The notes under the pieces were generated by a model. That model searched no databases. It had not been told where the DNA came from and saw nothing but the letters and a program-made list of their open reading frames with translations. 64,000 bases of DNA, taken from contig OZ024740.1 in the NCBI GenBank assembly GCA_964016885.1, forward strand, positions 172,112,001 through 172,176,000. Reading direction: 5' to 3'. Position numbers and translations under genes: made by a program. Numbering within the stretch: position 1 is the first letter of the stretch; every line of letters starts with the position of its first letter. Below, piece after piece: positions 1 to 64,000 of the stretch. This DNA is from Eledone cirrhosa. Its lineage: Eukaryota.

Positions 1-522
1 CATGGGATGCAGGATGTCGCTTAAATTCCATATGCTGGACGCTCACCTGGAAAAATTCAAGGACAATATGGGCGCCTACTCAGAAGAACAAGGCGAACGA
101 TTCCACCAAGATGTGAAAGAGATAGAGCGGAGATACCAGGGCCACTACAATGAAAAAATGACGGGGGACAATATCTGGGGGTTAGTGCGGGAATGCGACC
201 TGGACTATAACCGCAAATCCATGAAATCCAGTCATTTCTGACGTGTATAAGTTGCTTTATAAGTGTTATTTGTTTTTACTTGTTTGCTTTTGATAAGCTT
301 GCGTAATAAAATAAATATCTACTCTGTTGATTTAATTATATGAACTGATAAACTTTAAAAAAATGTGTTTTTCTTGAAAAATATGGAAATTTCGAAATAT
401 CAAACTCCTGACCACAAACTCAAACTTATGATTAAATAATAGTGTTTTTTTAATAATAATGGGATATAACAAACCATGAAATGACACTTAGAACCGGAGA
501 ACAAAAAATATGTTACACAGTG
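1..522 (+). mobile_element. 3' end of a Chapaev3-like (CMC) DNA transposon; transposase C-terminus at 2-241
   Basis: Peptide SLKFHMLDAHL..NMGAYSEEQGERFHQD..ERRYQG matches the Chapaev3-type C-terminal motif. The element ends TGTTACACAGTG (reverse complement CACTGTGTAACA), followed by TTA. Confidence 0.75.
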
Positions 523-1159
523 TTATTGACTAAAAATTTACTAAAATATACAAGTAATTAGTAAATAGAATTTAATAAACGAAATAGATATTATCTAAAC
601 GAATTAAGCCTATCCTAAAATTATATGTAGCAGTGATTTGATACTCTCCTCAATAGAGTTTCTTTCACACTATCAAGTGGCCACCAAGAAGCTGATTTTT
701 GTGGCCCCACTGATAAGTGGGCTTTCAAGTAGCCAATATGTCTGAGATTTTGACATATCAAATGGTCATCTGCTTATTTTCGAGTCCCGGTGACAAAGGA
801 AGGAAAACTCATAAATAGTCTGCTCCCAGTCAATCCCAGAAGCTGCAGAGTTCATATTGACATGCTAAGATATAGTGGTCAACTGTCTCATACACCAACC
901 CCTTTGAGTCTCTCTCTCTCCTCTCCTCTCTCACTCTCCTCTCCTCTCTCACTCTCTCCCCTCTCCTCTCTCACCCCCCCCTCTCTCTCTCGGCCAGGCG
1001 AGTGAAATTCATTTTATTAACAGAGGTTTGGTAAATACATTTTTAATGACACCGTTGCAAGCAAACACGCATACACATCATACCTGATACATAACATCAC
1101 ACTATTTAACTGTTTGCGTTATAACTTCGACGAAAGTTATATTTGATAAATTAGTAACA

Positions 1160-1642
1160 CTAGCAGAAAAACCACCCTTCGGGTGGTTTTCTGCTAGCAT
1201 GTGTAGAGTGTATATTGATATTATACGCAAGTATATATGCATGTAGATATGATACATCAAATAAAATCGTAATTGACAATATACACAGAAATTGAACGAA
1301 GACTGTGTTACACTCTCTTATGTAATCAGTAACGTAATCCATGATACATAAAAAAAAGACAATATTATATATAAACTGCATTAGGAGAAAATTAGTGACA
1401 GAAATATATGAATATTTATTTAAGCGATCGCTAACCGGAAGTGTTGACATTTGAACATTTTAAAGAAGCGAATCTTTAAATAAGTAATAAAATATATTTA
1501 AGGAACAGCCACGAAATTTAGTAGATAAATTATGTAATATTCATTCACTATTTATTCAAAGTAATCCAACTTATTTTACTAATGGGATAAACAATTATAA
1601 ACCGTACGCAGCCCCGCGCTCCTTACTTTATTATAGTTTAGA
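1160..1642 (-). mobile_element. Non-autonomous Helitron, family H1
   Basis: Minus strand starts A|TCTAAACTATAATAAAG and ends in a hairpin plus CTAG|T (CTAGCAGAAAAACCACCC-TTC-GGGTGGTTTTCTGCTAG). Second copy at 55822; fragment near 17775-17905. Confidence 0.75.
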
Positions 1643-1677
1643 TAGCGGCTTTGTGTTATTTTGGTTTATATATTTCA

Positions 1678-2689
1678 CTAGCAGCAATACCCAGCGTTGC
1701 CTGGGTAGGTAAAATAATAACTGCTTTGATGAAAAGGTGTTGATCTTAGCGACTGCTTCTCATCTATGGCCACACACAGGCCATGCGGGGGAGGGTGGTG
1801 ATGACCTCTATCACTGAGAAACGCGGGTGACTGACGAAGGGGCATGCTGGGGGAGGGAGGTAATTAACTCTAACACTAAGCCAAATTTCCTCACGCTACT
1901 TGATTGGAAACCGATGAATTCTCAAATACACAACTAAAAGCTCAGACGACGTCAGTGGCTATAAGATGGTCAAAGTAGTATAAAAGTTGAACCAAATAAA
2001 TTGATTTATGTGTGAGGTGGAGCCGAGGTTTCGAATTTGAACGAAATCGGTTGAAAAATGTGGGAGCTAATGATAGGTTCTATCGTAGTATAAAAGTTGA
2101 ACCAAATAAATTGATTTATGTGTGAGGGGGAGCCGAAGTTTCGAATTAGAACGAAATCGGTTGAAAAATGTGGGAGCTAGAGCCGAAAAGGCGGAAATTT
2201 GAGCGAAAAGGTGGTATTTTCGAATATTTAAGCAGCTGCCACGCCGTTCCTGAACTAAAAATCCAAAATATAAAGCCACTTTAAGACGTGAAATAATCAG
2301 ATCTACCGTAGTGTAAAATTTGAACAAAGTAGGTTGATTAATGTGGGAGCTAGAGCCGAAACAGTGGAAATTTGAATCTAAAAGTGGTATTTTTGAATAT
2401 TTAAGCGGCTGCCACTCAACAAATGCAAAATATAAAGCCATTACAGGATGTGCAATGATAAATTCTATTTTGCTTTAAAATTTGAACGAAATCGATGGCA
2501 AAATGTGGGAGCTAGAGCCAAAAATCTTATTTTTCGATACCTAAAAAAAGGTGACTCCCCTATCGATTTTTATCTGCAGAATGACCCCGGAATAAAAAAA
2601 CGATACGCTGATATATAGAAAACAGGTAATACACAGACACACAGACAGACAGACACACACACACATACTTAATTTTATATATATACAGA
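1678..2689 (-). mobile_element. Non-autonomous Helitron with internal tandem repeats
   Basis: Minus 5' end A|TCTGTATATATATAAAATT followed by a (GT)/(GTCT) microsatellite. 3' end ACCCAGGCAACGCTGGGT..CTAG|T. Internal AATGTGGGAGCTA repeats. Confidence 0.75.
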
Positions 2690-2930
2690 TTTCCTACGTA
2701 ATCAAGGCAAATCATTTACGCCAGGAACCATCCCATCATCATCATAATGTACACTGTTACGTACTTCTATACTCGGAATCTCTGGTTACCCTGTGTCAGT
2801 CACATCAATCTTGCTTCGGCTACACTTTACATAACAGTGACCACACCACTGAGCAATCCACAAGTGAGTACACACACAACCGAATCAACACCACAACACC
2901 ACCATCCATCCCAGTATTAGCCTCGCTATC

Positions 2931-3005
<75 letters not shown>

Positions 3006-3176
3006 CAATATCGGAGAAAGCTTTTTAGCGATACTCCGGCCAAATTCCAACTCACTCGACAAACATTAGGAAATAAGTGATTATATTCCCAATTATGCGT
3101 TCGGGGTGCTAACTAAAAGTATTACGTGGAAAATTGGCTGTATTATTTCATATGAGATATATCGAATATATCTCTT

Positions 3177-3303
3177 CCCAGACGGACGTCTCGTTTCATT
3201 ATAGGATTCCTACAATTTGGGTTAAATTATACCAATTTATGTAGGAGCTTGTATACCATCAATAGATATATATTCAAGTGGGCTCCTATAATTCATCAGT
3301 GGG
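3177..3303 (-). ncRNA. Type I hammerhead ribozyme with long stem II
   Basis: CCCA-CTGATGA-ATTATAGGA..TCCTATAAT-GAA-ACGAGACGTCCGT-C-TGGG; all three stems pair. Confidence 0.75.
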
Positions 3304-3457
3304 TGCCCCAATAATACTAATATTGATAATCTAACCAACATCAGTATTTAGCGATAATCATCCTCTGTGCCTGAGGTATCTGTCAGGTTGCCAGTCCAGC
3401 AGTTCTAAAGAAATGCTCAAACTGATTCAAAAATGAGGAAGTAAATTACACACACAC

Positions 3458-3540
<83 letters not shown>

Positions 3541-3874
3541 GAGTAGAATCTCAGTTCAAGAACTTAATTCGTTCCCGAAGTCCCTCGTCATCCGAAATGT
3601 TCGTAAACCAAAACTATATTCCCATACGAAATATCAAGAGATATACAGCGAGAGAGAGAGAGAGAAAGAGTGTGTGTGTGGGAGAGAGAGAGACTGCATG
3701 TGACAGACAGATAGATATCACTATAGTAACTAGCTACACACCAAGTGACACTCCTCCAACGATACTCCCAGGTTGTTGCCAACTGTTGTTGGCAGCTTGC
3801 GGGTTCGTTACTCGACACACCAGTCGTGAACCGAGACGTTTTATGTTCGGAAAATTGTTCGTGAACCGAGATTC

Positions 3875-3879
<5 letters not shown>
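3541..3879. mobile_element. Tc1/mariner (Tigger/pogo-like) MITE
   Basis: Imperfect TIRs AGTAGAATCTCAGTTCAAGAAC / GTTCGTGAACCGAGATTCCACT, next to TA. Confidence 0.6.
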
Positions 3880-3961
<82 letters not shown>

Positions 3962-4438
3962 CACACACACATATTTATATACATGCGAGGGGCTTCCACT
4001 CAATTTTCGTCTACCAAATTTCCCCCACAAGGTAAATCTCAACCTAGATGACATTTGACCAGGTTGAGACGCAGTGGTGCTGAGGACAAAACCACATGGT
4101 TGCATAACGAATTCTATAACCATATGTCCATGTCTGTTTATTTTATTGGCCTCTTTCCGATAGAATGCAAAACAGACTTCGACTGAATTAAAACAATATA
4201 GTAATATTAAATTATCTACCTATTCCGACAAAGAACCACTGTCAAAACCCAAACTTCTCTATCTAAAGACAAAAGAAGGAGGGAAGAATAAAAGTTAAAA
4301 AAAAACAACAAAACATTCATCACCACCATCGTTACAACCACAACCACGAAATTCCGCCTTTCCATCGCACTGTCATTTACTTTTACAGCCTCCAGAAAGA
4401 TGGAAGACAAAACCGACCTCAGTGTGATTTGAAATTAG

Positions 4439-4633
4439 TAGGTAAAGACTCGTTCCGTTATAGCGAAATTCACGGGATATAAAAGAAAAATACGTTGTAA
4501 CGAAAAATTCTTTATAACGAGTTCGATCGAAACAGATGGAGCATTTGTTTATTATTACATCAGGGATTGAAAAAAATTTCGTTATACTGAAAAATTTGTT
4601 ATAATGGTATTCGTTGTAACAGAATTTTACCTG
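4439..4633. mobile_element. Probable Tigger-like MITE
   Basis: AGGTAAA..CGTTATAGCGAA at left and TTCGTTGTAACAGAATTTTACCTG-TA at right. Confidence 0.45.
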
Positions 4634-5258
4634 TATTACATTTTGATCCGATGTCATCACCATTATAATCATCACCAACAACCACCTTCCCATCGCACTA
4701 CCATGTATTTTTATGACGACGAAAATGATGAATGACGAAATTGACTGCAGTTGGGTTTGAAATCAGAATGTAAAGAGCCGCAACTAAATCCTATATTTTT
4801 ATCAGATGAACTAATGATCGTGTCAGTTTAATCGTCATGTTGTATACTTCTTTCGTCACAGATGAACTAAACGAAGATATAAACACCGAGTGACCCAATT
4901 GTGTGTGTCGATCTATGTATGATAAAAACCGGACATAAAAATAAGCTGGTGGGTGAAAATAAACAATAAATAAGAAAAGAAAAGCACCTGTTGACAAAAA
5001 TTATAACCGAGTGACTATTCAGCCCAGGGATGTTTGAGTCAACATAGGAAAGAACGTCTTAACAGGCTGCTAGAAATAACAGTTAAATATCTTTCTTAAA
5101 TGTCATCATACTGCCTTAAAAAAAGGATATATTGAACAATAGCCTCAGGCATGACTGATTCAGGAGTTCGTTTACCAACCACGTGCTTCGGTGTTCAGTA
5201 CTGAAACGCGGCTCCTGGGGCAGTGGACTTTCGTTGCCGCAAATTGTAGAATCACTTT

Positions 5259-5341
<83 letters not shown>

Positions 5342-5416
5342 CATATTATAATGAGTTTCTGCCGTACGACTCAGCTCGTACCATTTCGACAGCAAGAGAC
5401 ATACATACATACATAC

Positions 5417-5455
<39 letters not shown>

Positions 5456-5459
5456 CTAT

Positions 5460-6074
5460 AAAGTATGTCCATAGAACCATTTGATAATATATATACACCA
5501 TTTCCTCTCCCAATTAGCATAATTAACCACACAAAAAAATCAATTAGACCAGGCTATAAGATTAAAAGTCACCTATGAAGAAATAGTAGATAAATAAACG
5601 ACAGCAATCTCTTCACGGCCAACCGCCATAGAATATTTACCCAACATTTCAACAGCACGTGGAAATCGATTAAATATACCGTCAACCATACACAATTAAG
5701 TATAAAATTAAAGTTAGTAGAAATACTTATACACATACCAGGATTAGGTCCCTACCCTCGGGTTTCGTCGCATATTGATATATCCTATTAAGGATAAAAA
5801 CTCGAGCCTCGAACTCATCAGGAGACAAACTCGTTAGGACAGATTATTTTCTAAAGTGGCCCCCGCCAGACATGAATTCAAAATGGCTAAGAATTGTGAC
5901 GTGGCAGTGGTCAAGTCAGAAAGAATGTGATTGGTTGCTTACGGCGAGTAATCTTATAGCCTGGTCTAATTGATTTTTTTGTGTGGTTAATTATGCTAAT
6001 TGGGAGAGGAAATGGTGTATATATATTATCAAATGGTGTATATATATTATCAAATGATTCTATGGACATACTTT
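5460..6074 (-). mobile_element. TA-anchored HHR-bearing unit with inverted arms
   Basis: 5460-5574 is inverted at 5949-6074. HHR at 5749-5825. A related copy lies at 8168-8653. Confidence 0.65.
5749..5825 (-). ncRNA. Type I hammerhead ribozyme
   Basis: TCTC-CTGATGA-GT(T)CG..CGAC-GAA-ACCC-GA-GGGT-A-GGGA. Confidence 0.65.
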
Positions 6075-6178
6075 GCTCTGATTATTTAATTTATTAATTC
6101 TTCATTGAGCCACATCGTGAATGGTTGCCAAAACACATATATCTGTGACTTTGTCTAGTTTGCGTATATGTAAATCTT

Positions 6179-6229
<51 letters not shown>

Positions 6230-6241
6230 GTATGTATATAA

Positions 6242-6273
<32 letters not shown>

Positions 6274-6430
6274 ATAACAAAGAAAGTGTGGTAAGAAAGG
6301 TAAGAAACCAGGTAGACCATAACGCACCAGAATAGAGTCAGAACCCCGACGGCTGAGCTCTGGCCGTTTCGACAGCTAGATCTAGCTGTCGAATCGGCCT
6401 GAGCTCAGCCGTCGGGGTCCTGATTCTTTT

Positions 6431-6490
<60 letters not shown>

Positions 6491-6496
<6 letters not shown>

Positions 6497-8150
6497 AATA
6501 TAGACATAGAATATTCGAAAATATTCTGTATGTTTATAATAAACATTTTGAAGACCTAATCGCTATAGAATAGAATACGTCACGTATTACAATTAGATTC
6601 TCGATAAAAGCAAGGGAAGTAATCTACGCGTTTCATTCTCGTTAGAAATCATCAGGACTACATATCCAGTGCTTTTATCGAGAATGACACAGCTAGAGAC
6701 TTATAGAATACTTAGCTGTGTACAGGAACTGGTTTGAAAGAGCGGTTGCCGGTCCGGCAGAAATTAGAAATTGGAATAAATGCTCTGAAATAGCGATATA
6801 TATGTGAATATAGACATAGAATATTCGAAAATATTCTGTATGTTTATAATAAACATTTTGAAGACCTAATCGCTATAGAATAGAATACGTCACGTATTAC
6901 AATTAGATTCTCGATAAAAGCAAGGGAAGTAATCTACGCGTTTCATTCTCGTTAGAAATCATCAGGACTACATATCCAGTGCTTTTATCGAGAATGACAC
7001 AGCTAGAGACTTATAGAATACTTAGCTGTGTACAGGAACTGGTTTGAAAGAGCGGTTGCCGGTCCGGCAGAAATTAGAAATTGGAATAAATGCTCTGAAA
7101 TAGCGATATATATGTGAATATAGACATAGAATATTCGAAAATATTCTGTATGTTTATAATAAACATTTTGAAGACCTAATCGCTATAGAATAGAATACGT
7201 CACGTATTACAATTAGATTCTCGATAAAAGCAAGGGAAGTAATCTACGCGTTTCATTCTCGTTAGAAATCATCAGGACTACATATCCAGTGCTTTTATCG
7301 AGAATGACACAGCTAGAGACTTATAGAATACTTAGCTGTGTACAGGAACTGGTTTGAAAGAGCGGTTGCCGGTCCGGCAGAAATTAGAAATTGGAATAAA
7401 TGCTCTGAAATAGCGATATATATGTGAATATAGACATAGAATATTCGAAAATATTCTGTATGTTTATAATAAACATTTTGAAGACCTAATCGCTATAGAA
7501 TAGAATACGTCACGTATTACAATTAGATTCTCGATAAAAGCAAGGGAAGTAATCTACGCGTTTCATTCTCGTTAGAAATCATCAGGACTACATATCCAGT
7601 GCTTTTATCGAGAATGACACAGCTAGAGACTTATAGAATACTTAGCTGTGTACAGGAACTGGTTTGAAAGAGCGGTTGCCGGTCCGGCAGAAATTAGAAA
7701 TTGGAATAAATGCTCTGAAATAGCGATATATATGTGAATATAGACATAGAATATTCGAAAATATTCTGTATGTTTATAATAAACATTTTGAAGACCTAAT
7801 CGCTATAGAATAGAATACGTCACGTATTACAATTAGATTCTCGATAAAAGCAAGGGAAGTAATCTACGCGTTTCATTCTCGTTAGAAATCATCAGGACTA
7901 CATATCCAGTGCTTTTATCGAGAATGACACAGCTAGAGACTTATAGAATACTTAGCTGTGTACAGGAACTGGTTTGAAAGAGCGGTTGCCGGTCCGGCAG
8001 AAATTAGAAATTGGAATAAATGCTCTGAAATAGCGATATATATGTGAATATAGACATAGAATATTCGAAAATATTCTGTATGTTTATAATAAACATTTTG
8101 AAGACCTAATCGCTATAGAATAGAATACGTCACGTATTACAATTAGATTC
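6491..8150 (-). repeat. 310-bp tandem array (about 5.35 units), retrozyme-like
   Basis: Units start at 6491, 6801, 7111, 7421, 7731 and 8041 and look identical. One HHR per full unit. (TA)n on both sides. Confidence 0.95.
6619..6661 (-). ncRNA. Minimal type I hammerhead (also 6929-6971, 7239-7281, 7549-7591, 7859-7901)
   Basis: GTAGTC-CTGATGA-TTTCT-AACG-AGAAT-GAA-ACGCGT-A-GATTAC; palindromic stem III ACGCGT. Confidence 0.85.
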
Positions 8151-8669
8151 ATATATATATATATATACAAGAAAGTATGTCCATAGAATCATTTGATAAA
8201 ATATATACAGTATTTCCTCTCCCAATCAGCATAATCAACCATACAAAGAACCAATTAAACAAGGCTATAAAATTAAAAGGCACCTATGAAGAAACAATAG
8301 ATAAATAAACGATAGCTATTTTATTCGCGATCAACAGTCACAAAATATTACCCAGTATTTTTAATAGCCCGTGGAAATCGATTAGATATATAGCCAATCC
8401 ATACACAATTAGGTACAAAATCAAAGTTAGAAGAAAAAAAGACATAATTTTGGTATGCTTATATACATTTTTTCTTCTAACTTTGATTTTGTACCTAATT
8501 GTGTACGGATTGGCTATATATCTAATCGATTTCCACGGGCTATTAGAAATACTGGGTAAATATTCTGTGACTGTTGATCGCGAATAAAATAGCTATCGTT
8601 TATTTATCTATTATTTCTTCATAGGTGCCTTTTAATTTTATAGCCTTGTTTAACCCATCAACTTCTTTC

Positions 8670-9210
8670 TGTGGGCTAAACTAGTGTTTCAAATAAATTT
8701 CAGTGGACTAAACTAGTGTTTCAAATAAATTTCAGTGGACTAAACTAGTGTTTCAAATAAATTTCAGTGGGCTAAACTAGTGTTTCAAATAAATTTCAGT
8801 GGGCTAAACTAGTGTTTCAAATAAATTTCAGTGGGCTAAACTAGTGTTTCAAATACATTTCAGTGGACTAAACTAGTGTTTCAAATAAATTTCAGTGGGC
8901 TAAACTAGTGTTTCAAATAAATTTCAGTGGACTAAACTAGTGTTTCAAATAAATTTCAGTGGGCTAAACTAGTGTTTCAAATAAATTTCAGTGGACTAAA
9001 CTAGTGTTTCAAATAAATTTCAGTGGGCTAAACTAGTGTTTCAAATAAATTTCAGTGGACTAAACTAGTGTTTCAAATAAATTTCAGTGGGCTAAACTAT
9101 TGTTTCAAAGTCATTCAGTGGACTAAACTATTGTTTCAAAGTCTTTCAGTGGACTAAACTATTGTTTCAAATAAATTTCAGTGAACTAAAGTAGTGTTTC
9201 AAATAAATTT
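8670..9210. repeat. 32-bp minisatellite (about 17 copies), with an inverted partial copy at about 9420-9587
   Basis: Unit GTGG(G/A)CTAAACTAGTGTTTCAAATAAATTTCA. Confidence 0.95.
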
Positions 9211-9277
9211 TGTTTTCTGATTTTCGGTTTTCCGGTTTTCATCTTCTAGTTTTTCTTTTTAGTTTGTTTTTCTAAGC

Positions 9278-9359
<82 letters not shown>

Positions 9360-10095
9360 GTGTGTGTGTGTAAGCTTAGAAAAACAAACGAAAAAGAAAA
9401 ACTAGAAGCTCCAGATGAAAATCGAAATTTTATTTGAAACACTAGTTTAGTCCACTGAAATTTATTTGAAACACTAGTTTAGTCCACTGAAAGACTTTGA
9501 AACAATAGTTTAGTCCACTGAAAGACTTTGAAACACTAGTTTAGCCCACTGAAATTTATTTGAAACACTAGTTTAGTCCACTGAAATATATATATATAAC
9601 ATATATATTATGCTCATACATATATAAACTCGTAGTGTATATATTATGTGTATATAAGAGAACTAAGTTCCCTTCTAAATGTTTTTATTGGATTTTGAAC
9701 ATTACATATGTTTCATAGATGAATGGCTCTAGGATTTTTCGATATGACAGACCTGACTACAGGAACGATCTGTTCATTAGACGTGTGTACTCAATCAAAA
9801 CATTTTCCTCGCGAGATCATAGAGCCAATTTCATCTGTGAAACATATATAACGTTCAATTTCCAGAAAAATAAACATAGTATTCATCCGTCCCCTTATTT
9901 ATAGTCCATATTGAAATAGAAATGTTACATAACAACCTTAAAACTTAAGATGATGTCTGATGAAGTCGTGTTGGTGGTTGGATGATGACTGCATTGCACA
10001 ATCATGAAATCATGAATCCCACAGAAATATGTATTACGGCAAATTATGAATAAAATGAGCTATGAATATCAGACCTCCGCAACTATCTATTATAG

Positions 10096-10240
<145 letters not shown>

Positions 10241-10544
10241 GTGTCCAAATTATAATTTCAGATTTCCCCACTACAATTTTGATCTATCAAAACATTCCAG
10301 TTTTATCAATGCGAAATTTGAGCCGTAAGAAAATAATTGGTTCTCTGAAAATAAAAATAATCGCTAAACATAAATTATAAAAAGATTAATCATAATATCT
10401 ATTATACATTTGTCTAGCCTTAGGATCTCAATAGGTGATGGAGTTGTGGAGGCGCCGTGGTGGGCGTAGAAACCTAATGGAGACCATCCTTCATCAGGTC
10501 TGGTAGACAATTACAGAGAGAGAGAGAGAGAGAGATTAAGAAGG

Positions 10545-10742
10545 AGAAGAAGGAGGAGGGGGAATGAGGGGGGGATGAGGAGGTGATGGTGGAGGAGGAA
10601 AAGAAGAAGAAGAAGGAAGAGGAGGAGGAGATGAGGAGGAGGTAGTGGTGGTGGTGGTGGTGGTGGTGGTGGAGAAGAAGAAGAAGAAGAAGAAGAAGAA
10701 GAAGAAGAAGAAGAAGAAGAAGAAGAAGAAGAAGAAGAAGAA
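10545..10742. repeat. Compound purine-rich trinucleotide repeats (GGA/GGT/GAA)
   Basis: Directly visible. Confidence 0.9.
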
Positions 10743-11272
10743 CGATTGCATCACAGTGATTGGGTATTTTTTTTTTATTAATATAACGTGAAGGGGTGAA
10801 AGGCAAAGTTTGAACTCAGAAGTCCAGAAAGCCGAAACGACTGTCACAAAGATTTGTATCTGATGCTTTAACAACTCAGCTAATTCATCTTTTACAAGAC
10901 CACATATCTGTTTCCGAGTTAGGGCATAATCAATTGATTCGACTAATATATGTTATTTATGTTGTTGCTTAGCTTCAGATCAACCCTGATTCTCAAACCT
11001 AAGCTCAATATATCTAAGATTAAATTTTTCAACGGGCTCTTCCTACCTTTTTTAAAAAGCAACGGTGTGATTGTAGGGAAATTTGACTGTTATTTCTAGC
11101 ACGCCGAATCTTGCATGCTATCCATTTTCATCGACCTTAGAGATATGAAAAGTAAAGTTAATCCTGGTGAGATTTGAACTCAGAGCATATAGGTATATCG
11201 TTTGACGTTTTACCAATGATGATATTTCAGGGCATGTAATGTATAGTTAATGACACAAGTATCTCTCTCTAC

Positions 11273-11303
<31 letters not shown>

Positions 11304-12819
11304 TCATCTCTCCTCTGCCCTAACACCCACTATTTCTAAAGCACAAGGCAAGTAGGTGTGTGTGTTTCTCACGAACTTGTACCGGAGACTGAACATATGA
11401 ACCCGCCCATTGAGGAAGTTACGTACCTTGTTTTGATAACCCACGTGATCTATGACAGCTTAAGTAAAAATGTGGGTGAAGGCGAAATAAACAAATGTAG
11501 AGACAGAAAATAGTAATTTGTTACATAGAGCGAAAGGGTGGGGAAGGAGCAATCGATTATACCGACCCTCGTTTATATCGAGAACAGTATTTAACCTTAT
11601 CGATTCCGGATGGATGAAAGGAAAAGTCAATTTTAGTTGAATTTTATCTCAGAACTATAGCCGTATACACTCTGTTGGTAGCCAAGTCTTCCGGTCCGAG
11701 AAACCTTTTCTCCCATTTCCTACCAGTTACCAGTTTTTAGGATTTGATGGGCTGCGTTCATCATAGAAATAGTAAGCCTATCAAGTCACTCTGCAAAACA
11801 CCACTTCCTATTTTAAGTTCTTGTTGTTACAACCATCACAAGTTGGCACGCGGCAGAAGGTTACCATAACACCCCACTACATTAGTCCATCTAAATTTTT
11901 CTTGATGCCAAAAAATTATTCTAAATTCATTGGACAATTCTTTTTCCTCTTCTCTAATTTTCAAATACTCCAATACAGCATAGATTACACACACCATCTC
12001 TCCTCTTCTCGACACACGTATTGTGTATACACATACCCACACTAACCACTAAGTCGACTTGCAATTGTTCAAGATGAATGTTAACGTAGTCGATCTCATC
12101 GTTATCAGAGGTGGTGAAGATGAAAAGATCACTTTATCTATCTAGATTTGGTGGTGGTAGTGGGGGAAGCCGATTATATTAAATCCAGTTCTTGACTGGT
12201 ACTTTATTTGATCGATCTCGGGAAATTAGAAAGCAAAGTTGACCTTTTCCACAGTGGTGCTCAGCTGGCGGCGCTCAGCTTCGGCAGTGAGGGGGTGAAG
12301 ATACTTCAAGCAGCTGAAATTCTATGAAAGCATAGAAACTTTACGATTCAACTCTTAAGCGAAGAAGAATAGGCTATGCAATAATTTATATCGAAGAATC
12401 CTAGGGGAACTGGCACAAATTATTGATATTCAACGCTATAAAATATTCGAATTCTATTCCAATGCATATTTTCAAATGCTCCTATCTCTTCGTCAATATT
12501 TAGGATATGTTAATGAGAAGAACCACATATCTTTATCATCTTCATGCAAAACAGAAAAAATCTGCATTGATTAAATGTTAAATTCAAACAGAACTTGGAC
12601 ATGCTATTTTGTAAGTTCCCTGATGATCTTACATCACACAACAAGAGACAATTATGAAAACTGTCATCAAACTCACTCATTCAACATATACCAAAAACAG
12701 GATGAAGGTTGCATCAGCATTGATGACAGAGTTCCAATACGATAACAACCACCTAGTTGGAACCAGTGTAATGATAACATTAAAAAGATGCACTGAGATA
12801 AAGGGACTCACAGGCATCC

Positions 12820-13150
12820 TAACACTGTTGCCCTCATCGCCAAAATAGTACAATATTTCAACACGTCACTTAGATCTAATGGGATCGAGATATACTTTTG
12901 TCCACCGAGATATACTTTTGTCATCGCACTTACTAAATGTCATAGTAAAATTTACTGCATGCGCCAATCTGATTTCAAATTTGTGTTCTTTTGCTTTCTG
13001 GTCAGGAATCATCATTAACACTAATGATTTTACTTCTCATTACGGTTGTAATTTCAATTGATTTTCAAATTATTTTTGACTTGCAACATTAAGCATGTTA
13101 GTTCCCATTGAACTATTCAGTACAATAATTTTGGTTAGTAATCTTTAAAG
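12820..13150 (-). pseudogene. Highly decayed Helitron PIF1-helicase C-terminal remnant
   Basis: Minus-strand translation FEIRLAHAVNFTMTFSKCDDKS resembles FPVRLAFAMTINKSQGQS; an NGT-like motif lies upstream. Confidence 0.4.
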
Positions 13151-13399
13151 ACGAGTACTAAATTATTAGGACAGTAGGATTAACTACGAAATAGACGTAT
13201 TTAAAAAAAATATTTGAACACAAGAACAATCTTGAAAGTCCTCACTTTATTGCCAATATTATCTAGACGTTGAACAATAACATCCCTTTTTTGAGGCAGC
13301 TTTAGGAAAAGTAGTTCATGACAGAAATTTGAATGGAATATCTAACCATTTATTTATTTATTTATTTATTTATTTATTTCGTGATTTAACCTCAAATCT

Positions 13400-13610
13400 A
13401 TTAGAAGAATCGTGAGAGCGGTGGACAAAATGCTTTTCGGCACTTATTCCTGGTCGTTAAGCTCTGGTCTCAAATCGTGCAAAGGTCAATTTTGCCTTTC
13501 ACACTTCCGGGGCTATAAAATAAAGAACCAGTAAAGTACCGAGGTTTATTTAATCGACTTTCCCCGCCCCACTAAAATTGCTGGCCTTGTGTCTAAATTA
13601 GAAATCATTA
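13400..13610 (+). mobile_element. Nin/Deu-domain-like SINE (family S1)
   Basis: Diverged GGTCAACTTTGCCTTTCATCC..ATAAAATAAAGTACCAGT core shared with many copies (e.g. about 11550, 12170, 15035, 18040, 39260, 45835, 47090, 56880, 58395, 63630). Confidence 0.6.
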
Positions 13611-13957
13611 TTTAGTCCATGAAGACACGTGACTAAGTGGTGAAAGTTTTGGACTCACAATAGGGAGGTTGTAAATTCGAATCCGCTCCTGGTGGTACGT
13701 TATGACTTTGATGCGAAGCTGTATCGGTCTTTGCCTTTCTCCTGGTCAATATCGGTGGTATGGAGAGGGGAAACTGGCATGTTTGAGAAACTGCTGGTAT
13801 TCTATAAAATCACATTGTTCGAGAAACTATCTAGGTTTAAACCCATGGTCAGCTATGACCTAAGGGAGTAGGACGCCCTCTTATTTAGTCCAATGAAGAC
13901 GAGGCAATGTCCAAAATACCTGTACACTCTTCTTCCGATTAAGTTAGTGACGTAGAC

Positions 13958-13993
<36 letters not shown>

Positions 13994-14149
13994 GAGAGAG
14001 ATAGATAGATAGAGAGAGAGCTGCTGTCATATATCTCCAAAACGCGATTTTGATACCGTCATATCTACCTTTCCATCTATGCGAGTAAAATCGAAGCTTA
14101 TCAAGTGTTGATCTTTCTACGTAAATATATATTATTAATGTTGTATTCA

Positions 14150-14211
<62 letters not shown>

Positions 14212-14331
14212 TGAATCGGTGTCCTGACTCTTTTCCTATTACCCACTCTACTACCCTAAATATCGAGTACTCTAGTGCGTTATGGTCCAACTGGTATCTT
14301 ACCACACCTTCTCTGTTCTATACACACACCC

Positions 14332-14400
<69 letters not shown>

Positions 14401-14429
14401 TATATATACACACACACACATATATATAT

Positions 14430-14504
<75 letters not shown>

Positions 14505-14955
14505 TATTTGGGGAGGGTCATATTTGTGTAATATTGCCAGAATTAATAACAGAACACACTCACTGTTTGGTTGGTTTTCGCTTTTCGCTTCTGTGTCTTT
14601 TATATCGGTAATCTAATTTATTCGGTCCTCAATGTTGCCATTGACTGACCGACGGTCAAAAATACAGATACAATATAGACACAAACACATATATATAGTT
14701 TATCAAAGTTCTTTCGTTGCACATCTGCCGTTATATATATATATATTTATATATATATGTATGTGTGTATGTGTGTGTGTGTGTGTGTGTATGTGTGTGT
14801 GTGTGTATGTGTGTGCGTTATCATCATCATTAGCTTATAATTTTGGATTGAGACATAATGACACGGCCGAAATTTAGTGGAGCCTATCCCGTTCCATGCC
14901 GCAAAACGGCCGATTTCTTTCGGAGAAAGTGTAAGTGTGTGTTGTGTGTAGTGGG

Positions 14956-15025
<70 letters not shown>

Positions 15026-15197
15026 TGAAAGAAAATCGACTTAGTACTGGATTGGTACTTTATTTCGCAACTTTTAAAGGATAAAACGGCACATTTTTAC
15101 TCAGCGCGATTTCAATTCAGAGCGCAAAGACCAGAATCAAACATTCTATCCAACGTCCTAGCAACTCTGCCAATTCGTGTATGTGTGTGTATACACA

Positions 15198-15288
<91 letters not shown>

Positions 15289-15384
15289 CCCACTACACAC
15301 AACATACCAATCCAGTACTAAGTCGATATATATATATAGAAATTTATTAAAATAACAGATTAAAGTCTTCTACTTTATTATTAT

Positions 15385-15437
<53 letters not shown>

Positions 15438-15441
<4 letters not shown>

Positions 15442-17079
15442 GAAGAGAGAAGAAACATTTAGATATAATTAGTAATAAAATGTATCATACCTAAACTGCT
15501 CCTAAATTCCTCGACTACGTAGTTTCGTGGCATAAACAAAAACAATATATCATAAAGATATAGAGTCGCTGCGAGGTCTGCCGACTTATCAAGAGGATAC
15601 CTCATTTTACTAGTCTCAAGAACGCGTCTACACGACGTGAGAAAGAATCCCAAAAGGCGGAGGGGGAGATAGTCACGCGATATAACGGTCGAGAAACAGA
15701 GCTAAGCCTCTTATAACCACGAAGAAAATACCACGGAGGCGGAGGGGGTATTCATATCGAGGCCGCAGAAGAGGTGGTGAAGAAGGCTAGAAGTATGAGT
15801 AATGGAAGCTTTCCAGTTGTCCCCACACTTCAAAGATTGCTCGACCAGAGGGAGTTATTAACAATATGTTTAGAAACACACAGATACATGCGGACACACA
15901 CATATATACATGAATGCATCCGCACCCAACTGTGAGTTAAGGGTGCCAACTTCACCGATGTTGCTCAATGAATGACCGGGACAGACCAATTCAGTTGAAC
16001 CAGACTGAACCAGTATCAGAGTTAAAAATACATTATGAAGAGAGAAGAAACATTTAGATATAATTAGTAATAAAATGTATCATACCTAAACTGCTCCTAA
16101 ATTCCTCGACTACGTAGTTTCGTGGCATAAACAAAAACAATATATCATAAAGATATAGAGTCCCTGCGAGGTCTGCCGACTTATCAAGAGGATACCTCAT
16201 TTTACTAGTCTCAAGAACGCGTCTACACGACGTGAGAAAGAATCCCAAAAGGCGGAGGGGGAGATAGTCACGCGATATAACGGTCGAGAAACAGAGCTAA
16301 GCCTCTTATAACCACGAAGAAAATACCACGGAGGCGGAGGGGGTATTCATATCGAGGCCGCAGAAGAGGTGGTGAAGAAGGCTAGAAGTATGAGTAATGG
16401 AAGCTTTCCAGTTGTCCCCACACTTCAAAGATTGCTCGACCAGAGGGAGTTATTAACAATATGTTTAGAAACACACAGATACATGCGGACACACACATAT
16501 ATACATGAATGCATCCGCACCCAACTGTGAGTTAAGGGTGCCAACTTCACCGATGTTGCTCAATGAATGACCGGGACAGACCAATTCAGTTGAACCAGAC
16601 TGAACCAGTATCAGAGTTAAAAATACATTATGAAGAGAGAAGAAACATTTAGATATAATTAGTAATAAAATGTATCATACCTAAACTGCTCCTAAATTCC
16701 TCGACTACGTAGTTTCGTGGCATAAACAAAAACAATATATCATAAAGATATAGAGTCCCTGCGAGGTCTGCCGACTTATCAAGAGGATACCTCATTTTAC
16801 TAGTCTCAAGAACGCGTCTACACGACGTGAGAAAGAATCCCAAAAGGCGGAGGGGGAGATAGTCACGCGATATAACGGTCGAGAAACAGAGCTAAGCCTC
16901 TTATAACCACGAAGAAAATACCACGGAGGCGGAGGGGGTATTCATATCGAGGCCGCAGAAGAGGTGGTGAAGAAGGCTAGAAGTATGAGTAATGGAAGCT
17001 TTCCAGTTGTCCCCACACTTCAAAGATTGCTCGACCAGAGGGAGTTATTAACAATATGTTTAGAAACACACAGATACAT
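15438..17079 (-). repeat. 595-bp tandem array (about 2.75 units), retrozyme-like
   Basis: Units start at 15438, 16033 and 16628 and are near-identical. One HHR per unit. Left end abuts (TA)n. Confidence 0.95.
15508..15597 (-). ncRNA. Type I hammerhead, U3:A8 variant (also 16103-16192, 16698-16787)
   Basis: TCCTC-TTGATAA-GT(C)GGCA..TGCCAC-GAA-ACTACGTAGT-C-GAGGA. Confidence 0.8.
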
Positions 17080-17174
17080 TGGCGTGTTCTACGGCATCCA
17101 TATATATATATAGCTGACGTACCTAGCTTCGCTTAGATAAACAGACGATAAGCCGTCTGTGTAGTCGAGTATGT

Positions 17175-17452
17175 GGAGGCACTTGGCCTAGTGGTAAGGG
17201 TGTTGGACTTACGATCATAATGTCGTGGGTTCGATTCCTGGGTTGTGTATTGTGTTCTTGAGCAAAACACTTCATTTCACGTTGCTCCAGTATACTCAGT
17301 TGAAAATGAGTACCAGCAATAGCTGGAGTTTTAACCCTGCGAGGGACTGGCGCCCTGTCCAGGGAGGAGTCTTGTACTCTCAGTCGCTTCACGCCATGAA
17401 ACCGGGATAAGCACCGGCCAAATGAGCCTTCTGGCTTAAGACAGACTTTAGA
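17175..17452 (+). mobile_element. tRNA-derived CORE-like SINE (family S2)
   Basis: A box TGGCCTAGTGG, B box GGTTCGATTCC, core TGTGTTCTTGAGCAAAACACTT, tail AGACTTT. Confidence 0.8.
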
Positions 17453-18291
17453 CTTTTTAGTAGTATAGTATGACTGTTGAAAACATATAGTATAGTATAG
17501 TATTACTGTTGAAAACATATAGTATAGTATAGTATTACTGTTGAAAATATATAGTACAGTATTACTGTTGAAAATATGTACACGAAGTCAATGCAGACAG
17601 GCAGACATTCAAACAGATATTATAAGTGCGCGACGTTATGGTTATGTATCTATCTAAAAAGACAGAGTAAGAAAGAGAGACGAATCTCGTATTATATATA
17701 TTATATATAATAAAGTACCAGTAATGTACTTCTCACTTTACATACGGCCGTCAGCTTTATTAATATAGATAGAGATTGACAATATACAAAGACGATATTA
17801 TATATCAACTGCAAAATATATGAATGTTTATTTAAGCCGGAAGTGTTGACATTTGAAAGTTTTAAAGATGTGAATCTTTAAATAAATAATAAAATATCTT
17901 TAATCAAGAATAACGGTAGACAAAAATGACCTCACTTTCTTCCTTGGAAAAAATTACATCTATGGTGCAAATTTGGTGCTGTTTGGTCCAGTCGTTTTGC
18001 CAAAAGTTTGTTACATACATACGGCCGTCAGCTTTATTAATAATTGTTTCTACTTTAGGCACAAGGCCAGCAATTACCCAGTGCATTACTGGTACTTTAT
18101 TTTATCGACCCCGTAAGGATGAAAGGCAAAGTCAACCTCGGCGGGATTTGAACTATATATATATGCTTTATTAATAATATATATATATATGCGTGTGTTT
18201 CTTATTGGCAACATGACCGTCCCAAAGTATAACAATATCGGTTTCAACACACGTTTCAGATAAAGAATCTTGCTAAACAAATTCAGAAACG

Positions 18292-18360
<69 letters not shown>

Positions 18361-18363
<3 letters not shown>

Positions 18364-18981
18364 GAATATAAAAGAAAAACGAACACAGATATATACATAT
18401 ATGTGTTCAAATTGCAAGGGACCAGATTCGCTAAGGTGAAAAGAATACTAACTATAGACAATTGGGTTTGCTTGTCTCAATTTAAGAAACAAATCAAGAA
18501 AATAAATACAAACCGGAATTGTGGTAACTACCAATCACCCAGACAACTTGGTGTTGTTTCGCAATGTTAATTGTGAATAGAATATTACCAATTCAAGCTC
18601 ATCAGTGGGTGATGAATTAGTATCCTAGACACTTCTAAGTATATTAAGAAACTGAATAGTGTGCTATATATAATAGCGCACATGGTATCTTAGCGTGTCT
18701 CACAAACTTACACCACTAAAAATAGCACCCAGGTTTATTCGACATTTGAAATAGCTCAACAAATTAACGGAGCCGAATATATCAAAGGTATATATTGAGT
18801 TAGGAACTCAAAATAGTCTCTTACAACAAAATAGCTCTAAGAAAGAGATATTTCCGAGCCGTATATTATAATCGAATATAAAAGAAAAACGAACACAGAT
18901 ATATACATATATGTGTTCAAATCGCAAGGGTAAGATTCGCTAAAGTGGAAAGAATACTAACTGTAGACAATTTGGTTTGCT
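18361..18981 (-). mobile_element. 510-bp monomer plus about 110-bp terminal redundancy, HHR-bearing
   Basis: 18361-18472 is repeated at 18871-18981. Abuts (TA)n. Confidence 0.75.
18534..18613 (-). ncRNA. Type I hammerhead ribozyme
   Basis: ATCACCCA-CTGATGA-GC..GC-GAA-ACAAC-ACCAA-GTTGT-C-TGGGTGAT (8-bp stem I, 5-bp stem III). Confidence 0.85.
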
Positions 18982-19245
18982 ATACATACATTCATATATA
19001 ATCTATACTAATAATAAACATTTACTCTACGGGTTTATGTATACTTATGTATATACAACTCATATCGAGACATCTTTGTATTTTGGTCTTATTATTACGG
19101 GGTCGATAAAATAAAGTACCAGTAATGTACAGGGTAATTGCTGGCCTTGTGCCAAAAAGTAGAAACAATTATTATAATAATATATATATATCGTTTCTGA
19201 ATTTGTTTAGCAAGATTCTTTATCTGAAAACGTGTGATGAAACCG

Positions 19246-20116
19246 ATATTGTTATACTTTGGGAGGGTCATGTTGCCAATAAGAAACACACGCACCATTT
19301 GTTTCACTCCAATTTATTATAAATTAAATTATAAATTTAAAAATTTATAAATTTCCGGTTGGTTGGTTGGTTGGTTGGTTCCACAACCGGACGGTTGCTC
19401 ATATATTGTCAAAGTTCTTTCGTCACACATTCTGTGACCTCTTCAGTGACTGGGGATTCTTTTCTTTGTTTTGTGCTTCTCCTTTGTTCTGTCCTACGCC
19501 ATCTTGTTTTTTGTGTGTGTTTTGTGCTTAGTTTGCGCATGTGTTTCATCATCCGGGTGTCTGTGTGTGTTTTTATTTGTTTATTTATTTGTTTATTTAC
19601 ATGTTACTAGTTGGTTGTTTGTCCTATGTGTGTTTTCATTTTGTCCTTAATTGTAAGTTGTGATGTTGCTATTCCATTCATGTTTTCTATTTAATTTTGG
19701 TTGGAGTTCATTTATGTTTATTGCCTCTGTGATTTGTCTAAACATTGCGTCTTTTCAGTGTGTAAATTTTATTTTTATTTCTATGTTCCCTAATTTGCCC
19801 TTAAAAACACACACACACAGACACCCGGATGTAACACATGCGCAAACTAAGCACACAACACACACAAAAACAAGATGGAGAACAAAGGAGAGGCACAAAA
19901 CAAAGAAAAGAATCCCCAGTCACTGAAGAGGTCACAGAATGTGTGACGAAAGAACTTTGACAATATATGAACAACCGTCCGGTTGTGGAACCAACCAACC
20001 AACCGGAAATTTATAAATGTTTAAATTTATAATATAATTTATAATAAATTGGAGTGAAAGCAACTGGTGCGTGTGTTTCTTATTGGCAACATGACCCTCC
20101 CAAAGTATAACAATAT
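19246..20116. mobile_element. Fold-back element with about 320-bp inverted arms, one HHR per arm
   Basis: 19246-19575 is the reverse complement of about 19803-20116. Related pieces at 18190-18292 and 14500-14730. Confidence 0.8.
19919..19961 (+). ncRNA. Minimal hammerhead (mirror copy at 19408-19450, minus)
   Basis: GTCA-CTGAAGA-G-GTCACA-GAATG-TGTGAC-GAA-AG-AA-CT-T-TGAC. Confidence 0.7.
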
Positions 20117-21055
20117 ATATATATATAAATATATATTATAAAGAGTCTGGATTCAACGGCTCATCTCTTGCCGATTCAATAGCTATATATATATATTTAT
20201 ATATAGGGAGGGGGGGGTGTATAATCGTAAGGATTCGTGGGAACACTATTAAGCATTGGTTACTGTAGTATTCAACGGACGTGTGAAAAATGTCATCTAC
20301 GATAAAAAGTTGATCTGTTGCTAGTCACAATTTGCCCATATCCACAGGCGTTTCAGCGCATTTAAGCCACCTCTGACAGAACTGTATAATGCCTAATAGA
20401 TAATGGTGAAAAACCTGTAGTTGCTATGTTTTCTGAGAATTACGATTTTGTGGATCAACACCTTGTCCAATTAACCAATGCATTTAAACAACCAGATTTA
20501 TATATATATATATATATATATGATGGCTGCACTTCGATTTCGAGTAATGACATCACTTGATACTTAAGCATGAGCATTACTGATATGTTTTTTTAGTCCA
20601 ACTAGGGACTTGTCTATGGCCAGCAATACCATGTATCGCAAACAATGTCACATATAAAGCGATGCCTATGCTTGAAGTTTTTTTAAAGTGAGGATAGGCT
20701 TTGCGCGAAGCCAATCCTACTCTCTGAACATCAAATGCATTTATCCAAAAAGAACTTATCTATATCATTGGATACAAACGAAGTCGCGGGTTTTATATCA
20801 GAGTGACCTTCTCCTAAAGAGATATCTTAATGTCTTAAAAAACAACAAAAAAAAAGAGAATACCCTTATTGGATGGCCGTTGACTCTCTTGAGTTCTTCC
20901 AACTTTTTGACTGTTTTTTTTTTGTTCGTCCCGCAGGGTGTCCAAACAACCCTCCTCACCAAGCAAGCTTGGTGGGGGTGATAGTTTAGTCGCCATGCAC
21001 AGGTTATATTGGGTTACGTTACCAGTAGCGCTGAAGAGCGACCTGACATAATATG

Positions 21056-21140
<85 letters not shown>

Positions 21141-21141
<1 letters not shown>

Positions 21142-21585
21142 AACGGAAAAAATGAAACGATATTTCATTTCCCACTCTTAGTACGGCTGTTACTTAAATA
21201 TAAGTATGTACACGTACATACATATATGTATACCGACGTACAGTAGTATGTATATATATATATATACATATACATACATGCACACATATATATATGCACG
21301 TATGGATTCACTGAACATTTATTATAATGCTCGGTGTGTTTGTAAACAAACATCCCGTATTAAGCCGTAGTGTCTAGCAACCACCGTTGCTCGTTTGTTC
21401 AACACTGACAAAGGAACGCTGTACTAGTTTCAAGCTTGTTAGCTATCGTCAGCAACGTATACCTTCCTGCCAGATTGTTGAACGTATATACTTACCTTAT
21501 GCATATTAACGGCTGAGTAGCCCAATTTGCATATCGAGTGGGTTAATCGGCCGGGTGCACCGAAAACGATAAACGGAAAATGAAA
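21141..21585 (-). mobile_element. About 425-bp HHR-bearing monomer (family R422)
   Basis: Starts and ends with AAACGGAAAA(AA)TGAAA. Same family as 41661-42686. Confidence 0.8.
21417..21457 (-). ncRNA. Minimal type I hammerhead
   Basis: CGTTG-CTGACGA-TAGCT-AACA-AGCTT-GAA-ACTAGT-A-CAGCG. Confidence 0.85.
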
Positions 21586-22176
21586 TATCTCCGAGAGAGA
21601 GAGTGGTTGGAGTGCGCTAAGCAACTGAAGTATACGATTAAGTTATATCTGTATATACACAGAGTGGGTAACCGAGAGTGCACCAATGTGTATATAAATA
21701 TACATATTAATATGTAGACATGCCAGAAAACATGCCAGAAAATAATAATTTCCCTGTAAATTTAAAAAATGAAAAAATGATACATATATATATATAAAGG
21801 AATATATATATATATATATATGTATGTAAAAGGTGAACAGAAATAACAACACAATCGGTACAGTATATCGAAGGGATATATTAGGTTAAAGCTTGATATA
21901 GAAGGAAGAGGGTCTTAACGTTTCGGACGCTAGTCCTTCACCAGAAGAAAGAATGAGGAATAAGATAGATTGAGGGGACGGGCGGGTTGGAATTAGAAAA
22001 AATGTCTTTAGATAAAAATAACAGGTTCATTCATGTTGACATCTCTTGCAAAACTGTTAGTGCTGGCGTTTTGTGTATGATGTATTTTTTAGGAAAGTGG
22101 ATGATGGAACGCTTCTACCTGAAATGGAAAAAAAACCGTTTTGTAAAAAGAGCTATACTTGTGCACGTGCGTAAGC

Positions 22177-22214
<38 letters not shown>

Positions 22215-22442
22215 ATACGTCCGTACGAAGCTAAGAGGAAATGTGTGTGTATATGTAAGTAAAAGAGTGTGTGTGCATGTAAGTACGATGCTATGAGCAA
22301 AAGTATGTTAATATAAGGGTGTGTATGTGTGTATACAGAGAAGTGAAGAGAAAAGTGGAGTGAGCATATATAGTCGGTCTGCATGAGTTGTAAGAGAAGA
22401 TGTTAATGATCATATATATAAAGGTGTATATCTCTTGTGACG

Positions 22443-22860
22443 CTAAACTCCGTCAGCTGCAGACAGTGCATCAACATGAGATATTCTTCTCAACAAAGTT
22501 CGATCACCAACAGCAGAGTTTAAAGAGCAAAAGTCTAGTCTAGCCCATAAGTTGACATTATCAAACCATCGTTTTGGCTGCCGGCCTTTGTTTCTCTTAC
22601 CAGCCAGCCAGCCAGCTTCCCCTCCAGGCATAACCTACTCACACCACGAGTTTTATAACCGATAGTTTGAGTACTCTTGACTTGACAATTGATGTAATTG
22701 GTCATGTTTGATAATGTTGAGCAGCTCACTGATACAGATACGGTCACTGAGCCGCTTGCCAATCATAAGTCTCTTGATGTGGTTCTGGAATGTAGAGAGT
22801 TTTTGAAGTGACCTTGTCGTCCAATTAACACAGTCAAGACCATATAACACAACTGGTAGG
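22443..22860 (-). pseudogene. RTE-like LINE ORF C-terminal remnant
   Basis: LYGLDCVNWT..LSTFQNHIKRLMIG..DRI and GKRNKGRQPKRWFDNV motifs. Confidence 0.7.
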
Positions 22861-22874
22861 ATGTAAATATCAAA

Positions 22875-23106
22875 GGGTTTCGATTCCTGGATTGCATGTT
22901 GTGTTCTTGAGCAAAACGCTTTATTTCATATTGCTCCAGTATACGCAGTTGAAAATGAGTACCAGCAATAGCTGGGGGTTTAACCCTGCGAGGGACTGGC
23001 GTTCTGACCAGGGGGGGGGGGTGTCTTGTACTCTCAGTCGCTTCACGCCATGAAACCGGGATAAGCACCGGCCAAATGAGCCTTCTGGCTTAAGACAGAC
23101 TTTAGA
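22875..23106 (+). mobile_element. SINE family S2, 5'-truncated
   Basis: Closely matches 17225-17452. Confidence 0.8.
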
Positions 23107-25421
23107 TATATACGTGTACATATTTGCGTGCACGTCTGCGTGTATGCGTGCGTATGCGTATGAGATAAAGAGTGAGAGATGCCGTATTAGATCGATTTAA
23201 GAAAGTGGGGTGTGTCTTGAGGAAAATTTGACTTCAATTTCTAACAGATGGAACAACCATGTAAACATATTTGTAGTTCTGTATGTTTATTGTTGTTGTG
23301 AAGAACCTTCCAACCCTGACCATCCTAGCTTTTCGGATATAGCATAGTTATAAATAATTAGATTATCGAATGACTCTCATCTAAGTTGGTACGATCTGAT
23401 TTCAGAAAAATGTGCTCTTTCACCTGTTTCAGCTATTAAAATTTTATCCCTAAGGCATAGGTCATTCTAATTCTAAACAAGACGTCCGATGACGGTGTCA
23501 CGCAATGGGACTAAACCTAAACCACATATTTGTGAAACAAACTCCTTAATCATGCAGTCATGTCTGCTTTATGTATGAAAGTTCTTGTGGTGGTGGTCAT
23601 GGAGAAAGCGGATAAGGTGGATACTGTGGAAGGAGAGTAATGAAAATAAATATGAACTAGCGTCAGAGGAAGTTGTGACAGCAAAAAACAAAAACTTTCT
23701 GAATTAAAATAAGCTTCTCTAAGGTGTTGTGAATGGTGACGTTTCGGACAGGATACTTTATCTGGTACGAAGCCGGATCTAGACATATGTCAAAAAAGCT
23801 ACAGCTCAGTGCTTCATAATCCATAAAGGCAAAAAAAAAAAAAAAAGATTAAACTTTTCTTTACCCTATTCCTAATGAAAGGCACTGCATGTGATTTCTA
23901 AAATAATTAAATATACCTATTAAAAATACCTTGTCCCTGACAGCCGTTCTCCTCCGCAAAAATGGGAGGAGGGTATCTTGAGGAAGGAGCTTCGTGGGTT
24001 GGAATGGCAGGTGCAGTGGATATCGTTGGGTGTTCTTCACTGCAATACTTTCGCCATCTTGTCAGTGGGGGCAGCTGAGATGCGGCGCCCAACCGAGGGT
24101 ATAGAATCCTCCTTCCCCTCTATTTTAGTCAACCCCTCCTTTTTTTTTCCTTTTTTCTTCTCTCTTAAACAACTGAATATGAAATTTTGAATTAATAAAA
24201 CTCTTCCTGAGCTAAAAGAAATATCTCTGAAAAAAACCCCAACAAAAATCAAGTATTCTGAATGTTTGCTCATTATTTTACTAGTGTCTGCTACAAAAGT
24301 TCTTACATAAAATTACAATCAAAGTTTTTTTAGATGAATATAAAGGCGTTAAAATAAATAACCATTGTATCATAGAATCAGGAAAGTTTCTGGCGGTTTG
24401 GTATCAAAAGATTAAAAATACTTACGCTTTTAGTGTTTGTGAAACATTCTGGTGTAATTCTTTTACATGTGGCCAGCAACATTTATATATAGTTTAGAGA
24501 TTCACCAATTCTAAACCCAGCACTGATTTAGTAGTGCGTATTCCAGATCTTTATTTTCAATCTATCTATCTATCTATATATATGTTAGTCTGTCTGTCTG
24601 TCTTTCAGGGATACCTAGGACTACATCATCTAATGTGTCCACGTCCCTCTCTTGGTTGCTATGTTCTTGTGTTAGGGAGTTGCTGTTGCTATCGTTAACA
24701 CTGCTATTGTTGTTATTATTTATGGTGTTGTTGTTGTTGTCGATGTCTTTGTTGTAGTTGTTTTACAAGGTCAGACAAAACTTTGTGAAATATTTTCTAA
24801 GTAATTATTTCCACTCCTGATACAGCTGAGTGAGTCATCTGCATACTTCGTCTGTAATGGTATTTCTAATGTTCAATTTTTATTGCTCCAGTCGCCAATA
24901 TAGCTAAATATTTCACCTACGTGTTGTGCTTCATTTACTCGGTTTTTGTTTTGCCATGAATGAAATTATTTATTATGTATAAGTATTAATGTGGTTTGGT
25001 AAATAAATATATACATATATACCAGGTCCGAATACAATGGAACTAAATTCCTACTGTCACTGCCTCCGTCTCTCTAGTATATATATATACATAAATGAAA
25101 TCATTATAAATGAAATTATAAATGAATAAGCAAATAAGGGCCCACACGCTGGCCACCCCGCGCCCTCGGCGGACAGAATAGAGAAGGCGTTTCCCTGGAG
25201 GATGGTGTGAAGAAGACGCGCTGGCAGAGCCATTCCAGCTCGTGAGGCTCACACCTACGGGTAGACAACTCTGTGCCGATGGAGGTGAGTAGGGAGGTGG
25301 TCCTAAGGCCAAGGACACCAGAAGTCTCTTTTATTTTTGTTTTGTCTTTTTTCTCTTTAACTCTTTTGACACAAAACCACCCGAGACTTTCCCTGGTACT
25401 ACGATGTAAAACTAATTACTT

Positions 25422-25483
<62 letters not shown>

Positions 25484-26096
25484 CTCGCTCTCTCTCTCAC
25501 ACACACACATATATATATATAACCTTCCATCATAATTTTATGTCAAAACCTTTCTAACGATATGCTCCTATACCCAGCCTAACGCGAAAGTTAGTTACCT
25601 AATCTCTTCAAATATTCTTGATTATTTTCAAAATTATTTAAACATTCTAAGCAGTGTCTTTTCATTAGAAATACGTGTATTGAGATGGTTAAGAATGGCA
25701 CACCCTGAGAACTCGCGCTTCAATGAGACATTATTTTCACTTGTTTTTTACTGTTTGTCAAGGAAGGAAAGGCAGCGCACATGAGCTTTAATTCTTTAGA
25801 GCTTCTGAGTTTGGTGAGAGGAATGGAGGAAGTTATCCCCAAAGCGGAGTTCTGACGCAAATGATTGCAATAAGGCGATCTCCGCTAAAGGTACCTAAGA
25901 ACCAAGTGGTGAAGTGGGCAATCGATTAAGTCTACTACCTATGAACTCAGAACTCAAAGAACCAGAATAAATACCACAATAGGCCTCATCTGATGCTCTA
26001 ATAATCCCGGCAATTCACTGCACTAGACAGAACACATATCACCGAAACAGAACAGCAGGGATAAACGACGGACATTCATATATATATATATGCATG

Positions 26097-26127
<31 letters not shown>

Positions 26128-26134
<7 letters not shown>

Positions 26135-26385
26135 TAAGAGGAATTCCAACTTTGTCTGATTTACTCGTTTTATTTACAATCCTTTAAAATCTATAATCGT
26201 ATTATAATGAAATAGTATGATAGAATATTAAATGTTAAGTGTTAATTGACAAATGTTAAGTGTCAATTAACACTTAACATTTAATATTCTATCATACTAT
26301 TTCATTATAATACCATTATAGATTTTAAAGGATTGTAAATAAAACGAGTAAATCAGACAAAGTTGGAATTCCTCTTATTAATATA
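26128..26385. repeat. Fold-back (about 120-bp arms, 11-nt loop) between microsatellites
   Basis: 26128-26250 is the reverse complement of 26262-26385. A deleted copy lies at 51657-51830. Confidence 0.9.
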
Positions 26386-26420
26386 ATCTTCTATACACAA
26401 TCATACACACCCGTGTATAT

Positions 26421-26518
<98 letters not shown>

Positions 26519-26527
26519 ATATATATG

Positions 26528-26590
<63 letters not shown>

Positions 26591-26951
26591 GTGTGTATGT
26601 ATGTATGTATGTATGTATGTATGTATGTATTTATATATACATCTAGCAAACCCATATATATATATATATATGGGTTTGCTAGATGTATCGTAGAATATGA
26701 AAAGCGTAATGTCTTGGAAGCCGCGACAATGCAAGTGTCGAGATAAATATTAAGGCAACAAAACCGAATGAGGAATGAATGAGGTGAGGTTGAAGGAGAA
26801 GAGGAAGAAAAACAAGAAACATTGATAATGTTATCCTGTTCTTTCGGATGTCCTGTCTTTTGTATGTTTTTTTCAGTTTTCAAAAATTATACACAAATAT
26901 CCAATAAAACTTTATTTGTTTGAAGATACAACTTAGGTGAAAAATGTTTAA

Positions 26952-27171
26952 CCCTTTACCATTTATATTACTCTATATTTACTATTGTATTTTTGTGGTA
27001 AAGGCTTTACTTTGCATAATGATCTCACATAATACGAATCTATGAGATTTTGATATTATTTATTTTGAGAATAATACCTTAACATCAGTATGAATGGCCA
27101 GTTATACCTGGTTTGAATAGAAAGTGGTGAGAGAATTCTGGCCGGATACGGCCGGTTTAAATGCTAAAGGG
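26952..27171. mobile_element. piggyBac-like MITE
   Basis: TTAA|CCCTTTACCATTTA ... TAAATGCTAAAGGG|TTAA. Confidence 0.75.
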
Positions 27172-27350
27172 TTAAAGTCAAACACAATATAAACAGGGCT
27201 ATTAAGAGTAGGTTCACCAGGACAGAAAAATGCTATTTTTCATAATAATCCAGAGTTATTTCTTGAATTGGAACTAGTTTGATGGCTTCTCTTAATTCTG
27301 GGAGTTATATGAGGTGTGTAACTACTATCTGCTTCTGGTTTACTCTACAG

Positions 27351-27640
27351 CAGTGCTTCTCAAACTATCTGATGTGGTGGACCGGCATTTTTTTTTTCAA
27401 TGTGCCACGTACCGCTAATATTTCGTAGTAATATTAATTTATACCGGAAACGATATATATAATGAATATAATAATAGTTGACCATTTTTTTTATCTTCTA
27501 TTTATTTTGTAAACAAATAATACAATATCAAAACATATAAAAAAGTAGTAAAAAAAATTCCCCAAATGATTCCTTAGCATGGCCTGGACACTGGCCGCGT
27601 ACCGGCACCGGCCCGCGGACCACCACTTTGAGTAGCACTG
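27351..27640. mobile_element. hAT (Charlie-like) MITE inserted in an S1 SINE
   Basis: TIRs CAGTGCTTCTCAAA / TTTGAGTAGCACTG; perfect 8-bp TSD CTCTACAG. Confidence 0.9.
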
Positions 27641-27791
27641 CTCTACAGCGCTCTGAGTTCAAATCTCTACGGTTAACTTTGTTTTTTATCCTTCTGGGGT
27701 CGATATAATCAATTTTCCCATTCCCTCAAAATTGGTAGCACTGTGCTTATAAATCGAACCAGAAAAACAGTGAGAAAGTTCAACTTATATA

Positions 27792-27857
<66 letters not shown>

Positions 27858-28115
27858 GACACCATATATATTTCCGTGGGTACCTAGTACCTACTGGGAT
27901 ATCTATATCATTTATCTAATTTTCCTTAATGTAGAGAAAAAAATGCTGTATCGTGCTGCTATTTCTAGCAGCATGAAATATCAGCGAGTCTATAATTCCC
28001 GGTATTTCTAACGGTCCAATAAGTGTGTGGGTCATTTTAACGGCTTTATTCATTCACTGGACAGAGGGTGATATATCTACATCTATACGGACTTATGTCT
28101 AGTAGATTTGGAAAA

Positions 28116-28195
28116 GCTATCTGAAGAGCTATATCTTTCCATTGGAAATTCTCTGAATTTCCAATCTTTTGATAAGCGAAACCGTCGGTCATGGC
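28116..28195 (+). ncRNA. Type I hammerhead with extended stem II
   Basis: GCTAT-CTGAAGA-GCT..(ATTGGAAATTC-TCT-GAATTTCCAAT)..AGC-GAA-ACCG-T-CGGT-C-ATGGC. Confidence 0.85.
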
Positions 28196-28265
28196 ACTAG
28201 AAGAGGTAAATATTTAAATCGTATTTTAATTTATTTAAAAGATTGTTTAATGTTTACTTGTTCCG

Positions 28266-28310
<45 letters not shown>

Positions 28311-28830
28311 GAAAAAACGAGGAAGTTTCGTTTATATATGAAAAATATTTATTGCGTATCGACCGGTTACGCGCGTTTCGCAGAGGATTGGATCAAGGTG
28401 ACCCATAGGAGTTCGTGCAATTGTTCTCCACGCTCCACATACGTATGACGTATTATCTTCGTTTTTTTCGTTTATTGCCAGAGAACGTCTCTATGAACCA
28501 CCTAAGAGAACATTAGTCAACGACTTCTTTTATACCATAAACGTGGTTCTGTCTTTGCGCGTAATTATTTTTCAGCGCTCCTATTAATGACGTATTATAT
28601 TCGTTTTTTCCCGTTCTTTGCCAGGGAACGTTTCCACGAACCAAAGTATCGTATTCCTGTCTTCCTCCGGTTGCAATGTTTTTTGAAATATCCACTTCTG
28701 CGTTTACAGATTAACTTTGTTAGTTTCAGAAGATCCCGTTAAGGGTGAAAGCAGCGATTCTTTGCTTAAACTTTAATCTGTTATTTTAATAAATATATAT
28801 ATATACATATATACATATATATATACACAA

Positions 28831-28992
<162 letters not shown>

Positions 28993-29121
28993 ACTATATA
29001 TATATATATATATATGTGATCTCTATAGGACAAACTGTATTTTATTCGTTCGAAAACATCAACAAAATTTGTCTTCCCTGGTGATTTCAAACTAATGAAA
29101 CTGTCATTTCTTTATGAAATA

Positions 29122-29226
29122 CTAGCTGAGGTACCCGGCTTCGGCCGGGAGAACAGTTATGAGAAGACGGATAAAAGAGAAAACGACTGTATTGGATGTG
29201 TTGCCTGGTATGAGGTGAGACCGTAA

Positions 29227-29257
<31 letters not shown>

Positions 29258-29600
29258 CATAAACAAAACAAGCATAACACTTTCTTATTAGGCTGGGGGA
29301 GTAAACTGTCGATTAAATGGTAGCATTGGCCTTGGATTTTAAATGCTGTCAAATAGCAATAGTCAGTTTGCTCTTTTTAAAAGGACGTCATCTGAAACAC
29401 AGCAATCTACCGCATAACATTGCTTCTGAAGTATTGCTTCGTTAGTACGGTCTGTAAGTAGAATATGGATAAAAGTTGGAGGGTAGATTAATTTCAAATA
29501 GTATCAACTTTTCTTGGTTCTGTAAAATCAAAGACTGTAAAATGACTTTATAAAAGCTAACGCAATATCGTTAAACCTTCAACTGATATTTTGTGGGACG

Positions 29601-29697
<97 letters not shown>

Positions 29698-29823
29698 TTC
29701 TCTCTCTCTCTTTCTGAATATCTAACACATTAATTGATTCTCTCTCTGTATAACGGCCTATCTCTCTTTTTCTGCCTCTCACTCTGTGTCTCTCTCTCTT
29801 TAGATGTGTGTGTATGTATTTAT

Positions 29824-29863
<40 letters not shown>

Positions 29864-29933
29864 TTTTCGTGTGATTCAACCAGCCAACCAACCAACCAAC
29901 CAATAAACATTTTTCTTTTATATTATATATTGA
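29122..29933 (-). mobile_element. Internally deleted Helitron retaining a RepHel fragment
   Basis: A|TCAATATATAATATAAAAG start; CCCGGCCGAAGCCGGG..CTAG|T end; peptides VFQMTSF and TAFKIQGQCYHLIDSLLP. Confidence 0.8.
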
Positions 29934-30261
29934 TATATGCATCGTCTTTACTAATGTATTGAATAGTTTATTTAACTGTGATTTTCTTCCATACCTCATC
30001 TTAAAACTATTCTTAATTAATTCTGTGTATTTGTGAGATGTGCGTGACGTGTGTGGTGATTCTGGTGTATGTGTGTACTTGTGCCCGTGTATGTGTGGGC
30101 GCGTGTGTGTGTATTTGCGTGCACAGCTATGTTTATAAATGTTTATGAAATGATATATATATTAATATTCATATATGCATACTCACACATGTGGTTGTGC
30201 GCATGTGCGTATATCCGTACGTATAAATGTATAAGTGTATGTGTATGTGTATATATATATA

Positions 30262-30296
<35 letters not shown>

Positions 30297-30300
<4 letters not shown>

Positions 30301-31428
30301 AATATATAAGGGAGAGAATTGGGAGTGTGTAACACTCCACTTATCAAATAGGCAGTATATGGTTAGCTCAATGTCAGAGGACAGAGCCGTAATACAATTA
30401 ACAACAAAGAGCGCTTAGAACATAGGTATATCTTTAATTGCTAACAGTGTTTCGTCCACACTAGAAGTGGGACTCTTCAGAGCATAAAGAGTAAATACAT
30501 AGTATGCAAGCATTGACAAAGCCAAAACAGAAGAATATATGTGGGGATACCATAAGTTGGGGGGAGTTTAAAGAGTAAAGTAAAAGGAGTAAAATAAGAA
30601 AAGAGTAAAATAAAAATAAAAATAAAAATAAATATAAAAATAAAAATAAAAATAAAAATAAAAATAAAAATAAAAAATAAGAAATGTTATCACTCACGGT
30701 TGGGCAGGGTTCCGTAAACATACAGCTACATACAAGTATACGCATAAGCATGAGCACCCGCATGCACCTACACACAAGCACCCGTATGCAACACATACAG
30801 TATACACTAATACAAATAACATATCATAGACGGATGGGCACAAGTTAAGAGATAGAGATAGATAAAAAATAGATAAGAGGTAGATAAAAAATAAAAAATA
30901 AAAAATAAAAAATAAAAAATAAAAAATAAAAAATAAAAAATAAAAAATAAAAAATAAAAAATAAAAAATAAAAAATAAAAAATAAAAAATAAAAAATAAA
31001 AAATAAAAAATAAAAAATAAAAAATAAAAAATAGATAAAAAATAGATAAGAAATAGATAAAAAATAGATTAAAAATAGATAAAAGATAAAAAATAAAATA
31101 AAATAAAATAAAGTAAAGTAAAATATACACCAGAAGATAAATAAAACAATACACCAAAAAAATGGAGTAAAATATACACCATAAAGGAAGGTGTGTGTAA
31201 AGATAAGACTGGCAAATGCATAAGCTATCAAGTTATGTTCAACAAGTGATATACGTACAATATATAAAATATACAAAAATATATACAAAAATATATATAA
31301 AAAATATATATATAAAAGAGACGTTTACATAAGGATATATATATATATATATATACACATATCAGTCCAAGTAATGCATATTTATAAAAATGTAACTGGG
31401 GGTAAAAAGATGTAATAAGGGTAATCAA
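30297..31428 (-). repeat. PLE 3' pseudo-LTR
   Basis: Direct repeat of 35618-36744, with A-rich heptamer/decamer tracts differing in length. Confidence 0.9.
30432..30489 (-). ncRNA. PLE pLTR minimal hammerhead
   Basis: CTTTA-TGCT-CTGAAGA-GTCC..GGAC-GAA-AC-ACT-GT-T-AGCA-AT-TAAAG. Confidence 0.8.
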
Positions 31429-33082
31429 GATGGTAATTATTAGGGCATGTAATAATAATATTATTATAGAAATCCTAAGGTGACACTAGTGTTGACTCAT
31501 GGTGATATATGGAATATATCAGGAGCACACGAACGCCTTAGGTGTTGCAGTTAGCCGCAGTTCAACAATAGAGTGTTAGAATGAGATTTTTTATTTTTTA
31601 TTTTTTATGAACAAATGCTATGTCCGCACTAGATTGAGTGGACCATTACAATGCAATGGAAACATCCCATGTTGGACAGTCCCAAAAGTTCACACTCCAA
31701 AGTTCAATCCACAGGTGTGCATTCATAGAGTTGAGCACTCAGGCAAGAATTAATTGGTTAACAAGGTGTATCCGTATCACAAGCAGGAGCATATGCTGGG
31801 AAGGTTGCAGGCAAATTCATATACAGCAGCACGAACATCAAGAGGCAAATAACTGAGGCGCATATTAGTGAGCAGAAGCAGGCAAGTGCAGGTGGTAAAA
31901 CACAGTCAGGTGAAGCAGGTTATTATGCATACCATTTAATATAAGAAAACTCAACAACGTGCATAACAAATAGCTTCCAAAGCCGATAACCACAAAATCA
32001 CAACATTGAGCAACAATCCGGCATCGCAAGAATGTATGGAACATTAGGGTTAGTCCAGAGACAGTATATGTATACTTATACATACACACATACACTCAAA
32101 CATGTATATACAGAGACAGTATACATACACATATATACAGAGACAGTATATATATATATATATATACACATACACGTATATACACATAAATATATACATA
32201 CACACACACACACACACCGCACCGGACACCCAAATCTACGCGGATATATTACACAAAATATCTTACCCAGCTAACAAAAGTCAAAAACCCATAACAGTTG
32301 CCCTCACTGGTCGCAGATAATGTAGTTTCACAGTAAATTAGCCAGAGTAATCACGATTAATATTCAAAATAAAACCCTATGAGGAGATGCGTATTCACAC
32401 GTGTAGTCACCAGATTCAAGTATAAACAAACCGTTAATAAATACGGAAGGCTATCGGGGCCAAGACGTTATTCTTGGGAGAATAACACAGAGCGTCAATC
32501 TATGGAAGGCCAACTATGCTAAAAATACAACACCGGGCAAAAACACCCCAAAGTCAGCATGTAGACTGTGAACCGCAGAATAGGAGGGTAACACATACAT
32601 GTACTCCATATCTACTGCCCACGGCGAGATGGCACAGGTCAGCTCACAGTGACTGGCTAAATCTCCGTCCCATATGGGCACAGGCCCATTGGTTCACTCC
32701 GAGTCAACAAGGTAATTTAAATAAACTAAAATAAGATAAAATGCGAGGGGCAGGTTAAATATAATCAATTGTACACACTCTACATAGATGTATTACATCA
32801 CAACTCATGAGCATACAAAGGTACAAATCCATACAATACACGTTGGGATAGACCCACCAATGCACAAACACACACACGGTGGCTGGGCAAGTATGGAAGG
32901 GTCACATCCACTGTACGGAACAAGGGTGCTTATTAACATATACACCAACTCACGTATACACCTCGATATCCAAATTCCATATTCACATGCAGGCATACAT
33001 ATACACACAGACACATATACAAACAAGACAAACAATAGGAGACAATTACACTAGATTACCCAACTGGAGAATTCTGAAAGTG

Positions 33083-33840
33083 CTAGCTAATAGGCTTAAA
33101 GTAAAAGAAAGAGCTTAATATCCGGTGGGGGCAAGAGGAAAACATTTCTGACTTTCTATTTAGTAGGGAGCACTTGGCAAATATAATAGAGTGGGATTCC
33201 GTAAGGCATAGGTTACATACTCTATTATGAGGAGTATATGGATGGGATTTAGCAACTTGCCGCCAAGTGAGGGTGTACTGTGTTCGTGCATTTTTTAAAT
33301 TGTGGACGTGCGCTGCCAAGGAGGTAGAATTCTTCAGTTTATTATGTCTAAATGTACACTGGTGGGAGTTAAATCTGGTTTTAAAAGGGGTGCAAGTTGA
33401 TCCAATATAAGTTTTAGTGGACGCAGTAGTTACCACATCACACGCATAAACTGTTTCTAGTAAGGCAGAAACCATTCAGGGGGCAGCCCGAAGCCCTTCT
33501 ACAGTTACAATTTCTGGTGATGCTATTATCTAAATGATCACCAGCTTGCTGACCACGGGTGTTCAGGCTACCTCTGTCGACTCCAATGTTTTCCCCTAGG
33601 CGTAAGGTGTCGAGGCCTTCCTTAATTTTCTTATTATTGGTATTGGCTAGATGAGAGGCCAGATTTTGGGTTGTAGAATACGAGAGTTTAACCACATTCT
33701 TATTGAGGATAGAATGGTACCTATTACCAGGAGGGAAGTTCCCTTCTAACACAGAGAAGAAGGCCCTAGGAATATTCGTAGCCACTTCGGAGTTAAATGG
33801 GGGGTTAAAATATGTATTCAATCTTCTTCTATTCTTTTTA

Positions 33841-33895
<55 letters not shown>

Positions 33896-35592
33896 TATTA
33901 TTATTATTATTATTAATTCCATTGCTAAGGTTACTATGTTCACCTAATCTATGCGGGGAGCTAAGAGGCCTACCATTACTGTTACTTAGTCCATTGGTAC
34001 TCTGTTGGTGCATTTTACCGGCATTCAAAACCCTCATGTTCGAAACACCTCTATTACCAATGGACATATTATGTGTTATAACAACACTGGTAGAGCTACT
34101 ATTTGGACTATTATTTCCCTGGGCATAATGTAATTTGTCCCTAAAGCCGGATCTAGCTAAGGCATCATTATAATAATCAGCCTGCGAGTTAAACGCCTCT
34201 TCACTATGTGAGAGTGAACTTATTCTGTTAGAGACCCCCTTCAATATACCACTGATGACCGACTTAGGGTGGTTGGAGTTAGTATTCACATAAGTCGGCA
34301 ATTCATTAGGCTTATGGTACGGTGTGTACGTATGGTTACCTAAGTCCAATGTAACATCAAGGAAGTTGACAGTCCTATCATTTATATCCATAGTAATGGA
34401 CAGATTGAAGGTTTTAAAGAATTTATACAGCTTTTTCCTAATGCGCACTATATTATACTTGCTAGCATCTATGGAGAGTAGGGCATCATCACGGTACAAC
34501 CCACCCCTAAGGGAATGGGAAGTTACTATGTAGTTCAGTAAGGAGGTAGAGCCCAACTAAGTCGGTGACCTGAGCAGAATCACTTGACCCCATAGTAATG
34601 TCAAAATTATCCGGTGTGTTTTTTCTCGTCCATAAATTATCCTCAAACATAATGATGGTTTTACGTGCAGCGAGAACGATATCTATCTGTGGCCGTTAAA
34701 TTACCCCTCTCTGCATGGCTAGGATAAGGGCCTTATTGAAGATGATAGGAGATATAGATGTATAATAAGCATCAATATCAAATTGGATAAACCTAAGCGA
34801 ATCACGCCCACAATCCGTAGAAAACCACCTAATGACTTCACTAGTATTACCCCAAAGCTCAAGGAATGTTTTTTCTTTAACCAGGGGAATTACGCTATCT
34901 AAGATTCTCTTACTTATAATCCCCAAATCAGACTTGGAGGGGCAGATAAGCCTAACTGAGGGGCTACTAATAAAGTTTTCCTTATGGTCCTTAAGGGTGA
35001 ATCTAGGCTGTTTGGGGTAATATGGTTGAGTGTGTTTATCTAGACCTAATTTTACTACTATGTTATACCCCTCTAGATTAATATTATCTAAATTACTCTG
35101 CGTTGTTTTTTTGTAGTTCCTATGTAGTTCATTATAAATGAAGCCACGATAAGTTTTATAATCCATACTATACAGGTTTTTAGTTTTGTCGGAAGGGACC
35201 AGAATAGATTTATTATCCATAAAGTCCTTAACGATAGAACCGAGTTTACTCTGAAACTTATTGGTACATCTAGATTTTTTATACCTAATATTCCCGACAA
35301 GGGATAACAGCTCACTTTCGAAATTATCCAATAGGCTATTGTGTGGGGGGCTCCTATATGTCTTAAAGCCATAATTATTAAAACTACACTTATCATCAGG
35401 GTTATCATACTTCTTATCAAAATGGAACGCACGCCACCGAACACGTTTTACAAAGGAATTTATGCTAGTTATAAGCAATTTCTCATATGAAACTTTAGAA
35501 GGGGTGGGAATATTCTTCAAAGAAATGGGTAAGTATGTCTTTGTTAGCATACTGCCTGATGATATACAAGAATATAAATTCACGTATATCAA
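33083..35592 (-). pseudogene. PLE reverse transcriptase / GIY-YIG endonuclease, disrupted
   Basis: Motifs KNIPTPS, VPSDKTKNLY, FIQFDIDAYY, FDITMGSSDSAQVTDLVGLY, GLYRDD, NFLDVTLDL, CNCx5CPLNGxC, VYxC..YIGST..FKTRFNSH, CNLCLTE. Stop at 34696; frameshifts at about 34590, 34515 and 33460. Confidence 0.93.
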
Positions 35593-35617
35593 AGTTGAAG
35601 CTCAACCAGTGGGAGCC

Positions 35618-36744
35618 GTATAATATATAAGGGAGAGAATTGGGAGTGTGTAACACTCCACTTATCAAATAGGCAGTATATGGTTAGCTCAATGTCAGAG
35701 GACAGAGCCGTAATACAATTAACAACAAAGAGCGCTTAGAACATAAGTATATCTTTAATTGCTAACAGTGTTTCGTCCACACTAGAAGTGGCACTCTTCA
35801 GAGCATAAAGAGTAAATACATAATATACAAGCATTGACAAAGCCAAAACAGAAGAATATATGTGGGGATACCATAAGTTGGGAGGAGTTTAAAGAGTAAA
35901 GTAAAAGGAGTAAAATAAGAAAAGAGTAAAATAAAAATTAAAATTAAAAAAAAAAAAAAAAAAAAAAAAGAAATGTTATCACTCACAGTTGGGCAGGGTT
36001 CCGTTAACATACAGCTACATGCAAGTATACGCATAAGCATGAGCACCCGCATGCACCTACACACAAGCACCCGTATGCAACACATACAGTATACACTAAT
36101 ACAAATAACATATCATAGACGGATGGGCACAAGTTAAGAGATAAAGATAGATAAAAAATAGATAAGAGGTAGATAAAAAATAGATAAAAAATAGATAAAA
36201 AATAGATAAAAAATAGATAAAAAATAGAAAAAAAATAGATAAAAATAAAAACATAAAAAAAATAAAAAAAAAATAATAATAATAATAAAAAAAATAAATA
36301 AATAAATAAATAAATAAAAATAAAAAAAAATAGATAAAAAAATAGATAAAAATAGATAAAAAATAGATAAGAAATAGATAAAAAATAGATAACAAATAGA
36401 TAAAAGATAAAAAATAAAATAAAATAAAATAAAATAAAGTAAAGTAAAATATACACCAGAAGATAAATAAAACTACACCAAAAAAAATGGAGTAAAATAT
36501 ACACCATAAAGGAAGGTGTGGGTAAAGATAAGACCGGCAAATGCATAAGCTATCAAGCTATGTTCAACAAGTGATATACGTACAATATATAAAACATACA
36601 AAAATATATACAAAAATATATATAAAAAATATATATAAAAGAGACGTATACATAAGGATATATATATATATACACATATCAGTCCAAGTAATGCATATTT
36701 ATAAAAATGTAACTGGGGGTAAAAAGATGTAATAAGGGTAATCA
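35618..36744 (-). repeat. PLE 5' pseudo-LTR
   Basis: Direct repeat of 30297-31428, ending just upstream of the ORF. Confidence 0.9.
35760..35805 (-). ncRNA. PLE pLTR hammerhead (stem II variant)
   Basis: Same as the 30439-30484 core except GTGC replaces GTCC in stem II. Confidence 0.7.
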
Positions 36745-37062
36745 ATATGTAATAATCAATATGTAATAATCAATATGTAATAATCAATATGTAATAAGGG
36801 TAATCAATATGTAAATATCTTTAAGTCGTTTGGAAGCCTCGACAATGCAAATGGGTAAATCTCCGGGTAACAAGGTCCGGTGGTGGAGAGAGAGATGTAA
36901 GTGGGTGTATGTTGAGATGCGTGGTGGGTATAAAATGTGTGAGATGTGTAGAATGAAGGGAAGAGTATAAAGGATAAAATTAAAATAACAACACAAGAGA
37001 GAGTTACCTTGGGAGAGATTTAATAGTCCCTATATATTTCGGATTCACATCCATCAATTGGG

Positions 37063-37065
<3 letters not shown>

Positions 37066-37136
<71 letters not shown>

Positions 37137-37234
37137 TACACATACACATACACTTATACAGCAGTATATCTATAAATTATAATAAACGAAGCCAAATTTT
37201 ACATATTTGACTTAATTATTATATATATATTAAT

Positions 37235-37325
<91 letters not shown>

Positions 37326-37351
37326 CGTATATATATATACATACATGCACA

Positions 37352-37407
<56 letters not shown>

Positions 37408-37509
37408 TGTGCATGTATGTATATATATATACACACATGCATATGTATATATATATATATATATACATGCATATGTGTGTGGGTATATATACATATATTT
37501 ATATATATA

Positions 37510-37559
<50 letters not shown>

Positions 37560-37579
37560 TGTGTGTATATATATACATA

Positions 37580-37665
<86 letters not shown>

Positions 37666-37689
37666 TGTGTGTATATATATACATATATT

Positions 37690-37721
<32 letters not shown>

Positions 37722-37743
37722 AGTGTGTGTATATATATACATA

Positions 37744-37811
<68 letters not shown>

Positions 37812-38012
37812 TATGTATATATATACACACATCCTGATGTCTTCCAAAAGTAACGGTCGCATTTTGAAAGGATACGTCAATGTTTATTTATAAAACTGGT
37901 ATATGTTGTATTTTGTCTGATGAAGCCATACCATAATTTAACATGGTATCCTTGAAATATGTATAATGAAATAAATATGGTTTTATAAATATAGTTTCCA
38001 TTTATTAATATC

Positions 38013-38059
<47 letters not shown>

Positions 38060-38129
38060 TATATATGTGTGTGTATATATATACATATATTTATATATAT
38101 ATATATATATATATCTATATATGTGTGTG

Positions 38130-38195
<66 letters not shown>

Positions 38196-38209
38196 TATAT
38201 ATGTGTGTG

Positions 38210-38285
<76 letters not shown>
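37066..38285. repeat. Compound (TA)n microsatellite field
   Basis: Directly visible; unique island at about 37830-38012. Confidence 0.9.
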
Positions 38286-38294
<9 letters not shown>

Positions 38295-39835
38295 TTTTTA
38301 TCAAAACCTCTGTTTATCTGTGGTTATATTTATATCATGATCTTCAACAGAAGAGACCAACCCATTCTTCTATAGAAAACCCAGCGTGAGAGATTTTCAC
38401 AAAACAGCAAATGGGTGGATACTTTTTCAGAAATAAAGATTTACGTGGGAATAATAACTCGCAAAGAACTTAGGATGGGCTATTTCTTTGATTACGCATG
38501 GACCCTCTCTAGGGGTATCAAGCACTTTTGTTGTTGACGTTTATTTTAAAATTAAGGGTCACATAATTTCTGAAGCAGCCTCTTCACAAACTAATCGACA
38601 ACGAGGGAGCTTCTACGTTGTAAATCAATATGCTAGACATAGCAGTCAAATCTTTATCTCGCACCTTGTCCTCTTAGAAATGGAAAGCTCAATGAACAAT
38701 GAAATCTTAGGTATCTAACGAAACGGAATGATAATGATTCTATCTCCTCTGATCATAATTTCTCTCGAACAACAAGTCTTCAACAGGATTTCTTTAGAAA
38801 ACGACGGCAGATGTCAGCAGTATTGGGAAGTTATTTTAACCACAACATTTTATTTCCAATTGCTGTCATCTCGACATACAGCGTCATGAACACACATCCA
38901 CATGAACATATCTACCAATTTACTTACACACACGCACACATACATATCCTGTCTCATGTGCATTCCTTCATATGTATGTACGTACGTATTTACTTACGTA
39001 CTTTGTTACTTAAAACAAATAGATTTCCTTAGTTTATGACGATACATATTTAGTTATTCAATCAATTAAACTATGTTATTATTGGACTTGTATAATAGAG
39101 AGGGTGGCATGGAATGGAGAGAGAAAGTGACAGAATGAGAGAAACCAAGAAAGGGATAGATAGAGGTAGAGAAAGAGGGGGAGAGAGCGTGAGAGAGAGA
39201 GAGAGAGAGAAGAAACTGTGATTTCATTCCGTTCCAATTATTATCATATGTATGTATTTAACCGGTGAATTGGCAAAGTTGCTATTCGTTCTGGATCTCT
39301 GCTCTCTGAGTTCAAATCCCGTCGAGGTCAACTTTGTCTTTCATCCATTCGAGGTCGATAAAAAAGGTACTAGTCTAGTACTGGGGTCGATTATTCCTCC
39401 ATATCTCTTTTTTACTGCCATTCTCTCAGTCTCTCTATCTTTCTCAGGAAGAAATCTGCTGTATTCAGACCTGGAGAGGAGATGGGCTCCGCCAGGTATG
39501 AAACATGTACTAGAAATCCCGTATATGAATATGGCGTCCCTACGACTCACCCAGGTATTACAGGACCATGTGTAAGTGTGTGTGTGTGTGTGTGTGTGAA
39601 AACATATATAATAGGTTTATATAAATAAACATAAAGGGCAGCCGCGCTGCCAAAGAAAAATATTTCTTCGTAACGAAACGAAATGAAATGAAACGAAACG
39701 AAAAACAAAATATTTTTCTCGGTGAATATGTCACCAATTTACCAATATGGTCTGAGAATGTCGGACAGCGCTGTTTCAAGATTTGTTACTCTTTACATCA
39801 GTGACATTCACTCAAAACGTACTGGCACACACACA

Positions 39836-39913
<78 letters not shown>

Positions 39914-40506
39914 CACACTATTCATGTGTGCATGTGTGCATGTGTGCGTGTATGCGTGTGTTGATGCATAGCATATATGTGTAGTCATCTGTTCGCAAAA
40001 AAATCATCTATGTTGTCCTGTAAATCTTTTTAAACTACTCTCATAGGAAACTTATCTCCAGTCGAACTGCCAGTTTATGAATCTCACCAATCTCTCTCAT
40101 TTCATTGAATGCTTGCACCACACCAATACACCGTGTGTCATCAAGGTTCTCAGTATTTTCAGTATTTCGCATTTTTCTCACTGCACTTATACAATCAACT
40201 CTCTGTAACCTCCAGGTATTACCACTCCTATAAACATAATAATATCACTTTTATTTTTAGTTAATTTTCCCCTCACACGAACGTTATCTATACGCAGAAT
40301 CCTAGAAAACTTATACCGGATTTAGTAACACGCAGCTCATTAGAGTAGTGATTAACACACTCCCCTGGCATCCAAGGGGTGTGTCATTCAATTCCTAGCA
40401 AGCGCCTCTGTTCACGGTTTCTCCGTCACCAGGATTACTTTACCCAATTTTGTCAACTGATATTTATAAGGATCGATTATAATTATGGTTATTTTACACA
40501 CACACG

Positions 40507-40544
<38 letters not shown>

Positions 40545-40691
40545 AATATATATATAGTCCAGAAATAGCCGTCGAAACGGCTTGAGCTCTGCCGTCGGGG
40601 AACACTTTCTCCTATTATCCACTCTACTACCCTAAGTATTGAGTACTCTGGTGCGTTATGGTCCATCTGGTCCCTTACCACAACTCTTTCG

Positions 40692-40780
<89 letters not shown>

Positions 40781-40863
40781 CACGCTCACATACATAGAAA
40801 CAATAGAAAAAAGTCACATACACACGGACGGACACACTCACACAGAGATATACCCAAACATAA

Positions 40864-40932
<69 letters not shown>

Positions 40933-41619
40933 CATACACGCACACATACATACAAAAGCTTTCTTGTACAGATAATACAAAACCACCGACACAGACACAT
41001 ATACACACAAACGTACACACACATACATAGAAACAATAACAAAAAAATCACTTACACACACCTGCGTGTAGACACATCCACACACACTCAGTCGACTCGC
41101 ACGTGATAATGCATACACACACACAATCGTATATACTCACATACATAGAAACAACTGAAAACAGCCTCTCCACACACACACTCACACGTACACTCACACA
41201 CACACGCACACACACACAAAATAATAAAAATTCACAGACATACACACACATGCCAGTGTACACACACCAATTATGTAAGACTCTGAGACACCAACGTGGC
41301 CACACACACGGACTGAAGCCACGCGCATCCACCACATTCTTCCTTCTTTGGAACACATATAACCACACCCATGACACCCCTATACCCTCCACGTTGGCTC
41401 CCACCCAAGGCCGAACCTTTCGCTTACCTTCCCTTCCATATCTTTCTCCTCCCAACCTTCTTTTCCTAACTCCCTTTCCTAACCTTCAAACACTAGTCAT
41501 ACCTTTACCTGTTCGCTTCTTTTCCGAACCTTCTTCAAGAAAGACTCCCCCCCCCCAAGCGTGAACCTAATATAACTGTGTACTTTTACATTCCTGTGTT
41601 TGTTTTGTGTTTCATTTAT

Positions 41620-41664
<45 letters not shown>

Positions 41665-41926
41665 GGAAAAAATGAAACGATATTTCATTTCCCACTCTTA
41701 GTACGGCTGTTACTTAAATACAAGTATGTACACGTACATACATATATGTATACAGACGTACAGTAGTATGTATATATATATACATACATGCACACATATA
41801 TATATGTACGTATGGATTCACCGAACATTTATTATAATGCTCGGTGTGTTGGTAAACAAGCATCCCGTATTAAGCCGTAGTGTCTAGCAACCATCGTTGC
41901 TCGTTTGTTCAACACTGACAAAGGAA

Positions 41927-41967
41927 CGCTGTACTAGTTTCAAGCTTATTAGCTATCGTCAGCAACG
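41927..41967 (-). ncRNA. Minimal hammerhead (R422)
   Basis: CGTTG-CTGACGA-TAGCT-AATA-AGCTT-GAA-ACTAGT-A-CAGCG. Confidence 0.85.
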
Positions 41968-42437
41968 TATACCTTTCTGCCAGATTGTTGAACGTATATA
42001 CTTACCTTATGCATATTATGCTGACAATAGCTAATAAGCTTGAAACTAGTACAGCGTTCCTTTGTCAGTGTTGAACAAACGAGCAACGATGGTTGCTAGA
42101 CACTACGGCTTAATACGGGATGTTTGTTTACAAACACACCGAGCATTATAATAAATGTTCGGTGAATCCATACGTGCATATATATATATGTGTGAATGTA
42201 TGTATATATATATACATACTACTGTACGTCTGTATACATATATGTATGTACGTGTACATACTTATATTTAAGCAACAGCCGTACTAAGAGTGGGAAACGA
42301 AATTTCGTTTCATTTTTTCCGTTTATCGTTTTCGGTGCACCCGGCCGATTAACCCACTCGATATGCAAATTGGGCTACTCATCCGTTAATATGCATAAGG
42401 TAAGTATATACGTTCAACAATCTGGCAGAAAGGTATA

Positions 42438-42478
42438 CGTTGCTGACGATAGCTAATAAGCTTGAAACTAGTACAGCG
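42438..42478 (+). ncRNA. Minimal hammerhead (R422)
   Basis: Same motif on the plus strand. The copy at 42019-42056 has G8>A and a truncated stem I. Confidence 0.85.
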
Positions 42479-42702
42479 TTCCTTTGTCAGTGTTGAACAA
42501 ACGAGCAACGATGGTTGCTAGACACTACGGCTTAATACGGGATGTTTGTTTACAAACACACCGAGCATTATAATAAATGTTCGGTGAATCCATACGTGCA
42601 TATATATATATGTGTGCATGTATGTATATATATATACATACTACTGTACGTCTGTATACATATATGTATGTACGTGTACATACTTATATATATATATATA
42701 TA

Positions 42703-43420
42703 TTAATGTTCAGAACCATCCCCAGCATTCTCGTGTAGCACCCATCCTCCATCTGAGTGAGTTTCTTGGTCAGTGTCCAAGTCTCAGACCCGTACAGCAG
42801 CACAGACTCCACTACACTAATGAAGAGGCGGATTTTCAGGTCTTTACGAAGGTCCCACTTCCACACCGATCTCAAGCTGTGGCACGCCGCCCAGGCTTTG
42901 CTCTTCCTCTCAACCACATCATATTCCGTATTCCCAATCTTTGCTCCCAAATACAGGAAGCCCTCAACCAATTCTAGCGGATTCCGCTCTACATTAGTGA
43001 TCCCCTCTGGCTTCTCAACATTCTCTACCAGATATTTTGTTTTAGTCTCATTCATTCTCAGCCCCACACTCATCGTCACAGTCTCAACCTCCCGCATCAA
43101 ATCCTCTGCCTCCTCCACTGTCGTTACATGAAAAACTCAGTGCTGTATGGGAGCCTCCCAAAAGTCAGCTCAAAAGTGACACAGAGGAGACTGAGGTTAG
43201 CTGGACATGCTCACCGACATCCGGAGTTGATATTGCACTCAGTGCTCCTGTAGGAGCCCCTACATGGACACACTGGAAGAGGAAGACCAAGGTTAACGTA
43301 TGTTGATGCCCTAAGGACAGACACTGGTCTGTTGGAGACGCAAGACATGGCAGTGATAATGAGGGACAGAGACCGCTGGAGAGAACTCGTCCATGGATCT
43401 CGGAAATTTTATCCGCCCTA
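42703..43420. mobile_element. 5'-inverted RTE-like LINE fragment
   Basis: Minus 42703-43128: GLRMNETKTKYL..FLYLGA..SVLLYGSETWTL..RML. Plus about 43130-43420: SVLYGSLPKVS..RRLRLAGH..GRGRPRLTYVD..DRDRWR. Confidence 0.85.
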
Positions 43421-43756
43421 GATAGATATATATATATATATCTAGGGAGTGTAACTTGGAGTTACTGCAGGTTCACCCGGGTGAGCACTCGATGTTTAGG
43501 TTCACTTCTGTGTTGAGGTGTAAAGCTATACAGAGTGTAATATACTGAAAGGATAACAAGGACGATTGGTTACTCCTTCATTACATGCGCATTTTGCCAC
43601 TGATCAGCGCAAGGTTCGATCTGTATCGATCTTACCCTACTCTATAATCGGCAGTTCGACGGACCCTTTAAAATGCTATCCTTTAAAATGTTATCCTTTC
43701 AATATATATATATATGAAATTGTTCAAGACCCCGACGGCAGAACTCAAGCCGTTTC

Positions 43757-43807
<51 letters not shown>

Positions 43808-43809
<2 letters not shown>

Positions 43810-44495
43810 AATAAATTATCGAGAATCGGAATCTCGGCCCACGGAATAACGAAACACAATCTTCGAAATGCGTGGCAAAGTGCTCAATAGTTTGAATAAA
43901 CCAGAGCTATAACTAACGTTTAAATATCAACACACTGAGACAATGCTTAAAATCATTCGCACAGCCGAAAAAACGACCAAGAAAATTCGGGTCAGACAAA
44001 TAATAATATATATGAATGAAAAATCTTTACCTGGACCCGCTAGAAGGATGATAAATTCTAGCATTTTGGTTTCTGCGGCTCCTAAATCAGTTACCGCCAG
44101 CTTACATAAAAAATATCCGGCTTCTGGTAGAATGATGAACGAGGAAACCACTTTCTCAACAGGCGTTTCGTTCAAATATACAAAGGAACCCGTTACTAAA
44201 TTCACGTGGGGTCTATCAAGGGAGAGAACCCCTATATTAGGCGAATGAATTCAGTAGTGTATATTATTGTAAAAATACAAAATATCACATATCAAATTAG
44301 AGTTCTCAACAGACGGGTTAAAATTAACATGAGCTATTCATCAGTCAATAAGATCAACTAAAAAATCAATAAAATTAACTGGTCAATAGCTAAAGACTGG
44401 AGATAAATACAAATAAATTATCGAGAATCGGAATCTCGGCCCACGAAATAACGAAACACAATCTTCGAAATGCGTGGCAAAGTGGTCAATAGTTT
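43808..44495. repeat. TA-flanked unit of about 602 bp with about 85-bp terminal direct repeat
   Basis: CAAATAAATTATCGAGAATCGG..CAATAGTTTG at 43808 and 44410. Confidence 0.8.
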
Positions 44496-44497
44496 GG

Positions 44498-44550
<53 letters not shown>

Positions 44551-44558
44551 TATATAAA

Positions 44559-44615
<57 letters not shown>

Positions 44616-44617
44616 AA

Positions 44618-44658
<41 letters not shown>

Positions 44659-44660
44659 AA

Positions 44661-44701
<41 letters not shown>

Positions 44702-44703
44702 AA

Positions 44704-45205
<502 letters not shown>

Positions 45206-45314
45206 ATATGTATATATATATATATATATAATATATAATATGTATATATATATAATATATAATATGTATATATATATATATATAATATGTATATATATAT
45301 ATATATATAATATG

Positions 45315-45345
<31 letters not shown>

Positions 45346-45580
45346 GTGAGAGAATATGCTCCGAAATCATTAGACGTGTCCGTCGACCTGCGGGTCCAGA
45401 ATCAACAGATCCACACAATGATCGCGTCTCGAGCTGTCCGCCGGCGAAACAATTGTAACACACAATAAATTGAGTTCAGATGCATCACTGATTTTTCGTT
45501 TTCTATTCTACCATACTCTGATTTATAAGAGCATAGAGTGCTCAATCGGCATACCGCCTATGGAAGCATCTTAGCTACCA

Positions 45581-45661
<81 letters not shown>

Positions 45662-47364
45662 TATATATATATATATACATCACAACGAACAATAATATTT
45701 ACACATCTATAATGGAGCAGCTAGTACGCTCACAAACACATACACACGTTCTGAACCACACTTGATAAACAAAACATGAATTTCCAATAAGCTACAACCC
45801 TCGATAACTTGTATCTCTATTCTACTGCCATTGCAAGACGGGCGGACTGGCGGATCATTAGAGCGTCGGACAAAATCCTTTGCGGTATTTGTTTTTGGAT
45901 TTCAACACAGAGTCCAATGCCACCGAAGTCAACTTTCTCTTTCATTCTTCCGCAGTCAATAAAAGAAAGTACTAGTCTAGATCGGTGAATTGGTAAGATT
46001 ATTACAGTGTTGGTAAAAAATCTTCCAAATCTCATTGTTCAGTGTTCACCTACGAGGATACTGGTGCCAAGCTGTATTGGATTTTACCTATGTTTTGGAC
46101 AGCATTGGTGGTGCAGAAAGAGAGGCTTGCTTCATGAGTAACTGGTGGTCTTCGACAAAAAAAAAAGAAAAAAAAAGACCTTACTCAAGTTAGCATACTG
46201 GGAAGAAACTATCCAGCTCTCAGTTACATAGTCAACCCTGATAGACTTTGAGTACTTTTGCAACTGCACCGGCCTTGATTGTCTGACCTGGTAAACTTTG
46301 TGCCGCCATGCTTATAAACACTCATATCGAACCAACGAGAGAGACAGAGAGGGTATCTACGCTGTTACACGAACTGTTAGATAAGAAGTTCTTAGTATCT
46401 TAGACATGAAGGACATTTTGGATAAGGCGTCACTAGGTGCATTGTGTATTAGATAAGGTGGTATTTTTCACAGAATATATATTTGACAACAGTGTGTATT
46501 TAGCACTGGTAGAAAAAGTGTAGTTTGAAAATGTGGAAATGAAAACAAAGATTCTAAGGCTCATTGCCAACGACCTAAGCGTAAATTGCATTATGGGTAA
46601 CTTCAAACTGTACTTCGAAATCAGAGGAATCTTCTTGTTCAAATGCTTAACAATGTTTGTTCTTTCCGATATGTTCTGAACAAGGGTTAAACATGTTTTC
46701 AACGGTCTACTGATACTGCCAAACCACCGCCCTCATGATAAGAACAACAATATCAACAGTAGCGACAGCGACAATTATCGGAAACAACAACTACAGCATT
46801 AACAACAACAATGACAAAAGCAACTACAGGAAAAGAAAGTAACTTAAACAGCAACAGCAACGACAACGGCAACAACAACTACAGCAAGAAAGAAAATGAA
46901 AACAATAATGACAAAGACAACATTAACGACCACAACAACAACGTTAACAAGGTTTATTTCTATCTCTTTCACATCTCAGCTGTGTATCTCATCCAGTTAC
47001 AACACTCAACACCCCCGCTGTGTCACAAACCCAGTCACAATATTAAGGAACGCAGCTGTGTCACTCACCCAGTAACAATACTAAAAGTATCGGTGGAGAA
47101 TCGGACAATGTTTTATGGCATAGAGTTACGGCCCTTTACGATCTGAGTTCAAATCCTGCCGAGGTTAGCTTTGCCATTCATCCTTCCGTGGTCTATAAAA
47201 TAAAGTACCAGTAATGCACTGGGGTCGATTTAGTCGACTCTCTCCTCCTCCAAAATTGTTGGCCTTCTGCCTAAATCAGAAACTAATAATAAACACCCCC
47301 AGCTGTGTCATTCGTACTGAGATAGTCACAGTATCCATCATCTCAGATGTGTCACTCTTTATAT

Positions 47365-47745
47365 CAAAACACTCAACACTCCCAGTTGTTTCACTAAGGC
47401 AGTCACAATACTCAACACCCAGCCTGAGTCACTCACTCAGTCACAATAATCAACATCCAGGCCGTGTAACTCATTCAATCACACTACTCAACACCCAGGC
47501 AGTGTTACTCACTCAGTAACAATACTCAACACCCAGACAGAGTCACCCATCCAGTCACAATACTCAACACCCAGGCAGTGTCACTCACCCAGTCACAATA
47601 CTCAACACCCAGTCACATTACTCAACACCCAGTCACAATACTCAACACCCAGCCAGAGTCACTCACCCAGTCACAATACTCAACACCCATACACACAATA
47701 CGCAACACCGTGACAGTGCTACCCACTCAGTCACAATACTCAGCA
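47365..47745. repeat. Degenerate minisatellite, core CAGTCACAATACTCAACACC
   Basis: Directly visible. Confidence 0.85.
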
Positions 47746-47894
47746 TTTACTTTCGGTATATTTAATTGTTAAAGCTCTTTTGTCGTGAATTGTGTGGCCT
47801 TCTTAATGACTATTGTTGGTTCTCTCTATCTTCTCAATGACAATTAAATAACCAACTGGTTACTGAACTAGCAACGGAAGGGAGTGGTTATCTG

Positions 47895-48320
47895 ATTAAT
47901 AATGATTTCTAATTTTGACACAAGGCCAGCGATTTGGGGGAGGGAAAGTCGATATAATTGATCCCAGTACTTTATTTGTGCTTAATTTTAACGATCATGG
48001 ATGGCTGAAAGGCAGAATTTGAACTCAGAAGGTAGAAAGTTGTAACTAATTGTCGCAAAGCATCTTATCCGGCGCTCTACCGATACTGCCAATCAATAAT
48101 AATGGTTTCTGATTTAGGCACAAGACCAACAATTTTGGGGGAGGGGAAAGTCGATTAAATCGATCAAAGTGTTTTACTAGTACTTTATTTTATCGACCAC
48201 GTAAGAATGAAAGGCAAATATAACTCAGCGGGATTTGAACTCAGAACGCAAAGGGCCACAACTCTATGCTGCTAAACATATTGTCCAACGCTCTATCGAT
48301 TCTGCCAACCCACCGCTTTT
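47895..48320 (-). mobile_element. Two tandem S1 SINEs
   Basis: Two reverse-complement copies of the S1 consensus. Confidence 0.7.
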
Positions 48321-48462
48321 GCCTGACTAATAATACAACGAAGTGAAGTTCAACTGGTGAGTTCGTTTTCTTTTCTGGAAGCATATAAATCAATATCTGC
48401 TCCAACACAAGATTTCACATCAAGATCAGGAATCTTGCAAAATACATACAAAAAACGAAGTA

Positions 48463-49050
48463 CAGTAATCCCCGCTATATCGCAGTTCACTTTTTGCGGT
48501 CCCCCGCTACATCGCGGATTTTTCTTTGGAACGAATCTAATTTCCTATCGCGGTAATCCTCGCTACATCGTGGATCTTTCGTTAGAACATATCTATTTTC
48601 TTATCGCCGTACGTATGATACATGTGAATAAAAAGTGTTTAAAATTTAAGCATATTAAATAAGTTTCAATGTGATTGAAGTGTATAGCGTAGGAAAGGGG
48701 CATCTTAAGGCTTTAACTATGAAAAAATGTTTTTATTGTTCATTCCATTACTGTTTTACTGATTGTATTTTTCTCTTATCTAATACAAACCATTAACAGA
48801 TTGACGGGAGTTGTGCTGGTAATGGTCGTCATTGGTAAGTAGTGGTACGATCGTGACAGGCTGTTTTTGGTGTTAACATACAAAAGTGTGTTTTAATGTG
48901 TTTATATGTACTTAAAGCGTGTAGGAGCGGTAATTTTAAGGCTTAAACTATGAAAACAACGGTTATCTTTATGATCGCTCTATATCGCGGATTTACATTT
49001 ATCACGGTTGGTTCTGGAACGCATCCCCCGCGGTAAACGAGGGATTACTG
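48463..49050. mobile_element. Tigger/pogo-like MITE
   Basis: TA|CAGTAATCCCCGCTATATCGC ... CGCGGTAAACGAGGGATTACTG. Confidence 0.75.
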
Positions 49051-49051
49051 C

Positions 49052-51657
<2,606 letters not shown>

Positions 51658-51871
51658 TAATAAGAGGAATTCCAACTTTGTCTGATCTACTCGTTTTATT
51701 TACAATCCTTTAAAATATATAATGGTATTATAATGAAATAGTATGATAGAATATTAAAATCAGACAAAGTTGGAATTCCACTTATTAATATAATCTTCTA
51801 TACACAATCATACACACCCGTGTATATTTACCTATCTATATCTATATATATCTATATATGTGTATATATAT

Positions 51872-51947
<76 letters not shown>

Positions 51948-52715
51948 TTAAGGATACTATTTATGGTTATGTATATACTAAAACTTTTTATAGTTATATA
52001 TATTTTAAACCCTAAACAGTGAAAGACAGTAATTTATTACTACCTTATTACCAGTAAGATAAATAGCTCAATGTAATAACATCAGTTGTTCTACAGAGCA
52101 GTTATATAGAATTCACAGGAATCAAAGCTATGTTCAAAGCATTTATTAGCTTACAATTGTTTCATCCAAACCGAGGCTTGGTGTCTTCGGAGCATTTGTC
52201 AATGTTTGTATACATACATGACCTCCTTTCCAACGCAAGAGACATACAGATACATATGTATATATTGATGTACAGTGGGGTGACATATATTATATTATTT
52301 CTGAATGGTAATTTAAATTCAAAAATTAAAATCATATTAAAACAGAATCAAAGCAAAATTAAAATTAAAAATACAACATCAATGCAAATTTAAAATACAA
52401 TCGGCAGTTAACGTAGATAATGCAAGAGGATATAAACTATATATTACGTTTTCTGAATGTGAAAATGGTGGTGTATACAAAAACCATAACATTATTTTGC
52501 TTCTCATTTATACTATTTCTCTGCACACAAGCTTCTTTATCATATACAAAAAATACCTTACCATTACAACCTCCATAATACTCTTGATTACCCGCTTAAA
52601 GTGCTTGTATTGCATATAACACCCTGCCGCACAATAATCATATGCCCCACGTGTAACTAATGCATACAATAACTACTACAACTGACTAACAAACTATCCT
52701 CTTGCATTATCTACG

Positions 52716-52901
52716 AGGGCGGTGGATTGGCAGTATCAGTAGAGAGTCGGACGCCATGCTTTCCAGCATAGTTACGTCCCTTTACGGTCTGAGTTCAAAT
52801 CCAGGCGAGGTTAACTTTGTCTTTCATCCTTACGGGGTCGATAAAATAAAGTACCAGTAATGTACTGGGTAATTGCTGGCCTTGTGCCTAAAGTAGAAAC
52901 A
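52716..52901 (+). mobile_element. S1 SINE with TSD
   Basis: tRNA-like head (TGGCAG.., GAGTTCAAATCC), Nin/Deu-like core, TSD ATTATCTACG at 52706 and 52902. Confidence 0.85.
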
Positions 52902-53846
52902 ATTATCTACGTTAACTGCCGATTGTATTTTAAATTTGCATTGATGTTGTATTTTTAATTTTAATATATATATATATATATATATATGTGTTAAAACAAT
53001 GAAATAAAAAATCAAGTCATTAGAGATATACTTCACTGCTTTACGATCGTTTCTAGATGGTGATAATACATTGATGATACCTCTGTGTGTATATATATAT
53101 ATATATATACATATACACACAGAGACAGACAAAATATAAATATACAGCTAAACATTCAAAGTCTATCAATTACATACTCTATAATACATACATATTTGCA
53201 TATATATGTACGCATACATTCATACACACGTATATAAACTCTCGCATATACATACATACACACTTAAAGAAATACAGACAAATACACACAGGCGCGCGGA
53301 CACATATACAAAGACGTCACTTAAAGATAAATATACAGCAACACACATATACTCTATCAATTGCATACTTTATACCATACACACACACACGCACACACAT
53401 CTCCACACACACACACACACATACACTCTCACACTCGCACACAGACACATACACACACACTCACACTCGCACACAGACACACATACACTCTCACACTCGT
53501 ACACAGACACACACACACAGATACAGTGATGTGCGCACACAGTAACGTCATGTTGGACAGGTGCTGGCGAGATAACGTGAGGTTACTATGTGAACGAAAA
53601 CGAGGCCAGGTGAACAGAGGCGAGGTGATTGGGATAAGAAAGTGCTGGAGGCGGCAGCAGCGGCGGCGCGGTTGGCGAAGACGATGGTAATGGCGGAGAA
53701 GCGCATATGAAAATGTCAAGGCCAGACATTCTGTTGAGAAAACACCCCTAAGGGAACCATTTCATCCCCGGTCTAATTCACAACCGGATCTACTAGTGCT
53801 TCACTTGTTCCGAGCGATTTAATGCAAGCTTTCAATAGGTGCAATT

Positions 53847-53884
<38 letters not shown>

Positions 53885-53946
53885 GCGCATGAGTGTATAG
53901 TGTGTTTGTGTGTGTGTGTGCGTGTGTGTGTGTGTGTGTGAGTGTA

Positions 53947-54008
<62 letters not shown>

Positions 54009-54277
54009 GCGCATGAGTGTATAGTGTGTTTGTGTGTGTGTGTGCGTGTGTGTGTGTGAGTGTATAGTGTGTGTGTGTGTGTGTGAGTGTATAGTGTGTG
54101 TGTGTGTATGTGTGTGTGTGCCCGTGAGCAGCTGATTGCGTATGTATGTGAGTGTATGAATGTTAGCATAGTTATTCCAATATACGTTTTTCGGCCCGAT
54201 TATGTGATAACATGTCTATCCTGTTTGTATTTGGCTTGTGTGGTGTATGTATGAATATATGTATATATGTATGTATG

Positions 54278-54328
<51 letters not shown>

Positions 54329-54340
54329 CATATATATATA

Positions 54341-54386
<46 letters not shown>

Positions 54387-54506
54387 TATATATATATATA
54401 TGTATGTATATATTATAAGTATATATATATATATGTATGTATATATTATAAGTATATATATATATATAGATGTGAGAAAAACCACAGACCCTCCATCTCA
54501 ACTCTA

Positions 54507-54542
54507 CTTTTGAAAAGCAGAAGAACTGCGAAACCGGTAAAG
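54507..54542 (+). ncRNA. Very short hammerhead, U3:A8 variant
   Basis: CTT-TTGAAAA-GCAG-AAGAA-CTGC-GAA-ACCGGT-A-AAG. Confidence 0.6.
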
Positions 54543-54682
54543 GAACCAAATAAATATATAAATTAAAAAAAAAATAAAACTCCAGTTGCATTTTCGATTT
54601 CATCTCTTTTTCTTTATACTTTCACTCGTGTAGGACACCTCGGTTATTTTTCATTTTGTAAAAAAACCCTCACTTTCTAATA

Positions 54683-54746
<64 letters not shown>

Positions 54747-55074
54747 CCTTTAATACTATCCAATTGTTTTTTCTATCATATCCGTGTGATATTTTCTTTT
54801 TATTTTACGGTTGTTGGGATTTGCCATATTTTTCCTTAGAAAGTGTGTTTGGCTGACTGTCTCAGTGTGTTCCTCAGTTCGATTCCCTGTTGTGTCTTGT
54901 GTTCTTAAGCAGGACACGCTATTTCCTGTTATTTAAGATCACTTAGATGGCAACCAACACTCCAATCAATGCACTTATTCATAAGAAGTGTTGAAATTAA
55001 TGCATGCAAGATTTTACAGCTCTAGCATCACTACCACATGTTATAGTCAGCCTATGAACTTTTCAGTCGAACCT

Positions 55075-55113
<39 letters not shown>

Positions 55114-55821
55114 ATACATACGAGACTCGGCGGAAGAGCTATAAGGCTGACCAATATACTCTCATGGAATGATCAAATTAGGTTTATTTGTTTTCAACAT
55201 AGTCTTTGGAAAGTAACAATGTAGTTATTAATAAAGAGTGTTGAAATTAATTCATGCAAGATTTCACAGCTCTAGCATCACTCCTTCATAGTCACACTAT
55301 GAACCTTTCAGCCAACTCGAATAAAAAAAAACCCCATCATGTTACCGATTTGCTTCCATAGATTAGGTTGCTTTTGTCGAATCGATAAAAATGTTTCCAA
55401 TTTTACTCCATAGTTAATATTGTTTAAAGTATAACACACACGTTCTTTAATTATTCCGGTTATATATATAGTTTCTTTCCATGATTGAAGTTGTTTAAAC
55501 ATCACACTCGAACATCTTGAACTATTAAAACTATTGATTACTTTCTCAATTTCCTTCCATAGTTCGAAGCACTCTATTCTGTCCACCGGGGCTACGGGGT
55601 GGCCATTCTGTCCACCGGGGCTACGGGGCGGCCATTTGCTCATAATAGTGAGCGTTGGGGAGAGCGGGAGAGACGGAGGCAGTGGGAGTTTGGTTCTATT
55701 GTGTTTCGGACCTGGTATATATATATTTATTTACCGTATCACATGTTACAGACATTTAACTGGTGACATGTACATGTTCTTTTTTAATGGGAATTTATCG
55801 TGACATGAAGAATTGAATGAA

Positions 55822-56286
55822 CTAGCAGAAAAACCACCCTTCAGGTGGTTTTCTGCTAGCATGTGTAGTGTGTATATTGATATTTTACGCAAGTATATAT
55901 ATGCATGTAGATATAATATATTGACAATATACACAGAAATTGAACGAAGACTGCGTTACACTGTCTTATGTAATCAGTAACGTAATCCATGATACATTAA
56001 AAAAAGACGATATTATATGTAAACTGCATTAGGAGAAAATTAGTGACGGAAATATATGAATGTTTATTTAAGCGATCGCTAACCGGAAGTGTTGACATTT
56101 GAAAATGTTAAAGAAGTGAATCTTTAAATAAGCAATAAAATATATTTAATCAAAAGCTACTAAATTTAGCAGATAAATTATGTAATATTCATTCATTATT
56201 TATTCAAAGTAATCCAACCTATTTTACAAACGGGGTAAAAATATATATTCTGGATGCAGTCGCGCACTCCTTTCTTTATTATAGTT
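55822..56286 (-). mobile_element. Non-autonomous Helitron H1, second copy
   Basis: Colinear with 1160-1642. Confidence 0.75.
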
Positions 56287-57224
56287 AACTAAACAGAAGG
56301 ATAAGGTAAAAATGAGATCAATAAAATAAAAATATAAAAATGAATAAGAGCCAAGTGAATGAATAATTGAAATAATACTTATGTCCACTCCGTGTCGTAC
56401 CTACCATTCTTGTGGTTGAGGAATTATTGGGTCGTCAAGTATGAAATTTTGAGAAATTTTTTCTACAAATTTTTTCTACAATTTTTTCTACAAATTTTTT
56501 CTACAATTTTTTTCTACAAATTTCTACAAATTTCATACTTGACGACCCATTACTAAAGACCTCAATTATCTCCTTAATTTGTTTCCATAGCTAAAGATTT
56601 CAATTATGTTGACAATTTCATTCCGTAGTTAAATTTCTTGAATGTGTAACACCCGTACATGTTTCATTCCAGTCTGTCATATCTTACTAGCTCTATGCAT
56701 GCATGGTCCCGAAACTCTCCCGAGGGAGTCGTAGGGTCCCCGTATTGACATACGGCGTTTGAAGGACATTGTCTTATACTTGGCGGAGCCCATCTCCTCT
56801 CCATGTCTGAACAAAGCAGATTTCTTCCAGAGAGGAGTAGAGAGTGAGGGAGAGGAAGTAAGAAAGAAATATAGAGGAATAATCGATCCTCAGTACTTAA
56901 CTGGTACTTTTTTATCGACCTCGAATAGATGGAAGGCAAATTTGATCTCGGTGGGATTTGAGAAAAGTGAGCCGAAACAAATACTACAAAGCATTCTATC
57001 CGATGATCTAACCACTCAGCCGCCTATACTAGTTCGATATGAACGCTTAAATTGATAAAATAAATAAATGAATTATGTTAAAAACATACTCCTTTAATTA
57101 AAAAAAAAAATTCAATTATGTCGGTAATGTACTTTCAAAGTTATATTTGTTTAACATTTAACGTTATAATTCTTTAAAGGTTTAAACAGTTCAATTGTGT
57201 CCAGGATTTTGTTCCATAGATTCA

Positions 57225-57434
57225 GCATGGCACACTGTAAAGTGGTCGTGCAGGTGTCATGACAAAACGTGCCCAGCCCACACTGTAAATATGGTTGGCA
57301 TTAGGAAGGGCATCCAGCTGTAGCGATCAAGCCAGAACCAGTTCTGTGTGAGCAAAACCTGTCCTCTGACCTGGCTTGTCTCACAACGGGACAACCCGTC
57401 TAACCCATGCTACTGTGGAAAATGGACGTTAAAC

Positions 57435-57467
<33 letters not shown>

Positions 57468-57468
57468 A
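57225..57468 (+). mobile_element. Retroposon 3' part with (GAT)n tail
   Basis: GGTTGGCATTAGGAAGGGCATCCAGC..GGACGTTAAAC(GAT)n. Confidence 0.5.
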
Positions 57469-58034
57469 TCCCTCCCTCTTGTATTATAACGTAAATGGTT
57501 TACTATTCCACAGACGTTGCATTATTAACGCAATTCTCGGGGAGATTCAGCATGTCACTATGTGTGACAGGGCAGGACATGTGAATTACAGGTGGAGTCT
57601 ATCTTGTATGTATCATAATGCAAAATGCCGTGCTCCTTAAGAGTTCTCAGGGAGATTCAGTATGACACAGCGGCGCTGACAAGCCTTGATTTTAAATTAC
57701 AGGCATGCCTAATTGCTTTTCCCCAGCTGGAATAACGTGAAATGAAATATTTTGCTCAAGACAAAATGTGCTGCTTGGAATCGAACTCACAGGGTTACAA
57801 TCATGAGCCGAACACTTTAACCATTAAGCTACTCGCCTTCACCATACAAATTATAACTCTCAAATTTCTTGATGTTAAATTTTTCGGTTATGTTCCGGTT
57901 ATGTTTCGGTTATTTTTCGGTTATGTTTTCGGTTATGTTTCATGCCAAAGATTTCAATTCATAAAAACCCGCTGTCCATTACCAGAACAACGCAAAAAAG
58001 AGAATTCAGATTACTTAATGAATAAGAAGCTCAT

Positions 58035-58333
58035 GAGGCCTAGTGGTAAGTGTGTTGGATTTAGGATTGTAATGTTGTGGGTTTCTATTCCTGGATCGGG
58101 TTGGGTGCGGTGTTCCTGAGCACATCACTTCATTTTACGTTGATCTTGTCAGTATCCTCAGCTGAATATGTGTACCAGCAGCAATAGCTTAGCTGGGGAT
58201 TTAACCCTGCGATGGGCTGGGATCTTGTCCAGGATAAAAGGGTAGTCTTGTGTTCTCAGTCGCTTAACACCATGAAAACAGGGATAAGCATCAGCCTGAT
58301 GAGTCTCCGAGCTCGAGGCAGACTTTAGATTTT
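58035..58333 (+). mobile_element. SINE family S2, diverged
   Basis: Colinear with 17175-17452. Confidence 0.7.
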
Positions 58334-59039
58334 AGATCATAGCCACATGGCTAGAGGTTCGATGCCAATGCTATCAACTAACTACCCCTAAAAGGGTCAG
58401 TAGATTGGTAGAATCGATAGAGCGTCGGATAACGTACAATGCAGTATTTCTTTTGGCACTTTACGTTCTGGGTTCAAATTCCACCGAGGTCAACTTTACC
58501 TTTCATCCTTCTGGGTTCGATAAAAAAACATACAGGCTAAACAAGTAATAGCTTAGAGCCACACACCCTCAGCGGCTATATTTGAAATAAATATTTTTGT
58601 TATATCATTCATTTTATTCATTAACACTAAATCATAAACAATTAGCGTCTCAAATTTCATATAGCTAAGGGCTTCAGAAAATGAAAATCTGGCCCTGTGT
58701 AACCGCGAAGTACTGGGGTCGATATAATCGACTTTAATCTCTTTCCAAAATTATTGGTCTTGTGCCTAAATTAGTAATCCTTATTATATACTTCTACGAG
58801 ATGGGTGTTAGGAAATTTGGGGAACATAAATAATTTGTAACGGTTTCAAAGTCAGATTCGTTCAAAATACATAAAATTATCGTAGGAAAAACATAAATTC
58901 GCCTTCAAAATTCTAAAGAAATTTATCAAATACCTACTTTGAAAATTATATAAATGATATTATTATATCTGTCTCATATATGTTATTAATATAATAAATA
59001 TTTACCTGAAATCCTTGTGAGTGCAATGTGGCAAACGAA

Positions 59040-59250
59040 ATCCGTGAGGGTGACCACGTCTGGCGAGGTCTGAACGCTATATTTCTTGATCTGGAGTGCT
59101 AGAAACATTCCGTGAGGGTGACCACATTTCGAGAGGTCTGAACGCCATATTATTTCTTGATCTGAGGTGGTAGACGAATTCCGTGAAGGTGATCACATTT
59201 GAAGAGGTCTGTACGCTGTATTATTTTTTGATCTGGGATTGTAGACGTAA
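59040..59250. repeat. About 70-bp tandem repeat x3
   Basis: TCCGTGAGGGTGACCAC..GAGGTCTGAACGC..TTGATCTG repeated. Confidence 0.8.
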
Positions 59251-62199
59251 TTCGTCTGTCAGTTTAACAGCAAACAATAGCCAAAGAACATGTAACCACT
59301 TCCTGTGTTACGTCGTAGCCTCGAAGTGGGAAATGGAGAATCTGGGAAGTACAAAGGGGTTCACGCATGCGTAATGACGTAATTTCAAATGGCCAAATGA
59401 GGGATTTACAAAATTGACGTTTACAGTAAACTTTATACCAACAATAAGTAATAAAATCCTTAATTTTTTTAAATATTGGTTTTCACAAAAGCCGAGTGAT
59501 ATTACAAGCAACGCCTGGACCTTTGGTGTCTTTAATAATGTCCATTCCTTTTGCAAGGAGAATCTTTTTAACTGAGCATAACATCTTGGTTCATGGCCAA
59601 GTACGTTGGAGTCTTTGATAACTGTCAAAACACAATAGTAATTTTTTTTATTATTATACCCTATCTCCTCGACTATAATAGTGTTTTATTTTTAATCTTC
59701 AGAGTCGTTAGTTGATAGAATTTTGAGGATAAAATTTAGGATTTTTCCTATAAATTTTGATGCTTTTTGAACGAATATAGACTTCAAAACTCTCGTGTTT
59801 CCCCTACGCCAAAAATAAGCCCTAGCATGATTTTTGATGTTGCTGTCCCATTTCCCCCTAATCATACCCCGTCAACCTTATTCGAGACAAAAGACACAGT
59901 GACACAGTGATTAATGTAGTGCTGTATATTTATGTGTGCATTTTATTTTTTATCGCATTCCTAAGAAAAATATCGTCGTTGGTTACATGTTTTCAACACG
60001 TAAATCTCTGGTTCAGCGCATTTACCGAGTATTTAATTCAATGCAGAACATATATCGCATTAACTCTGATTGTGTAGACATTCTGTCCTTTTTATTTATT
60101 TATCTAAAACTACGTTGTCCAATATGTCCTTCAGACATTAAGAGTGGGTGTTATTTAAGGGAATTTGGCTAGCATTTCTATCAAGTCATGAAATTGGGTA
60201 GAAGCTCCCTCACTGTAGTCCGCGTGTTAAAGGTATTTTATTATTCTTTCAGAAGAAGAAAAAAAATCAAAATAGACTAATGTGAGACTTATTAGGAGCA
60301 TATTTAAAATAAGGGATAAAGAAATCACACAGAAACGCCACTCAAAAGAAATAGGAAGAGCCAAGCCATTGCTAACATAGTTAATGCAGTGGGCACGGAA
60401 AGGCCAACTAGAAACATTTATAATATTATTTTAAGTATTCTGGCAAATACGGGAAATAACTTCAGACATGTTTCGGTCTTATTAGACTTCATTGTAGTAG
60501 TGATTAATATATCATAATGTAAATGTAGAACAATGTATACTTGTTGGCGAAGAAAATTGGCACGTTATAAAGATAAATTACCGAGAGAGCCATTCAGACG
60601 AAAAACAACAATCAAACCACTACAATAATATTCAATACAGTGGGAGTATGTTGGCACTAGCTTGATTTATTGGAAGAATGGCCATATCAAGCCAATAAAG
60701 AGCCCGTGGAATATATTATGAATTAAATTATGCCTGGAGCATATAATTTAAATTTAAAAAATAAATAGCTCTAAATTAAATTTGTCTTATTATAATTACT
60801 TTTATGAAACCAAGTGCATATTTGAAGACGCAGAGGAGGAACAAATCTGGTCGGTATTGATTTAATAAATGTGTATTCCATCGGAGAGACAAATTATAAT
60901 TACTGTATACAGATCAGCCTAGACGGAAGAGTAATGGTAATGAGTACAAGGATTTCGCTATTTTGTAATTTTACCGAAAGCTTGATACTATTTACATGTC
61001 AACGGAAGGCGGGGATTTAAACGTGGTGAATTATGTCGCGAATTTAAATTCCTCTATAGATCCTGATTTCGTTTTAAGCCAAAACCCAACATCATATGAA
61101 TTCACTAATATACAACATTAATATGTAAGCAACTATAAAGCAAGTATCAAGTCAATTTATTTATGTAGTTTAACGTTGAAAATATGACTACATTAAGTTA
61201 AATGTATTATTTGTGATAGTTTTGATTAACACAATGTTAAAGTAGAAACTGTTCAAAATAAAATTATTGTTATCTGTTTAAAAATTCAGATTTGATTTAT
61301 TTGATCAACCTTAAACACCCAGTCATTTATAAAAGCTGAAAGTAGAATATTATAACTAGAAACAAAAGCCTTTTAATAGTCGCAATCCAAGTGAAGCTTT
61401 TGTGATGCGGCAAGAATAAATAAACAAGTGAGCTTGTGTTTGTGAATAATAAATGTTTATTTTCTGCTAATAGAATTGATTGTTTATGACCGATCGATAG
61501 AGAACACTGTATGAAATAGTGAGATCTCCGGAATGAAGAAGTATAATTATACAATGCAGGTTACATACAAGAAATATCAACAAGAAAGTTATTAACAGAC
61601 TATTTCTAGTTCATTTAAAGGAGTATAGAAATATGTTAACATGTTTATACACCCGAGAGCATTTGTCTCTAAGTGTTCGTGTATCTGATTGTAAATATAC
61701 ATAATCTCAGGTATATGTCTTGGGCAGTAGAGAATCTAAGTGATTGGGAGAAAAAGAATGAGAGAAAATAAGAGGCAGATAGTGTTAGTTCTGACAGAAG
61801 CAGACTAAAGCCAGCTGACTGATAGTTATGTTTAATGGAAACTTTTATAGCTTAGAGATAGTTCCATTTAGTGGTGATTTTTATAACTGGTGTGATTTTC
61901 TCGCCTTAAGATGGTCCTGGATACTTATCGAAAGTGGCTGTCCGACATAAAATAGGAAGTAAATTTTCTTCAAAGCACACCAAACCGATTTTAAAACGAT
62001 TCATTGTCCAGTGTAGTCTGAAGTAAAGTATTACTAGAGAAAAAACCCCGGATGGTCATGGATAGAATACCTTCGATTAATGAGTCTGCAGGATTAGAAT
62101 AGAATTGGAGTCTTAACAATATCAATTACTCACCGTTAGTAACAATGGCAGTAAGGGCTACGGCATCTATAAAACCACAATTATTATTACTAGTACTAC

Positions 62200-62585
62200 C
62201 GAGGGCGGGGGATTGGCAGTATCGGTAGAGTCGGACGCCATGCTTTGCAGATTAGAGTTACGGTCCTTTACGGTCTGAGTTCAAATCCCGCCGAGGTTAA
62301 CTTTACCTTTCATCCTTACGGGGTCGATAAAATAAAGCACCAGTAATGTACTGGGTCGATTTAATCGACTGTCCCCTCCCCCCAAAATTACTGGCCTTGT
62401 GCCTATACTAGATATTATTATTGGTCGGACGCCATGCTTTGACACATAGAGTTACGGTCCTTGCCATTCTGAGTTCAAATCCCGCCGAGGTTAACTTTGC
62501 CTTTCATCCTCACGGGGTCGATGAAATAAAGTACCAGTAATGCAATGGGTAATTACTGGCCTTGTGCCAAAAGTAGAAACAATTA
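62200..62585 (+). mobile_element. Two tandem S1 SINEs
   Basis: One full and one 5'-truncated copy matching 52716-52901. Confidence 0.85.
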
Positions 62586-62992
62586 TTACTACTACTACTG
62601 CTGCTGCTACGGTTACCAACCTAACAGCAGCAACAAATTGTCAGTTCATTCATTGAGTCGTTTCCTTGGAAGTTGATAGCGATGGACATGTGTATATGTG
62701 GATGTGTGCATGCGTGTGTGACGAAAGAGTTCCAATAACTTGTATAATAGTGTGAACATTAGACTGTCACATAAGTGCGTGAAAAGGTGACAAACGTGAT
62801 AGATTATCAAGTAAAGGAAAGTATTTTTAAAACCAGAAGTTGAAATTGCCTACCTTTATAATACATGAAAAGAGCTTCAGATTGTAAATTGTTTCATAGC
62901 TGACTGAATCAACTCTGTTATGTCATCACGGAAAATGTTATCTTTTTCTCATTATCCCCCCACCCCCCACACACACACACTCTATATATATA

Positions 62993-63048
<56 letters not shown>

Positions 63049-63240
63049 TATATAATATTGATTCTCTGAGAGATTCATCTCATTGAGATGTTTAAGTATT
63101 AGAGACTAATTAACCTTTAATTGATATATATATATATATATATATATAATGTAGGAGGTGAGTTTTATTGTAGTACAATAAAGCAATGCAGATATCGGAT
63201 AAGAAGCACTCTACAGTTTGTGGGACTGGAGTATGCATAA

Positions 63241-63631
<391 letters not shown>

Positions 63632-64000
63632 GCGAATTGGCAGAGTCGTTAGAACATCGGATAGAACGCTCTATGGTATTCGTTCCGGTTCTCTGAGTTC
63701 AGATCTCGCCGAGGTCAACTTTGGCTTCCATCCTTTGGATGTCGATAAAAAAGGTAGTACTGGGGTCGATTGTTCCTCTCTCTGGAAGAAATCTGCTGTA
63801 CTCAGGCCTGGAGAAGGATGGGCTCCGCCAGGCTTGAAATGCCCAAGAAACGCCGTATGTCAATACGGTGTCATTACGTTTCCTTTCTCTTTTCACTATC
63901 TTTCTATGTCATTTTTTTATTTCATTCTATATTCTGATAATAGTGCCCGAAACGTAAAGATTCTTTTCCCACTATATCAAGCGTTAAACTAATATATTTT

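Follow-up and report, generated by a model that had tools for sequence, protein, structure and literature searches.

Insertions of Penelope-like elements (PLEs) show a described layout in which a partial tandem lies next to an adjacent inverted, 5'-truncated copy, with a tail at one end and (TA)n as the target; the tail is optional and 30-40 bp long (PMC8557442). The typical Penelope structure consists of two direct pLTRs and an adjacent inverted one, for which self-priming has been proposed (Arkhipova et al. 2013, PMC3846280), and a curation guide treats inverted pLTRs and short 3' extensions as peculiarities of PLEs (PMC8969392). Target-site duplications (TSDs) in microsatellites are often not discernible (PMC8557442), and inverted PLE copies with 8-10-bp TSDs have been described (PMC3846280). 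The purified PAc protein (Poseidon of Anolis carolinensis) cleaves and extends both strands of AT-rich DNA; its reverse transcription begins internally, at two neighbouring sites by which the tail is defined, and a dimer is predicted (Frangieh et al. 2024, PMC11167929). Metazoan repeats and PLEs are known to carry type I hammerheads with palindromic loop 3, and hammerheads of this form are described as requiring a second copy, with which they fold in dimeric form (PMC4209133). For more-than-unit cDNA, circular templates were put forward in 2014 (PMC4209133) and in 2020 (PMC7229834), and animal retrozymes, with family lengths of 51-972 bp, have been argued to be non-autonomous derivatives of PLEs (Li, Clavereau and Pollet 2026, 10.64898/2026.07.22.740005). 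The formation of tandem and inverted PLE insertions and the role of the hammerhead have been called open (PMC8557442), and a literature search joining Penelope, twin priming and inversion returned no paper on PLE mechanism by title.

In a stretch of 64,000 nucleotides from Eledone cirrhosa, referred to in its entirety as the window, we analyzed a family of 422-nt repeats termed R422. We place a probability of roughly 75% on the reading that R422 is a non-coding hammerhead repeat, that is, an animal non-LTR retrozyme, moved by a PLE protein, and that 41661-42686 is one PLE insertion of standard layout. Taken separately, the identity of 41661-42686 as a PLE-type retrozyme insertion is highly probable. 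BLAST and pairwise alignment within the window resolved this locus into a 358-nt minus arm joined 5'-to-5' to 1.58 plus copies of the unit. The features of the locus and of a second copy are as follows, with registers of the unit numbered from 42019 (register 1).

41624-41661, no strand: left target tract, (TA)19, 19 repeats in the sequence
41661-42018, minus strand: left arm, inverted and 5'-truncated, 358 nt or 0.85 unit (registers 369-422 and 1-308), with its 3' end at site A
41661-41720, minus strand: 'tail' of about 60 nt between sites B and A, at the left end only, ending in a hairpin and then TTA
41921-41977, minus strand: intact type I hammerhead of the left arm, core from 41962, limits mapped from the plus copy
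42018-42019, no strand: 5'-to-5' joint with 0-1 nt of microhomology, where most of the 5' strand of unit-1 stem I is removed
42019-42440, plus strand: unit 1, 422 nt, 37% GC, without a long open reading frame (ORF), its hammerhead (from 42021) broken
42428-42484, plus strand: intact type I hammerhead, with one pair in helix III and a palindromic CUAG cap
42441-42686, plus strand: partial unit 2 (registers 1-246), continuing unit 1 without any shift of register, with its 3' end at site B
42686-42703, no strand: right (TA)n tract, about 9 repeats in the sequence
42704-43136, minus strand: right-flank reading frame, which stops at the TA tract and has no continuation in the left flank
21141-21585, minus strand: second R422 copy, 445 nt or about 1.05 units, adjoining a TA tract and not inverted

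A preliminary description of this locus had reported a minus arm joined 5'-to-5' to 1.6 plus monomers, both 3' ends facing TA tracts and a joint inside hammerhead stem I, and all three points were confirmed: the arms measure 358 nt and 1.58 units, the tracts lie at 41624-41661 and about 42686-42703, and the right arm opens with the final 2 nt of stem I's 5' strand. The right arm (42019-42686) spans 668 nt with a period of 422 and crosses the main 3'-end site A without a scar. The 3' ends of the left arm (register 307/308) and of the right arm (246-249) are about 60 nt apart, in agreement with the earlier statement that the arms end at different registers, but the left-arm end is shared, to the same base, with the 21141-21585 copy, so that two of the three R422 ends in the window lie at one register. 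This second copy had been given as 1.0 unit; it is present, at a slightly larger size. All three ends face TA tracts. Just past the 5' end of the second copy, at 21586-21690, short R422-like pieces can be seen by eye, and BLAST gave no significant match there.

The R422 unit is non-coding, with a longest ATG frame of 86 aa. It has no long ORF, and hence none with the reverse transcriptase (RT) and GIY-YIG endonuclease of an autonomous PLE. Intact type I hammerheads, comprising the core, stems I and II and palindromic loop 3, were found at 42443 (plus), 41962 (minus) and 21452 (minus), and for the one at 42428-42484 the cut site is predicted after 42473. The hammerhead descriptor was matched by none of 2000 dinucleotide shuffles of the unit. 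An Rfam search of the whole window gave no match at the gathering score, and its 110 weak matches were hairpin and TA-repeat matches without any hammerhead family; a metagenome scan for the hammerhead core gave no match. The cut-to-cut monomer was more stable in folding than all 100 of its shuffles (z = -4.7), with a contribution from TA-rich hairpins. At the joint, the unit-1 hammerhead is broken twice, by loss of most of the 5' strand of stem I and by a G8-to-A change, leaving intact ribozymes at one per strand only. With one intact ribozyme per strand, we infer from the sequence that the 41661-42686 copy would be unlikely to free a monomer by itself.

To place these ends in the wider family, public reads or contigs of four of the 24 listed runs (X1, X4, X6 and X24) were aligned to one unit (42130-42551), with 42130-42223 skipped as repeat in the read alignment and the small-share runs X14-X20 left out. 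Run X1, with 10,322 R422 contigs, may be the source of the window and is therefore not independent. Run X24 is a reduced-representation library with the same species label from a different study, in which 72,634 of 12,467,656 reads align to R422, and X4 and X6 are runs of two other organisms. Alignment depth was not taken as copy number.

Site A was evident in X1, where 44 contigs end at 42326 and continue into (AT)n, the largest among the six loose ends listed for that run; this position is equivalent to the 3' end of the left arm and of the 21141-21585 copy. Site B, the end of the right arm, was represented by loose ends at 42267 in X4 (two contigs) and X6 (one contig) and at 42266 in X4 (one contig), with a matching drop in X4 depth from 324 to 76 at 42265, and was absent among the six loose ends listed for X1. 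A joint supported by 16 reads in X24 skips the 61 nt between the two sites. Each site follows a hairpin and ends in TTA(T). The tail that they delimit is about 60 nt long, compared to the 30-40 bp published for PLEs. The two 3'-end registers are recurrent end sites rather than arbitrary points on a circle, with site B resting on 3-4 contigs. The differing registers had originally been read as a sign of a circular or multimeric template; with recurrent sites they lose that meaning for a circle. The scar-free passage of the right arm through site A does indicate a more-than-unit template, which may have been either a circle or a transcript of a genomic tandem.

A hairpin within unit 1, at 42294-42311, merits separate mention. 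Two changes there (registers 280 and 286; private or near-private, with the 42298 allele at a frequency below 1% in X1) turn an imperfect hairpin into a perfect 18-nt palindrome, the outcome expected of a single quasi-palindrome template switch.

Long inverted arms flanked by TA could also be taken for a MITE-like DNA element with long terminal inverted repeats that inserted at TA, and fixed TIR-like ends with TSDs had been named in the preliminary description as the finding that would speak against its reading. What we found was different, in that the arms end about 60 nt apart, the 21141-21585 copy has no inverted arm, the joints vary between copies, and the unit is a tandem one that bears a hammerhead. 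We consider the probability of such an element negligible.

No TSD was seen at 41661-42686: in a comparison of the 40 nt lying beyond each tract, the longest shared word was 5 nt and was not adjacent. The two flanks fail to rejoin and the pre-insertion site could not be rebuilt; target DNA was probably lost at insertion. The right-flank frame (42704-43136) presumably resembles the end of an RTE-type LINE reverse transcriptase; Pfam gave a single match for it, DUF6451, below the cut-off, and no family for two left-flank frames.

Flanks that do not rejoin would also be expected if two independent insertions had landed back to back in one TA tract, the DNA between them having been deleted or never present. 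R422 is very abundant, as the number of X1 contigs attests, (TA)n takes either orientation, and the two arms differ at 11 alignment columns over 362 nt. The alleles of the arms are at odds with this account. The allele at 42429 is present in both arms, makes up about 8% of X1 depth and is absent from the 21141-21585 copy, and the arms agree at all three of the tabulated sites, this one included, that both cover and at which that copy differs. The shared alleles indicate that the arms derive from one source, which counts against two separate insertions; in addition, the joint contains no TA remnant and direct 5'-to-5' joints recur in the family. We therefore regard separate insertions as very improbable. 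Private changes in each arm, at roughly 1%, hide any signal of the template itself, and the 11 differing columns argue against a fold-back read artefact.

The recurrence of inverted joints was assessed from the 15 joints listed of 24. Ten of these change strand, nine in X24 and one in X1; the others, three of the 'skip' type and two of the 'goes back' type, were left out of the head-to-head count. Molecules in X24 end at AATT sites (42301-42304 and 42368-42371), and in eight of the nine strand-change joints of this run the length of the short side matches, to within 1 nt, the spacing between the joint and an AATT site. This arithmetic puts the joint at the low (5') end of each piece, indicating a head-to-head arrangement as in the window. 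The breakpoints of these eight joints are all different, with 0-3 shared letters. The X24 joint 42261-42371 was dropped from the count, as it ends at an AATT site and is likely a ligation chimera, and the X1 joint 42256-42509 probably also fits a head-to-head arrangement better.

Chimerism is a concern for this library, as many X24 loose ends lie at AATT sites with unlike continuations and look like ligation products. For the eight head-to-head joints we consider a chimera origin unlikely. R422 makes up 0.58% of X24, so that 316 family-partner reads arising as chimeras would imply about 54,000 with random partners at these same positions, and the places of these joints are absent among the largest X24 loose ends listed.

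The joint of the window itself is absent among the 15 of 24 read joints listed, and several other inverted repeats are present in the window, both of which would suit a later DNA-level event (fold-back repair or a template switch in replication) or a chimera of the assembly that inverted part of a tandem array. However, the end of the inverted arm coincides exactly with the main 3' end, next to a TA tract, its sequence is not contiguous in the right arm, and each arm carries private changes, and we give this explanation very little credence.

Each of the eight head-to-head joints of X24 has one end located 3-23 nt beyond site A or B. The partner end falls in the hammerhead in six of the eight, with P = 0.03, 0.08 or 0.20 depending on the assumed visible range, and several ends adjoin common subfamily variants at which alignments break, so the position of the window's joint in stem I, which had been singled out earlier, gains no special status. 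Five joint ends cluster at 42277-42280 (P = 7e-5 under uniform detection), a place bordering on a diverged stretch and on the limit of detection, and this cluster was given no weight as evidence. The patterns near sites A and B and in the hammerhead may thus stem from library cuts and alignment breaks. The subfamily that dominates X24 is itself diverged: it carries 8 inserted nt at 42409, numerous changes in stem I and loop II of the hammerhead and, beyond 42501, a different sequence that is also found in organism D (X6); it should be useful for covariation tests of the ribozyme.

As to the route by which the 41661-42686 insertion arose, we lean toward two-sided priming. A GIY-YIG endonuclease would nick both strands in or near the (TA)n tract, as seen in vitro for another PLE. 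Each nick would then prime cDNA synthesis on sense RNA at one of the internal start sites, A or B, whose recurrence is documented above and whose difference would leave the tail. One cDNA would have extended over 1.58 units of a more-than-unit template, and the second over 0.85 unit, as the lengths of the arms show. The two unfinished cDNA ends may then have been linked, probably through host end joining and using hardly any microhomology, while target DNA was lost or rearranged. This route accounts best for the locus because it needs no extra step beyond site-specific priming at each nick, independent cDNA stops and end joining. The proposal that both nicked strands primed cDNA had been made in the preliminary description and stands as the best fit, although it is not new, having an in vitro precedent in PAc (PMC11167929). 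The accompanying idea that the self-complementary nature of (TA)n enables the inversion is not supported, since inverted PLE copies with 8-10-bp TSDs are on record (PMC3846280).

The principal competitor is fold-back, in which one cDNA of 730 nt primed at site A jumped onto itself and was copied back into the inverted arm, and the right-arm tail was lost in resolution or by later deletion into the TA tract. Palindromes at inverted joints have been interpreted as self-priming by Arkhipova et al. (PMC3846280), the tail has been ascribed to endonuclease-mediated resolution (Craig et al., PMC8557442), the rare 42429 allele is common to both arms, and the TTAT at site B provides microhomology to the TA tract. 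In its simple form fold-back fails, as a 668-nt arm could not be copied from a 358-nt arm, the left arm extends 60 nt beyond the right, and the joint has no homology for priming. It is viable only if the right arm first reached site A, and a second event is then needed for loss of the tail. The joint, moreover, has only 0-1 nt of microhomology, a 368-nt offset and no hairpin centre, and end B recurs in other organisms. On balance we consider fold-back unlikely, though it is the most serious of the alternatives to two-sided priming.

A further-reaching interpretation would have both arms copied from one ribozyme-made RNA circle or multimer on a dimeric PLE protein, at the two hairpin-TTA start sites. 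The 1.05-unit copy at 21141-21585, the proximity of one end of all eight joints to site A or B, and the six of eight partner ends in the hammerhead hint at such a template; we regard it as speculative and rather improbable as a whole. If true, 5' ends of copies should accumulate at the hammerhead and at a distance of one unit-length from the start sites, and the thousands of R422 joints would be a record of the way in which PLEs produce tandem and inverted insertions and of the hammerhead's purpose.

The window also contains a PLE, with the following coordinates.

30297-36776, minus strand: broken PLE with Hydra-clade motifs, with two direct pLTRs at 30297-31461 and 35618-36776

The pLTRs are about 1.2 kb long and 90% alike, and each carries a hammerhead (at 30480 and 35801). 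The pieces of the reading frame include RWR, DKT, YRDD, CxCX5C, YIG without a CCHH motif, CxxC and CxH, and judged by these motifs the element looks like the Hydra clade as described, for which insertion in (TA)n is stated. The last frame piece was placed among GIY-YIG clusters in an atlas, a lead for that piece only, and Pfam gave no family for three pieces. The frame has an asparagine-rich stretch, as reported for Adineta Penelope (PMC3846280), and about 1.6 kb of non-coding DNA separates it from the 3' pLTR. Comparison of R422 with the pLTR of this one candidate PLE gave only TA-rich matches and one 30-nt match at E=2.3. This element demonstrates that a PLE is present in the genome, and is a partner of R422 only as a candidate.

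Several other repeats in the window share some of these features. At 19180-20116 lies an unrelated hammerhead element of the same head-to-head layout, with arms at 19246-19578 and 19803-20116 that are 91% alike, hammerheads at 19446 (minus) and 19923 (plus), ends rich in TA and, on the left, about 66 extra nt. A 310-bp tandem (R310) occupies 6486-8150 on the minus strand between TA tracts, in 5.4 copies that are 100% identical, with five intact type I hammerheads and a palindromic CGCG loop 3. We view it as a very young retrozyme array, and as a better candidate than the R422 locus for an active source and for rolling copying. When R422 was compared with R310 and with both flanks of its own insertion, nothing beyond TA-rich or chance matches was found. 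The 595-bp tandem at 15433-17079 (about 2.8 copies, >99.5% identical) starts at a TA tract; a search of it for a canonical hammerhead core found none, and it may be a repeat of the same type that lacks a ribozyme or carries a variant one. Further inverted repeats, near-perfect and 100-400 nt long, are located at 8255-8653, 26127-26385, 63240-63531 and 6330-6431; three of these abut a TA tract on one side, and they are possibly palindromic PLE stubs; two of the four were scanned, and no canonical hammerhead was found in either. Finally, a 32-bp minisatellite of 17 copies is present at 8666-9591, with the same unit inverted at 9424-9591 across an (AC)n tract.

R422 is a new family, of an element kind and with an inverted-tandem footprint that are already known. 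The layout of its insertion, initially regarded as unusual, is the standard PLE footprint (PMC8557442; PMC3846280). The locus itself thus adds no new kind of element, and its value lies in the data. The full PLE footprint in a short and very abundant retrozyme lends support to the proposed mobilization of retrozymes by PLEs, on grounds of insertion anatomy rather than homology. Genome-wide, R422 offers a large sample of joints with which two-sided priming could be separated from fold-back, and a circle from a multimer.

R422 can be set against four described systems. In LINE-1 twin priming, two primers, one per target strand, produce a 5' inversion, and the piece that is inverted comes from within one RNA and does not overlap the rest. 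In contrast, the arms of R422 are overlapping copies that both run to a 3' end site. With endonuclease-bearing PLE insertions (PMC8557442; PMC3846280), R422 shares the partial tandem, the inverted truncated copy joined at its 5' end, the hammerhead, a one-ended, tail-like extension, the (TA)n target and the lack of a discernible TSD; it differs in having no ORF, a whole unit of only 422 nt, a tail of about 60 nt and a joint with no palindromic centre. With animal non-LTR retrozymes, as described by Cervera and de la Pena (2020, PMC7229834) and in the 2026 preprint, it shares a low-GC, non-coding tandem unit, a type I hammerhead with a weak palindromic helix III, copies of both monomer size and multimeric form, and, in both cases, PLEs in the same genome. 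The word 'inverted' has no occurrence in the main text of PMC7229834. In the preprint, a retrozyme is called active if it has two consecutive complete hammerheads, which the 41661-42686 copy does not have, a finding that concerns this copy and not the family. With PAc (PMC11167929), R422 shares two adjacent internal 3' ends near stem-loops, a tail and an AT-rich target. Cutting and extension of both strands, demonstrated for PAc, are for R422 proposed only, and PAc differs further in that it is autonomous, its start sites lie in an AC-rich stem-loop inside the ORF, and joining of the cDNAs is not demonstrated in the text examined.
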